Positions 1-32,000 of a DNA stretch of 32,000 nt are shown piece after piece. The translations under genes were made by a program, and so were the position numbers. Numbering within the stretch: position 1 is the first letter of the stretch; every line of letters begins with the position of its first letter. Location of the stretch: positions 1,770,001 to 1,802,000 of the forward strand of contig NC_007493.2 in NCBI RefSeq assembly GCF_000012905.2, given 5' to 3'. The stretch comes from Cereibacter sphaeroides 2.4.1. Its GTDB lineage: Bacteria > Pseudomonadota > Alphaproteobacteria > Rhodobacterales > Rhodobacteraceae. A model generated the notes under the pieces. That model worked only from the letters and a program-made list of their open reading frames with translations, made no database searches and was not told the origin of the DNA.

Positions 1-296
1 TGTTCTCGGACCTCGCCGGCGCCGGGCCCTATGCCGAACCTACGGAGGTGCCCTTCTCGACGCTCCTGCCCGCCTTCATGACCTCGGAGCTGAAGACCGC
101 CTTCCAGATCGGCTTCCTGCTGTTCCTGCCCTTCCTCGTCATCGACATGGTGATCGCCTCGATCCTGATGGCGCTCGGCATGATGATGCTCTCACCCATG
201 CTGGTCTCGCTGCCCTTCAAGCTGCTGCTCTTCGTGCTGGTCGACGGATGGGCGCTGACGGTGGGCTCGCTCGCCGCGACCTACGGGGGGCAGTGA
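1..296 (+). CDS. fliP: Flagellar type III export gate protein FliP, C-terminal part (5' end outside the window; in frame from nt 3)
   Basis: The frame is open from the window edge to TGA 294-296. The translation ...[49 protein letters not shown]... is the conserved FliP membrane core. It is followed by fliQ-fliR-flhB. Confidence 0.9.
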
Positions 297-562
297 TGGA
301 TTTCGACGGCAGCATCGAGCATCTGCGGCTGGCCTACTGGAACATCCTGCTGACCGCAGGCCCTGTCCTCGGCGTGGCGCTGGCCGTGGGCCTTGTCATC
401 GGCATCCTGCAGGCGGCGACCTCGATCAACGAATCCACGCTGAGCTTCGTGCCGAAGCTCGCCATCGTGCTCCTGACCATGGCGCTTGCCTCGAGCTTCA
501 TGCTCACGCGGATGACGGACTATTTCGCCTTCGTCTTCGAGACGATCGCCACGATCCGCTGA
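296..562 (+). CDS. fliQ: Flagellar export gate protein FliQ (88 aa)
   Basis: ATG 296 overlaps the fliP stop (TGATG). It is a small protein with two hydrophobic helices (LLTAGPVLGVALAVGLVIGILQAATSINE; KLAIVLLTMALASSFML), in the canonical fliPQR position. The track start at 248 is an upstream non-ATG extension. Confidence 0.9.
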   Translation: MDFDGSIEHLRLAYWNILLTAGPVLGVALAVGLVIGILQAATSINESTLSFVPKLAIVLLTMALASSFMLTRMTDYFAFVFETIATIR

Positions 563-1371
563 TGGAGAGCGCCGCCGCCCTGCCCGCGCTGGAGTTGCCC
601 GGCCTCCTGTCGCTCCTGACCGGCGCCTTCGTGGCGAGCCTGCGGATCGGGGCCTTCCTCATCGCCTCGCCCGCCTTCGGCGGCCGCTTCGTGCCGCTGC
701 CCGTCAGGATCGTGGCGACGGTGATCCTCACCCTGCCGGTGCTGGGCCGGGTGGAGCTGCCCCCGCCGGAGGAGCTGGCCTCGCTCGCGGCCATCCCCCT
801 CATGATGCAGGAGATCGCGGTCGGCCTGTCGGCGGGGCTCGTGCTGACCATCCTCTTCTCGGCCGCGGCCCTCGCCGGAGACCGGATCGCCTCGACCGCC
901 GGTCTGGGCTTCGCCGCGCAGATCGATCCGTCGGCGGGCGGGCAGACGCCGGTCGTGGCGCAGATCTTCGGGCTGGCGCTGACCACGGTCTTCCTTGCCC
1001 TCGACGGCCATCTGACCGCGCTCGACATCCTCCTGCGCAGCTACGAGAGCCTGCCGCCGGGCGCGCCCTTCGCCCCGGGGCGCTTCCTCGAGGCCGGCAT
1101 CGGCGCGGGCGGGCGCATGTTCCTCCTCGGCCTCCAGATCATGATGCCGGTCGTGGCGGCGCTCATCCTCATCAACGTCACGATCGGGATCGTCACCCGC
1201 TCGGCGCCACAGCTCAATGTCTTTTCCTTCGGCTTCCCCGTGACCATGTCGGCCACGCTGATCCTGCTGTTCCTGACCGCGCCCGGCACGATGGGCGCCT
1301 TCTCGGGGCTGGTCGAGGAGAGCCTCACCGCGCTGGCGGGCCTTCTGGGGGTCGTCCATGGCCGAGGGTGA
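562..1371 (+). CDS. fliR: Flagellar export gate protein FliR (269 aa)
   Basis: ATG 562 overlaps the fliQ stop (TGATG). It is a polytopic hydrophobic protein lying between fliQ and flhB. Confidence 0.9.
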   Translation: MESAAALPALELPGLLSLLTGAFVASLRIGAFLIASPAFGGRFVPLPVRIVATVILTLPVLGRVELPPPEELASLAAIPLMMQEIAVGLSAGLVLTILFSAAALAGDRIASTAGLGFAAQIDPSAGGQTPVVAQIFGLALTTVFLALDGHLTALDILLRSYESLPPGAPFAPGRFLEAGIGAGGRMFLLGLQIMMPVVAALILINVTIGIVTRSAPQLNVFSFGFPVTMSATLILLFLTAPGTMGAFSGLVEESLTALAGLLGVVHGRG

Positions 1372-2500
1372 CGACGGGCAGGAGAAGACCGAGGAGCCGA
1401 CCCAGAAGCGGCGCGAGCAGGCGCGCGAGGACGGCTCCATCGTCACCTCGAAGGAGGTTTTCGTTTTCGCCACGCTCGCGGGCGGGCTCGCGCTCCTGAT
1501 GATGATCGAGGGGCTGCTGCCCGCGCTGGTGCGGGGCTGGTCGGGCTATCTGGTGATCGAGCCGGGCGCGGATCTCGAGCGGATCGCGATGGTGCGTCTG
1601 GGTCAGGCCTGGCGCGAGGTGCTGATCGCGGGGCTCGTCGTGTCTGTGCCGCTTCTGGCCCTCGTGCTGCTCGTCCAGTCCGCGATGGGCGGCATCAATT
1701 TCTCGACCAAGGCGCTGAGCTTCAAGGCGAGCCGGATCAATCCGGCGGCCGGTCTGAAGCGCATGGTCTCGCTCAAGGCGCTGGTGGAGCTTGCCAAGGC
1801 CGTGGCCAAGGTCGCGCTCCTGATCGGGGTGGCGGTGCTCGTGCTGCGCGACGAACTCTCGCCCCTCGATCGGCTCTGGACGGCGGCGCCGGGAGATGCG
1901 GCGGCGGTGCTCGGCGCGGGTCTGATCCGGCTCGTCTCGGCGCTTCTCATCGTGCTCGCCGTCATCGGCGGGCTCGATCTCGTCTGGCAGGCCTGGAGCC
2001 TGACCAATTCCATGAAGATGTCGCGGCAGGAGCTGAAGGAGGAGTCGAAGGAGTCGAACGGCTCGCCCGAGGTGAAGGGCCGGATGCGGCGGATGCAGAT
2101 GGAGGCCTCGCGCAACGGGGCGAGGCGCCGCGCGGCCCTCGACGACGTGCCGCAGGCGACCGCCATCGTGACCAACCCGACCCATTTCGCCGTCGCGCTC
2201 CGCTATGTGCCGGGCGAGACCCCGGCCCCGGTGATCCTCGCGATGGGCAAGGGGCCGATGGCGCTCGACATCATCGAGCGCGGGCGGAAGGCAGGCATCG
2301 GCACGCTGCGCATCCCCCTCCTTGCCCGCGCGCTCTATTTCACCGGCGACATCGGGCAGGAGATCCCGGACGGGCTCTATGGCGCGGTGGCGGTGGTGCT
2401 GGCCCACGTCTACCGGCTCGACCGCGGCGAGGCGGCGGAGATGCCCGACGTCGATGTGCCCGAGGGGCTCGCTTTCGACGAATTCGGCCGGCCGATGTGA
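1358..2500 (+). CDS. flhB: Flagellar export switch protein FlhB (380 aa)
   Basis: The N-terminus EKTEEPTQKRREQAREDGSIVTSKE is the FlhB/YscU signature. There are four hydrophobic segments and the autocleavage motif NPTH (TNPTHFAVALRY). The start overlaps the fliR end by 14 nt. Confidence 0.93.
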   Translation: MAEGDDGQEKTEEPTQKRREQAREDGSIVTSKEVFVFATLAGGLALLMMIEGLLPALVRGWSGYLVIEPGADLERIAMVRLGQAWREVLIAGLVVSVPLLALVLLVQSAMGGINFSTKALSFKASRINPAAGLKRMVSLKALVELAKAVAKVALLIGVAVLVLRDELSPLDRLWTAAPGDAAAVLGAGLIRLVSALLIVLAVIGGLDLVWQAWSLTNSMKMSRQELKEESKESNGSPEVKGRMRRMQMEASRNGARRRAALDDVPQATAIVTNPTHFAVALRYVPGETPAPVILAMGKGPMALDIIERGRKAGIGTLRIPLLARALYFTGDIGQEIPDGLYGAVAVVLAHVYRLDRGEAAEMPDVDVPEGLAFDEFGRPM

Positions 2501-2509
2501 CGGCGCCTT

Positions 2510-2525
2510 TGGCGCAGAACTTGCA
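2510..2525 (+). promoter_or_regulatory. Sigma-54 (RpoN) promoter TGGCGC-N5-TTGCA in front of the motF-like gene
   Basis: TGGCGCagaacTTGCA has the correct -24 GG / -12 GC spacing. It lies 10 nt after the flhB stop and about 29 nt before ATG 2554, with GGAGAG as RBS between them. Confidence 0.75.
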
Positions 2526-2553
2526 GGTTCCGCGCAACGACGGAGAGCAGGCG

Positions 2554-3273
2554 ATGACGGAAGAGACCGACGACCCCCTCAGCGATGGCATCGCGCGCGC
2601 GCTCGGCGCCGCGAGCGCGGCCAACGATGCCGCGCAGGATCTCGATCTGCTTCAGGCCGAGCATCGCGCCTTCATGGAGCGGATGATCCGCGGGCAGAAG
2701 CGGATGCAGGCCCTGTGCCTCGGCGCGCTGGCCGGGGCCGGCGTGGCGGTCCTTCTGGGCGGGCTCGTCTATTTCCGCTCGGTCGCCGATCTGCGCGACG
2801 CCTCCGCGATTCAGGCGCAGGCGGGCGAGCTGATGGTCACGCGACTGACCGAGCTCGGCGAGGCCATCGGCAAGGTGGAAGGGCTGGCCGACCGGATCGA
2901 GGCGCAGGAGGCCACGCTCAAGACGGCCATCGAGGCGGTGGGCGACCGGGTCGCCGGCGATCTCGAGACCTATGCCGCCGATGCGGGCGCCATGGGGCCG
3001 CAGTTCGCCACCGCGATCCAGAGCCATGTGGACGAGGGCCTGGCCGCCACGCGCGAGGCGCTCGTCACGGCGCTCGGCGAGGTGGATGTCTCGCTGCGCC
3101 GGGCCATCGAGAGCGGCGCAGGCGCGAGCCCGGAGATCCGCGCGCTGATCGGCGAGATCCGCGCCGAGCGGGCGCCGGCGCGCAAGCCCGCGGCGAAGGC
3201 GCCGAGCCGCCCTGCCAAGGCCGCGCCCCGCCCGGCCCCGAAAGCGGCCGACAATCCGATCCGTTATCCGTGA
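2554..3273 (+). CDS. motF: Bitopic membrane protein, MotF-like flagellar rotation factor (239 aa from ATG 2554)
   Basis: ATG 2554 lies downstream of the sigma-54 promoter and has a GGAGAG RBS. The protein has one TM helix (ALCLGALAGAGVAVLLGGLVYF), then an Ala/Glu-rich helical region and a basic Pro/Ala/Lys tail. The position after flhB, as first gene of a two-gene unit, and the topology match my recollection of R. sphaeroides MotF. The name is from memory, not a search. Confidence 0.6.
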   Translation: MTEETDDPLSDGIARALGAASAANDAAQDLDLLQAEHRAFMERMIRGQKRMQALCLGALAGAGVAVLLGGLVYFRSVADLRDASAIQAQAGELMVTRLTELGEAIGKVEGLADRIEAQEATLKTAIEAVGDRVAGDLETYAADAGAMGPQFATAIQSHVDEGLAATREALVTALGEVDVSLRRAIESGAGASPEIRALIGEIRAERAPARKPAAKAPSRPAKAAPRPAPKAADNPIRYP

Positions 3274-3280
3274 GGTGCCC

Positions 3281-3949
3281 ATGACCGACACGACCTGCCT
3301 GCAGCTCTCGCAGCTCCTGCCCGCCGGGCGCGCCCTGCATCTGCGCCCCGGCGACCGGCTCTGCCGGATCAACGGCCTGCCCTTCACGGGCGGCGCGGAG
3401 GCTTTGGCGGAGCGGTTCGCCGCCGCAAGACCGCTGGCGCTCGGCTTCCGGCGGGGTGAGGCCGACGTCACCCTGCTGGCCGAGACCCCGGCACTCGGCC
3501 GGTGGGAGAGCGTGCCCGCGCCCGTCCTGCCCGAGGGCCCGCGCCTGCATCCCGAGGTGCTGCGGAACTGGGAGGTGCTGGCGGCGCCGGACGCGACCTA
3601 CGATCTCCAGCCGCTGTCGGGGGTCACGCTCGCCTGGCTCGCGACCCCGCTCTGGCTTCTGCAGATGCGGCTCTGGGGGCTTGCGGCCGCGCTCGCCGCG
3701 GCGGTGGCGCTGGCCTTCGCGGTTGCGCCCTGGCTTGCGGCCGGCGTTCATCTGCTGGCCGCCGTGCATGTGGGGCGCGCGGGCCCGGCCTATGTGCGGG
3801 CGGATCGCAAACTGCGGGGGCTCCTGCCGGTGGCCACGCTGGCCGCGGGCAGCGAAGCCGAGGCCCATGCGGCATGGCTGAGGCTCGCGCCGAACGCGCG
3901 CTTTCTCTTCGCGCGCGCCCTGCCTCTGCCCGCGCCGGCCTCGGCCTGA
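3281..3949 (+). CDS. Uncharacterised membrane protein, second gene of the motF unit (222 aa)
   Basis: ATG 3281 lies 8 nt after the motF stop and has a GAGG RBS. GC3 is high. The N-terminal ~70 aa look PDZ-like (LRPGDRLCRINGLPFTGGAEALAERF...LGFRRGEADVTL). The C-terminal half has Trp/Leu-rich TM helices (VTLAWLATPLWLLQMRLWGLAAALAAAVALAFAV) reminiscent of the DUF2628 motif. Confidence 0.7.
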   Translation: MTDTTCLQLSQLLPAGRALHLRPGDRLCRINGLPFTGGAEALAERFAAARPLALGFRRGEADVTLLAETPALGRWESVPAPVLPEGPRLHPEVLRNWEVLAAPDATYDLQPLSGVTLAWLATPLWLLQMRLWGLAAALAAAVALAFAVAPWLAAGVHLLAAVHVGRAGPAYVRADRKLRGLLPVATLAAGSEAEAHAAWLRLAPNARFLFARALPLPAPASA

Positions 3950-3955
3950 GACGGC

Positions 3956-5284
3956 TCAGAGCGCGCCGGTGACGATGGCCTGACGGCGGCGCTGCACCGA
4001 CGAGGGGATGTTCAGCTGCTCGCGATATTTGGCGACGGTGCGCCGGGCAAGCGTCACGCCCTCGTCGGAAATGATCTTTGCGATCGCATCGTCGCTCAGC
4101 GGATCGTCGGGCGATTCCGCCTGCACGAGCTGGCGGACGCGGTGCCGGACAGCGGCGGCCGATCCCGCCGTGTCGCCCTCGCGGGCGGCCAGCGCTGCGG
4201 TGAAAAACGACTTCAGCGGGAAGGTGCCCTGCGGCGTGGCGATCATCAGCCCCGAGCTCACCCGGCTGACGGTGCTTTCATGCACGCCCACCGCATCGGC
4301 CACCTCGCGCAGCGTCATGGGCGCCATGCGCGCCAGCCCCTCCTCGAGGAAGCCGCGCTGCCGGCGGACCACCTCGGCGCCGATCTTGAGCGTGGTCTGG
4401 TTGCGATGCTCGACGGCCCTTGCAAGCCATTTCGCGACCGACAGCCGCTCGCCCACATAGGGCGCGGCCGTCCGGGCGAAGCCTTCCGCCGCGTCCGAGC
4501 GCACCACGACGGACGGCAGCGTCGAGCGGTTCAGATCCACTCGCCAGCCTTCGGCGCCGCGGCTGACCACCAGATCCGGCGGTCGCTGGGGCGGAGGGGC
4601 GGCATCGAACAGCGCGCCCGGCTTGGGATTGAGACCGCGCAGGCTGCGCAGCACGGCCTTCAGATCCTCCATCCCGCAGCCGCAAGCGCGGCACAGGCCC
4701 TTGAGATCGGCCGCAGCCAGCAGCGGGAGATGCGCGAGAACGGCGGCGAACAGCGGGGTGAGCAGCCCCTGCTCTTCCGCCTGAAGCTGCAGGCATTCGG
4801 CAAGCGTGCGCGCAAAGAGCCCTGCGGGTTCGATCTTCTGAAGCCGGGCGAGCAGCGCCTCGGCCGCCTCGAGCGACAGGCCCGCGCGGAAGGCAAGTTC
4901 CTCCATCGGGCGACCGAGCCAGCCCCAGGGTTCGAGCGCGTCGAGAAAGACCTGGGCGGCCGCCGCTTGCGGGGCATCGAACCCCAGACGCGCGATCTCG
5001 GCCGCCACATGCACATAGAGCGACGGCCCCGGATCGGCGGCAAGCCCTGCCACGCGGTCCCAGTCCTCGGGTGCGGTCTTGCCCAGAGGAGCGGACGGCA
5101 CCGGCGCCGGCGGCAGGCGCAGTTCGATGAAAGGGTTTTCCTCCGACTGGCTCTCGATGAACGAGGACAGTTCGGCGTTCGGCATCTGCAGCAGGCAGAT
5201 GGCCTGCTGGAGCTGTGCCGTCACCACGAGCGACTGGCGCTGTGCGAAGCTCTGTGCGGTGTAAAGCTGCATTCCCGGCGTCAT
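3956..5284 (-). CDS. rpoN: RNA polymerase sigma-54 factor, flagellar-cluster paralog (about 442 aa)
   Basis: Region I is QSLVVTAQLQQAICLLQMPNAEL. The C-terminal part has an HTH and the RpoN box (GVTLARRTVAKYREQL). The start is either ATG 5284 or ATG 5272; the track start at 5398 (TTG) adds a non-homologous extension. In R. sphaeroides the copy in this position is called rpoN2. Confidence 0.9.
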   Translation of the reverse strand: MTPGMQLYTAQSFAQRQSLVVTAQLQQAICLLQMPNAELSSFIESQSEENPFIELRLPPAPVPSAPLGKTAPEDWDRVAGLAADPGPSLYVHVAAEIARLGFDAPQAAAAQVFLDALEPWGWLGRPMEELAFRAGLSLEAAEALLARLQKIEPAGLFARTLAECLQLQAEEQGLLTPLFAAVLAHLPLLAAADLKGLCRACGCGMEDLKAVLRSLRGLNPKPGALFDAAPPPQRPPDLVVSRGAEGWRVDLNRSTLPSVVVRSDAAEGFARTAAPYVGERLSVAKWLARAVEHRNQTTLKIGAEVVRRQRGFLEEGLARMAPMTLREVADAVGVHESTVSRVSSGLMIATPQGTFPLKSFFTAALAAREGDTAGSAAAVRHRVRQLVQAESPDDPLSDDAIAKIISDEGVTLARRTVAKYREQLNIPSSVQRRRQAIVTGAL

Positions 5285-5410
5285 CCCCACCCTGTCGTAG
5301 GAACAGAGTGGCGGAAAATGGCCGGCCGGGCAAAATTTCAGTTTGACAGGGGTAAAATGACGGCGGTTCGACGCGAGACCTGCCGCCGCGGCGGCCAAGT
5401 GCTTGTCGCG

Positions 5411-5441
5411 AAAGCCCTCCGCCCCTGTGCGGGCGGAGGGC
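5411..5441 (-). terminator. Intrinsic terminator downstream of fliC
   Basis: Perfect 11-bp GC stem (5414-5424 GCCCTCCGCCC with 5431-5441 GGGCGGAGGGC) and a 6-nt loop. On the - strand it is followed by TTT. It starts about 25 nt after the fliC stop and separates fliC from rpoN. Confidence 0.7.
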
Positions 5442-5465
5442 CGATGCGGTGCCGTCGGTTTTCCG

Positions 5466-6947
5466 TCAGCCGCGGAGCAGACTCAGGACGTTCTGCTTCG
5501 AGGAGTTCGCCTGCGCCAGCATCGCCGTCGAGGCCTGGCTCAGGATCTGCGAGCGGGCGAGGTTCGTCGATTCCGCCGCGAAGTCGGCGTCCATCACCTG
5601 CGACTTGGCGGCCTGCACGCTGGTCGAGATGTTGGTCAGGTTCGAGATCGTCGAGTCGAGGCGGTTCGAGACCGCACCCAGTTCCGAGCGCGACTGGCTG
5701 ATCTTCGAGAGCGCCACGTCGATCACACCGATGGCGGCCGACGCACCTTCGGCCGTGGACAGGTCGATCTCGGCCACCGAGCTGAGTTCCGAACCCTCGT
5801 TGGCGTTGGCGAAGTGGGCGGTGGCGCTGCCCGAGACCGAGGCCGCAACCGAGAAGGACTTGGTCGAGACGAGGTCCACCTGCCCGGTCACGCCGGCGCT
5901 CTTGTTCGTGCCGAAGCCGATGTCCACGTTGGTGGCGGTGGCGGTGCCATCGGATTTCAGCGCGGTCACCTTGAAGTCGGCCGTGGTGGAGGAGACGCTC
6001 GTCAGCATGATGTCATCGCCGTTCGCGTCGGTGAGAACGATCTTGCTGTTGTCGTCCTTGGCCATGGCGGCGGTGATGCCGGTCTGACCCGAGACCGCGT
6101 TGATCGCGTCGCGCAGGCCGCGGACGTCGGACGCGTCGGTGATGCTCACGTCGCCGATCGAGACCTCGTTGCCATCGGCGGTGCCGATCTTGAAGGTCAC
6201 CGTGTCGCCCTTGGTGAAGCCCGACAGCTGCGCCTTGGTGGTGGCCGTGGCCTCGACGCCGGTGCTCGAGGTCTTCTTGTTGATGGATTCGGCCAGCGTG
6301 CGCGCGGAGTCGCCCGCCGCCGTCGTGATCTTGTCGCTGCCGGCGAAGCCCGTGATCGTGATGTCGGTCGAGGCGGCGATCGTCGTGTCGGTGAGGGCCG
6401 CGTCGGCCACGACGGTCGAGGCGCTGGAGATCTTGTGGGCGCCGATGTCGGTGGCCGCGGCGCTGTCCACGTTGATCGCCATGGTCTGGCCCGAGTCGGC
6501 TCCGATCTGGAGCTGCTTGCCGGTGAAGGAGCCGTCGAGCACCTTCATGCCGTTGAAGGTCGTGGATTCCGCCACGCGGTTGATCTCGGCGATCAGCTGC
6601 TTGCCTTCGGCCGCGAGCGACCCGCGGTCGGCGGCGGTGTTGGTGTCGTTCGAGGACTGAACGGCCAGTTCGCGCAGACGCTGGAGCATCGAGGAAACCT
6701 CGACGTGCGCGCCTTCGGTCGTGTCCACGAGGTTCTTGCCGTCCTGCGCGTTCCGGATCGCCTGATTGAGACCCATGACCTGTGCGGTCATCTTCTCGCC
6801 GATGGCCATGCCGGCCGCGTCATCCTTGGCTGCGTTGATGCGCAGGCCGGTGGAGAGGCGCGTCATGGCCGTGTTGAACTGGTCGTTCACCTTGGTCATG
6901 TTGGCCTGAGCCGCGATGGCACCGATGTTCGTGTTGATCGTCGTCAT
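5466..6947 (-). CDS. fliC: Flagellin FliC (493 aa)
   Basis: The N-terminus MTTINTNIGAIAAQANMTKVNDQFNTAMTRLSTGLRINAAKDDAAG and the C-terminus ...LAQANSSKQNVLSLLRG are flagellin D0/D1 segments. The middle is Thr/Ala/Ser-rich and variable. An AGGAGG RBS lies 8 nt upstream. Confidence 0.97.
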   Translation of the reverse strand: MTTINTNIGAIAAQANMTKVNDQFNTAMTRLSTGLRINAAKDDAAGMAIGEKMTAQVMGLNQAIRNAQDGKNLVDTTEGAHVEVSSMLQRLRELAVQSSNDTNTAADRGSLAAEGKQLIAEINRVAESTTFNGMKVLDGSFTGKQLQIGADSGQTMAINVDSAAATDIGAHKISSASTVVADAALTDTTIAASTDITITGFAGSDKITTAAGDSARTLAESINKKTSSTGVEATATTKAQLSGFTKGDTVTFKIGTADGNEVSIGDVSITDASDVRGLRDAINAVSGQTGITAAMAKDDNSKIVLTDANGDDIMLTSVSSTTADFKVTALKSDGTATATNVDIGFGTNKSAGVTGQVDLVSTKSFSVAASVSGSATAHFANANEGSELSSVAEIDLSTAEGASAAIGVIDVALSKISQSRSELGAVSNRLDSTISNLTNISTSVQAAKSQVMDADFAAESTNLARSQILSQASTAMLAQANSSKQNVLSLLRG

Positions 6948-6998
6948 GGGTTGACCCTCCTGATCTCGCGTCGCTCGCCTCGCGGCGCTCTGTCCCCT

Positions 6999-7024
6999 TC
7001 AACGGCCGGCCGGAGAAACTTTTA
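6999..7024 (-). promoter_or_regulatory. Sigma-28 (FliA)-type promoter for fliC: TAAA-N14-GCCGTTGA
   Basis: The - strand reads TAAAAGTTTCTCCGGCCGGCCGTTGA, compared with the consensus TAAAGTTT-N11-GCCGATAA. The spacer is one nt shorter than canonical. The -10 ends 52 nt before the fliC ATG. Confidence 0.55.
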
Positions 7025-7130
7025 GCGCCCCTCCCAAAAATCCGCGGCAGGCGGAGGCTGCCCTTTGACAGCCGTTCGGACAAGGCCGTCGCGGCCTGCG
7101 GCAGCTTGCATCCTTCTTGCAGGGGCGGGC

Positions 7131-7157
7131 TAAAGCCCTGCGGACACGCGCCGTTAA
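7131..7157 (+). promoter_or_regulatory. Sigma-28 (FliA)-type promoter for fliD: TAAA-N15-GCCGTTAA
   Basis: TAAAGCCCTGCGGACACGCGCCGTTAA has exact canonical spacing and 7 of 8 matches in the -10. It lies 29 nt before ATG 7186. Confidence 0.7.
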
Positions 7158-7185
7158 TCCGGGGGTAGAGCGCAAGGAGCATCCC

Positions 7186-8841
7186 ATGGCGACGGACTGG
7201 CTGAACGCCCTCGGTGCATCGGGCTCGGGCCTGAACATCCGCGAACTGGCGACGAGCCTCGTCACGGCGGACACGGCGGTGAAACGCACGACCGCCGAGA
7301 AGAAGATCGAGGCGACCGAGGTCTCGATCTCCGCCCTGGGCAAGGTGCGCGCGCAGTTCCAGTCGCTGTCCGAGGCAATCGGAACCGTCACGCAATCCTC
7401 CGTCCTCAAGGCCACGAGCTCCAGCTCGGCCCTCTCGATCAGCGTCACCGACCGCACGCTCGTGTCCGAACAGGTCACGGAGATCGAGGTTCTGCAGGTG
7501 GCCCAGCGTCAGGTGCTGGAGTTCGGCGGCTTCCCGGCGGCGGACGCCGCCCTCGGCGCGGGCCGGATCACCATCGACTTCGGCGTCTGGTATGCGCCCG
7601 AAGGATCGCAGGAGGCTACGAGCTTCGCGCAGAACCCCGCCCTCGCCAGTTCCTCGATCGATGTGGGCGACGGCGCCACGCTGCAGGATCTGGCGACCGC
7701 GCTGAGCGACATCCCCGGTGTGGTGGCGCGCGTGCTCGACAAGGGCGACGGGACCTTCTCGCTCGGCGTCGTATCCGAGCCGGGTGCGGGCAGCGCCCTG
7801 CGCTTCACGGTGGCCGAGGGCACGGCGGGCAACGGGCTTGCGCGCTTCGACACGACGGCCACGAACCTCGACGCGCAGGTGCAGGCGGCGACGGATACGC
7901 TCCTGACTGTCGACGGAATCACCGTCGCCCGCGGCTCGAACGAGATCACCGATCTGGTGCCGGGCGCCACGCTCACCGTGTCGGGCAAGACCTCTGGCCC
8001 CGCGGTCGTCTCGGTCAGCCGCGACAGCGCGCTGGCCGAGGCGGCCATGGCCTATATGGTCGAGGAGCTGAATGCGACGCTGAAGATCATGCGCGATGTG
8101 ACGGTGCGCTCGGTCGACGGCACGGCCGCAGGCGATCTGGTGGGCGACAGCACCGTCGAGGCGCTGAAGCGGCAGTTCTCATCGCTCCTCTCGGGGCCCT
8201 TGACGGGACACGGCGAGAAACCGGTCTACCTCTCGCAGCTCGGGGTCTCGACCAACCGCGACGGCTCGCTCTCGTTCGACGAAGAGGCCTTCCAGAAGGC
8301 CTTCGCCGCGCGGCCCGAGATCTTCGATGCGATGTTCACCAACAGCTTCTCCTCGCCCACCGAAGGGGTGACGGTCACGGGTGCGCTGACCTCGAAGGCC
8401 GCCTCGGGCGACTATGCCTTCCGGCGCGATCCCGGCACCGGCGCGGTGACAGTCGCCGGCGCCGCGACCTTCGGCCTGCCGGGCACCGACGGCACCAGCA
8501 AATATATCGTTCTCTCGGGAGACATGGCGGGCCTGATCGTCACGGCGAGGGACGATGTCGCCGATGCCACCATCCGCTTCGGGCGCAGCTTCGCCTCGCA
8601 GCTCCAGTCGCTGCTCGACGGGGCGACGGAGGCGGAGGGCAGCATCGCGAAGCGCGAGGATCAGATCGGCAAGCTGGCCGCGGAGCAGGCCGAGGTGATC
8701 GAGGCGCTCGACCTGCGGGCGACGAAGCTCGAGAGCCGCTATCTGGCGCAGTTCACGGCGATGGAGCAGGCGGTCTCGCGGATGAAGAGCACCGGGACCT
8801 ACCTCGAGAACCTCGTCAAATCCTGGAACAAGGACGGCTGA
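7186..8841 (+). CDS. fliD: Flagellar filament cap protein FliD (551 aa)
   Basis: ATG 7186 has an AAGGAG RBS; the track start at 7117 lies upstream of the promoter. The N-terminus GSGLNIRELATSLVTADTAVKRTTAEKKIE and the C-terminus ...LESRYLAQFTAMEQAVSRMKSTGTYLENL are typical of FliD/HAP2. Confidence 0.92.
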   Translation: MATDWLNALGASGSGLNIRELATSLVTADTAVKRTTAEKKIEATEVSISALGKVRAQFQSLSEAIGTVTQSSVLKATSSSSALSISVTDRTLVSEQVTEIEVLQVAQRQVLEFGGFPAADAALGAGRITIDFGVWYAPEGSQEATSFAQNPALASSSIDVGDGATLQDLATALSDIPGVVARVLDKGDGTFSLGVVSEPGAGSALRFTVAEGTAGNGLARFDTTATNLDAQVQAATDTLLTVDGITVARGSNEITDLVPGATLTVSGKTSGPAVVSVSRDSALAEAAMAYMVEELNATLKIMRDVTVRSVDGTAAGDLVGDSTVEALKRQFSSLLSGPLTGHGEKPVYLSQLGVSTNRDGSLSFDEEAFQKAFAARPEIFDAMFTNSFSSPTEGVTVTGALTSKAASGDYAFRRDPGTGAVTVAGAATFGLPGTDGTSKYIVLSGDMAGLIVTARDDVADATIRFGRSFASQLQSLLDGATEAEGSIAKREDQIGKLAAEQAEVIEALDLRATKLESRYLAQFTAMEQAVSRMKSTGTYLENLVKSWNKDG

Positions 8842-8871
8842 GGCGTCCCTGCCCGGCAGGATCGGCGCCCC

Positions 8872-9972
8872 TCACGCCGCGCTGCACCGCATGATGCCGA
8901 ACTTCTTCATCTTCTCGATCAGCGTCGTGCGGCGCAGGCGCAGCGCATCGGCCGCACGGCTCACGCAGCCATCGCGCTTGGCCAGCGCCGCCTCGATCAG
9001 CGCCACCTCGATGTCGCGCAGATAGCCGCGCAGGTCGAGGTCGGCCCGCCCCTCGAGCATGTCATGGAACTGGCTCGGTTCGGGCAGTCCCTGCGCCTCT
9101 GGCGCAGCCGCCGGTTGCTGGCCCGCGGGCCCCTCGGGATCGGGCATGGCGAGCTGCAGAAGGTTCTCGCGCACATGGCGCGCGGTCACGATCCGGCCCG
9201 GAAAGAGCACGATGGCGCGGGCAAGCACGTTGCGCAATTCGCGCACATTGCCCGGCCACGAATGCCCGGCGAGCGCCCGCAGCGCGCTGGTGTCGAAATG
9301 CGGCAGATCCAGTGCCGGATCCCGCGCCAGCTGATCCTCCAGCATCCGCGCGAGGATCAGCGGAATGTCCGAGGCGCGCTCGCGCAGGTCGGGCAGTTCG
9401 AGCGGAAAGACGTTGATGCGGTAGTAGAGATCGCAGCGAAAGCCGCCCGCCGCCACCTGCGCGTCGAGGTTGCGGTGCGTGGCCGTCACGAGGCGGAAAT
9501 CGACCTCGATCTCGCTGGTGCCGCCCACGCGCGAGATGCGGCGGCTTTCGAGAACGCGGAGCAGCTTGGCCTGCAGCGCCAGCGGCATGTCCCCGATCTC
9601 GTCGAGAAAGAGCGTGCCGCCGTGGGCCATCTCGATCCGGCCGATCCGCTGCCGGTCGGCGCCGGTAAAGGCGCCCTTCTCATGGCCGAAAAGCTCGGAT
9701 TCGAGCAGGTCCGCCGGAATGGCGGCGCAGTTGACCGCGATCAGCGCCCCGCCGCGGCCCGAGGCCCGGTGCAGCGCCTCGGCGGCCAGTTCCTTGCCGG
9801 TGCCGGTCGATCCCCGCACGAGGACGGGCGCATCGCTGACGGCGACCGCGGCGATCAGTTGCTTCACCCGGCAGATCGAAACCGACTCGCCCGGGATCAC
9901 CCGATTGATGAGGCCGGCAGGAGGGGGAAGCGGGCGGGAGCGGGCGCCCTCGGGCGAGAAGTGACTGGTCAT
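8872..9972 (-). CDS. fleQ: Sigma-54-dependent transcriptional activator lacking an N-terminal regulatory domain (FleQ-like, 366 aa)
   Basis: Walker A is GSTGTGKE, the sigma-54 contact loop is EKGAFTGA, and the C-terminal HTH is [24 protein letters not shown]. Start ATG 9972 is preferred. The in-frame stretch 9973-10101 is AT-rich with low GC3, unlike coding DNA here. Confidence 0.85.
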
Positions 9973-10125
9973 GCGGCGGGGCCATGCCTCAAAAATGGTT
10001 AACTGATCCTCAAGATCGTCGACCTGCGCCCATGCTGCAACTGCATCAATGGCTTGTCCGAACGGATAAAAGCAGGGGTCACGCCCGAGAGACAGAGGCA
10101 CTATCCTTTTGGACAGGTATGCGCC

Positions 10126-10923
10126 TCACGGTTGCATTGCGAGCAGGTCGCGGAAGGACTGGACCGCGTGGAACCGGGCGCGCAGGCGCTGCGGAAGGTC
10201 CGCCTCGGCGAGGAGGTCCGGGGCGGCTGCGCGAAGCTCCAGAGGCCCCTGCGAGGGAATGTCGGAGGCCGCCCGGGGCAGCCCTCCCTGCGTCTCGCCG
10301 AGGCTCACCATCGGCTGCGGAGCCAGCACGAGGAGGCCCTGCACGCGCGCGGCGGCGAGGGTCGCCTCGTCGGGCAGGTCCGTCGCGGCCTCGGCCAGAC
10401 GCGATCCGCCGCGCTCGGCCTCGACCTTGGCGAGATAGGCCGCGCCGCGCCCGCGATCGGCCGAATGATAGGCCGCCGTCGCCGCCTCCCACGAGCCGAG
10501 ACGGGCGCGGAGTTCGCGCAGGAAGCGCGCCGCATGGCGGGTGTTGCGCACAGGATCGATCATCTCGTCGGCCGAAGCGAAGGCGGGCGCATGCCAGCGC
10601 CAGTTGAGCTGCATGCAGCCCACGTCGATGTTGGACACGCCCGAGGCGACCGTCGACTTGAGCATGCGCACCGCCTCGGCCCGGGTCTCGAAGAACATGC
10701 CGCGCCCACCCTGGTTCAGCGTCCAGGGCCAGGCGCGCCCGCCCCGGCCCGATTCCACGCGGGCAATCGCCTCCATCAGCCCCTCGGGTATGCCGGCCTC
10801 GGCACCGGCCCGGGCCGCGAGCGTCTCGCAGACCTCGTCCGCCGCGAGCGCGGGGGCGGCCAGAAGCGTCAGGATCAGGACGAGCGCGAACCTCATGCCC
10901 GTCGCGGGCAAGGGCCGTGCCAT
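10126..10923 (-). CDS. sltF: Flagellar soluble lytic transglycosylase (SltF-like, 265 aa; alternative start 10896)
   Basis: The signal peptide is MRFALVLILTLLAAPALA. SLT-domain motifs are present (IARVESG catalytic Glu, NIDVGCMQLN, AAYHS). It lies directly after flgL with a 6-nt gap. Confidence 0.85.
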   Translation of the reverse strand: MARPLPATGMRFALVLILTLLAAPALAADEVCETLAARAGAEAGIPEGLMEAIARVESGRGGRAWPWTLNQGGRGMFFETRAEAVRMLKSTVASGVSNIDVGCMQLNWRWHAPAFASADEMIDPVRNTRHAARFLRELRARLGSWEAATAAYHSADRGRGAAYLAKVEAERGGSRLAEAATDLPDEATLAAARVQGLLVLAPQPMVSLGETQGGLPRAASDIPSQGPLELRAAAPDLLAEADLPQRLRARFHAVQSFRDLLAMQP

Positions 10924-10929
10924 CCGGCC

Positions 10930-12159
10930 CTAGCGCAGGTAATCGAACAGGCTGCGGTTGGCGATCTTGACATAGGTCTGCTGCGCCGCCTCCTGCGTCA
11001 GGAGAAGCTGCTGCAGCCGCGTGACCGCCTCGGCCACGTCGAGATCCTCGAGCCCGCCGATGGCCGTTGCGATTCGGGTCTGCCGGGTCCTGATCGCGTC
11101 CGCCTGCGTGTCGACAGAGGCGGCGAACGCGCCGGCGCGGGCCCGCTGCTCGGCCATGTGGCTCACGGCGGCATCGAAAGCGTCGGTCAGCGAGGCCGCG
11201 TCGAACCGCGCGGGCATGATCCAGCCGCCCTTGTCATCCGCGCTGGTGAAGGTTGCCAGCACGTCGCGCGGGTCGTCGCTGCGGCTCATGTCCGAGACCG
11301 TGATGCGGCCCACGGCGCCCAGGACGAGGGTCCCGTCCGGTTCCTCCGTGGCGGTGACGCCGGTCTGGGCCGAGGCCGCATTGATGGCGGCAAGGGCCGA
11401 GCCCGGCAGCCGCTGCTCGATCTCGACCGAGCCCCCCGGGCCCGTCAGGGTGAAGCGCACCGTGGCCGGGGCCGGAGGGGCTGCCAGAGAGAGCCGCGCC
11501 GTGTCTTCCGCGCTGCGCTGCGGGCTGGAATGTGCCAGCGGCACCGACAGGGTTGCCACCAGATCGTCGGCCAGATCGAAGACGCTGCGCGGCCCCGCCT
11601 CGGTCGGCACCGCCATGAAGACCTCGGCGCCGCCGAGGCTGGTGGCCACGCGCAGCGTCTCGGAGAGCTGGGCCACGGGCTGCCCGTCGTTGCCCGCGAA
11701 TCGGACCGCGTCGCCCTCCTTCACGAAGGCCGGGCCCGCGGCATAGCCCGCAAAGAGGCCCTGCCCCATCGCATCCTTGCGGTTGGCCAGCGCGAAGAGC
11801 GCCTCGCGGGCCGACTCGGCCACGATCCGCAGACCGGCCCGCCCCTCGTCGGAGAGCGTCGGATTGCCGGCCTGCAGCACGACATCCTTGAGCTCGCGCA
11901 TCCGCGCCGCGACCTCGCCCAGCGCCACGTCGGCATGGGCCAGCCGGTCCGCGGCCGAGCTGGCATTCGCGCCGTAGCGCCCGAGCGTGGCTTCCATCTC
12001 CTTCGCGGCCGAGAGCTGCACCGCGCGGGTGGGATCGGCGGACGGGCGCGGGTCGCGCACCTCCGAGGCGATACGGGCCTGCAATGTGCCGATCTCGGTC
12101 TGAAGGCGCGAGAAGTTGCGGCTGGCAAGCGTGGCGAAGAGGGTGGTTCCGAGGGTCAT
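10930..12159 (-). CDS. flgL: Hook-filament junction protein FlgL / HAP3 (409 aa)
   Basis: Flagellin-like N- and C-terminal helices are present (...EAVTRLQQLLLTQEAAQQTYVKIANRSLFDYLR). It follows flgK by 7 nt. Confidence 0.9.
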   Translation of the reverse strand: MTLGTTLFATLASRNFSRLQTEIGTLQARIASEVRDPRPSADPTRAVQLSAAKEMEATLGRYGANASSAADRLAHADVALGEVAARMRELKDVVLQAGNPTLSDEGRAGLRIVAESAREALFALANRKDAMGQGLFAGYAAGPAFVKEGDAVRFAGNDGQPVAQLSETLRVATSLGGAEVFMAVPTEAGPRSVFDLADDLVATLSVPLAHSSPQRSAEDTARLSLAAPPAPATVRFTLTGPGGSVEIEQRLPGSALAAINAASAQTGVTATEEPDGTLVLGAVGRITVSDMSRSDDPRDVLATFTSADDKGGWIMPARFDAASLTDAFDAAVSHMAEQRARAGAFAASVDTQADAIRTRQTRIATAIGGLEDLDVAEAVTRLQQLLLTQEAAQQTYVKIANRSLFDYLR

Positions 12160-12166
12160 GGCCGCC

Positions 12167-15100
12167 TCACAGCGCGTTCAGGAGGGTTTCGAACAGGGTT
12201 TGCGCCACCGAGAAGACCTGCGAGGAGGCCTGATAGGCCTGCTGCTGCTCGATGAGCCGGGCGGCTTCCTCGTCGAGGTTGACCGCGCTCGCCGCCGCAG
12301 AAGCGCGTTCGGCCACCTCGAGCGCCGCCGCGGTCGAGGAGACGCGCCCGGCGGCGGCCTTGGCCTGCGTGCCGATCCGGGTCTGGAGCTGCATGTAATC
12401 CGCCCCGTAGCCGCCCTGACCGGTGGCGGGATCGCCCGAGGCCAGCGCCACCAGCCGGTCGAGGATCTCGCCGCCGCCCGAATTGCCGGTGGCGGGCGTC
12501 AGGGTGAACCGGTCGCCGGTGGCGAGCGTGCCCGTCAGCGTGATGCGGTAGCCGCCCACCGTCACCGACCCGTCCGCGCCCAGCGTGCGGCTGCCGATGG
12601 AATGGCCGGTCGCCGTGTCGAAGAGCTCGACCTGCCGGCTGGCCGCATCGGTCACCCGCAGCTCGACGGCGGCCGGTGTAGGTGGCGGAGGCGCCTCATC
12701 GAGGGAGCCTGCAAGACGGAGCGTGCCCGTGCCGGTCATGACGACGATCAGATCCTCGTCGGGCAGATCGGTAAGGGTCAGCCGCTGGCCCGCCAGCGCC
12801 TGCGCCTCGGCCGAGGCCGCGACGGGCGCGCCGGTGGTGGAGGTGAGGACGAGCGCGCCCTGCGACACCGCCACCGAGACGCCTTCGGTGGCAAGCCCCG
12901 CCGCCCGCGCCCCGGCCTGGGGCGGCACGCGCAAGGCCCCGGCTGCCGCCGGAACCTCCAGCACCAGACGCCCCGCCCCGTCCCAGCCCGCGCTGCCGGG
13001 GAAGCCCGCCGGCACCGCGATGCCGCCCGCGCTTGCGGTCAGGCTGTAGAGGGTGCCGCCCAGCTCGATGTCGAAGCTCGCGGGCAGCGCGGCGGGATCC
13101 GCGGGCTGACCGGTGAGGGTCGAGACCGGTGCGTCGGCCGCCGCCAATCCGAAGGCCGCGGCCGCCCCGCTCTCGATGCGCAGGCCCGCGCCGTCGAGCG
13201 AGCCAGCCGCCTGGATGACCAGCCGGTTCGTCGCGTCGAAGGCGGCCGTGAGCAGTCCCGGCTCGCCGCCATCGACCGCGACCGCCCCACCCGTCATGCG
13301 CAGCGTGTAGCTCTGCCCCTCGTAGGAGACCGAGACGCTGCGCCCATCGGCGGGCAGCGCCGCGACGGGGCCGCCGGTCAGCGTCGCCGCCGGGGCTTCG
13401 GCGCGCAGGAGAGCCGCAAGCGCCGAGGCCACGCCGGCCCCGTCGCTCACGCCCGCCGCCGCGGCATCGAGTGTCACCGTCCGGCTGCCCACCGTCATCG
13501 CATAGTGCGCGGAACCCGCCTGCGCGAAGGTGCCGTCCGCCGAGAGCCCCTCCCCGTCGAAGGCGGGATCGTAGGTGAAGCCGTAGGTCTGAACACCGCC
13601 TGCCCCGCTCACGCCGCGCGAGACGAGGCCGCCGCTCATCGGATCCACGGCCGCATCCTGCCGCACGCCGCCCAGATCGGCCGAGAAACCGCTCGCCGAC
13701 GAGAGCCGCAGCTCGCCCGTGAAGCGCGCGCTGTCGGCCGTGCCCGACAAGGTGAGGGGCGCGCCCGAGGGACTGCCCTCGGCGTCCGTGCCCTGCAGCG
13801 TGACGGCGGCCCCGGCCGTGTGGCGGAGTCCCACGATCCCGATATCCGCCCCCCCGTCCTGAACGAGGAGGAGCCGCGCCCCGTCCGGCGACAGCTCGGC
13901 CCGCACGCCGGTGGCCGCGCTCACCGCATTGACCGCCAGCGCCAGCGCGTCCATGCGCCCGCCCGCCACGGCGCCGCTGATGCGCACGGGCGAGAGGTTG
14001 GTGCCGGTGAGCGCGAAGCTCAGCGTGCCGTCGGCGGGTGCCTCGATCGTGACGCCGGTGCGGGCCTCGGCCTCGATGCCAGCCCCGAACGCGTTGATGG
14101 CCTGCGCCATCTCGGCCGCCGAGGCACCCGCAGGCAGCTGCACCGGGAGGGGAAGGCCCCCGGCCGCTTCGAGCGTCAGGCTCGGGAGCGCGGATGCGGG
14201 AGGCAGAAGGCCCGAACTGCCGGCCACCGGATCGGCGGGATGGAGCGACAACACACGTTCGCCCGGCAGGATCGCGCCCGCGATCCCGGTTCCACGATAG
14301 CCGGTGCCTCCGGCACCGTTCAGCGTCGAGGCGTCGTAGACCGCGCCCGGCAGGAAGCCGTTGGCCTCGGTCAGCAGAAGCGCGGCCTCCTCGGCCGTGA
14401 GCGCGGTGCCTGCGATGTGGCGTCCGTCCCGCGTGATGATCTGGATCGTCCCGCCCGCGGGCTCGGCGGCTGTCAGACTGCCTGCGACGGTCCCGGCGGA
14501 TCCCGTCACGCTGGCGCCGGCATCGAAGTCGCCCTGCCCCAGCATCAGCGTGAAGCGCCCCGTGCTGCCGCTGGCCGTGACGCCCAGCTCGGCGAGGGTC
14601 TGCCCGCCGGTGCTCACAGCCCCGGCATTCAGCGCCGCGGCCAGAGTGGCCGGGTCCGTCGCGCCCAGCGCCGTCAGATCGAAACTGTGGACCGTGCCGC
14701 CGATCGAGAAGGAGAGCGTCGTGGCGCCCGCCGCGGCAGGGTCGGACAGGAGGAATTCCTGCTGCGACTGGCTGCCGAGGCTCGCCAGCGTGACCGAGCC
14801 CGTTCCGGCCGGAATGTGACCCACCACGCCCGCACGGATCAGCGTCGCGGCATCGGCCCCGCCCGCGTCCGTCAGCAGGCCGCCCAGCGATCCGGTGGCG
14901 GGGAGCGTGGAGGTCACCGGCACGAAGCTCGCCTGCGCCGACCCCGCATTGCCGCTGGCGGCCGAGACGATATAGGGCGCCGCGGCCGCGATCTGGCGGG
15001 TGTCGGTCAGCAGGAAGCGCATGTCGAGCGCCCGCCCTTGGCGCGGCGAGACCGTCAGACGGTCTCCATCCATGGCCGCGCCGGTCATCTGCAGCGTGAG

Positions 15101-16258
15101 GCCCGGCAGGGCCAGCGTCTCGGCGCCGCTGCCGAGGAGCGTGCCCCCGGCATCGTAGGCGTGCCAGAGCCCCGCCGCGGCATCGTGCAGCAGCGTGAGC
15201 GGGCCGGGCGCCGTGGCGATGTCGAAGGCCACCACCGAAGCGCCGCCCGTGCCCCGGTTGCCCGCGTCGGCCGCCACCTGCCAGCCCTCGAGCGCGAAGA
15301 GATCGCCCCCCCGGGCCCCGGACTGATCGATCCCCTGCGCGTGCACCGTGTTCATCTCGGCGACCAGCTGGCGCGCGAGCGCATCGAGCTCGGCCGCCGC
15401 ATTGTCCACCGCCGAGAGCGCCGACGCATAGCCCTGCAGGCTGCCCCCGGTGATCTGGCGGCTCTGGAGCGTGGCGCCTGCCCGCGTGACTTCGAGCACG
15501 AGACCGCCCGCCTCGGCCACGCCGAGCGTGCTCGCCGCCGTCCCCTCGAGCAGCAGCGGCCCGCCCGGCGCCGAGCCGAGCGTCACCGTGGTGCGGCCCA
15601 GAGCATCGAAGCTGGCCTGGACCCCCACCGTCCGCGAGAGCTCGCCGAGGAGCCTGTCCCGCTCGTCCAGCAGCGGGTTCAGCGCCGATTGCTGCGCGCC
15701 GGTCATGCGCCCGTTCAGCTCGGCCAGCTGCCGCAGGGTCTGCGAAGCCTCGGCGGCCGTCTGCCCGGCGAGCCCCGCCACCTCGTCGCGGAGCCCCGCG
15801 AGCCCGCTTGCCACGGTGGTGAAGGAACTGGCCAGCGTCTGGCCCGCCGCCAGCACCACCTGCCGCAGCGCACTGTCGCGCGGCGTGGCGCCGAGCCCGT
15901 TGAGTGCGTCGAAGAAGCCCGTCAGCGCCTCGGGCACGCTGCCCGCCCCGGCCAGAAACAGGCTCTCGAGCGCGCCGGCGGTGGTGTCGAGCGTTTCGGC
16001 CGAGGCGGCGGCGCCTTCGGCCGTGCGCAGCCGCTGCGCCACCAGCCCGTCGAAGGCCCGGCGCACGTCCTCGACCCGCACCCCCTGCCCCGAGGTCGCG
16101 GCGCTCGTCGGGCTGATCTGCCCGCCCGGCACCTGCGCCAGAACCGCCTCGCGGCGGACGTAGCCTTCGGTGTTCACGTTGGCGATGTTCTCGGCCGTGA
16201 CGGAGAGGGCCGAGCGGTAGGACAGGAGACCCGAACGGGCGATGTCGAGGATGGACAA
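12167..16258 (-). CDS. flgK: Hook-associated protein FlgK / HAP1, giant form (1363 aa)
   Basis: TTG start with a GGGAGA RBS 8 nt upstream. The N-terminus MSILDIARSGLLSYRSALSVTAENIANVNTEGYVRRE and the C-terminus ...NLDEEAARLIEQQQAYQASSQVFSVAQTLFETLL are the FlgK rod/hook terminal helices. A large Gly/Ala/Thr-rich central insert is present. Confidence 0.95.
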   Translation of the reverse strand: MSILDIARSGLLSYRSALSVTAENIANVNTEGYVRREAVLAQVPGGQISPTSAATSGQGVRVEDVRRAFDGLVAQRLRTAEGAAASAETLDTTAGALESLFLAGAGSVPEALTGFFDALNGLGATPRDSALRQVVLAAGQTLASSFTTVASGLAGLRDEVAGLAGQTAAEASQTLRQLAELNGRMTGAQQSALNPLLDERDRLLGELSRTVGVQASFDALGRTTVTLGSAPGGPLLLEGTAASTLGVAEAGGLVLEVTRAGATLQSRQITGGSLQGYASALSAVDNAAAELDALARQLVAEMNTVHAQGIDQSGARGGDLFALEGWQVAADAGNRGTGGASVVAFDIATAPGPLTLLHDAAAGLWHAYDAGGTLLGSGAETLALPGLTLQMTGAAMDGDRLTVSPRQGRALDMRFLLTDTRQIAAAAPYIVSAASGNAGSAQASFVPVTSTLPATGSLGGLLTDAGGADAATLIRAGVVGHIPAGTGSVTLASLGSQSQQEFLLSDPAAAGATTLSFSIGGTVHSFDLTALGATDPATLAAALNAGAVSTGGQTLAELGVTASGSTGRFTLMLGQGDFDAGASVTGSAGTVAGSLTAAEPAGGTIQIITRDGRHIAGTALTAEEAALLLTEANGFLPGAVYDASTLNGAGGTGYRGTGIAGAILPGERVLSLHPADPVAGSSGLLPPASALPSLTLEAAGGLPLPVQLPAGASAAEMAQAINAFGAGIEAEARTGVTIEAPADGTLSFALTGTNLSPVRISGAVAGGRMDALALAVNAVSAATGVRAELSPDGARLLLVQDGGADIGIVGLRHTAGAAVTLQGTDAEGSPSGAPLTLSGTADSARFTGELRLSSASGFSADLGGVRQDAAVDPMSGGLVSRGVSGAGGVQTYGFTYDPAFDGEGLSADGTFAQAGSAHYAMTVGSRTVTLDAAAAGVSDGAGVASALAALLRAEAPAATLTGGPVAALPADGRSVSVSYEGQSYTLRMTGGAVAVDGGEPGLLTAAFDATNRLVIQAAGSLDGAGLRIESGAAAAFGLAAADAPVSTLTGQPADPAALPASFDIELGGTLYSLTASAGGIAVPAGFPGSAGWDGAGRLVLEVPAAAGALRVPPQAGARAAGLATEGVSVAVSQGALVLTSTTGAPVAASAEAQALAGQRLTLTDLPDEDLIVVMTGTGTLRLAGSLDEAPPPPTPAAVELRVTDAASRQVELFDTATGHSIGSRTLGADGSVTVGGYRITLTGTLATGDRFTLTPATGNSGGGEILDRLVALASGDPATGQGGYGADYMQLQTRIGTQAKAAAGRVSSTAAALEVAERASAAASAVNLDEEAARLIEQQQAYQASSQVFSVAQTLFETLLNAL

Positions 16259-16365
16259 GGGTCAGGTCTCCCGGACGGCTCTGGCGGGAAGGAGGGGCAG
16301 GCCCGCGGCGGTCCTCGGCCACCGGCCCGGACGGTTGCGGAGCGCCACCGGAACGCCGTTGCCGG

Positions 16366-16668
16366 TCACGACTTGCCGTCCCTGACGAGAGGGGCGAACT
16401 GGCGCTCGATCGCGTCGGCGATGCCCAGCCCCGCGCGCCCGGCCGAGCTTTTTGCAAGCTCCATGTCGAGCATGTCGCGCGCCGTATCGACGCCGGACGA
16501 GCCCAGGAGATCGCCGCCCGGAAGACCCGCGCGACCGGCCTTCAGAAGCTGCGTGAGAAAGAGCGACTCGAACCCCTCGGCCGCCTGCCGCAGATCCTCG
16601 CGGCCCGCGGGCTGGGCGCGGCTGCCGGAGAGCGACAGCGGGGTCAGGGACTGAAGCTTCAGATCCAT
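16366..16668 (-). CDS. flgJ: FlgJ, rod-binding domain only (100 aa, no muramidase domain)
   Basis: ATG 16668 overlaps the flgI stop (TGATG). The sequence LRQAAEGFESLFLTQLLKAGR...LGIADAIERQF is the FlgJ N-terminal rod-binding motif. The rest of track ORF 16366..17874 is an off-frame extension over flgI. Confidence 0.85.
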   Translation of the reverse strand: MDLKLQSLTPLSLSGSRAQPAGREDLRQAAEGFESLFLTQLLKAGRAGLPGGDLLGSSGVDTARDMLDMELAKSSAGRAGLGIADAIERQFAPLVRDGKS

Positions 16669-17783
16669 CAGATCACCACCAGTTCGGCGCGCAGCGCCCC
16701 CGCCTCGCGAAGCGCCTCGAGGATCGCCACGAGGTCCGACGGGCTTGCCCCCACCGCATTGATCGCATCGACGAGCGAGCTCAGCGAGACGCCGGGATCG
16801 AAGACGAAGGCCTTGGCCGGCTCCTCGACCACCTGAACTTGGCTGTCGGGCGTCACCACCGGCTCGCCCGGCGCCACCACGGTCGCATTGTTGCCCACAA
16901 CCACGCTCGCGCCCTGCGAGACGCGCTGATCCTCGGTCACGCGGACGGTGAGCGAGCCGTGGGTGACGGCCGCGGGCGTCACCTTCACCGTGCCGCCGAT
17001 GACGACGGTGCCGGTGCGGGCATTGACCACCACCCTGGCCACGGGCGGCGCGGGGTCGACCTCGACATTCTCGAGCAGGCTCATGAAAGACACGCGCCGC
17101 GCGGGATCGGCCGGCGCGCGCACCCGGATCGAGGTCCCGTCGAGCGCCACCGCCACGTCGGGACCGAAGGTGCGGTTCACACCCTCCGCCACGGCCGCCG
17201 CGGTGGAGAAGTCGCCGCGGTTGAGGTTCAGCACCAGATGGTCCGTCTCGAGGAAGGGCGTCTCGACCATCTTCTCGACCATGCCGCCGCGGGGCACGCG
17301 GCCCACGGTCGGGATGTTCACGGTGAGCGAGGAGCCATCCTTGCCCTCGACGCCGAGCCCGCCCACCACGAGATTGCCCTGCGCGATGGCATAGACCTCG
17401 CCATCCGCCCCCATGAGCGGCGTCATCAGAAGCGTGCCGCCCTTCAGCGACTTGGCCTGACCCACGGTCGAGACGGTCACGTCGAGCGTCTGGCCGATCT
17501 TCAGGAACGGCGGCAGGTCGGCCGTCACCATGACGGCCGCGGCGTTCTTGGCCTTGAGATCGCCCGTCTCGACCGAGAGGCCGAGGCGCGAGATCAGCGA
17601 CTGCATCGACTGCTGGGTGAGCTGGGAATTGCCGTCGCCGGTTCCCGACAGGCCCACCACCACGCCGTAGCCCACGAGCGGGTTCGACCGCACGCCCGCG
17701 ACCGTCGTCAGGTCCTTCAGACGGTCGGCGAAGGCGGGCGGCGCGCAGGCCAGAAGCGCTGCGAGAAGGAGAGCGCGCCTCAC
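16668..17783 (-). CDS. flgI: Flagellar P-ring protein FlgI (371 aa)
   Basis: GTG start overlaps the flgH stop (GTGA). The signal peptide is [19 protein letters not shown], followed by [31 protein letters not shown]. Confidence 0.95.
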
Positions 17784-18448
17784 AGCGGCGAGACCACGGA
17801 CAGGCCGCGCCGCAGCCAGCCGGGCTTCGCGGTGTCGGCAGTGTCGCCCGCGCCGATATACTTGATCTCGGCATGGGCGATCCGGTCCGAGGTCACCACA
17901 TTGTCCGGCCCGATGTCCTCGGGGCGCACCACGCCCTTCAGCCGGACATATTCGTTGCCGTTGTTCAGCGTGAGGAGCTTCTGGCCCATGATCTCGAGAT
18001 TGCCGCCCGGCAGCACGCGCGTGACCGAGACCGACATCCGCCCGCGCAGCGAGTTCGACTGCGAGGCCGCCCCCTTGCCCGAAAAGCCCTGATCGGTCGA
18101 ATTGTCGAGCACCCCGTCGTCGAGCCCCAGCGTGAGCGCATCGGGCAGGTCGATCGCATAATCGCTCTTGCGCGAGCCCGAGGCGCTCTGCGACTTCGAG
18201 GCCGAGAATTTCTCGTCGAAATCCACCGTCACGATGTCTCCCACCCGCGCCGCGCGCCGGTCCGAGACGAAGAGGCCGCGGGAGGCGCTGCTGTAGATCC
18301 CGCCGGTGGGCAGGCTGTCGAGCCGCCCGGCCTCCTCGACCGGATAGACCGGGGCCCAGGCCTCGGAGGCGCGGTCCTCGACATAGGTCGAGCAGGCGGC
18401 GGGCGCGAGCAGCAGGGCCAGCGCGATGAGGGACATGCGGCGGGACAT
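17780..18448 (-). CDS. flgH: Flagellar L-ring lipoprotein FlgH (222 aa)
   Basis: Lipoprotein signal with lipobox LAPAAC. The conserved core is [16 protein letters not shown]...[16 protein letters not shown]...[17 protein letters not shown]. Confidence 0.95.
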
Positions 18449-18455
18449 CTGCGCC

Positions 18456-19244
18456 TCAGAGCTTGTTGGAAAGATACTGCATCATCTCGTCGGAGGCCGA
18501 GATGGACTTGGAATTGACCTCGTAGGCGCGCTGGGTCTCGATCATGTCGACCAGCTCCTGCACCACGTTGACGTTCGAGGCTTCGAGGGACCCCTGCACG
18601 AGCTTTCCGAAGCCGGGCTCGACCGGATTGCCGATCACCGCCTCGCCCGAGGCCCCGGTCTCGACCGCGAAGGTCTCGCCCACGGGCTGGAGGCCGCGCG
18701 GGTTGGCGAAGGTGGCGAGGGTCATCTGGCCCACCTCCTGAGCCTCGGTCTCGTCGGGCATCAGCACCGACACGATCCCGTCCGACGAGATGGTGACCGA
18801 GACCGCGCCCTCGGGGATCTGGATCTCGGGCTGCACGACATAGCCCGAGGGGGTGGTGATGGTGCCTTCGGCATTCTGCGAGAAGGTGCCGTTCCGGGTG
18901 TAGCCCATGCGCCCGTCGGGCATCAGCACCTGAAAGAAGCCCGGCCCGTCGATGGCCAGATCGAGCGCATTGTCGGTATTGGCGAGCGAGCCCTGCGTGT
19001 AGAGCTTTTCCGTCGAGACGACGCGGACCCCCGTCCCCACCGCCGAGGGCGAGGTCATGGCGGTGGCTTCGGACGTCTGCGCCCCGCCGGGCTTCCAGGT
19101 CTGGTAGAGGAGGCTCTCGAAATTGGCGCGGTCGCGCTTGAACCCTGTCGTGTTGACGTTGGCGAGGTTGTTCGAGATCACCTGCATCCGGGTCTGCTGG
19201 GCATTGAGACCGGTCGAGGCGACATGCATCGCATTGGTGGACAT
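18456..19244 (-). CDS. flgG: Distal rod protein FlgG (262 aa)
   Basis: MSTNAMHVASTGLNAQQTRMQVISNNLANVNTTGFKRDRANFESLLYQ ... LEASNVNVVQELVDMIETQRAYEVNSK. A GAAGGAG RBS is present. Confidence 0.96.
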   Translation of the reverse strand: MSTNAMHVASTGLNAQQTRMQVISNNLANVNTTGFKRDRANFESLLYQTWKPGGAQTSEATAMTSPSAVGTGVRVVSTEKLYTQGSLANTDNALDLAIDGPGFFQVLMPDGRMGYTRNGTFSQNAEGTITTPSGYVVQPEIQIPEGAVSVTISSDGIVSVLMPDETEAQEVGQMTLATFANPRGLQPVGETFAVETGASGEAVIGNPVEPGFGKLVQGSLEASNVNVVQELVDMIETQRAYEVNSKSISASDEMMQYLSNKL

Positions 19245-19277
19245 GCGGGGCTCCTTCAGGCGCTACGCCCTTTCCGG

Positions 19278-19293
19278 TGCAAGCCCCGTGCCA
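19278..19293 (-). promoter_or_regulatory. Sigma-54 promoter TGGCAC-N5-TTGCA for the flgG operon
   Basis: The - strand reads TGGCACggggcTTGCA, a perfect consensus. It sits in the 53-nt flgF-flgG gap, about 34 nt upstream of the flgG ATG. Confidence 0.85.
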
Positions 19294-19297
19294 CAGG

Positions 19298-20053
19298 TCA
19301 CTCGGGCGGACGCAGGAGCCGCGCGCCGCTCTCGTCCAGCTCCTTGGCCGAGGAGATCATGCGGAGGTTGAGCTCGAAGGTGCGCTGCAGTTCGATCGAG
19401 GAGACGAGCTCCTCCATCGTATTGACGTTCGAGCCCTCGAGCACGCCCTGCAGCACGCGGGCGCGCTGGTCGGGCGGCGGCAGGGGCTCGCCCCCGGCCC
19501 GGATCCGGCCGTCGGGATCCTTGCGCAGCGTCACGCCGTCGGGGATCGTGGTGGCGATCAGCGGCCCCTCGACCTGCTGGCCGGGCGGGCCGTCCTGCGG
19601 CTCGTAGAGGATGCGGCCCGTCTCGTCGACGATGAGCGCGCGCACGGGCGGCAGCTCGATCGGCTGCATCGCCGGATCGAGCATCGCCTCGCCCGCTCCG
19701 TTCAGAAGCCGCCCGTCGGCCGTGAGCCGCAGGTCGCCCCGGCGCGACAGGGCGGGCTCGCCCCCCTCGGGCTGGACGAAGAACCAGCCCTCCTCGGCGA
19801 TGGCCACATCCATCGGCTCGCCGGTCTGGTTCAGAAGACCCGGCGCGGAGGAGAAGAGATGCGGCCCCCGCTCGGTCTGGAAGGCCCGCGCCGAGGCCGC
19901 GTCCATCGCCTTGAGGAACCGCGCGTCGCCCTCGTTCGTCAGATCGCGCCGGAAGCCCGGCACGGTCTGGTTGGCGAGGTTCTGCGCCTGGATCACCCGC
20001 GTGTCGCGCAGGTTCGCCAGCGAGTTCAGCGCGGTGTGGATCAGCCGGTCCAT
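19298..20053 (-). CDS. flgF: Proximal rod protein FlgF (251 aa)
   Basis: MDRLIHTALNSLANLRDTRVIQAQNLANQTVPGFRRDL ... LEGSNVNTMEELVSSIELQRTFELN. Confidence 0.93.
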   Translation of the reverse strand: MDRLIHTALNSLANLRDTRVIQAQNLANQTVPGFRRDLTNEGDARFLKAMDAASARAFQTERGPHLFSSAPGLLNQTGEPMDVAIAEEGWFFVQPEGGEPALSRRGDLRLTADGRLLNGAGEAMLDPAMQPIELPPVRALIVDETGRILYEPQDGPPGQQVEGPLIATTIPDGVTLRKDPDGRIRAGGEPLPPPDQRARVLQGVLEGSNVNTMEELVSSIELQRTFELNLRMISSAKELDESGARLLRPPE

Positions 20054-20061
20054 GAGCCGCC

Positions 20062-21333
20062 TCAGCTGCGGATGTTCATGATCGTCTGCATGAGCGAGTT
20101 CGAGGTCTCCATCGCCTTGGCCGAGGCCTGATAGTTGCGCTGCGCGGTGATGAGATGGACGAGCTCCTCGGTGAGGTCCACGTTGGCATGTTCCAGCGCG
20201 CCGGCCCGGATGATCCCGAAGCCGGAGTCGCCCGCCGTGCCCGCGACGGGCTGACCGGAATCGGCGGTGGCGGCGAAGCCCGAGGCCCCGAGCTGGCGCA
20301 GCGCCTGCGGGTTGGCGAAGGTCACGAGCACCACCTGCCCCATGGCGACCGGGCTGCCCGCACCGTAGGCGGCCCAGACCGTGCCGCTCGCATCCACCTC
20401 GAGGCTGGTCAGCGCCGAGGCGCTCTTGCCGTCCTGGCTCACGGTATTGACCTCGAAGCTCCGGTCGGCGAGCTGGGTCTCGGTGAGATCGAGCGTGTAG
20501 CTGCTGCCCGAAGCCGCCGTGAAGCTGAGCGCGCCCGTGCCGCCCGAGAGCGCGCCGGTCGCGTCGAAGGTGAGGTCGCCCTGTGCCGGCGTCAGCGGCT
20601 CGCCCGCCACCACGAGCCGCACCGCCCAGTCTGTCTGGGGGTTGCCCGCGGTGGGGTTCGCGGTCTTGATGAAATAGGCCGCCGCCTCGACCGCATTGCC
20701 CTTCGCATCGAAGATGGGAACTGCCGTGACAGCGGCGTAGGTGGTCGGATCGGCCGGATCGAAGGCTGCGGCGGGCGGAACGGCCGCCTGCGTGCCCAGC
20801 ATCGCATTGTCGGTCGGCAGATCGACCGACAGCGCAACCGTGCTCGTCCCCACCGGCGATCCCATCGTGAGCGGAATGGTCAGCGGCGTGGCCGAGCCCG
20901 GCACCTGGCTCAGCGCGTCGCCTTCCACGCTCACCGGCCAGGCGAGCAGCTTCTGACCCGAGGCATTGATCGCCACGCCCTCGGCATTGAGGCCGAAGGC
21001 GCCCGCGCGGGTGTAGATCGGCTCCGGCTTGGCGGAGTTGGGCCCGACGGCGGGCTCGGTGGCGAAGAAGCCCTGCCCCTCGATGGCCAGATCGAGCGTG
21101 TTGCCCGTGGCCACCACCGAGCCCTGGCTGAACTGCATGGCGGTGCGCAGCGTCTGCACGCCCGAGCCCACTGCCGTCCGCGAGATGCTGTAGGGCGAGG
21201 AGTTGAACACGTCCGCGAATTCCGCGCGGCTGCCGCGGAAGCCGATGGTGCCCACGTTGGCGATGTTGTGCGACGTGGCGGCGATGTCGTGCTGGGCGGC
21301 GGAGAGCCCCGAGAGGGCGGTGTTGATCGACAT
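20062..21333 (-). CDS. flgE: Flagellar hook protein FlgE (423 aa)
   Basis: MSINTALSGLSAAQHDIAATSHNIANVGTIGFRGSRAEF ... LEHANVDLTEELVHLITAQRNYQASAKAMETSNSLMQTIMNIRS. There is a central Pro-rich patch AVPPAAAFDPADPTTY. A CAGGAG RBS is present. Confidence 0.95.
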   Translation of the reverse strand: MSINTALSGLSAAQHDIAATSHNIANVGTIGFRGSRAEFADVFNSSPYSISRTAVGSGVQTLRTAMQFSQGSVVATGNTLDLAIEGQGFFATEPAVGPNSAKPEPIYTRAGAFGLNAEGVAINASGQKLLAWPVSVEGDALSQVPGSATPLTIPLTMGSPVGTSTVALSVDLPTDNAMLGTQAAVPPAAAFDPADPTTYAAVTAVPIFDAKGNAVEAAAYFIKTANPTAGNPQTDWAVRLVVAGEPLTPAQGDLTFDATGALSGGTGALSFTAASGSSYTLDLTETQLADRSFEVNTVSQDGKSASALTSLEVDASGTVWAAYGAGSPVAMGQVVLVTFANPQALRQLGASGFAATADSGQPVAGTAGDSGFGIIRAGALEHANVDLTEELVHLITAQRNYQASAKAMETSNSLMQTIMNIRS

Positions 21334-21357
21334 GGAGTGGCTCCTGTAAGTCGGGGA

Positions 21358-22029
21358 TCAGCGGAAGGAGGTGACGGTGTCGGCGGCGACATTGCCCTTG
21401 TCCTCGACCTCGAGGACCGTGCTCTTGCCGTCGGCGCTGGTGCCGACCGACAGGACGCGGGCATAGACCTTCGGGGCGAGCGGGACCGAGCCGTCGGACG
21501 AGGCGGCCGTGACGCTCACCCGCAGCGGCACGCGGGAGGAAACGAGCGAGGACGGCACGCCGTCCCAGCCGAAGCTCACATCGCCCGCGCTCTGCGCCCC
21601 GAGGGTCTGACTGTGGAGGAGCTCGCCCGTCACGCTGTTCGAATAGGTCACGACCAGCGCCTCGGCCGGATCGGTGAGCGTGACCGCGCCGCGCACCGTC
21701 CCCGTGCCGTCGGCGCGCACGAGCGTGCCCGGCACCAGCACCGACTTGCCGATCAGCGAGGCGGCCGTGGCTGTGCGGAAGGCACCGAGCCCGTCGCCGA
21801 TCCCGGTCAGCGTGCTGTTGAGCTGCTCGATCCCGGACACGGTCGAGAACTGTGCCATCTGGGCCAGGAACTCGCCGTTCTCCATCGGCTGGAACGGGTC
21901 CTGGTTCTGGAGCTGCGTGGTCAGCAGCGTCAGGAAATCCTGCTGGCCGAGGTTCGACTTGCCCTTGGCCTGCGTCGAGGTCTGGAGGGCGAGCCCCGTG
22001 GCATAGGAAGCGTCGACGGCGGTCGTCAT
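21358..22029 (-). CDS. flgD: Hook capping/scaffold protein FlgD (223 aa)
   Basis: The N-terminal motif is LGQQDFLTLLTTQLQNQDPFQPMENGEFLAQMAQFSTVSGIEQLN. Confidence 0.93.
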   Translation of the reverse strand: MTTAVDASYATGLALQTSTQAKGKSNLGQQDFLTLLTTQLQNQDPFQPMENGEFLAQMAQFSTVSGIEQLNSTLTGIGDGLGAFRTATAASLIGKSVLVPGTLVRADGTGTVRGAVTLTDPAEALVVTYSNSVTGELLHSQTLGAQSAGDVSFGWDGVPSSLVSSRVPLRVSVTAASSDGSVPLAPKVYARVLSVGTSADGKSTVLEVEDKGNVAADTVTSFR

Positions 22030-22030
22030 C

Positions 22031-22450
22031 TCACTGCCCCATGCTGGCGGTGCGGGCCATGAGCGACCGCAGCGTCGAGACCGCCTCGAGCGTGTTCTGA
22101 TACTGGCGGCTCGCCTCCATCATCTCGACCATCTCCTCGTCGACCGAGACCGGCGCCTCCCAGACATAGCCTTCGGGATCGGCCTGCGGATGATCGGGCC
22201 GGTAGACCCGCGCGGGCTCGCGGTCGAGGCTGACGACGCCCGCCACATCCGTGGTCGAGAGGCCGGTCCGGCCCACCGCATCGGCATAGCTCGTCTCGAA
22301 CACGGGCCGCAGCGGCCGGAAGGCCGTCTCGGCCTTGTCCGAGACGGTGCCCGCATTGGCGAGGTTGCTCGCCACCGTGTTCATCCGCACCATCTGCGCC
22401 GAGAGCGCCCGCGCGCCCACGTCGAAGACACTGTCGATCCCGTTCATCAT
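22031..22450 (-). CDS. flgC: Proximal rod protein FlgC (139 aa; second ATG at 22447 is equally possible)
   Basis: [35 protein letters not shown] ... [29 protein letters not shown]. The start overlaps the flgB stop (ATGATGA). The rest of track ORF 22031..22885 is an off-frame extension over flgB. Confidence 0.92.
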
Positions 22451-22833
22451 TCCCCCTTGATCGCCGTCATCAGGCCCGAGATGCGCCGGTTGAGGAGCGC
22501 GAGGCTCGTCTGGTAGCGCAGGGTGTTTTCCGCAAATTCCATCTGCTCCACGGCCATCTCGACCGTGTTGCCGTCGAGCGAGGGCGTGACCGGATCGCGG
22601 TAGAGCGCCTCGCCCCTCGCGGCCGGGCCGCCCGCCGCGAAATGGCGCGCCTCGGTGGTGCGCAGCGTGCCGTTGCCCGACGCCCGGGCGAGCTCCGCTC
22701 CGAAGTCGATGTCGCGCGCCTTGTAATGCGGGGTCGCGGCATTCGCGATGTTCGAGGTCAGCAGGTTGTTGCGCGTCTCGCGCAGGACGAGGGCCTGCGC
22801 ATGGACCCCCAGCTGATCGCGAAATCCCGTCAT
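22447..22833 (-). CDS. flgB: Proximal rod protein FlgB (128 aa)
   Basis: [28 protein letters not shown] ... [36 protein letters not shown]. An AAGGAGGA RBS is present. Confidence 0.93.
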
Positions 22834-22868
22834 CCGTTCCTCCTTGGCGCCGCCGCGCGGGCGGCATC

Positions 22869-22884
22869 TGGACCGGGACTTGCA
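22869..22884 (+). promoter_or_regulatory. Candidate sigma-54 promoter TGGACC-N5-TTGCA facing the 388-aa orphan gene
   Basis: The + strand reads TGGACCgggacTTGCA. GG and GC are correctly spaced, but two mismatches follow the GG. The predicted start is near 22895, 28 nt before ATG 22923, with a GAGGAG RBS. It shares TTGCAA 22880-22885 with the flgB promoter. Confidence 0.45.
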
Positions 22885-22896
22885 AGGACGATGCCA
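22881..22896 (-). promoter_or_regulatory. Sigma-54 promoter TGGCAT-N5-TTGCA for the flgB operon
   Basis: The - strand reads TGGCATcgtccTTGCA. The predicted transcription start is near 22870, giving a leader of about 37 nt to the flgB ATG at 22833. Confidence 0.8.
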
Positions 22897-22922
22897 GATG
22901 CCCAGCCTCCGAGGAGAAAGCG

Positions 22923-24089
22923 ATGCCCGCGTCGTCCGATCTGGCCCGTCATCCCGCGCTCGACGCGGCCGCGCGCGCCGTGCTGGCGCTTCTCGAGCCT
23001 CTGGACCGGAGGGAGGGCCTCGCGCGTCTCGAAGCCCTCCATGCCGCGGCCGCCCCCGGTCCGGCCCGACGCGCGTTGCTCGCCGCCCGGATCGCGCTCC
23101 TGCGCGGCGCGCCGGCGCTGGCGCCTCCCGCCGTCATGCCGGAACCCGAGCCGGAGCCGGAGCCGCCCGCCCCCGAGCCGCCGGCGCCGAAGCCCGTGGT
23201 GATCCCGCAGCTCGATCTTTCGGCCATGATGGCGCTCTTCGAGGATGCCGAGGAGGAACCCGCCGCGGATGCCGCCCCCCCGGACGAGGGCTGGACCCGG
23301 ATCCGCCTGACCGAGGACGGCCCGCGCGGCCCCGGCCAGTTTCCGAAGGGCGCGGCACTCTCGGTGACGCTCGAGGATGCGGCGCGGCTCCTCACTGCGG
23401 GCGTCGCCGAAGAGATGGAGGCAGGTCCCGCCGAGACGGAGCCTTCGCCGCCCGATGCCCCGCAAGAGGCCGCCGTTGCAGGAGATCCTGACGCGGACGG
23501 CACGTCCGCGGAGCCGCCTCACGCCGCCGGACCTGCGCGCCGGCCGAAGCGCAGCGCGCGCCGCAAGACATCGGCCGGCGCCGCGTCCGAAGGGACCGCC
23601 GTGGAAGAGACAGCTCCCAAGGCGCGCGCCTCAAGGGGCCCGCGCCGGTCCCGGCGTGCTGCGGCCGAAGATCCCGGCACGGAGACCATCCCGGCACCCG
23701 CCACCGGCGAGAAAGAGCCGCCCTCTCCGGGTCTCCATCCGCCGACGCAGGCCGCCTTCGTGACATCCGGCGGCCAGCCCTCCGCCGACGTCCCGGCAGT
23801 GGGGCGGCTGCAGACGCTCGATGCCGCGGCCCCGGCGGCCTCGGAGGAACCGGATCCTGACGCGGTTGGCGCCCCTGAGGACGATCCCGCCCCGACCGCC
23901 AAAGGCGTTGCTCCGCCTGCAGAGGCCCCCCCTGTGCGGGGGCGGCCCCAGGGCTTCAATCCCGCCGCATTCGCCGCCCTCGCGGCCTTCGGGGACACCG
24001 ATCCCGCAGAGGATGCGGAAGAAATCGGCGGCGAACCGGGCGTCGGCAAGGCTCCAGATGGGACTGCGCCGCCCACGACGTCAGCATGA
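22923..24089 (+). CDS. Acidic Pro/Ala-rich, probably intrinsically disordered protein of unknown function (388 aa)
   Basis: ATG with a GAGGAG RBS 8 nt upstream. GC3 is high, especially in the first half. The N-terminal ~70 aa are helical, followed by a [19 protein letters not shown] linker, a short ordered-looking core ([39 protein letters not shown]), a basic patch ([12 protein letters not shown]...SRGPRRSRR) and an acidic tail. There is no signal peptide or TM segment. Other frames give only Arg/Gly-rich nonsense. Confidence 0.6.
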
Positions 24090-24369
24090 CGGCAGGATCG
24101 AGCCGGTGCGCATCTGCTCCCGCTCCAGGCAGAGGCCGCCCCGTGCCGCGGACCAGGCGTTGCGCGGGGTTCCGTGTGCCGCGGCGGACGGTGCATTCCA
24201 AACGACCGAACCGCGTCGAGCCTCGCTGCGCCAAGCCTTTCAGGGTTTCGATCGAGGGACGGGCCGTCCCCGCGTCACAAGAGGGCCGGACGAACCGGGG
24301 GGAACGGCGCAACAGGCCGAGCGACCGTCACCATCGGCAGGAGCAAGCCCGCCCGGCGCGGGGCGTGGC

Positions 24370-27036
24370 TCAGGCGGCGGTGGCCTGACAGGCGGCAGCG
24401 GTGCGTTCCAGCGTCGCGGGCAGGCTCTCGAGCGCGCGCGCGGCCTCAGCCGTGTTCGACGCGTCGGCTGCCGTTTCGTAGCTCGCAAGGCTGCGGTGCA
24501 GCGCCATGAGGCCCACGGCCGCCGCCGCCCCCGCCGTCCGGTGCGCGAGCTTGGCGGCCGCCAGATGATCGCCCGCCTCGTGCAGGCGCCGCATCTCGGG
24601 GAGCGCGTCGCCCGTCTCGCTCAGCACCCTGCCGATCATGCCCGCGATATAATCGGGCCCGAGATTGCCCTCGAGGTCGGCCCGCAGCTCGGCGTCGATC
24701 AGCGGCAGATCGTCGGGTGGCGGGTCGCCAGCGGGGAGCACCTCCTCGACCGCGGCGCTGGTTTCCGTGAACTGGCGGATGGCGCGAAACAGCGCCGAGC
24801 GCGTGATGGGCTTCACCAGCACGTCATTCATGCCGGCTGCGAGGAAGTCGGGGACACGGTCCGGGTCGGCATGGGCCGTGGCACCGAGGATGGGCGTGTC
24901 GGTCGAGGCGCCGGCCCGCCGGATCCGTCGCGTGGCCTCGAGCCCGTCCACGCGCGGCATCGAGACATCCATCAGGATCAGGTCGAAGCGGCGGGCGCCA
25001 GCCGCCTCGGCCGCCTCGGCGCCATCCTCGGCCGTCGCCACCTCGTGCCCCGCCATCCGCAGGATCTCGGCGAGGAGCTGACGGTTGATCGCATTGTCAT
25101 CGACCACGAGGATCGCGCGGGCGCCGTCCCCGGCCGATGGCGCATCCTCCGCGAACTCCTCCTGGGCCGCCTCGGCCCCCTGCGCCACGGGCAGCTGCAG
25201 GCGAAGCGTGAAGACGGATCCGAGCCCCAGCTTGCTCTGGACGTCGATCTGCCCGCCCATGGTCTCGGCGGCGAGCTTGGCGATGCCGAGGCCGAGGCCC
25301 GTCCCTTCGCGGATGCGCCCGTAGGAGGCGTCGAGCGTCTCGAAATTGCGGAAGATCGTGTCGAGATGCTCCTCCGCAATGCCGATGCCCGTATCGCCCA
25401 CATGGATGCAGAGGTCGACGGTGCCGGACGTGCGGCCCGGGTGCCAGAGCAGCTCGACCGAGACCTTGCCATTGTCGGTGAACTTGATGGCATTGCCGAT
25501 CAGGTTGTACATCACCCGCAGGAACAGGTGGCGCTGCCCGAGCACGGGCGGCACCGGGTTCTTGGGCTGCGCGAACCACAGCTTGTTGCCGCGCTTGTCG
25601 GCCTGCGGCTGGTTCTGCCGGATCAGCCCCTCGATGAGATCCACCGGCGAGAAGACCGTGCGGGCGTAGCTCGCGCCGTCCTTGTCCGACAGCCGCGTCA
25701 GCTCGAGCACGTTGTTCACCTGATCGAGTGCCGCCGAGCCGCAGCCGATCACGATGTCGGTGAGCCAGCGCTGTCTGTCGGTGAGATCCGTCGAGGTCTG
25801 CAGCAGGTCGGAGGCAGCCATCAGCCCGTTGAGCGGCGTCCGCATCTCGTGGCTCATGACCGCGAGGAAGCGCGACTTGGCCTCTTCGCCCTTCAGCGCG
25901 TCATTGCGCGCCTTCTTCAGGCTCTCCTCACGCTCGAGCCGCTCGGAGATGTCGCGGATGAAGGCGATGAAGAACGGATCCTGCGACGCGCCCTGCGCCT
26001 CGGCCACCGAGACCTCGACCGGGAAGGTCGAGCCGTTCGTGCGCTGCGCCATCATCGTAATGCGCCCGTCGCGCCCGGTCGGGTTCAGCTCCGCCTCTTC
26101 CTCGCCCCGCGCGTGAGGACGCAGCAACCCGTCAGCATCGTCCGTGCGGATATAGTCGACGAAATTCGTGCCTTCGGCCGTCTGCGGCGACCAGCGGAAC
26201 ATGTCCAGCGCCGCACGGTTACATTCGACCACCCGCCCCATGTGGTCGAGCACCACCACCGCATCCAGCGAGGATTCGATGGTGGCGCGCAGGTTGTGGA
26301 CCGACCGTTCGAGCAGCATTCCGCGGCGACGGCGGGCGTTGCTCTGCACGATCACCACGGCGATCAGCACCCCCATCAGCCCCAGAAGTCCGAGGGCCGC
26401 CAGTGCGAACGTCTGGAGCGACTGGCGCAGCGTCGCGCGCCGCGCGTCCGAGACGGTCATCACTTCCCCGAGCGCGCGCACCACGCCCGAGCGGACCGAT
26501 CCCGCATCCCTCTCGAGCTCCCCGATCAGCTGCGGAAGAGCGGCTCTCAGGTCCGCATCCGGCCCGTCGATGACGGGGATCCAGCGGGCGAAGAACCCCT
26601 CCGGCCCGTCGAAGATCGGCAGCACGTCGGCCTCGAGCGGTGCAATGGTGCCGCTTTCGAATCCGCGGACGATGTCCACGCGGCTGTAGAGGATGTCGAA
26701 CCTCTTGCGGAGCTCGTCGAGTCGGGCCGGATCGTCCGACCGATAGGCGGCCATCTGCGCCGCCGAGGCGAGATTCAGCACATCCACCTCGAACTGCGCG
26801 AGCACCCAGGTCCGGTTGTCGAGATGGGCGACCCGATTCTGCTCGAGCTGCTTGTCGATGTCGGAAAAGATGAAGATCGCCGCCACCAGAGCCGTGACGC
26901 CGACCGCGAGGACGAGCACATACCCCGTCCAGCGCTCGAACACGCCCCCCGGAGCCGTGTCGCGGCTTTCGGAGAACATGGCCTGAACCTCTGCTCCCCG
27001 CTCGCCTCCGTCCGGTATGCGGGGGCGCTCGGTCAT
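24370..27036 (-). CDS. Hybrid sensor histidine kinase: TM - ~150-aa periplasmic domain - TM - PAS - HisKA - HATPase - REC - Hpt (888 aa)
   Basis: - TM helices: YVLVLAVGVTALVAAIFIF and FALAALGLLGLMGVLIAVVIV.
- H-box: FLAVMSHEMRTPLNG.
- N-box: NLIGNAIKFT.
- G-boxes: DTGIGI and GTGLGLGI.
- Receiver: ILVVDDN...DLILMDVSMP...VLVKP.
- C-terminal Hpt: LAHRTAGAAAAVG.
- The start ATG overlaps the stop of the upstream gene (ATGA). Confidence 0.92.
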   Translation of the reverse strand: MTERPRIPDGGERGAEVQAMFSESRDTAPGGVFERWTGYVLVLAVGVTALVAAIFIFSDIDKQLEQNRVAHLDNRTWVLAQFEVDVLNLASAAQMAAYRSDDPARLDELRKRFDILYSRVDIVRGFESGTIAPLEADVLPIFDGPEGFFARWIPVIDGPDADLRAALPQLIGELERDAGSVRSGVVRALGEVMTVSDARRATLRQSLQTFALAALGLLGLMGVLIAVVIVQSNARRRRGMLLERSVHNLRATIESSLDAVVVLDHMGRVVECNRAALDMFRWSPQTAEGTNFVDYIRTDDADGLLRPHARGEEEAELNPTGRDGRITMMAQRTNGSTFPVEVSVAEAQGASQDPFFIAFIRDISERLEREESLKKARNDALKGEEAKSRFLAVMSHEMRTPLNGLMAASDLLQTSTDLTDRQRWLTDIVIGCGSAALDQVNNVLELTRLSDKDGASYARTVFSPVDLIEGLIRQNQPQADKRGNKLWFAQPKNPVPPVLGQRHLFLRVMYNLIGNAIKFTDNGKVSVELLWHPGRTSGTVDLCIHVGDTGIGIAEEHLDTIFRNFETLDASYGRIREGTGLGLGIAKLAAETMGGQIDVQSKLGLGSVFTLRLQLPVAQGAEAAQEEFAEDAPSAGDGARAILVVDDNAINRQLLAEILRMAGHEVATAEDGAEAAEAAGARRFDLILMDVSMPRVDGLEATRRIRRAGASTDTPILGATAHADPDRVPDFLAAGMNDVLVKPITRSALFRAIRQFTETSAAVEEVLPAGDPPPDDLPLIDAELRADLEGNLGPDYIAGMIGRVLSETGDALPEMRRLHEAGDHLAAAKLAHRTAGAAAAVGLMALHRSLASYETAADASNTAEAARALESLPATLERTAAACQATAA

Positions 27037-27560
27037 GGGTGCACGGTCAACCTGTCGAGCTGCCAGATGCTCTGACCGTAGGTCACCTCGGAGCGGTAGC
27101 GCGCATCCTCGTCATACGGGAAGATCACCCAGAGCGGCCCCTTCTCGCGGCGCGAGAAGGTCGCGCCGTCAATGTGATAGGCGATGATCGGGGCATCGTC
27201 CTCGATGGCGGAGGCGGGGATCTCTACGGCATAATCGTTGACGGCCACCGCCGAGACCGAGGCATCTTTGGCGGCCCCGAGCCGCTCGAGCAGCGTCCGC
27301 AGCGGCACGCCCTCGAACTCGTGCACGCCTTCGGTCCAGACCGTGGAGGTCTGGAAGCTGCGCGCTGGCAGCGACCGAAGCATCGGCAGATCGAACTCCG
27401 CCCGTCCCTCGGCATTCGTGACGCCGATGGCGCCCTGAACGGTGAGGAGCGGAGCCTCGACCGGGGCCGGCAGGACATCCGTCTGGGTCGCGAGGGCCGG
27501 AGCACCCGCGGCCGAGACAGCCAGAACAAGAGCCAGGAAGTTACCCGCGGCTAGGGTCAT
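27033..27560 (-). CDS. Secreted small protein resembling the molybdopterin-binding domain of YedY/MsrP-sulfite-oxidase enzymes but lacking the Mo-ligand Cys (175 aa)
   Basis: ATG 27560 has a GGAG RBS. The signal peptide is MTLAAGNFLALVLAVSAAGAPALA. The motif pattern LLTVQGAI...FDLPMLRSLP...TSTVWTEGVHEFEGVPLRTLLERLG...VAVNDYAVEIP...IIAYHIDG...GPLWVIFPY parallels that fold. The mature protein contains no cysteine. The similarity is judged by eye, not by search. Confidence 0.65.
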   Translation of the reverse strand: MTLAAGNFLALVLAVSAAGAPALATQTDVLPAPVEAPLLTVQGAIGVTNAEGRAEFDLPMLRSLPARSFQTSTVWTEGVHEFEGVPLRTLLERLGAAKDASVSAVAVNDYAVEIPASAIEDDAPIIAYHIDGATFSRREKGPLWVIFPYDEDARYRSEVTYGQSIWQLDRLTVHP

Positions 27561-27844
27561 TCCACATCTCCATTGCACAAATGCCCTCGCGAGCATCAAT
27601 ACCAAGCAAGCTTTGCTTAGACAGCACCGCTTAAGAATGCGCTAATATACCTAAGCATATATACTGACCCAACGAATGTCATGAAATCGGCGCGGGAGAG
27701 TAGAGCCATGCCACGCCACTTGTCTCTTTTCATTTTTTCGGATGTGTGCAGCTTATGGAGGGAAGGCTCGACTTTTCGGAGACTACTCCTCCGGCACGGC
27801 CGAGGCCCCCGAAGGTTTGCGTGCAGGATAGAAGCGAGCGTATC
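27561..27844. promoter_or_regulatory. AT-rich divergent control region between the sensor operon and the response-regulator gene
   Basis: GC content is visibly much lower than the flanking DNA. It contains:
- the palindrome AAGCAA-GCT-TTGCTT (27604-27618);
- the arms GCTTAG (27615-27620) and CTAAGC (27651-27656);
- TAATAT and TATACT -10-like hexamers (27643-27648, 27660-27665);
- a T-run at 27727-27738.
No confident -35/-10 pair could be assigned. Confidence 0.5.
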
Positions 27845-28477
27845 ATGACCCAGACGCCCCAAAAGCTCAGCGTTCTCATTGCCGACGATCACGAGATGGT
27901 CGTCGAGATGTTCTCGCTCTTTTTGACCGCATCCTCGGAGATGACCGTGAAGACCGCCAAGAGCCTCGACGAGGCTCTCGAGCGGATCAAGGAACACGGG
28001 CCCTTCGACGTCACCCTTCTCGATCTGAACATGCCCGGAATGAACGGGGTCGCCGGCCTCGTGCGGGCGATCAAGCTGTCCGCGGGCAAGCCGGTCGCGA
28101 TCCTGACCTCGAACCCGACCCCGCGGATGGTGGATGAGATCCTTGCTACCGGCGCCTCGGGGATCGTGCTCAAGACGACGCCGGTGCGCAGCCTCGGCAA
28201 TGCGATCCGGTTCATGCATGCGGGCGAGCATTACCTGCCGCTCGAGCTGGCGCGTGATCGGCGCCAGGCCCCCGACAGCTCGGGCGGACGGCTTACGGAA
28301 AAGGAGATGCTCGTCATGTCCTATCTGGCGGAAGGCCGCCAGAACAAGGAGATAGCGCACGGGCTTAATCTTGCCGAACCGACGATCAAGATGCATGTGA
28401 AGTCGATCTGCAAGAAGCTGGGCGCCACGAACCGCACGCAGGCCGTGGTGACGGCACGCAATCTCGGCATCATCTGA
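27845..28477 (+). CDS. Two-component response regulator, NarL/FixJ (LuxR-HTH) family (210 aa)
   Basis: Receiver motifs are VLIADDHE, TLLDLNMPGMNG (phospho-Asp), AILTSN and IVLKT. The LuxR HTH is LTEKEMLVMSYLAEGRQNKEIAHGLNLAEPTIKMHVKSICKKLGATNRTQAV. ATG 27845 is preferred over the track start at 27746. Confidence 0.9.
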   Translation: MTQTPQKLSVLIADDHEMVVEMFSLFLTASSEMTVKTAKSLDEALERIKEHGPFDVTLLDLNMPGMNGVAGLVRAIKLSAGKPVAILTSNPTPRMVDEILATGASGIVLKTTPVRSLGNAIRFMHAGEHYLPLELARDRRQAPDSSGGRLTEKEMLVMSYLAEGRQNKEIAHGLNLAEPTIKMHVKSICKKLGATNRTQAVVTARNLGII

Positions 28478-28513
28478 GCGGCTTCGACACCTTCCGGACC
28501 TCTCATCGAGTAT

Positions 28514-28532
28514 CCGGCCACCCTTTGGCCGG
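28514..28532 (+). terminator. Hairpin after the response-regulator gene (weak terminator candidate)
   Basis: CCGGCCA-ccctt-TGGCCGG, a 7-bp stem 37 nt after the stop. No U-tract follows. Confidence 0.3.
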
Positions 28533-28633
28533 TCACCGCGCGCGGCGGCGGGACTCTCGTCCGCTTCTGCGCCAGGCACCTGCCGCTTCGGGATCGAGCG
28601 TCGCGCCCCCTCGGCGGAAGCCGTGCAGGCAAG

Positions 28634-28666
28634 CTGCGGGAACGACGCCGAACGCCGCTCCCGCAG
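28634..28666 (-). terminator. Hairpin immediately after the DUF892 gene (terminator candidate)
   Basis: CTGCGGGA (28634-28641) pairs with TCCCGCAG (28659-28666), with further imperfect inner pairing. It starts 5 nt after the stop on the - strand. The T-tract (CTT) is poor. Confidence 0.35.
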
Positions 28667-28670
28667 TCCG

Positions 28671-29171
28671 TCACGCCGCGCGGTTCAGGCGGGCCTCGGC
28701 CAGCTTCGTGAGCTTCATGTCGGCCGCCTTCTCCTCGGACAGGGTCTGCTCGAGGATCGACGCCACTTCCGGGCGCCCCAGTTCCTTCGACCAGGCGATG
28801 AGCGTGCCGTAGCGGGTCATTTCGTAATGTTCGACCGCCTGGGCCGCGGCGGCGAGGGCCGCATCCAGCACGTCCTGCTCGGCGATATCGCCCGCCACTT
28901 CATTGGCTTCCTTGATGATCCCGTCGATCGCGGGACAGGTCGTGCCCTTAGCATCCTGCCCCAGCAGGGCGAAGACGCGCTCGAGCCGCGAGACATGGGT
29001 GCGGGTCTCGTCGAGATGATGCTCGAACCCCTCGCGCAGGCCGGCGTCGCCCGCCTTCTCGATCATCTTCGGCAGCGCCTTCTCGATCTGCTGCTCGGCG
29101 TAGTAGATGTCCTGCAGCATGTGGGTATAGAGATCGTCCATCGAACGGATGTCTTTCGAGAACAAAGCCAT
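28671..29171 (-). CDS. Ferritin-like DUF892 / YciE-YciF family stress protein (166 aa)
   Basis: LYTHMLQDIYYAEQQIEKALPKMIEKA...LREGFEHHLDETRTHVSRLERVF...AAAQAVEHYEMTRYGTLIAWSKELG is the YciE/YciF four-helix pattern. An AAGGAG RBS lies 7 nt upstream. Confidence 0.85.
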   Translation of the reverse strand: MALFSKDIRSMDDLYTHMLQDIYYAEQQIEKALPKMIEKAGDAGLREGFEHHLDETRTHVSRLERVFALLGQDAKGTTCPAIDGIIKEANEVAGDIAEQDVLDAALAAAAQAVEHYEMTRYGTLIAWSKELGRPEVASILEQTLSEEKAADMKLTKLAEARLNRAA

Positions 29172-29195
29172 ATGGCATCTCCTTCATGTCGGTTG

Positions 29196-29218
29196 CGAAC
29201 GTTCGGCAAGGCCTTGCC
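29196..29218. repeat. Two abutting perfect palindromes in the DUF892 leader: CGAACGTTCG and GGCAAGGCCTTGCC
   Basis: The 10-bp palindrome is at 29196-29205 and the 14-bp palindrome at 29205-29218. Both lie between the ECF-type promoter and the RBS. Confidence 0.8.
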
Positions 29219-29235
29219 CACCGGATCGCCTGACG

Positions 29236-29260
29236 AACGGGGGGCAGTGGGGAATGTTCC
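29236..29260 (-). promoter_or_regulatory. ECF-sigma-type promoter GGAAC-N16-CGTT upstream of the DUF892 gene
   Basis: The - strand reads GGAACattccccactgcccccCGTT. This is an exact match to the alphaproteobacterial EcfG/SigT general-stress consensus GGAAC-N16/17-CGTT. The -10 ends about 65 nt upstream of the ATG at 29171. Confidence 0.55.
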
Positions 29261-29339
29261 CGCCGGTGCCCGCAAAGCGGCCGGATACGGCCCATCAAGC
29301 CGCTTTACTCGGCGAACTGCGCTCGCCTAGTGTCTGCGG

Positions 29340-30026
29340 ATGGATATCGGGCTTGTCATTTTCGATTGCGACGGGGTTCTGGTCGATTCGGAAGTTCTGG
29401 CCGTGGCCGTCCTCATCGCAGAGCTGGACCGGGCGGGCGCGCGGGTCGACGAGGCCTTCGTGCATCGGCATTTTCTTGGCCGCAGCTTCCCGGTCGTTCA
29501 GGAGGTCGTTCAGCGCCAGTTCGGCGTGACCCTGCCCGAAACTTTTCAGGCCGGGGAACGCGCCCGGCTGCTGGCGGCCTTCGAGACCGGCCTCCGGGCC
29601 ATGCCCGGCGCGGCGGAGACCGTCCGCGCGCTGGCGGTGCCCTTCTGCCTCGCCACGTCGAGCACGCCGGCCCGGCTCACGCGCTCGCTCGAGATCACGG
29701 GCCTTGCCGCCCTCTTCGAGGGGCGCTGCTTCACCGCGAGTCAGGTGGCGCGGGGCAAGCCCGCGCCCGATCTGTTCCTGCTCGCCGCGGCCGAGATGGG
29801 CGTCGCGCCCGCACGCTGCCTCGTGATCGAGGATACCGAGCCCGGCGTGCGCGCAGGCCTCGCGGCCGGGATGCAGGTCTGGCGCTTCACCGGCGGCAGC
29901 CATTTCGCGAACCGATCCCCCGAGGATGCGCCCGATGCCCGGCCGCACCGGCGGTTCGACAGCTTCGACCGTTTCTACGAGACCCTGCCCGGCCTGCGCC
30001 GGGCCAACTGCGAGATCCTGACATGA
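29340..30026 (+). CDS. HAD-superfamily hydrolase/phosphatase, subfamily IA (228 aa)
   Basis: Motif I is [11 protein letters not shown], motif II is LATSS, motif III is RGKPAPD and motif IV is [12 protein letters not shown]. Confidence 0.88.
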
Positions 30027-30976
30027 TCGACCGGCCCGAGAGCGAGCCGACGCCCCTCGACGACGCCGCACGCGCGGGCTGGCTCTATTACGTCGCAGGC
30101 CTGACGCAAGACCAGATCGCGCGGGAACTCGGCACCTCGCGCCAGAGGGCGCAGCGACTGGTGAGCCGGGCCATCTCCGAACGGCTGATCCATGTCCGGC
30201 TCGAGCATCGGGTCTCGGGCTGCCTGCATCTGGAAGCCGCTCTGATCCGACGCTTCGGGCTGAAGCTGGCCCGCGTGGCGCCGAGCCTCGGGTCCGAGGT
30301 GGATCCCCTGCCCTCCATCGCCCCCACCGCCGCCGCCGAGGTGGAGCGGGTGCTGCGCTCGGAGCGGCCGATGGTGGTGGCCTTCGGCACCGGCCGGTCG
30401 CTGCGCGCCACCGTCGAGGAGATGACCTCGATGGTCTGCGAGCAGCACAAGATCGTGTCGCTCAACGGGAATATCTCGGCGGATGGCTCGGCCTCCTACT
30501 ACGATGTGATCTTCCGCATCGCCGACCGTGTGCGCGCGCCGCACTATCCGATGCCGATGCCCGTCATCGCGCAGGATGCGGCGGAGCGGGAGCTGTTTCA
30601 TGCGCTGAAGCCCGTGCAGTCGGTGCTGCGGCTTGCCCGCAATGCCGATGTGACCTTCGTCGGGCTGGGACAGATGGGCGAGGACGCGCCGCTCCTGAAG
30701 GACGGGTTCATCACGCCCGACGAACTGGCCGAGATGCAGGAGCTGGGCGCGGTCGGAGAGGTGGCGGGATGGGTCTTCGACTCGGAGGGCCGCTACCTCG
30801 AAACCAGCATCAATCAGCGAGTTGCGGGCGTCCGTGTCGAACTTTCCGAGGATCGGACAGTGGTCGCCATCGCAGGCGGCAGACGCAAGCTCGCGGCGCT
30901 GCACGCAGGCCTAAGGGGCCGTCTTTTCAACGGCCTGATCACCGACGAGCTCACGGCGCAGGCACTTCTGTCCTGA
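30023..30976 (+). CDS. smoC: SorC/DeoR-family sugar-binding transcriptional regulator (317 aa), polyol-operon regulator-like
   Basis: The N-terminal HTH is [36 protein letters not shown], followed by a sugar-binding domain. The ATG overlaps the HAD stop (ATGA). It lies directly upstream of a polyol-type ABC binding protein. The symbol is by analogy with the R. sphaeroides smo operon, from memory. Confidence 0.75.
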
Positions 30977-31004
30977 AACCGCCAAAAGGCGCGGCAAAAA
31001 GTAT

Positions 31005-31060
31005 TTGACAGGCTGGCACCCCTCGGTGAGTAATTATTCGCCGCACGAAATAATGCTCAC
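31005..31060 (+). promoter_or_regulatory. Candidate promoter plus operator in front of the ABC binding-protein gene
   Basis: TTGACA is at 31005-31010. An AT-rich inverted repeat follows: GTGAGTAATTATT (31026-31038) and AATAATGCTCAC (31049-31060). The left arm overlaps the expected -10 region. The GGGAGGA RBS and ATG 31084 follow. Confidence 0.5.
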
Positions 31061-31083
31061 CGTGCAGGCCAGGGAGGATACTG

Positions 31084-32000
31084 ATGACCGCAAGATTTCG
31101 CGCCCTGATGGGCGCGTGCGCCGTGGCTGCGCTCTCGTCCGCCGCCGGCGCCGAAACCATCACCGTGGCGACTGTCAACAACGGCGACATGATCCGCATG
31201 CAGGGGCTCATGTCCGAGTTCAACGCGCAGCACCCCGACATCACCGTCGAGTGGGTGACGCTCGAGGAAAACGTGCTGCGCCAGAAGGTCACGACCGACA
31301 TCGCCACGAAGGGCGGGCAGTTCGACGTGCTGACCATCGGCACCTACGAGGTTCCGATCTGGGGCAAGCAGGGCTGGCTCGTGAGCCTGAACGACCTGCC
31401 GCCGGAGTATGATGCCGACGACATCCTGCCCGCGATCCGCAACGGCCTGACCGTCGACGGCGAGCTCTATGCCGCGCCCTTCTACGGCGAGAGCTCGATG
31501 ATCATGTATCGCAAGGACCTGATGGAGAAGGCGGGGCTGACGATGCCCGACGCCCCCACCTGGGACTTCGTGAAGGAAGCGGCGCAGAAGATGACCGACA
31601 AGGATGCCGAGGTCTACGGCATCTGCCTGCGCGGCAAGGCGGGCTGGGGCGAGAACATGGCCTTCCTCACCGCCATGGCCAACAGCTACGGCGCGCGCTG
31701 GTTCGACGAGAACTGGCAGCCGCAGTTCGACGGCGAGGCTTGGAAGGCCACGCTGACCGACTATCTCGACATGATGACGAACTACGGCCCGCCCGGCGCC
31801 TCGAACAACGGCTTCAACGAGAACCTCGCGCTGTTCCAGCAGGGCAAGTGCGGCATGTGGATCGACGCGACGGTGGCCGCCTCCTTCGTGACCAACCCCG
31901 AGGAATCCACGGTGGCCGACAAGGTGGGCTTCGCGCTCGCCCCCGATACCGGCAAGGGCAAGCGGGCCAACTGGCTCTGGGCCTGGAACCTCGCGATCCC
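31084..32000 (+). CDS. smoE: Periplasmic solute-binding protein of a sugar/polyol ABC transporter, N-terminal ~305 aa (3' end outside the window)
   Basis: It is not in the ORF track because it runs off the window. ATG 31084 has a GGGAGGA RBS. The signal peptide is MTARFRALMGACAVAALSSAAGA. The sequence then reads ETITVATVNNGDMIRMQGL...GGQFDVLTIGTYEVPIWGKQGWL...LYAAPFYGESSMIMYRKDL, typical of family-1 sugar-binding proteins. The symbol is by analogy with the sorbitol/mannitol operon, from memory. Confidence 0.8.
   Translation, partial: MTARFRALMGACAVAALSSAAGAETITVATVNNGDMIRMQGLMSEFNAQHPDITVEWVTLEENVLRQKVTTDIATKGGQFDVLTIGTYEVPIWGKQGWLVSLNDLPPEYDADDILPAIRNGLTVDGELYAAPFYGESSMIMYRKDLMEKAGLTMPDAPTWDFVKEAAQKMTDKDAEVYGICLRGKAGWGENMAFLTAMANSYGARWFDENWQPQFDGEAWKATLTDYLDMMTNYGPPGASNNGFNENLALFQQGKCGMWIDATVAASFVTNPEESTVADKVGFALAPDTGKGKRANWLWAWNLAI

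Follow-up and report, generated by a model that had tools for sequence, protein, structure and literature searches.

The window analysed here is a stretch of 32,000 nucleotides from the genome of Cereibacter sphaeroides 2.4.1. The flgB gene (22447..22833, minus strand), the first of the rod/hook operon, was assigned from its ORF and translation together with a weak Pfam Flg_bb_rod match, and carries the locus tag RSP_0083 (PMC9779115); its ribosome-binding site (RBS) is AAGGAGGA at 22845..22838. A gap of 89 bp separates the flgB start (22833, minus strand) from the start of a divergently oriented gene on the plus strand. This gene, RSP_0084 ('orfX'; 22923..24089), encodes a protein of 388 amino acids that exactly matches ABA79259.1 of C. 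sphaeroides 2.4.1; its RBS (GAGGAG, 22911-22916) and ATG are conserved in the genus. Elsewhere in the window, both on the minus strand, lie rpoN2, the fla1 cluster's paralogue of rpoN (3956..5398; Pfam Sigma54_AID, CBD and DBD), and the gene for a FleQ-type enhancer-binding protein (8872..10101; Pfam Sigma54_activat and HTH_8, without a receiver domain). The role of rpoN2 in fla1 is given by a review (PMC7277832), which also describes the fla1 regulatory hierarchy of R. sphaeroides and states that the class III genes depend on RpoN and an enhancer-binding ATPase. The fleT gene is encoded outside the window.

In the RSP_0084 protein, a conserved three-helix domain at the N-terminus is followed by a small beta domain and then by a tail rich in proline, alanine and glutamate. 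Its AF2 model comprises a confident three-helix bundle and the small beta domain; comparison of the model with PDB folds gave no match below E = 0.04, and no Pfam or NCBIfam match was obtained for the sequence. The homologues are all labelled 'hypothetical', and the family is without a name. Newer annotations start RSP_0084 92-105 codons later, at positions that remove the conserved N-terminal domain, and the start annotation of this gene calls for caution.

Sigma-54 promoters were recognized by a GG at -24/-25 and a GC at -12/-13 at exact spacing and by a good match to TGGCAC-N5-TTGCW, with transcription expected to begin some 12 nt past the GC. The flgB promoter on the minus strand (22896..22881) reads TGGCATCGTCCTTGCA, that is, a -24 element TGGCAT (22896..22891), the spacer CGTCC and a -12 element TTGCA (22885..22881), with one mismatch to TGGCAC-N5-TTGCW. 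The Camarena/Dreyfus groups reportedly described a sigma-54 promoter for this operon (Poggio 2000; Ballado 2001). The putative RSP_0084 promoter on the plus strand (22869..22884), TGGACCGGGACTTGCA, consists of TGGACC (22869-22874), the spacer GGGAC and TTGCA (22880-22884). It has two mismatches, its -24 element agreeing with the consensus only in the TGG and the final pyrimidine and lacking the CA of TGGCAC. Both -12 elements are provided by a single palindromic hexamer, TTGCAA (22880-22885), which reads TTGCA on either strand and has its dyad at 22882.5; GG at 22870-71 and CC at 22894-95 are symmetric around this dyad. On the flgB side as on the RSP_0084 side, GG and GC are found at the exact sigma-54 spacing, 10 nt apart. 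The predicted starts, near 22870 (minus strand) and 22895 (plus strand), are 25 bp apart, and each falls on the GG of the opposite promoter; the predicted leaders are about 37 nt for flgB and about 28 nt, GAGGAG included, for RSP_0084. The original prediction had claimed the two matches, that on the plus strand as the weaker one, as well as the common hexamer, the symmetric GG doublets and the leader lengths, and inspection of the sequence bears it out on all these points.

Within the window, 10 sites have two or fewer mismatches to TGGCAC-N5-TTGCW against 9.4 expected, and the match quality of the plus-strand -24/-12 pair is at chance level, about one per 32 kb. When scored with a position weight matrix (PWM) built from the relatives' flgB promoters, the flgB promoter obtains the top score in the window (22.5 bits) and the plus-strand site ranks fifth among 63,964 positions, a level that shuffled sequences reach about once. 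The pattern GG-N10-GC is uninformative by itself (865 occurrences, 867 expected). Judged from the window alone, the plus-strand match is not beyond chance; judged across relatives, it is. The chance-level match and the missing CA are what one would expect if the flgB promoter alone were functional, the plus-strand match being a by-product of constraints on that promoter (an A after TTGCA, a C-C-A start context) and RSP_0084 being transcribed from another promoter or by another sigma factor. Such an explanation appears unlikely in the light of several further observations. Within the window itself, the features at issue are missing from the other sigma-54 promoters (flgG, 19293..19278; and 2510-2525), which have neither TTGCAA nor a downstream CC.

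A total of 58 loci homologous to flgB were found, and neighbourhoods and promoters were compared over 57 related loci, nearly all of which have TGGCAY-N5-TTGC 52-128 nt upstream of flgB. Homologues of RSP_0084 lie head-to-head with flgB in 35 of the 57, from Rhodobacteraceae to SAR116 and over a GC range of 30-72%. The description of RSP_0084 as an orphan gene was thus wrong: it is a member of a conserved family paired with flgB across many Alphaproteobacteria. Lineages were dereplicated before counting, leaving 22 with the divergent gene and 18 without, and the reverse GG was scored as CC at offsets 25-26, counting from the initial T of TGG in the flgB promoter. One locus (L045), in which the promoter-like match lies inside the flgB coding sequence and the contig is apparently rearranged, was excluded from the statistics. 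The hexamer TTGCAA is present in 21/22 lineages with the divergent gene and 1/18 without. TTGCAA accompanied by the reverse-strand GG at the exact spacing is found in 19 of the 22 and in one of the 18 (Fisher p = 4e-7, a test that overstates independence because the two groups largely coincide with clades); the expectation from base composition for the gene-carrying lineages is about 1.4 of 22. In terms of information content, the CC reaches 1.3-1.45 bits and the neighbouring positions are randomized, at 0.1-0.3 bits.

The positions specific to gene-carrying lineages fit the consensus of a reverse sigma-54 promoter (p 3.5e-5 to 9e-4). A16 corresponds to the T with which the reverse TTGCA begins, Y20 coincides with the purine positions that follow the reverse hexamer, R22 is the Y ending the reverse TGGNNY (hexamer position 6), C25 is the reverse -24 G, and A29 is the T two bases ahead of the reverse TGG. 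This pattern argues against a mere by-product of the flgB promoter. On the other hand, C26 is also common where the divergent gene is missing (13/18 lineages), in keeping with the by-product explanation; the conservation of CCA is therefore probably due in part to the start site of flgB, which has a pyrimidine at -1 and a purine at +1. In nearly all loci, the start codon of the divergent gene, preceded by an RBS, lies 19-37 nt past the predicted reverse start; a leader that is so short and fixed in length speaks against transcription from elsewhere. No second conserved block was found between the two start codons in the comparison of related loci. A few loci depart from the rule. L032 and L033 carry the gene without the reverse GG, while L016 and L017 keep the motif though the gene is lost, and both kinds of exception favour the flgB promoter as the only functional element. 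In L036 the reverse GG is displaced by 1 bp. L010 and L013 have neither gene nor motif, L010 retaining at most a gene remnant (E = 0.44). Overall, the association with the divergent gene and the fixed short leader support the central claim of the original prediction, namely that two opposed sigma-54 promoters are built on one palindromic -12 element.

A scan of positions 22500-23100 found no sigma-70-like promoter, and this result, combined with the lack of any other conserved element between the start codons, also weighs against a separate source of RSP_0084 transcripts. Neither is a sigma-28 site (TAAA-N15-GCCGATAA-like) visible in the flgB/RSP_0084 gap. A sigma-70 promoter with TTGCAA in the role of -35 element was considered and rejected: read from the sequences, its start would fall inside the RBS. 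Finally, RNA-seq (PMC9779115) shows the RSP_0084 mRNA at +2.86 log2 after induction of UdsC and at roughly -1.7 to -1.8 in the deletion, and these changes run parallel to those of the sigma-54-dependent fla1 genes in the same study, contrary to what would be anticipated for a gene served by some other sigma factor. Tags for fliC and fliD are absent from the portion of the PMC9779115 supplementary text that was examined. Being conserved head-to-head with flgB and following the fla1 regulon, RSP_0084 qualifies as a candidate flagellar gene.

The hexamer lies at the centre of a larger feature that was not part of the original prediction, an imperfect 40-bp palindrome (22863..22902) with perfect 9-nt outer arms, GGCATCTGG (22863-71) and CCAGATGCC (22894-902), 31 bp apart centre to centre. 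Of its 20 pairs, 14 are symmetric, the top value in the window, tied with nine other sites. Since ten sites in the window reach this value, the palindrome by itself is without significance, and it was dropped as a stand-alone statistic. Among four Cereibacter species (including C. azotoformans, C. sediminicola and C. ovatus), the palindrome is nearly invariant and both leaders diverge; it forms the core of conservation between the two genes in this genus. The retention of the perfect arms in all four species would suit an operator at which a dimeric regulator (e.g. a repressor or an anti-activator) acts on the flgB promoter, the likeness to a reverse -24 element being incidental. We regard this as quite improbable: outside the genus the symmetry past (C)TGG is lost, the positions that remain conserved are exactly those needed by sigma-54 (GG, GC and their exact spacing), and palindromes as good as this one occur elsewhere in the window. 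Least probable of all is that the reverse site merely binds RpoN2 holoenzyme unproductively, as a competing dock that throttles the flgB operon or adds noise to it, with RSP_0084 expressed otherwise; with the full overlap, occupancy of one site would have to exclude occupancy of the other, and competition of this sort was shown at bidirectional promoters of sigma-70 under strong activation of one direction (PMC12825309), but the site is kept only where an RBS-bearing gene starts 19-37 nt downstream and RSP_0084 is co-regulated with fla1.

The 28 bp from 22869 to 22896 probably form a genuine bidirectional sigma-54 promoter that is conserved among relatives. The complete reading, in which this core acts as a bidirectional RpoN2 promoter with a strong TGGCAT directed to flgB and a weak TGGACC directed to RSP_0084, operating by the mechanism outlined here, has in our estimate roughly a two in three probability. 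RpoN2 is presumed to be the sigma factor for both promoters, and the FleQ-type protein together with FleT is presumed to be their activator. RpoN2 holoenzyme would dock on the 28-bp core in either orientation. Because the two cores overlap completely, the two closed complexes would occupy the same DNA, and the geometry suggests that their occupancy is mutually exclusive, with a single complex present at any time. The FleQ/FleT enhancer-binding complex would then remodel whichever closed complex is bound, so that both transcription units, flgB and RSP_0084, would answer one common signal, that of fla1 class III. The output ratio might be set by how strongly each -24 element binds relative to the other, with high affinity on the rod/hook side and low affinity on the RSP_0084 side.

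The enhancers would have to lie inside the neighbouring coding regions. No conserved block of the non-coding type was found over the initial 370 nt of RSP_0084 (22890-23260) among the four Cereibacter species, the conserved blocks in this interval being all explained by one conserved 12-residue peptide. Activator sites were also sought among 9-mers common to three sigma-54 promoter neighbourhoods, which amounted to noise. The sole over-represented shared 10-mer was ACGCTGCGCA, with five exact copies against about 0.14 estimated from base composition; allowing up to one mismatch, 13 were seen against 6.2 expected from shuffles. It was rejected as an activator site: all five copies lie in the coding frame and specify Thr-Leu-Arg in preferred codons, which makes their abundance a codon-usage artefact.

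A shared palindromic -12 element recurs independently in an unrelated gene pair, between a GT39 glycosyltransferase operon and genes for a histidine kinase and an NtrC-type regulator. Here both -24 elements are strong, and the design is present in four of six loci retrieved by protein homology; in locus L183, for instance, the site lies at 2425-2452. It is about an even bet that back-to-back sigma-54 promoters sharing TTGCAA represent a recurrent, selected architecture, in which one enhancer complex would serve two operons and the holoenzyme would pick its orientation prior to activation, the pair of -24 elements hard-wiring the output ratio and enforcing mutual exclusion at the level of the single molecule. 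The arrangement would be of the strong/weak type at flgB/RSP_0084 of fla1-type clusters, and of the strong/strong type where a sigma-54 two-component system faces its target, the GT39/sulfur-transport operon.

If the bidirectional reading is correct, symmetry-based bidirectional promoters, hitherto demonstrated for the -10 element of sigma-70, extend to sigma-54 and its enhancer-dependent promoters. Closed complexes of sigma-54 are long-lived and await an ATPase, and such promoters would thus constitute a natural system for questions of orientation choice; the locus would provide a tractable genetic system for studying how the holoenzyme selects its orientation and whether one enhancer complex can fire both ways. 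It is conceivable that a 28-bp, activator-gated bidirectional promoter with a built-in output ratio could serve as a part for synthetic circuits.

No mention of the opposed promoter or of RSP_0084 was found in the review PMC7277832 or in the other literature searched, nor was a sigma-54 promoter with a shared palindromic -12 element found in that literature. The flgB promoter resembles the RpoN2/FleQ/FleT-dependent class III fla1 promoters of Rhodobacter (Cereibacter) sphaeroides in having TGGCAY-N5-TTGCA with GG and GC 10 nt apart, and, like them, sits in the fla1 cluster that also encodes rpoN2 and fleQ. It differs from them in that its -12 element is palindromic and would also serve an opposed second -24 element. 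Divergent sigma-54 pairs with separate promoters include hyc/hyp and zraP/zraSR of E. coli and nifHDK/nifJ of Klebsiella, in which the enhancer lies between promoters separated by tens to hundreds of bp. As in these pairs, one activator would fire two divergent sigma-54 units; unlike in these pairs, there is zero DNA between the flgB and RSP_0084 promoters. A nearer parallel is offered by the divergent flhAp-flgAp sigma-54 promoters of R. sphaeroides, which Pena-Sanchez and colleagues are said to have described in 2009: their gap is reportedly about 53 bp, the activator sites are said to lie inside the transcribed regions, and each promoter can reportedly be cross-activated from the contralateral site. 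The organism, the activator pair and the sigma factor are the same, and in both cases opposed sigma-54 promoters are packed into a very short gap. The flhAp-flgAp cores, however, are two separate, side-by-side elements, whereas those of flgB and RSP_0084 overlap fully on the same -12 base pairs and so, unlike the former, would not be occupied together.

In its proposed use of one short symmetric element to serve polymerase in both directions, the flgB/RSP_0084 core is like the sigma-70 bidirectional promoters. Promoters of that kind, with a shared symmetric -10 element, were reportedly described by Warman and colleagues in 2021. They have a pseudo-symmetric -10 element and a fixed start distance, binding is mutually exclusive, and basal occupancy is too low for competition (Warman et al. 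2026, PMC12825309); sigma-54 is unmentioned in the text of that paper. At sigma-70 bidirectional promoters the common element is a -10 TATAAT and the starts are 18 bp apart, compared with a -12 TTGCAA and predicted starts about 25 bp apart at flgB/RSP_0084. Sigma-54 closed complexes are stable. They need an ATP-dependent activator (PMC7277832). With stable complexes that await their activator, the choice of orientation should matter more at a sigma-54 promoter of this design than at its sigma-70 counterparts.

The window corresponds to the right half of fla1, a flagellar gene cluster of Cereibacter (Rhodobacter) sphaeroides 2.4.1. According to Pfam and ORF analysis, gene order starts with fliR, flhB and two small ORFs and continues with an rpoN paralogue (rpoN2; 3956-5398, - strand), fliC, fliD, a gene for a FleQ-type enhancer-binding protein (8872-10101, - strand), sltF, flgL, flgK (1363 aa), flgJ, I, H, G, F, E, D and C, and flgB (22447-22833, - strand). 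Divergent from flgB is a 388-aa gene (22923-24089, + strand) whose product matches ABA79259.1 (strain 2.4.1) exactly. A published table lists flgL, flgI, flgF, flgC and flgB as RSP_0073, 0076, 0079, 0082 and 0083 (PMC9779115); since these tags follow the gene order of the window, the gene after flgB is RSP_0084, annotated in the same paper as 'hypothetical protein'.

The 89 bp separating the start codons of flgB and RSP_0084 contain all of the sequence features of the original prediction, which envisaged two opposed sigma-54 promoters with a common -12 hexamer. The - strand reads TGGCAT-CGTCC-TTGCA from 22896 to 22881 and the + strand TGGACC-GGGAC-TTGCA from 22869 to 22884; the hexamer TTGCAA (22880-22885) belongs to both -12 elements, and the GG doublets are symmetric about 22882.5. 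Both start codons are preceded by a good RBS (AAGGAGGA for flgB, GAGGAG for RSP_0084), with predicted leaders of about 37 and 28 nt, respectively. The predicted start of each promoter falls on the GG of the opposite one, so that the two starts would lie about 25 bp apart, facing outward. Perfect 9-nt symmetric arms, GGCATCTGG (22863-22871) and CCAGATGCC (22894-22902), had been missed. We put the chances at roughly two in three that this gap forms a single bidirectional sigma-54 core, a reading based on sequence comparison and one indirect expression data set.

Taken within the window alone, the + strand site amounts to no more than chance. For TGGCAC-N5-TTGCW, 10 sites have at most two mismatches, where 9.4 would be expected; with a weight matrix derived from relatives' flgB promoters the + site comes 5th among 63,964 positions, and shuffled sequence gives about one equally good site. 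The 40-bp palindrome scores 14/20, as one of ten equal sites in the window, and once the -12 reads TTGCAA the opposite strand needs merely TGG at the correct place. What is specific to the flgB promoter, relative to the other strong sigma-54 sites of the window, is TTGCAA together with CC at offsets 25-26 (numbered from the T that opens the flgB TGG), that is, an other-strand GG at exact sigma-54 spacing. Unlike the flgB promoter, the perfect consensus before flgG (19293..19278) lacks both features, and so does TGGCGC-N5-TTGCA at 2510-2525.

The flgG site, TGGCACGGGGCTTGCA (19278-19293, - strand), lies in the 53-bp flgF-flgG gap, 34 nt 5' of the flgG ATG, and points to a predicted internal promoter, with flgBCDEF as one unit and flgG onward as another, in line with the title of Ballado et al. 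2001. The site at 2510-2525 (+ strand), TGGCGCAGAACTTGCA, comes right behind the flhB stop codon and is followed by an ATG at 2559 with the RBS GGAGAG, so that the mechanical ORF call (GTG 2497) is probably too early. The gene concerned is RSP_0067, presumably MotF. It is annotated 'hypothetical' and shows strong co-regulation with fla1 (PMC9779115). At the first ATG of the sltF ORF there is an overlapping sigma-54-like sequence with one mismatch, TGGCACGGCCCTTGCC (10907-10922, - strand). Another ATG, 27 nt further down, opens the signal-peptide-like MRFALVLIL, and either the annotated sltF start or the promoter call is wrong. A sigma-28-type motif, CTAAAG-N15-GCCGTTAA (7129-7160, + strand), found 5' of fliD and overlapping the first possible start (TTG) of its ORF, fits fliD as a FliA-dependent class IV gene.

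Loci with FlgB relatives (43-70% identity, one genome per species) were fetched, and 57 of the 58 were used, L058 being left out as a spurious match. TGGCAY-N5-TTGC was found 5' of flgB in almost all of them. RSP_0084 had been described as an orphan; however, in 35 of the 57 loci a homologue of its N-terminal 200 residues occupies the opposite strand directly upstream of flgB. These 35 include SAR116/Puniceispirillum, Yoonia, Lacimonas, Tabrizicola, Rhodobacter and Paracoccus, with GC contents of 30-72%. Members of the family are all annotated 'hypothetical', and neither Pfam nor NCBIfam has a model for it. Some RefSeq versions of RSP_0084 (296 and 283 aa) begin 92-105 codons later than 22923; these starts would drop a conserved N-terminal three-helix domain (modelled with pLDDT ~90), as well as the RBS and ATG kept in four Cereibacter species. 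On its far side, RSP_0084 is accompanied in C. sphaeroides and its closest relatives by a hybrid PAS histidine kinase gene (24370-27036, - strand), kept in L004 and L059-L062. In two SAR116-type loci (L022, 204-2906; L014, 1215-2887) the homologue stands opposite a small DUF2802 gene (Pfam), the order in L022 being flgA, flgM, a small unidentified ORF, the DUF2802 gene, the RSP_0084 homologue (opposite strand) and flgB.

Palindromic TTGCAA is present in 21 of the 22 dereplicated lineages that carry the divergent gene, and its combination with CC at offsets 25-26 in 19 of the 22, base composition predicting about 1.4. The combination occurs in 1 of 18 lineages devoid of the gene (Fisher p = 4e-7, a test that overstates independence because presence of the gene largely follows clade boundaries). 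CC holds 1.3-1.45 bits; the eight bases from TTGCAA to CC and those past CC are randomised (0.1-0.3 bits). C26 is common with the gene (20/22) and without it (13/18) and is best read as the pyrimidine preceding the flgB start site. Specific to gene-carrying lineages are A16, Y20, R22, C25 and A29 (per-position tests, p 3.5e-5 to 9e-4). On the reverse strand, A16 becomes the first T of TTGCA, Y20 the purines after the hexamer, R22 the pyrimidine closing TGGNNY, C25 the -24 G, and A29 a T two bases 5' of TGG; these are the consensus positions of a putative sigma-54 promoter directed toward RSP_0084. Directly before the flgB-side TGG, the same T/Y preference is seen. The start codon of the divergent gene, with its RBS, lies 19-37 nt past the predicted reverse start in nearly all loci, a fixed distance that leaves no space for a further promoter between this gene and the flgB promoter, and no conserved block other than the promoter core was found between the two start codons of the related loci. 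C. azotoformans, C. sediminicola and C. ovatus share a 40-bp block, GGCATCTGGACCGGGACTTGCAAGGA(C/G)GATGCCAGATGCC, with hardly any change; they also retain the RBS and the ATG at 22923, and both leaders diverge. The reverse -24 is poor in every locus (TGGACC, TGGTGT, TGGTCC); the promoter toward RSP_0084, if functional, would be weak.

Within the clade the pattern is uneven. L010 and L013 have neither gene nor motif (L010 at most a gene remnant, E = 0.44), L032 and L033 have the gene and no reverse GG, and in L036 the GG is shifted by 1 bp. In two Rhodobacter-type MAGs (L016, 269-2902; L017, 1409-2887) the divergent gene is gone and TTGCAA-N8-CCT retained; a long co-directional gene, ending about 20 nt before the flgB promoter, is found instead. 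It appears that the gene was lost recently and that the reverse element survives as a relic.

RNA-seq of a strain overexpressing the UdsC sRNA recorded RSP_0084 at +2.86 log2 within 15 min, and down by about 1.7-1.8 in the deletion strain, the same pattern as sigma-54-dependent fla1 genes (e.g. flgB, +4.65 / -2.19; PMC9779115). In the accessible part of its supplementary text, the tags of sigma-28-dependent fliC and fliD and that of the downstream kinase gene, RSP_0085, do not appear. The pattern of RSP_0084 fits membership of the FleQ/FleT/RpoN2 class, with which it is compatible without being proof.

Metagenome contigs were scanned for the fully symmetric TGGCAY-N5-TTGCAA-N5-RTGCCA. Of the resulting 117 loci (L063-L179), 25 represent one gene pair (e.g. 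L135, 6760-6787; L152; L104). One side encodes a GT39 (ArnT/PMT-like) membrane glycosyltransferase, then a membrane transporter in all six loci examined (YeeE/YedE-type with TusA in five); the divergent side encodes a HAMP histidine kinase, then an NtrC-type sigma-54 activator in four of six (the four with a readable next gene). To avoid selection by the pattern itself, six further GT39/kinase loci were retrieved by protein homology. The perfect symmetric site is present in three (L180, 2316-2343; L181, 2479-2506; L183, 2425-2452) and a degenerate version, TTGCAG with CGGCAC on the other side, in a fourth (L182, 2250-2277); the two most distant, L184 and L185, have separate promoters 90-265 bp apart. 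Across loci the three hexamers are constant and the spacers vary. Thus, the shared -12 design exists outside flgB, with two strong -24 elements, and the logic of the pair is obvious: an autoregulated two-component system paired with the operon it targets.

At flgB/RSP_0084, TTGCAA would let RpoN2 holoenzyme dock either way round, with TGGCAT (strong, flgB direction) or TGGACC (weak, RSP_0084 direction) as the anchor. Since both complexes would cover the same 28 bp and flanks, geometry predicts mutual exclusion; whichever complex is present would be remodelled by FleQ/FleT, the expected outcome being strict co-regulation with unequal, hard-wired output. The flgB -24 lies just 26 bp from the RSP_0084 start codon, so that any activator site would lie in coding DNA, on either side. 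This seems plausible by analogy with flhAp-flgAp of the same organism, reportedly 53 bp apart, with sites located some 200 bp 3' of each promoter and contralateral cross-activation. Activator sites for the flgB and RSP_0084 promoters were looked for here and not found. One candidate, ACGCTGCGCA, was rejected: its five exact copies, at 2303 (flhB), 13297 (flgK), 19522 (flgF), 21144 (flgE) and 22659 (flgB), against about 0.14 estimated from base composition, are all in-frame Thr-Leu-Arg and reflect codon usage, which dinucleotide shuffles do not model. The architecture, neat, conserved and testable, would make a conserved, as yet unnamed gene part of the flagellar regulon.

The flgB-side promoter is an ordinary sigma-54 class III fla1 promoter. 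To our knowledge, all known divergent sigma-54 arrangements (hyc/hyp, zraP/zraSR, nifH/nifJ, flhAp/flgAp) have separate cores, whereas those of flgB and RSP_0084 overlap, using the same -12 base pairs. A full-text literature search on overlapping, divergent or bidirectional sigma-54 promoters turned up no description of a shared -12 element. Conceptually nearest is the sigma-70 bidirectional promoter, described in a paper from which the term sigma-54 is absent, with a symmetric -10 used in both orientations and binding in one excluding binding in the other (PMC12825309).

What the first reader, a model, noticed from the sequence alone, without database searches (positions are those of the whole stretch)
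22923..24089. Orphan 388-aa acidic, Pro/Ala-rich protein where enteric clusters carry flgA-flgM-flgN
**What the sequence shows**
- The gene divergent from flgB encodes a protein with no signal peptide or TM segment.
- It has a short helical N-terminus and a TonB-like (PE)n/PAPKP linker.
- It has one about 45-aa ordered-looking core, an Arg/Lys patch and a long acidic low-complexity tail.
- It has a good RBS, coding-like GC3 and a candidate sigma-54 promoter.
- I do not recognise it as any named flagellar protein.

**Speculation**
Its position and possible RpoN dependence suggest membership in the flagellar regulon. It might be an export substrate, chaperone or scaffold, or a regulator, since disordered proteins such as FlgM and FliK are typical type III substrates. 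This is speculation.
Basis: inference. Interest (0 to 1): 0.6.

Follow-up and report, generated by a model that had tools for sequence, protein, structure and literature searches.

The report
Uncharacterised conserved flagellar-cluster gene beside flgB
The open reading frame is a real gene (RSP_0084 of Cereibacter sphaeroides) from a previously unnoticed protein family that always sits back-to-back with the flagellar rod gene flgB and shares a two-way sigma-54 promoter with it, so it very probably belongs to the flagellar system, but what it does is untested.

Summary
The ORF at 22923-24089 (+) is real. It is 100% identical to C. sphaeroides 2.4.1 RSP_0084, annotated "hypothetical".

It is not an orphan. 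A Cereibacter-only profile of the core found two marine homologues. A widened profile then found 272 proteins, mostly from SAR116/Puniceispirillaceae, Rhodobiaceae and other alphaproteobacterial MAGs.

- **Synteny:** in all 32 loci examined (GC 37-70%) the gene lies next to flgB-flgC-flgD and is transcribed divergently from it, whatever lies on its other side.
- **Promoter:** the intergenic region holds two back-to-back sigma-54 promoters that share a palindromic -12 element (TGG-N8-TTGCAA-N6-TGCCA). The exact pattern occurs once in each of 29 sites. In one genus the two promoters are separated.
- **Expression:** published RNA-seq shows RSP_0084 rising and falling with the fla1 regulon.
- **Selection:** dN/dS is 0.1-0.4 in the folded parts and about 0.5 in the tail.
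- **Architecture:** a confident N-terminal three-helix bundle, a small DUF7210-like beta domain that some genera lack, and a long acidic disordered tail. The tail carries a basic patch and one to more than ten amphipathic-acidic peptide motifs.

No known flagellar family matches. My best reading is a cytoplasmic, sigma-54 class III, multivalent adaptor or scaffold of the flagellar system. The mechanism is inferred, not shown.

The parts
22869..22897 (.). Composite back-to-back sigma-54 promoter region, TGG-N8-TTGCAA-N6-TGCCA. The two promoters share the palindromic -12 element TTGCAA (22880-22885).
   Evidence: The exact 28-bp pattern occurs once in each of 29 sites (the window plus 28 loci), always between flgB and the family gene. 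It is invariant in 8 Cereibacter-group loci while the flanks diverge. TGG-N8-TTGC occurs 7 times in the window against 2.8 expected.
22869..22884 (+). Sigma-54-type promoter for RSP_0084: TGGACCGGGACTTGCA. The predicted transcription start is near 22895, giving a leader of about 28 nt.
   Evidence: The GG at N8 spacing from TTGC is kept in all loci although the spacer has at least five unrelated sequences. It stands as a separate element in Roseovarius aquimarinus L032. The distance to the ATG is 23-31 nt in all loci. The start site is inferred, not mapped.
22882..22897 (-). Sigma-54 promoter for the flgBCDEF operon: TGGCATCGTCCTTGCA on the minus strand.
   Evidence: It matches the consensus TGGCAC-N5-TTGC closely. 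The distance to the flgB ATG varies from 35 to about 145 nt among loci.
22911..22916 (+). Shine-Dalgarno sequence GAGGAG, 6 nt before the ATG.
   Evidence: CGAGGAGAA is invariant in the 8 Cereibacter-group loci.
22923..24089 (+). Coding sequence of RSP_0084 (388 aa plus stop).
   Evidence: 100% identical to ABA79259.1 (P0022) of strain 2.4.1. dN/dS is below 1 in every segment.
22953..23102 (+). N-terminal three-helix bundle (aa 11-60). R49, A54, A55, R56 and L60 are invariant across the family (motif [13 protein letters not shown] / KRLGxxAARVxILR).
   Evidence: pLDDT 91-96. Alignments A5 and A8. dN/dS 0.18-0.38. Also present in the variants that lack the beta domain.
23109..23201 (+). Pro/Glu-rich linker, (PE)[13 protein letters not shown], aa 63-93.
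   Evidence: The marine homologues have an acidic non-proline linker instead.
23202..23252 (+). Motif [18 protein letters not shown] (aa 94-110): a short amphipathic helix followed by acidic residues.
   Evidence: Helix 99-107 in both models. Near-invariant in Cereibacter. Counterparts in Tabrizicola, Meridianimarinicoccus and Roseovarius.
23286..23420 (+). Small beta domain (aa 122-166; [42 protein letters not shown]), DUF7210-like.
   Evidence: - W124, F140 and P141 are invariant.
- dN/dS 0.09-0.36.
- Homologues score 17-26 bits on PF23843, whose cut-off is 27.
- Foldseek against BFVD matches DUF7210 phage proteins: probability 1.0, rmsd 1-3 A over 42-50 residues, E 0.008-0.2.
23532..23660 (+). 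Basic patch (aa 204-246, net charge +11) inside the acidic disordered tail.
   Evidence: A comparable K/R patch lies at the C-terminus in C. azotoformans, C. ovatus and CZR27, and before the C-terminal motif in the marine members.
23952..24014 (+). C-terminal amphipathic-acidic motif [21 protein letters not shown] (aa 344-364).
   Evidence: Helix 347-357. Related to the marine C-terminal EDMLAGFDLD. Also related to the repeated MDLAAQFAEMEE / GMDAAFALLGDLEG units of Tabrizicola.
22447..22833 (-). flgB, the first gene of the divergent rod-hook operon.
   Evidence: TIGR01396 FlgB, E 4.6e-31.

Best explanation
RSP_0084 is a genuine protein-coding gene. It is the C. sphaeroides representative of an undescribed family that forms part of the gamma-like ("Fla1 of sphaeroides", or fla3-type) flagellar gene cluster of Alphaproteobacteria.

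**Expression.** It is transcribed by sigma-54 (RpoN2) holoenzyme from a promoter lying back-to-back with the flgB promoter. The two share a palindromic -12 element. The gene therefore switches on with the class III rod-hook genes, and each polymerase binding event serves one direction only.

**Protein.** It is cytoplasmic. It has a folded head (a three-helix bundle, here followed by a small DUF7210-like beta domain) and a long acidic disordered tail. The tail carries a basic patch and a variable number of short amphipathic-acidic peptides.

**Proposed mechanism (inferred).** The head docks on one flagellar or regulatory partner. The tethered peptide motifs bind one or many copies of a second partner. 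That would make it a multivalent adaptor or scaffold acting during basal-body and hook assembly, not a structural or exported subunit.

**Status of each step.** Shown: the gene is real, the synteny holds, the promoter elements are conserved, and the transcript co-varies with fla1. Inferred: sigma-54/FleQ-FleT dependence, cytoplasmic location and the adaptor role.
For: **Coding**
- dN/dS is 0.18-0.38 (N-domain), 0.09-0.36 (core) and 0.46-0.76 (tail) across seven orthologues.
- Homologues exist in genomes of 37-60% GC.

**Homology independent of the seed sequences**
- A profile built only from the Cereibacter-group core was searched against 1.84 billion representatives. It found P0036 and P0037 at E 4e-4 and 8e-4.
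- Both also carry the N-domain motif, which was not in that profile.

**Synteny**
- The gene is divergent from flgB in 7 loci of the Cereibacter group (Cereibacter species plus Rhodobacter sp. NSM and CZR27), 1 metagenome contig, 19 MAG loci and 4 loci from three other Rhodobacterales genera.
- The far-side neighbour changes: a histidine kinase, DctPQM, fliS/cheA, or a lipoprotein followed by flgM and flgA.

**Promoter**
- The two promoters are resolved as separate elements in L032.

**Expression**
- RSP_0084 log2FC is +2.86 on UdsC induction and -1.8 in the UdsC deletion, alongside the fla1 genes.
[quoted passage not shown] Its position at RSP_0051, next to fliE, fits FleT.
- RSP_0085 is absent from that supplementary table.

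**Architecture**
Against: - No experiment addresses function, location or partners.
- The + strand -24 element (TGGACC) is a poorer consensus match than flgB's, and no transcription start site has been mapped.
- Synonymous divergence is 3-10 times higher than in flgB, and the tail is only weakly constrained, so much of the protein may be dispensable.
- The beta domain is missing in several genera. If it is the functional core, those proteins may do something different.
- Its physical interlock with the flgB promoter could preserve the linkage without any shared function.
- Neither the 2020 Fla1 review nor the 2025 Rhodobacterales survey lists the gene as flagellar.
Confidence: 0.6

Rival explanations
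1. It is a substrate of the flagellar type III export apparatus: a secreted regulator or ruler in the manner of FlgM or FliK. Its disorder would serve export.
For: Most of the protein is disordered and acidic. It is co-expressed with the rod-hook genes. Marine homologues have a roughly 17-residue Ser/Gly/Asn-rich N-terminal extension.
Against: - In the window protein the confidently folded bundle starts at residue 11.
- There is no match to FlgM (PF04316) or to FliK-type domains.
- A separate flgM is present in the marine clusters, and fliK is RSP_0058.
- A repeat number varying from 1 to more than 10 is not what a length ruler tied to a conserved hook would show.
Confidence: 0.13
2. It is a regulator, not a scaffold. 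It would bind nucleic acid or the sigma-54 machinery (RpoN2 or FleQ/FleT) through the conserved Arg/Lys face of the head, with the acidic tail acting as an autoinhibitory mimic. This would feed back on class III expression.
For: - Invariant or near-invariant basic residues (R49, R56, R61, R126, R128, K142) sit in an otherwise very acidic protein.
- The beta domain has weak look-alikes in the RNA-binding L9 N-domain.
- The gene sits on the promoter it might regulate.
Against: - The structural similarity to L9 is not significant (E above 0.1).
- No DNA-binding family is detected.
- The beta domain is dispensable in some genera.
Confidence: 0.15
3. It is a passenger. The gene stays next to flgB only because its promoter is physically fused to flgB's, and its product has little or no role in motility.
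For: - It evolves fast, and its tail length varies from 151 to 634 aa.
- It sits at the very edge of the cluster in Cereibacter.
- Flagellar surveys omit it.
Against: - Purifying selection acts on two domains over a GC range of 37-70% and across several alphaproteobacterial orders.
- The Shine-Dalgarno sequence and promoter-to-ATG spacing are retained everywhere.
- The gene stays with flgB when the two promoters are no longer fused (L032).
Confidence: 0.1
4. It is not a gene, only a chance long ORF in 76% GC DNA.
For: GC3 (0.79) is below that of the neighbours, and GC2 is high in the tail. Several overlapping ORFs of 180-230 aa occur in other frames.
Against: dN/dS is below 1 in this frame. 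There are 272 homologues, including in AT-rich genomes where long chance ORFs are rare. A structured domain is predicted with pLDDT above 90.
Confidence: 0.01

Closest known systems
Lineage-specific accessory proteins of the C. sphaeroides Fla1 flagellum (MotF/RSP_0067, FlgT, FlgP, SltF)
   Same: They are encoded inside the fla1 cluster, were annotated hypothetical until studied, and respond with the same regulon (PMC7277832).
   Different: By established knowledge those proteins are periplasmic or membrane-anchored. RSP_0084 has no signal peptide or TM segment and shares no sequence family with them.
Pfam DUF7210 (PF23843) and DUF7302 (PF23976): small phage proteins of unknown function
   Same: The beta-domain fold and sequence pattern match. 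28 of 40 family members give sub-threshold hits. Foldseek against BFVD matches DUF7210 proteins with probability 1.0 and TM-score (target) up to 0.85.
   Different: - Scores stay below the curated cut-off, and the window protein itself gives no hit.
- The phage proteins are 50-90 aa single domains.
- Here the domain is embedded between a helical bundle and a long disordered tail, and it is absent in some genera.
- DUF7210 has no known function, so the match adds nothing on function.
Acidic multivalent polar hub proteins (HubP/FimV of Vibrio and Pseudomonas, PopZ of Caulobacter). This comparison rests on my own recall, not on a test.
   Same: They are strongly acidic, largely disordered, carry a variable number of short repeats, and are linked to placing or organising polar flagella and chemotaxis arrays.
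   Different: - There is no LysM domain, TM segment or FimV C-terminal domain, and no PopZ-type helices were detected.
- No homology was found.
- No localisation data exist.
- This is a resemblance of design only.
Bidirectional promoters created by sequence symmetry of a core element (described for sigma-70 -10 elements; from my own recall)
   Same: Two divergent promoters overlap on a palindromic core element, here the -12 TTGCAA. One short segment therefore drives both directions.
   Different: Here the sigma factor is sigma-54, which needs an enhancer-binding activator. I found no description of a shared-palindrome sigma-54 pair in the held library.
flgA-flgM-flgN, the unit divergent from flgB in enteric bacteria
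   Same: It occupies the same position relative to flgB.
   Different: It is unrelated in sequence. flgA and flgM are separate genes elsewhere in these clusters.

Membership tests
FlgM (anti-sigma-28) | C-terminal sigma-28-binding domain (Pfam PF04316); a small protein of about 100 aa | tested here: not met
   No Pfam or NCBIfam hit at E up to 0.1. A separate PF04316 gene lies in the homologous marine cluster.
FliK (hook-length control) | C-terminal Flg_hook/T3S4 domain | tested here: not met
   No Pfam hit. fliK is RSP_0058.
Flagellar export chaperones FlgN, FliS, FliT | Match to the respective Pfam or NCBIfam models | tested here: not met
   No hit for the window protein or for 40 family members.
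TonB | N-terminal membrane anchor plus a C-terminal TonB domain flanking the Pro-rich spacer | tested here: not met
   No hydrophobic segment and no TonB_C hit. Only the (PE)n/PxP linker composition is shared.
DUF7210 (PF23843) | Score at or above the gathering threshold of 27 bits | tested here: inconclusive
   The window protein gives no hit. Homologues score 17-26.1 bits. The fold agrees with BFVD DUF7210 proteins.
Sigma-54-dependent promoter | GG at -24 and GC at -12 with TGG-N8-TTGC spacing | tested here: met
   TGGACCGGGACTTGCA at 22869-22884. The GG and the TTGC are conserved in 32 of 32 loci; Tabrizicola has AGG.
Sigma-54-dependent promoter | Transcription needs RpoN and an enhancer-binding ATPase (RpoN2 with FleQ/FleT) | not testable with these tools
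   The only evidence is indirect. The transcript follows the fla1 regulon when the motility regulator torF (RSP_0051) changes.
Flagellar gene cluster member (fla3-type / sphaeroides Fla1) | Conserved co-location with core flagellar genes across lineages | tested here: met
   32 of 32 loci, with variable far-side neighbours.
Flagellar gene cluster member (fla3-type / sphaeroides Fla1) | Loss-of-function motility phenotype | not testable with these tools
   No mutant is reported in the held literature.
HubP/FimV-type hub | LysM domain, TM segment and C-terminal FimV motif | tested here: not met
   No Pfam hits and no TM segment.

The most novel reading that the evidence does not exclude
RSP_0084 defines a new, conserved cytoplasmic component of the gamma-like flagellum of Alphaproteobacteria (Cereibacter and other Rhodobacterales, SAR116, Rhodobiaceae). 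It would be a multivalent acidic hub whose tethered peptide motifs engage a ring-forming part of the motor or export apparatus, or the sigma-54 machinery. Its synthesis would be coupled to, and compete with, rod-operon transcription through a shared palindromic sigma-54 promoter. Deleting it would change flagellar assembly, number or placement.
Probability: 0.3. Interest if true: 0.7.

Novelty: new member of a known kind. Interest (0 to 1): 0.55.

Why it matters
C. sphaeroides Fla1 is a long-standing genetic model, and its parts list is treated as essentially complete. The 2025 Rhodobacterales survey draws the cluster boundary at RSP_0083, one gene short of this one.

A gene that has stayed glued to flgB from Cereibacter to SAR116, one of the most abundant marine bacterial groups, and that shares its promoter, is a strong candidate for a missing component or regulator. 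The hypothesis can be tested with a single deletion in an organism where the tools already exist.

The promoter matters separately. Two sigma-54 promoters share one palindromic -12 element, and a natural variant has them pulled apart. This offers a clean system for asking how an enhancer-dependent polymerase chooses direction, and whether promoter competition sets the ratio of two products.

The comparison also corrects an annotation. Some RefSeq models of this gene (296 and 283 aa) cut off the most conserved domain.

Tried and rejected
**Searches that found nothing useful**
- Pfam and NCBIfam on the window protein gave no hit.
- A PDB sequence profile search gave only a chance hit, E 0.33.
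- Foldseek against PDB gave nothing significant for either model. The best E was 0.14, and the L9 N-domain and GINS B-domain matches are generic small-fold look-alikes.
- PHROGs gave only weak matches to families of unknown function.
- The sigma-70 promoter and intrinsic terminator scans around the gene found none.

**Literature**
- RSP_0084 appears only in an RNA-seq table and in a locus-range statement.
- The Fla1 review does not mention it.
- Ballado et al. 2001 on the flgB operon is not held.
- The supplements of a transcription-start-site paper do not list it.
- A search for shared-palindrome sigma-54 promoters found nothing relevant.

**Technical dead ends**
- My first sigma-54 pattern used the wrong spacing (N9) and missed the sites. 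It was corrected to N8.
- A tight regular expression for the amphipathic motif was too narrow to score the marine members, so the motif relationship is described qualitatively only.

**Ideas considered and dropped**
- A beta-clamp-binding motif (QLDLS): the Gln is not conserved.
- An AbrB/SpoVT-like fold: the pattern does not fit.
- A Cereibacter-specific de novo gene: refuted by the marine homologues.
Full report
**1. What is at the coordinates**

The window is the Fla1 flagellar region of Cereibacter (Rhodobacter) sphaeroides 2.4.1. In order it carries:
- fliP (3' end), fliQ, fliR, flhB and two unannotated ORFs;
- rpoN2, fliC, fliD and a sigma-54 activator;
- an SLT-domain gene, large hook-associated genes, then flgI, flgH, flgG, flgF, flgE, flgD, flgC and flgB;
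- the ORF in question;
- a convergent hybrid histidine kinase.

The ORF at 22923-24089 (+) encodes 388 aa. It is 100% identical to ABA79259.1 of strain 2.4.1. A published table lists flgB as RSP_0083 and the next locus, RSP_0084, as "hypothetical protein".

GC3 (0.79) is lower than in neighbouring flagellar genes (0.89-0.94). Composition alone is therefore a weak argument for coding, particularly in the tail.

**2. It is a real gene**

I built codon alignments with seven orthologues from the Cereibacter group: C. sphaeroides lineages, C. azotoformans, C. sediminicola, C. ovatus, and Rhodobacter sp. NSM and CZR27. dN/dS by segment:

| Segment | dN/dS |
|---|---|
| N-terminal 62 codons | 0.18-0.38 |
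| Core, aa 88-166 | 0.09-0.36 |
| Tail | 0.46-0.76 |
| flgB (control) | 0.09-0.23 |

The frame is therefore under purifying selection throughout, strongly in two blocks and weakly in the tail.

Synonymous divergence between C. sphaeroides lineages is several-fold higher than in flgB (0.18-0.43 against 0.04-0.06). I did not explain this.

**3. It is not an orphan**

A single-sequence search found only 11 proteins, all from the Cereibacter group. I then built a profile from the Cereibacter-group core only and ran it against 1.84 billion cluster representatives. It returned two extra proteins from low-GC marine metagenomes, at E 3.7e-4 and 7.9e-4.

These two proteins also carry the N-terminal helix motif, which was not part of the query: KRLGxxAARVxILRxR against [13 protein letters not shown].

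A profile including them then recovered 272 proteins. None has a precomputed Pfam domain. Nearly all are from marine metagenomes.

A scan of one genome per species placed relatives in MAGs of SAR116/Puniceispirillaceae, Rhodobiaceae, a Rhodobacteraceae MAG and unclassified Alphaproteobacteria.

**4. Invariant linkage to flgB**

In every locus with enough sequence, flgB-flgC-flgD lie immediately upstream on the opposite strand:
- 7 Cereibacter-group loci;
- a 518-kb metagenome contig;
- 19 MAG loci, confirmed by tblastn, with FlgB 51-61% identical to the window's.

I then took the closest FlgB relatives outside the Cereibacter group (65-75% identity): Tabrizicola, Meridianimarinicoccus and Roseovarius aquimarinus. 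Each has an unannotated divergent gene at the same place.

Those proteins (634, 241 and 151 aa) share three things with RSP_0084:
- the N-terminal helical domain;
- the Pro/Glu linker;
- the amphipathic "motif A".

They lack the beta core. In Tabrizicola the tail consists of a 159-bp unit repeated 6.3 times at 92% identity. Each unit encodes two amphipathic-acidic peptides.

The neighbour on the far side differs among lineages:
- the same histidine kinase and molybdopterin-oxidoreductase pair in Cereibacter and Tabrizicola;
- DctPQM in Meridianimarinicoccus;
- fliS and cheA genes in R. aquimarinus;
- a small lipoprotein followed by DUF2802, flgM, flgA, flgT and flgP in the marine clusters.

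The gene travels with flgB, not with the flank.

**5. A shared two-way sigma-54 promoter**

The 89-bp flgB/RSP_0084 spacer contains TGGACCGGGACTTGCA on the + strand (22869-22884). It also contains TGGCATCGTCCTTGCA on the - strand (22882-22897). The two -12 elements overlap on the palindrome TTGCAA.

- TGG-N8-TTGC occurs 7 times in the window against 2.8 expected. Another instance lies just upstream of flgG.
- The core CATCTGGACCGGGACTTGCAAGGAGGATGCCAGATGCC is essentially invariant in 8 Cereibacter-group loci while the flanks diverge.
- The composite TGG-N8-TTGCAA-N6-TGCCA occurs exactly once in each of 28 fetched loci and in the window. It is always in this spacer, in genomes from 37% to 70% GC.
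- The eight spacer bases of the + strand promoter fall into at least five unrelated sequence classes, yet the GG is kept.
- The distance from the composite to the family gene's ATG is 23-31 nt everywhere. The distance to the flgB ATG ranges from 35 to about 145 nt.
- Tabrizicola keeps the GG but has AGG in place of TGG.
- In R. aquimarinus the two promoters are separate elements 8 bp apart: TGGTCCGGTCCTTGCA toward the family gene and TGGCACCGGTTTTGCA toward flgB. This is a natural dissection showing that two promoters exist.

The transcription start sites and the dependence on RpoN2 and FleQ/FleT are inferred.

**6. Expression data**

In RNA-seq from the Klug laboratory, RSP_0084 is among the 50 genes most induced when the sRNA UdsC is overexpressed (log2FC 2.86). 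It is reduced in the deletion (-1.7 to -1.8). It sits in the table among fliA, flgF and cheW4.

[quoted passage not shown] Its locus, RSP_0051, lies next to fliE (RSP_0052), which fits FleT, the class III co-activator that is co-transcribed with fliEFGHIJ.

flgB transcripts run away from RSP_0084, so they cannot account for these reads. RSP_0085, the histidine kinase, is absent from that supplementary table.

**7. The protein**

AlphaFold2 with a 105-sequence alignment gives:
- a three-helix bundle, aa 11-60, pLDDT 91-96;
- a short helix, aa 99-107;
- a four-strand-plus-helix domain, aa 124-164, pLDDT 66-85.

The full-length model shows the rest as disordered except for a helix at aa 347-357.

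There is no hydrophobic segment, so the protein is predicted to be cytoplasmic.

Residues invariant across the 105-sequence family alignment are R49, A54, A55, R56, L60, W124, F140 and P141. R61, R126, R128 and others are nearly invariant.

The beta domain gives sub-threshold hits to Pfam DUF7210 in 28 of 40 members (best 26.1 bits, cut-off 27). It also hits DUF7302 in 18 of 40. Its model superposes on small DUF7210 phage proteins in BFVD (probability 1.0, rmsd 1-3 A over 42-50 residues, E 0.008-0.2). No function is known for these.

PDB searches by sequence and by fold found nothing significant.

The tail is acidic (pI about 4.1 by segment) with one basic patch (net charge +11, aa 204-246). 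That patch moves to the C-terminus in other species.

The recurring short element is an amphipathic helix followed by acidic residues:

| Lineage | Motif |
|---|---|
| C. sphaeroides | [12 protein letters not shown] and [14 protein letters not shown] |
| Marine members, C-terminus | EDMLAGFDLD |
| Tabrizicola, many copies | MDLAAQFAEMEE / GMDAAFALLGDLEG |

These are shown.

The universal parts are therefore the helical head and the tethered motifs. The beta domain and the motif copy number are variable.

**8. Interpretation**

- **Very likely (my estimate about 0.85):** the gene belongs to the flagellar cluster and is a sigma-54 class III gene.
- **Best-supported guess on what it does (inferred from design, not shown):** a cytoplasmic multivalent adaptor or scaffold.
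  - It has a conserved folded head.
  - Its disordered tail is fast-evolving and variable in length.
  - It repeats a short binding-type peptide.
  - Its promoter is a weaker consensus match than flgB's, which suggests sub-stoichiometric production.
- **Export substrate:** less likely, because the N-terminus is folded and no FlgM or FliK features are present.
- **Regulator:** binding nucleic acid or the sigma-54 machinery through the conserved basic face remains a serious alternative.
- **Pure passenger:** hard to square with conservation across orders and with retention of the gene where the promoters are unfused.

**9. Comparison with what is known**

The gene matches no named flagellar family. 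The 2020 Fla1 review does not mention it. A 2025 survey defines the sphaeroides cluster as RSP_0032-RSP_0083, which excludes it. A 2010 paper gives the range as RSP0032-RSP0084 without comment.

I found no description of two sigma-54 promoters sharing a palindromic -12 element. From my own recall, the nearest concept is the symmetry-based bidirectional sigma-70 promoter.

**10. Verdict**

This is an uncharacterised but conserved accessory gene of a known system, with an unusual and conserved promoter arrangement. It is worth a knockout. Interest 0.55.

Noticed in passing
window 19279-19293 (-): A consensus sigma-54 element, TGGCACGGGGCTTGC, lies in the 53-bp gap between flgF and flgG. This fits a separate promoter for the flgG-onward operon.
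   Followed up: no
window 10908-10922 (-): A consensus sigma-54 element, TGGCACGGCCCTTGC, lies directly after the flgL stop and overlaps the first ATG of the longest ORF of the SLT-domain gene (10126-10923). That ATG is therefore probably not the true start, and the gene probably has its own sigma-54 promoter.
   Followed up: no
window 2510-2524 (+) and 7172-7186 (-): Two further TGG-N8-TTGC matches. One is at the flhB/next-ORF junction. The other is inside the 5' end of fliD, facing fliC. Their significance is unknown.
   Followed up: no
window 22923-23201 (N-terminal 93 codons): RefSeq models of this gene in some C. sphaeroides strains are 296 or 283 aa and start at codon 93 or 103 (P0027, P0034, P0035). 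They therefore omit the three-helix bundle, which is the most widely conserved part of the family. The 388-aa start is supported by conservation, the Shine-Dalgarno sequence and the promoter spacing.
   Followed up: yes
window 22923-24089 compared with 22447-22833: Synonymous divergence between C. sphaeroides lineages is 0.18-0.43 in RSP_0084 but only 0.04-0.06 in the adjacent flgB. Weaker codon bias, recombination or local hypermutability could each explain this. It remains unexplained.
   Followed up: partly
window 24090-24369: A 280-bp non-coding gap separates the stop of RSP_0084 from the end of the convergent histidine kinase, with no predicted intrinsic terminator. In C. azotoformans and C. 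sediminicola the same gap is only 14-23 bp.
   Followed up: no
L029 3172-4166 (Tabrizicola sp. M-4): The flgB-divergent gene contains a 159-bp tandem repeat, 6.3 copies at 92% identity. It encodes alternating amphipathic-acidic peptides. This looks like a recent expansion of the motif that occurs two or three times in RSP_0084.
   Followed up: partly
L023 6627-6971 (+); L009 9012-9527 (+): In the marine clusters the family gene is followed on the same strand by a small predicted lipoprotein (lipobox LTGC/LAAC, then CDDL[ST]RF) with no Pfam match. No counterpart follows RSP_0084 in the window.
   Followed up: no
L023 7033-11141 (-); L009 9595-13776 (-): The SAR116-type clusters carry DUF2802, a 101-aa ORF, flgM, flgA, a 154-aa unknown, flgT and an LPP20 (flgP-like) gene next to this locus. 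These are Vibrio-like outer-ring genes, as in C. sphaeroides Fla1. The fla3-type cluster is therefore widespread in marine Alphaproteobacteria.
   Followed up: partly
window 3956-5398 (-): The longest ORF here carries the RpoN-box motif (ARRTVAKYR) and is the cluster's own sigma-54 gene (rpoN2). My GC3/GC2 filter had missed it.
   Followed up: partly
L029 356-2980 and window 24370-27036: The same hybrid histidine kinase and molybdopterin-oxidoreductase-like pair flanks the gene in both Tabrizicola and Cereibacter. This cluster boundary therefore probably predates the split of the two genera.
   Followed up: no

What the first reader, a model, noticed from the sequence alone, without database searches (positions are those of the whole stretch)
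24370..28477. Cys-less molybdoenzyme-fold periplasmic protein translationally coupled to a hybrid H1-D1-H2 kinase, with a divergent LuxR-type regulator
**What the sequence shows**
- The 175-aa secreted protein follows the motif order of the YedY/MsrP-sulfite-oxidase molybdopterin-binding domain (W..G...F.GV.L..LL, D.Y...IP, IIAY..DG, GPLWVIFP).
- It is only domain-sized, and its mature part has no cysteine at all. It therefore cannot ligate Mo in the canonical way.
- Its stop overlaps the start of the kinase gene (ATGA).
- The kinase has its own about 150-aa periplasmic domain of no family I recognise.
- The kinase carries a complete PAS-HisKA-HATPase-REC-Hpt relay.
- The presumptive terminal acceptor is the divergently transcribed NarL/LuxR regulator.

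**Inference**
Together this looks like a three-component sensing module. A degenerate enzyme fold would have been recruited as a periplasmic co-sensor. Both the signal and the regulon are unknown.
Basis: partly seen in the sequence, partly recalled or inferred. Interest (0 to 1): 0.62.

Follow-up and report, generated by a model that had tools for sequence, protein, structure and literature searches.

The report
Pterin-sensor protein paired with kinase

Summary
**Observation:** confirmed. The 175-aa secreted protein has the Oxidored_molyb fold and no cysteine. Its stop overlaps the kinase start (ATGA). The kinase is TM–periplasmic domain–TM–PAS–HisKA–HATPase–REC–Hpt. A REC+GerE regulator is transcribed divergently.

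**Identity:** a PruR-DTB system (Greenwich et al. 2024, PMC11194511).
- The small protein matches crystal structures of the pterin-binding protein PruR (E=6e-31; model TM 0.92–0.93).
- Trp75 sits at the Mo-ligand position, and the pterin-contact residues N108, Y110 and W166 are kept.
- The "unrecognised" periplasmic domain is the DcpA type (hhalign 97.4%, E=1.5e-11), with WX7D in place of WX7E.
- pruR is followed by this kinase in 78 of 80 related loci, and 63 of 80 have the divergent regulator.

**Likely mechanism (inferred):** periplasmic pterin-loaded PruR docks on the kinase sensor domain. This sets a relay H396→D690→H832→regulator D60.

**New leads:**
- The Hpt histidine is invariant in 76 of 76 homologues.
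- A palindrome, CCTATCC-N4-GGATAGG, marks pruR and exopolysaccharide gene promoters in most roseobacter loci.
- Cereibacter lacks that box at pruR and lacks the exopolysaccharide genes. The module abuts the fla1 flagellar cluster, and the only good box in the window lies upstream of fleQ. This last point is speculative.

**Verdict:** new member of a known kind.

The parts
27033..27560 (-). pruR homologue: 175-aa secreted, cysteine-free pterin-binding protein with a SUOX (sulfite-oxidase-type) fold. Signal peptide is about aa 1-24. W75 sits at the former Mo-ligand Cys position. N108, Y110 and W166 are the pterin-contact residues.
   Evidence: Pfam Oxidored_molyb 28.2 bits. phmmer E=6e-31 to 7kos/7kou A. 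tumefaciens PruR and 2e-29 to 7rkb. W75, N108, Y110 and W166 are invariant in 22- and 39-sequence alignments. AlphaFold model pLDDT 87.8; Foldseek top hits are PruR structures with TM 0.92-0.93 and rmsd 1.5-1.8 A. Zero Cys.
27033..27036 (-). ATGA stop/start overlap between pruR and the kinase gene, consistent with translational coupling.
   Evidence: Read directly from the sequence. The N-terminal extension of the kinase is kept in C. johrii and in the 63%-identical representative P0121, which aligns 30-240 to 30-240.
24370..27036 (-). DTB-type hybrid sensor histidine kinase, 888 aa: TM1, periplasmic domain, TM2, PAS, HisKA (H396), HATPase, REC (D690), Hpt (H832).
   Evidence: Pfam domains. 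The best NCBIfam hit is TorS TIGR02956 at 291 bits, far below its 676.5 cut-off and starting only at residue 363. Catalytic motif positions.
26416..26865 (-). DcpA-type periplasmic sensor domain (kinase aa 58-207), all-helical, carrying W77-X7-D85 where the family has WX7E. Presumed docking surface for PruR.
   Evidence: hhalign of 77 DTB N-termini against 3 DcpA N-termini: probability 97.4%, E=1.5e-11 over 189 columns. phmmer against 1.84 billion representatives gave 563 hits, among them the GGDEF-EAL protein P0254 at E=8.7e-12. Motif census. Model pLDDT 92.9, helical; no PDB match at E<=1e-3.
25942..26292 (-). Cytoplasmic PAS domain (kinase aa 249-365).
   Evidence: Pfam PAS 52.1 bits.
25189..25881 (-). 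HisKA plus HATPase_c catalytic core (aa 386-616). H-box SHEMRTP with H396; N, G1 and G2 boxes present.
   Evidence: Pfam; motif positions.
24775..25113 (-). Receiver domain (aa 642-754), phospho-acceptor D690.
   Evidence: Pfam Response_reg 101 bits; motif LILMDVSMP.
24394..24639 (-). C-terminal Hpt domain (aa 800-881), H832 in the motif H-R-T-A-G-A-A-A-A-V-G.
   Evidence: Pfam Hpt 24.5 bits against a 24.6 cut-off. The His is invariant in 76 of 76 homologues, with consensus H-[KR]-x-A-G-S-A-A-x-F-G. Public gene calls of the C. azotoformans orthologue also list Hpt as weak.
27561..27844 (.). 284-bp divergent intergenic region between pruR and the regulator gene. It has one sigma-70-like hexamer pair on the - strand (27682..27654) and no CCTATCC-N4-GGATAGG box.
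   Evidence: Promoter scan. Best box score in this region is 8 of 14. No convincing repeats.
27845..28477 (+). NarL/FixJ (LuxR-type) response regulator, 210 aa: REC (D14, D15, D60, T88, K110) plus a GerE helix-turn-helix. Presumed terminal phospho-acceptor.
   Evidence: Pfam Response_reg 70.4 bits and GerE 67.2 bits. An orthologue is divergently upstream of pruR in 63 of 80 related loci. 100% identical to the C. johrii protein. Residue positions and the recognition helix are conserved.

Best explanation
This is a PruR-DTB pterin-responsive phosphorelay.

**Shown here**
- The small gene encodes a secreted orthologue of the pterin-binding protein PruR. It has a SUOX-type fold. The Mo-ligating Cys is replaced by Trp, and the pterin-stacking and H-bonding residues are retained.
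- It is tightly linked (ATGA overlap) to a hybrid kinase whose periplasmic domain is homologous to the PruR-binding sensor domain of the diguanylate cyclase/phosphodiesterase DcpA.
- A LuxR-type response regulator is conserved next to the pair.

**Inferred by analogy with A. tumefaciens PruR-DcpA**
- A reduced pterin made in the cytoplasm and released to the periplasm is bound by PruR. Because the pterin's redox state can change, it may report redox conditions.
- Pterin-loaded PruR docks on the helical periplasmic domain of the kinase and shifts its kinase/phosphatase balance.
- Phosphate then runs H396 -> D690 -> H832 (Hpt) -> D60 of the regulator, which changes transcription.

**Inferred from comparative genomics**
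- In most roseobacter relatives the regulon is the module itself plus a Wzx/Wzy-type exopolysaccharide cluster, marked by CCTATCC-N4-GGATAGG boxes.
- In Cereibacter those genes and the autoregulatory box are absent, and the module abuts the fla1 flagellar cluster. The output here is unknown. It plausibly still concerns the motile/sessile choice.
For: **PruR identity**
- Pfam Oxidored_molyb above threshold.
- E=6e-31 and 2e-29 to PDB "Pterin Binding Protein" 7kos/7kou and 7rkb.
- W75, N108, Y110 and W166 are invariant. They correspond to W70, N102, Y104 and W160 of A. tumefaciens PruR, which were shown by crystallography and mutagenesis to form the pterin site (PMC11194511 section 12).
- Model-to-structure TM 0.92-0.93. 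Molybdoenzymes score only TMq 0.49-0.60.

**Kinase sensor domain**
- Profile-profile probability 97.4%, E=1.5e-11, against DcpA N-termini taken from next to close PruR orthologues.
- Direct phmmer hit to a GGDEF-EAL protein.
- W-x3-Q-x3-[ED] motif at the same place.

**Pairing**
- 78 of 80 loci have the kinase directly downstream of pruR.
- 63 of 80 have the regulator divergently upstream.
- The same order is kept across Cereibacter down to 67-70% PruR identity.

**Relay**
- All phospho-acceptor residues are present, and the Hpt His is invariant.

**Class already described**
- 23-29% of more than 5,500 pruR pairs are kinases, often near response-regulator genes (PMC11194511 sections 10 and 18; PMC13259868 section 8).
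Against: - No DTB-type system has been tested experimentally. Pterin binding, PruR-kinase contact and phosphotransfer to this regulator are all inferred.
- The family's "invariant" Glu of WX7E is Asp here (W77...D85), and the Pro of the PW motif is Val.
- I could not check whether this genome makes monapterin or has PruA, because only the window was available.
- Cereibacter lacks the box upstream of pruR that most relatives have, so its wiring may differ.
- The cytoplasmic PAS domain could supply a second or dominant input.
Confidence: 0.8

Rival explanations
1. The small protein is a PruR-fold co-sensor, but its ligand in Cereibacter is not a pterin (some other heterocycle or periplasmic cue), or it regulates the kinase without any ligand.
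For: Ligand binding was not tested. The Pro of the PW motif is Val, and the partner's motif is WX7D rather than WX7E. PruR crystal structures show several alternative binding poses for neopterin (PMC11194511 section 12), so the pocket is not rigidly specific.
Against: The three residues that sandwich and hydrogen-bond the pterin ring are invariant across all 39 homologues and the four crystallised proteins. The model superposes on pterin-bound 7rkb at rmsd 1.6 A.
Confidence: 0.1
2. The adjacent LuxR-type regulator is not the terminal acceptor. The hybrid kinase instead feeds another regulator or a c-di-GMP enzyme elsewhere, and the neighbour belongs to a different circuit.
For: 16 of 80 related loci have no such regulator within about 6 kb. 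Hybrid kinases with an Hpt domain can serve distant regulators. The authors of the class leave open a link to c-di-GMP (PMC11194511 section 18).
Against: The regulator orthologue is divergently upstream in 63 of 80 loci across many genera. The palindromic box typical of LuxR/NarL dimers co-occurs with the regulator: 53 of 64 loci with it against 5 of 16 without, Fisher p=1.3e-4. The box sits in front of pruR in 58 of 80 loci.
Confidence: 0.08
3. The small protein is a genuine small molybdoenzyme of the YedY/MsrP or sulfite-oxidase type, as its public annotation "molybdopterin-dependent oxidoreductase" implies. Its linkage to the kinase would then be metabolic rather than sensory.
For: Pfam Oxidored_molyb hit. 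Public records name it that way. Foldseek also finds sulfite dehydrogenases and YedY at lower rank.
Against: There is no cysteine at all, and Trp occupies the ligand position. It is domain-sized at 150 aa mature, against 260-450 aa for the enzymes. TM to the enzymes is only 0.24-0.40 of their length, against 0.92 for PruR. PruR structures lack the deep MoCo cleft and the long beta-hairpin (PMC11194511 section 12).
Confidence: 0.02

Closest known systems
PruR-DTB systems (Greenwich et al. 2024 PNAS, PMC11194511; Rucker et al. 2026 review, PMC13259868, illustrated with Ruegeria pomeroyi WP_011045932.1)
   Same: A secreted Cys-less PruR gene lies immediately upstream of a kinase with a DcpA-type periplasmic domain, a PAS domain, a TorS/BaeS-like HisKA-HATPase core and a REC domain, with a response-regulator gene nearby. 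78 of 80 relatives share this layout.
   Different: Here the motif is WX7D rather than WX7E, and VW rather than PW. The published descriptions do not mention the Hpt domain, which I find universally conserved in this clade. Unlike most roseobacter relatives, Cereibacter lacks the flanking exopolysaccharide genes and the palindromic box in front of pruR, and sits next to the fla1 flagellar cluster instead. No DTB system has been characterised experimentally.
PruR-DcpA of Agrobacterium tumefaciens (Atu3496-Atu3495), with Klebsiella, Vibrio and Pseudomonas homologues
   Same: Same periplasmic pterin-binding protein: 43% identity, same fold, same pterin residues. The partner's sensor domain is homologous (hhalign E=1.5e-11). 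Same two-gene operon logic.
   Different: The partner's output is GGDEF-EAL (c-di-GMP turnover) there, and a His-Asp-His-Asp phosphorelay to a transcription factor here.
TorT-TorS-TorR (E. coli TMAO sensing)
   Same: A periplasmic ligand-binding protein regulates a hybrid HisKA-REC-Hpt kinase through its helical periplasmic domain. TorS is the best-scoring named kinase family for the cytoplasmic part.
   Different: TorT is a periplasmic-binding-protein fold unrelated to PruR. The TorS match starts only at residue 363 and reaches 291 of the 676.5 bits required, so this is not TorS. The regulator is NarL/FixJ-type, not OmpR-type TorR.
Sulfite-oxidase-family molybdoenzymes (SorA, SoxC, chicken sulfite oxidase, YedY/MsrP)
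   Different: No Mo-ligand Cys. The hairpin and cleft are truncated (from the PruR structures). There is no dimerisation or haem domain. The function is ligand sensing rather than catalysis.
QseG-QseE (outer-membrane lipoprotein plus kinase with a helical sensor domain; PDB 9m08)
   Same: An accessory periplasmic protein binds an all-helical kinase sensor domain. It appears among the weak structural neighbours of the sensor-domain model.
   Different: The structural similarity is not significant (E=0.16), and QseG is unrelated to PruR.

Membership tests
PruR (periplasmic pterin-binding protein) | SUOX/Oxidored_molyb-type fold of domain size (about 140-150 aa mature) | tested here: met
   Pfam 28.2 bits, above the gathering score of 24. 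AlphaFold model pLDDT 87.8. Foldseek to 7kos/7kou/7rkb gives TM 0.92-0.93 and rmsd 1.5-1.8 A.
PruR (periplasmic pterin-binding protein) | N-terminal secretion signal | tested here: met
   By inspection only: a hydrophobic stretch FLALVLAVSAAGAPALA followed by ALA|TQ. Residues 1-30 have low pLDDT, and the PDB constructs begin at the equivalent of residue 27-30. No signal-peptide predictor was available. The n-region has no Lys or Arg, unlike its Cereibacter homologues.
PruR (periplasmic pterin-binding protein) | Mo-coordinating Cys absent and replaced by Trp | tested here: met
   No Cys in 175 aa. W75 aligns with A. tumefaciens W70 and is invariant.
PruR (periplasmic pterin-binding protein) | Pro-Trp (PW) motif, described as conserved in most homologues | tested here: not met
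   V74-W75 here. The Rhodobacterales clade has I/V-W. The paper says "most", so this is a clade variant rather than a disqualifier.
PruR (periplasmic pterin-binding protein) | Pterin-ring contacts Asn/Tyr/Trp (A. tumefaciens N102, Y104, W160) | tested here: met
   N108, Y110 and W166 are invariant in alignments A1 and A2.
PruR (periplasmic pterin-binding protein) | Binds reduced pterin (tetrahydromonapterin preferred) | not testable with these tools
   Needs purified protein.
PruR-DTB system | pruR immediately upstream of a gene with two TM segments flanking a periplasmic loop of about 138-150 aa | tested here: met
   ATGA overlap. Hydrophobic segments at about aa 36-57 and 208-231 enclose about 150 aa. 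The model shows long helices through both.
PruR-DTB system | Periplasmic domain homologous to that of DcpA | tested here: met
   hhalign probability 97.4%, E=1.5e-11, 189 columns. phmmer hit to GGDEF-EAL protein P0254 at E=8.7e-12.
PruR-DTB system | WX7E motif in the periplasmic domain | tested here: inconclusive
   W77 is present and Q81 is conserved, but position +8 is Asp (WVLAQFEVD). C. johrii and 5 other homologues among the 78 kinase homologues from related loci that were examined also have Asp; the rest have Glu. The carboxylate is retained, but the strict motif is not.
PruR-DTB system | Cytoplasmic TorS/BaeS-like two-component kinase module, often with PAS and/or REC | tested here: met
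   PAS, HisKA, HATPase, REC and Hpt. The best NCBIfam hit is TorS.
TorS (TMAO sensor kinase, TIGR02956) | Full-length match above the equivalog cut-off, including the TorT-binding sensor domain | tested here: not met
   291.3 bits against a 676.5 cut-off. The match covers only residues 363-865.
Sulfite-oxidase-family molybdoenzyme (incl. YedY/MsrP) | Conserved Cys ligand to Mo on an extended beta-hairpin; full catalytic domain | tested here: not met
   No Cys. TM normalised to the enzyme is 0.24-0.40. SoxC NCBIfam scores 13 bits against a 420 cut-off.
NarL/FixJ-type response regulator | REC domain with acidic pocket, phospho-Asp, Thr and Lys, plus a C-terminal GerE helix-turn-helix | tested here: met
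   Pfam REC 70.4 bits and GerE 67.2 bits. D14, D15, D60, T88 and K110 present.

The most novel reading that the evidence does not exclude
In Cereibacter the PruR-DTB-regulator module may have been uncoupled from the exopolysaccharide cluster it accompanies in most roseobacters and rewired to the horizontally acquired fla1 flagellar system. The regulator would bind the two CCTATCC-N4-GGATAGG-like sites in the 153-nt region upstream of fleQ (window 10100-10117, 12 of 14 positions; 10053-10070, 10 of 14). A periplasmic pterin or redox cue would then set expression of the Fla1 master regulator through a phosphorelay instead of c-di-GMP. More generally, the box would define the first regulon for any DTB-type system.
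Probability: 0.15. Interest if true: 0.6.

Novelty: new member of a known kind. Interest (0 to 1): 0.32.

Why it matters
- **Annotation.** It shows that the "molybdopterin-dependent oxidoreductase" label carried by this gene and hundreds of relatives in public records is misleading. These are sensor accessories, not enzymes.
- **Model organism.** The kinase branch (DTB) of pterin signalling has no experimentally studied member. Cereibacter sphaeroides is genetically tractable, with well-developed motility assays, so this locus is a practical entry point.
- **Testable predictions.** The comparative data give a complete His-Asp-His-Asp relay with named residues, a cognate regulator, a candidate operator sequence, an exopolysaccharide regulon in roseobacters, and a possible link to the flagellar master regulator in Cereibacter.

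Tried and rejected
- **Word-index homologue searches for the kinase N-terminus.** The search with aa 1-246 returned nothing usable: 8000 candidates, none significant. The search with the periplasmic part alone returned a single hit, P0271. The exhaustive phmmer search and loci-derived sequences were used instead.
- **Foldseek of the sensor-domain model against the PDB.** No match at E<=1e-3. The weak neighbours (4k0d, NarQ, QseE) only indicate a generic helical sensor bundle, so I make no claim of TorS-like structure.
- **Supplementary Dataset S1 of the PNAS paper.** It is not held, so I could not check whether this exact Cereibacter pair is already listed.
- **Operator in the pruR-regulator intergenic region.** Repeats there are short and unconvincing, and the family box is absent (best 8 of 14).
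- **Strain comparison of the fleQ-upstream boxes.** The seven genomes retrieved are near-identical, so conservation says nothing.
- **Active molybdoenzyme or a TorS orthologue.** Both were considered and rejected; see the membership tests.
- **Chance adjacency.** Rejected because of the 78 of 80 synteny.
- **AlphaFold-multimer of PruR with the sensor domain.** Not possible with the tools available.

Full report
**1. What is in the sequence**

Three genes occupy 24370-28477.
- The small gene is on the minus strand at 27033-27560. It encodes 175 aa from an ATG preceded by GGAG.
- Its TGA overlaps the ATG of the 888-aa kinase gene (24370-27036, minus strand) as ATGA at 27033-27036.
- A REC+GerE regulator is transcribed divergently. 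The ORF is 27746-28477 and the probable CDS is 27845-28477, 210 aa. A 284-bp intergenic region separates it from the small gene.

Pfam results:
- Oxidored_molyb for the small protein: 28.2 bits, gathering score 24.
- PAS, HisKA, HATPase_c and Response_reg for the kinase.
- Hpt for the kinase: 24.5 bits, gathering score 24.6.
- Nothing for kinase residues 1-245.

**2. Identity of the small protein**

A sequence search of the PDB gives E=6e-31 to 7kos/7kou, E=2e-29 to 7rkb, and hits to 7kp2 and 7kom. All are deposited as pterin-binding protein PruR.

These structures belong to Greenwich et al. 2024 (PMC11194511). That paper shows the following:
- A. tumefaciens PruR is secreted and binds reduced pterins.
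- It contacts the periplasmic domain of the diguanylate cyclase/phosphodiesterase DcpA.
- It has a degenerate SUOX (sulfite-oxidase-type) fold in which the Mo-ligand Cys is replaced by Trp (W70).
- The pterin ring is held by N102, Y104 and W160.

In the window protein the equivalents are W75, N108, Y110 and W166. All four are invariant in a 22-sequence alignment that includes the four crystallised proteins, and in a 39-sequence alignment of closer homologues.

An AlphaFold model (pLDDT 87.8) superposes on the A. tumefaciens and Klebsiella PruR structures (7kos/7kou, 7rkb) with target-normalised TM 0.92-0.93 and rmsd 1.5-1.8 A. Sulfite dehydrogenases, SoxC, chicken sulfite oxidase and YedY follow at much lower coverage.

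One deviation: the Pro of the PW motif is Val here, and I/V across the Rhodobacterales clade.

**3. Identity of the kinase sensor domain**

The N-terminus has two hydrophobic segments (about aa 36-57 and 208-231) around a loop of about 150 aa.

To compare it with DcpA, I took three DcpA-type GGDEF/EAL proteins that lie directly downstream of close PruR orthologues on annotated replicons: Pseudochrobactrum, Klebsiella pneumoniae and Phyllobacterium.
- A profile of 77 kinase N-termini from related loci aligns to the profile of these three with probability 97.4% and E=1.5e-11 over 189 columns.
- An exhaustive phmmer search of 1.84 billion representative proteins with kinase aa 30-240 finds 563 proteins at E<=1e-3. 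Almost all hits are at the N-terminus of proteins of about 830-900 aa.
- The ten I scanned are nine kinases with modular PAS/REC/Hpt content and one GGDEF-EAL protein, P0254, at E=8.7e-12.

The family motif WX7E appears in relatives as W-T-L-S-Q-A-E-V-E. The window and C. johrii have W77-VLAQFEV-D85, that is WX7D. Five other relatives also have Asp.

The sensor-domain model (pLDDT 92.9) is all-helical and has no significant PDB neighbour. The weak hits are helical periplasmic sensor domains: 4k0d, NarQ and QseE.

**4. Conserved pairing**

A scan of one genome per species returned 585 relatives of the small protein. I analysed the best 80 loci, mostly Rhodobacterales with a few Hyphomicrobiales.
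- In 78 of 80 loci the gene is followed at once by a homologue of this kinase, with periplasmic domain, PAS, HK core and REC.
- The two exceptions are orphan pruR genes followed by SelO or trigger factor.
- In 63 of 80 loci an orthologue of the LuxR-type regulator lies upstream on the opposite strand. It is directly adjacent in 22 loci and separated by one to three genes in the others.
- C. johrii JA192 has the same locus at 94.6% nucleotide identity.
- C. azotoformans and a further Cereibacter keep the order DUF892 - regulator - pruR - kinase - unknown ORF - flgB... at 67-71% PruR identity.

The literature already names this class PruR-DTB. It accounts for 23-29% of more than 5,500 unique pruR pairs and is "frequently proximal to response regulator genes". 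Only the DcpA branch has been studied experimentally.

**5. Phosphorelay**

All catalytic and acceptor residues are present:
- Kinase: H396 (SHEMRTP), the N, G1 and G2 boxes, D690 (LILMDVSMP) and H832 (LAHRTAG).
- Regulator: D14, D15, D60, T88 and K110.

The Hpt domain misses the Pfam threshold by 0.1 bit. Its histidine is nevertheless invariant in 76 of 76 homologues of at least 800 aa, within H-[KR]-x-A-G-S-A-A-x-F-G. The published domain sketches of DTB proteins do not mention Hpt. This adds a detail: in this clade the relay is a full His-Asp-His-Asp chain.

**6. Most likely mechanism**

Steps 2-5 are shown. The rest is inference by homology with PruR-DcpA.
- A reduced pterin reaches the periplasm and is bound by PruR.
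- The complex docks on the helical sensor domain around the W77/D85 helix and biases the kinase/phosphatase state.
- Phosphate flows to the LuxR-type regulator.
- The cytoplasmic PAS domain may add a second input.

I put 0.8 on this overall reading. Membership in the class is nearly certain. Pterin dependence and the identity of the acceptor are less so.

**7. Clues to the regulon (beyond the finding)**

*Exopolysaccharide synteny in relatives*
- In 42 of 80 related loci a WecG/TagA + Bac_transf fusion glycosyltransferase lies between the regulator and pruR. In 29 a GalU-like nucleotidyltransferase lies there as well.
- In 36 a Wzz/GNVR-like protein lies beyond the regulator.
- In 33-34 a Poly_export (Wza-like) gene and a Polysacc_synt_3 (Wzx-like) gene lie downstream of the kinase.

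*The palindromic box*
- The palindrome CCTATCC-N4-GGATAGG occurs 146 times at 12 or more of 14 positions in 64 of these loci. Shuffled sequence gives 3-6.
- 58 of 80 loci have it within 260 bp upstream of pruR.
- The other recurrent positions are the regulator/glycosyltransferase divergent promoter, the region upstream of the Wzz-like gene, and the Wza/Wzx divergent region.
- Presence of the box in front of pruR tracks presence of the regulator: 53 of 64 against 5 of 16, Fisher p=1.3e-4.
- This looks like the regulator's operator, and it predicts autoregulation plus control of an exopolysaccharide cluster in roseobacters. That would fit the adhesion role of PruR-DcpA.

*Cereibacter differs*
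- It has no such exopolysaccharide genes in the window.
- It has no box in front of pruR in the window, in C. johrii or in C. azotoformans.
- The module instead abuts the fla1 flagellar cluster.
- The regulator's recognition helix still matches the consensus of box-associated regulators.

*The fleQ lead*
- The only site in the window matching 12 or more of 14 positions is at 10100-10117. A 10-of-14 site lies 47 bp away at 10053-10070.
- Both are in the 153-nt gap between the SLT gene and the 366-aa sigma-54 activator. The sequence of that activator is identical to the proteins called in many C. sphaeroides genomes, among them record CM001161 (assembly GCA_000212605.1).
- I take it to be FleQ, the Fla1 master regulator (PMC7277832).
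- About 10% of shuffled windows contain such a site somewhere. The strains available are too similar for footprinting. This is a lead, not a result.

**8. Comparison and novelty**

This is a member of the PruR-DTB class.
- It works like TorT-TorS in logic, but it is not TorS: 291 of the 676.5 bits required, with no sensor-domain match.
- It is not a molybdoenzyme.
- New here are the placement of the Cereibacter locus, the WX7D and VW variants, the conserved Hpt, the cognate regulator statistics, the candidate operator and exopolysaccharide regulon, and the fla1 adjacency.

I rate it a new member of a known kind, with interest about 0.3.

Noticed in passing
L002-L080 (e.g. L002 5898-5915, 3447-3464, 2722-2739; L004 10308-10325): The palindrome CCTATCC-N4-GGATAGG is hugely enriched: 146 sites in 64 of 80 loci, against 3-6 in shuffles. 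It sits upstream of pruR in 58 of 80 loci, and at the promoters of the neighbouring exopolysaccharide genes and the regulator. It co-occurs with the LuxR-type regulator (p=1.3e-4). It is a candidate operator and defines a candidate regulon for DTB systems; the papers I read do not mention it.
   Followed up: yes
L002 1149-5887 and 9080-11743, and equivalents in about 34-42 of 80 loci: In roseobacters the pruR-kinase pair is embedded in a Wzx/Wzy-type exopolysaccharide cluster. The cluster comprises a WecG+Bac_transf fusion glycosyltransferase, a GalU-like gene, a Wzz/GNVR-like gene, Poly_export (Wza) and Polysacc_synt_3 (Wzx). None of these is in the window.
   Followed up: yes
window 10053-10070 and 10100-10117: Two box-like sites (10 of 14 and 12 of 14 positions) lie in the 153-nt gap between the SLT gene stop (10126) and the start (9972) of the sigma-54 activator, which is identical to the protein called in many C. 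sphaeroides genomes and which I take to be FleQ. This is a possible target of the neighbouring regulator. Chance of at least one such site anywhere in the window is about 0.1. The sites are identical in seven near-identical strains, which is uninformative.
   Followed up: partly
window 259-22833: The left two-thirds of the window is the Cereibacter sphaeroides fla1 flagellar cluster: fliR, flhB, an rpoN-type sigma-54 gene, fliC, fliD, fleQ, SLT, flgL, flgK, flgH, flgG, flgE and flgD by Pfam, then flgC/flgB by position and the C. azotoformans gene calls. The pruR module sits at its edge. This adjacency is kept in C. johrii, C. azotoformans and a third Cereibacter.
   Followed up: partly
window 22923-24089 (+): A Pro/Ala/Glu-rich 388-aa ORF with no Pfam hit lies between the kinase gene and flgB, convergent with the kinase. 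Its C. johrii counterpart is only about 60% identical, while neighbouring genes are 94-100%. C. azotoformans has a 269-aa no-Pfam gene in the same place. It is either fast-evolving or disordered. Function unknown.
   Followed up: no
L084 8381-9034, L086 8344-9033: C. azotoformans and another Cereibacter carry an extra 217-229-aa gene with no Pfam family between DUF892 and the regulator. The window has only about 190 bp there.
   Followed up: no
P0271 (Sulfitobacter sp. HNIBRBA3233): A stand-alone 182-aa "hypothetical protein" resembles the kinase periplasmic domain (37% identity over 75% of it). It may be a truncated or free-standing sensor domain.
   Followed up: no
public records seen: PruR homologues are almost uniformly named "molybdopterin-dependent oxidoreductase" or "oxidoreductase" in NCBI/UniRef records. 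644 plasmid records carry a homologue, 265 of them from Klebsiella. This is a systematic misannotation.
   Followed up: partly
L053 2377-3869: An uncultured Rhodobacteraceae genome also has flgB/flgD near its regulator-pruR-kinase module, but on the regulator side, which is a different arrangement from Cereibacter.
   Followed up: no
window 28671-29171 (-): A DUF892 (ferritin-like, YciE/YciF-type) gene lies next to the regulator. This is conserved within Cereibacter only.
   Followed up: no
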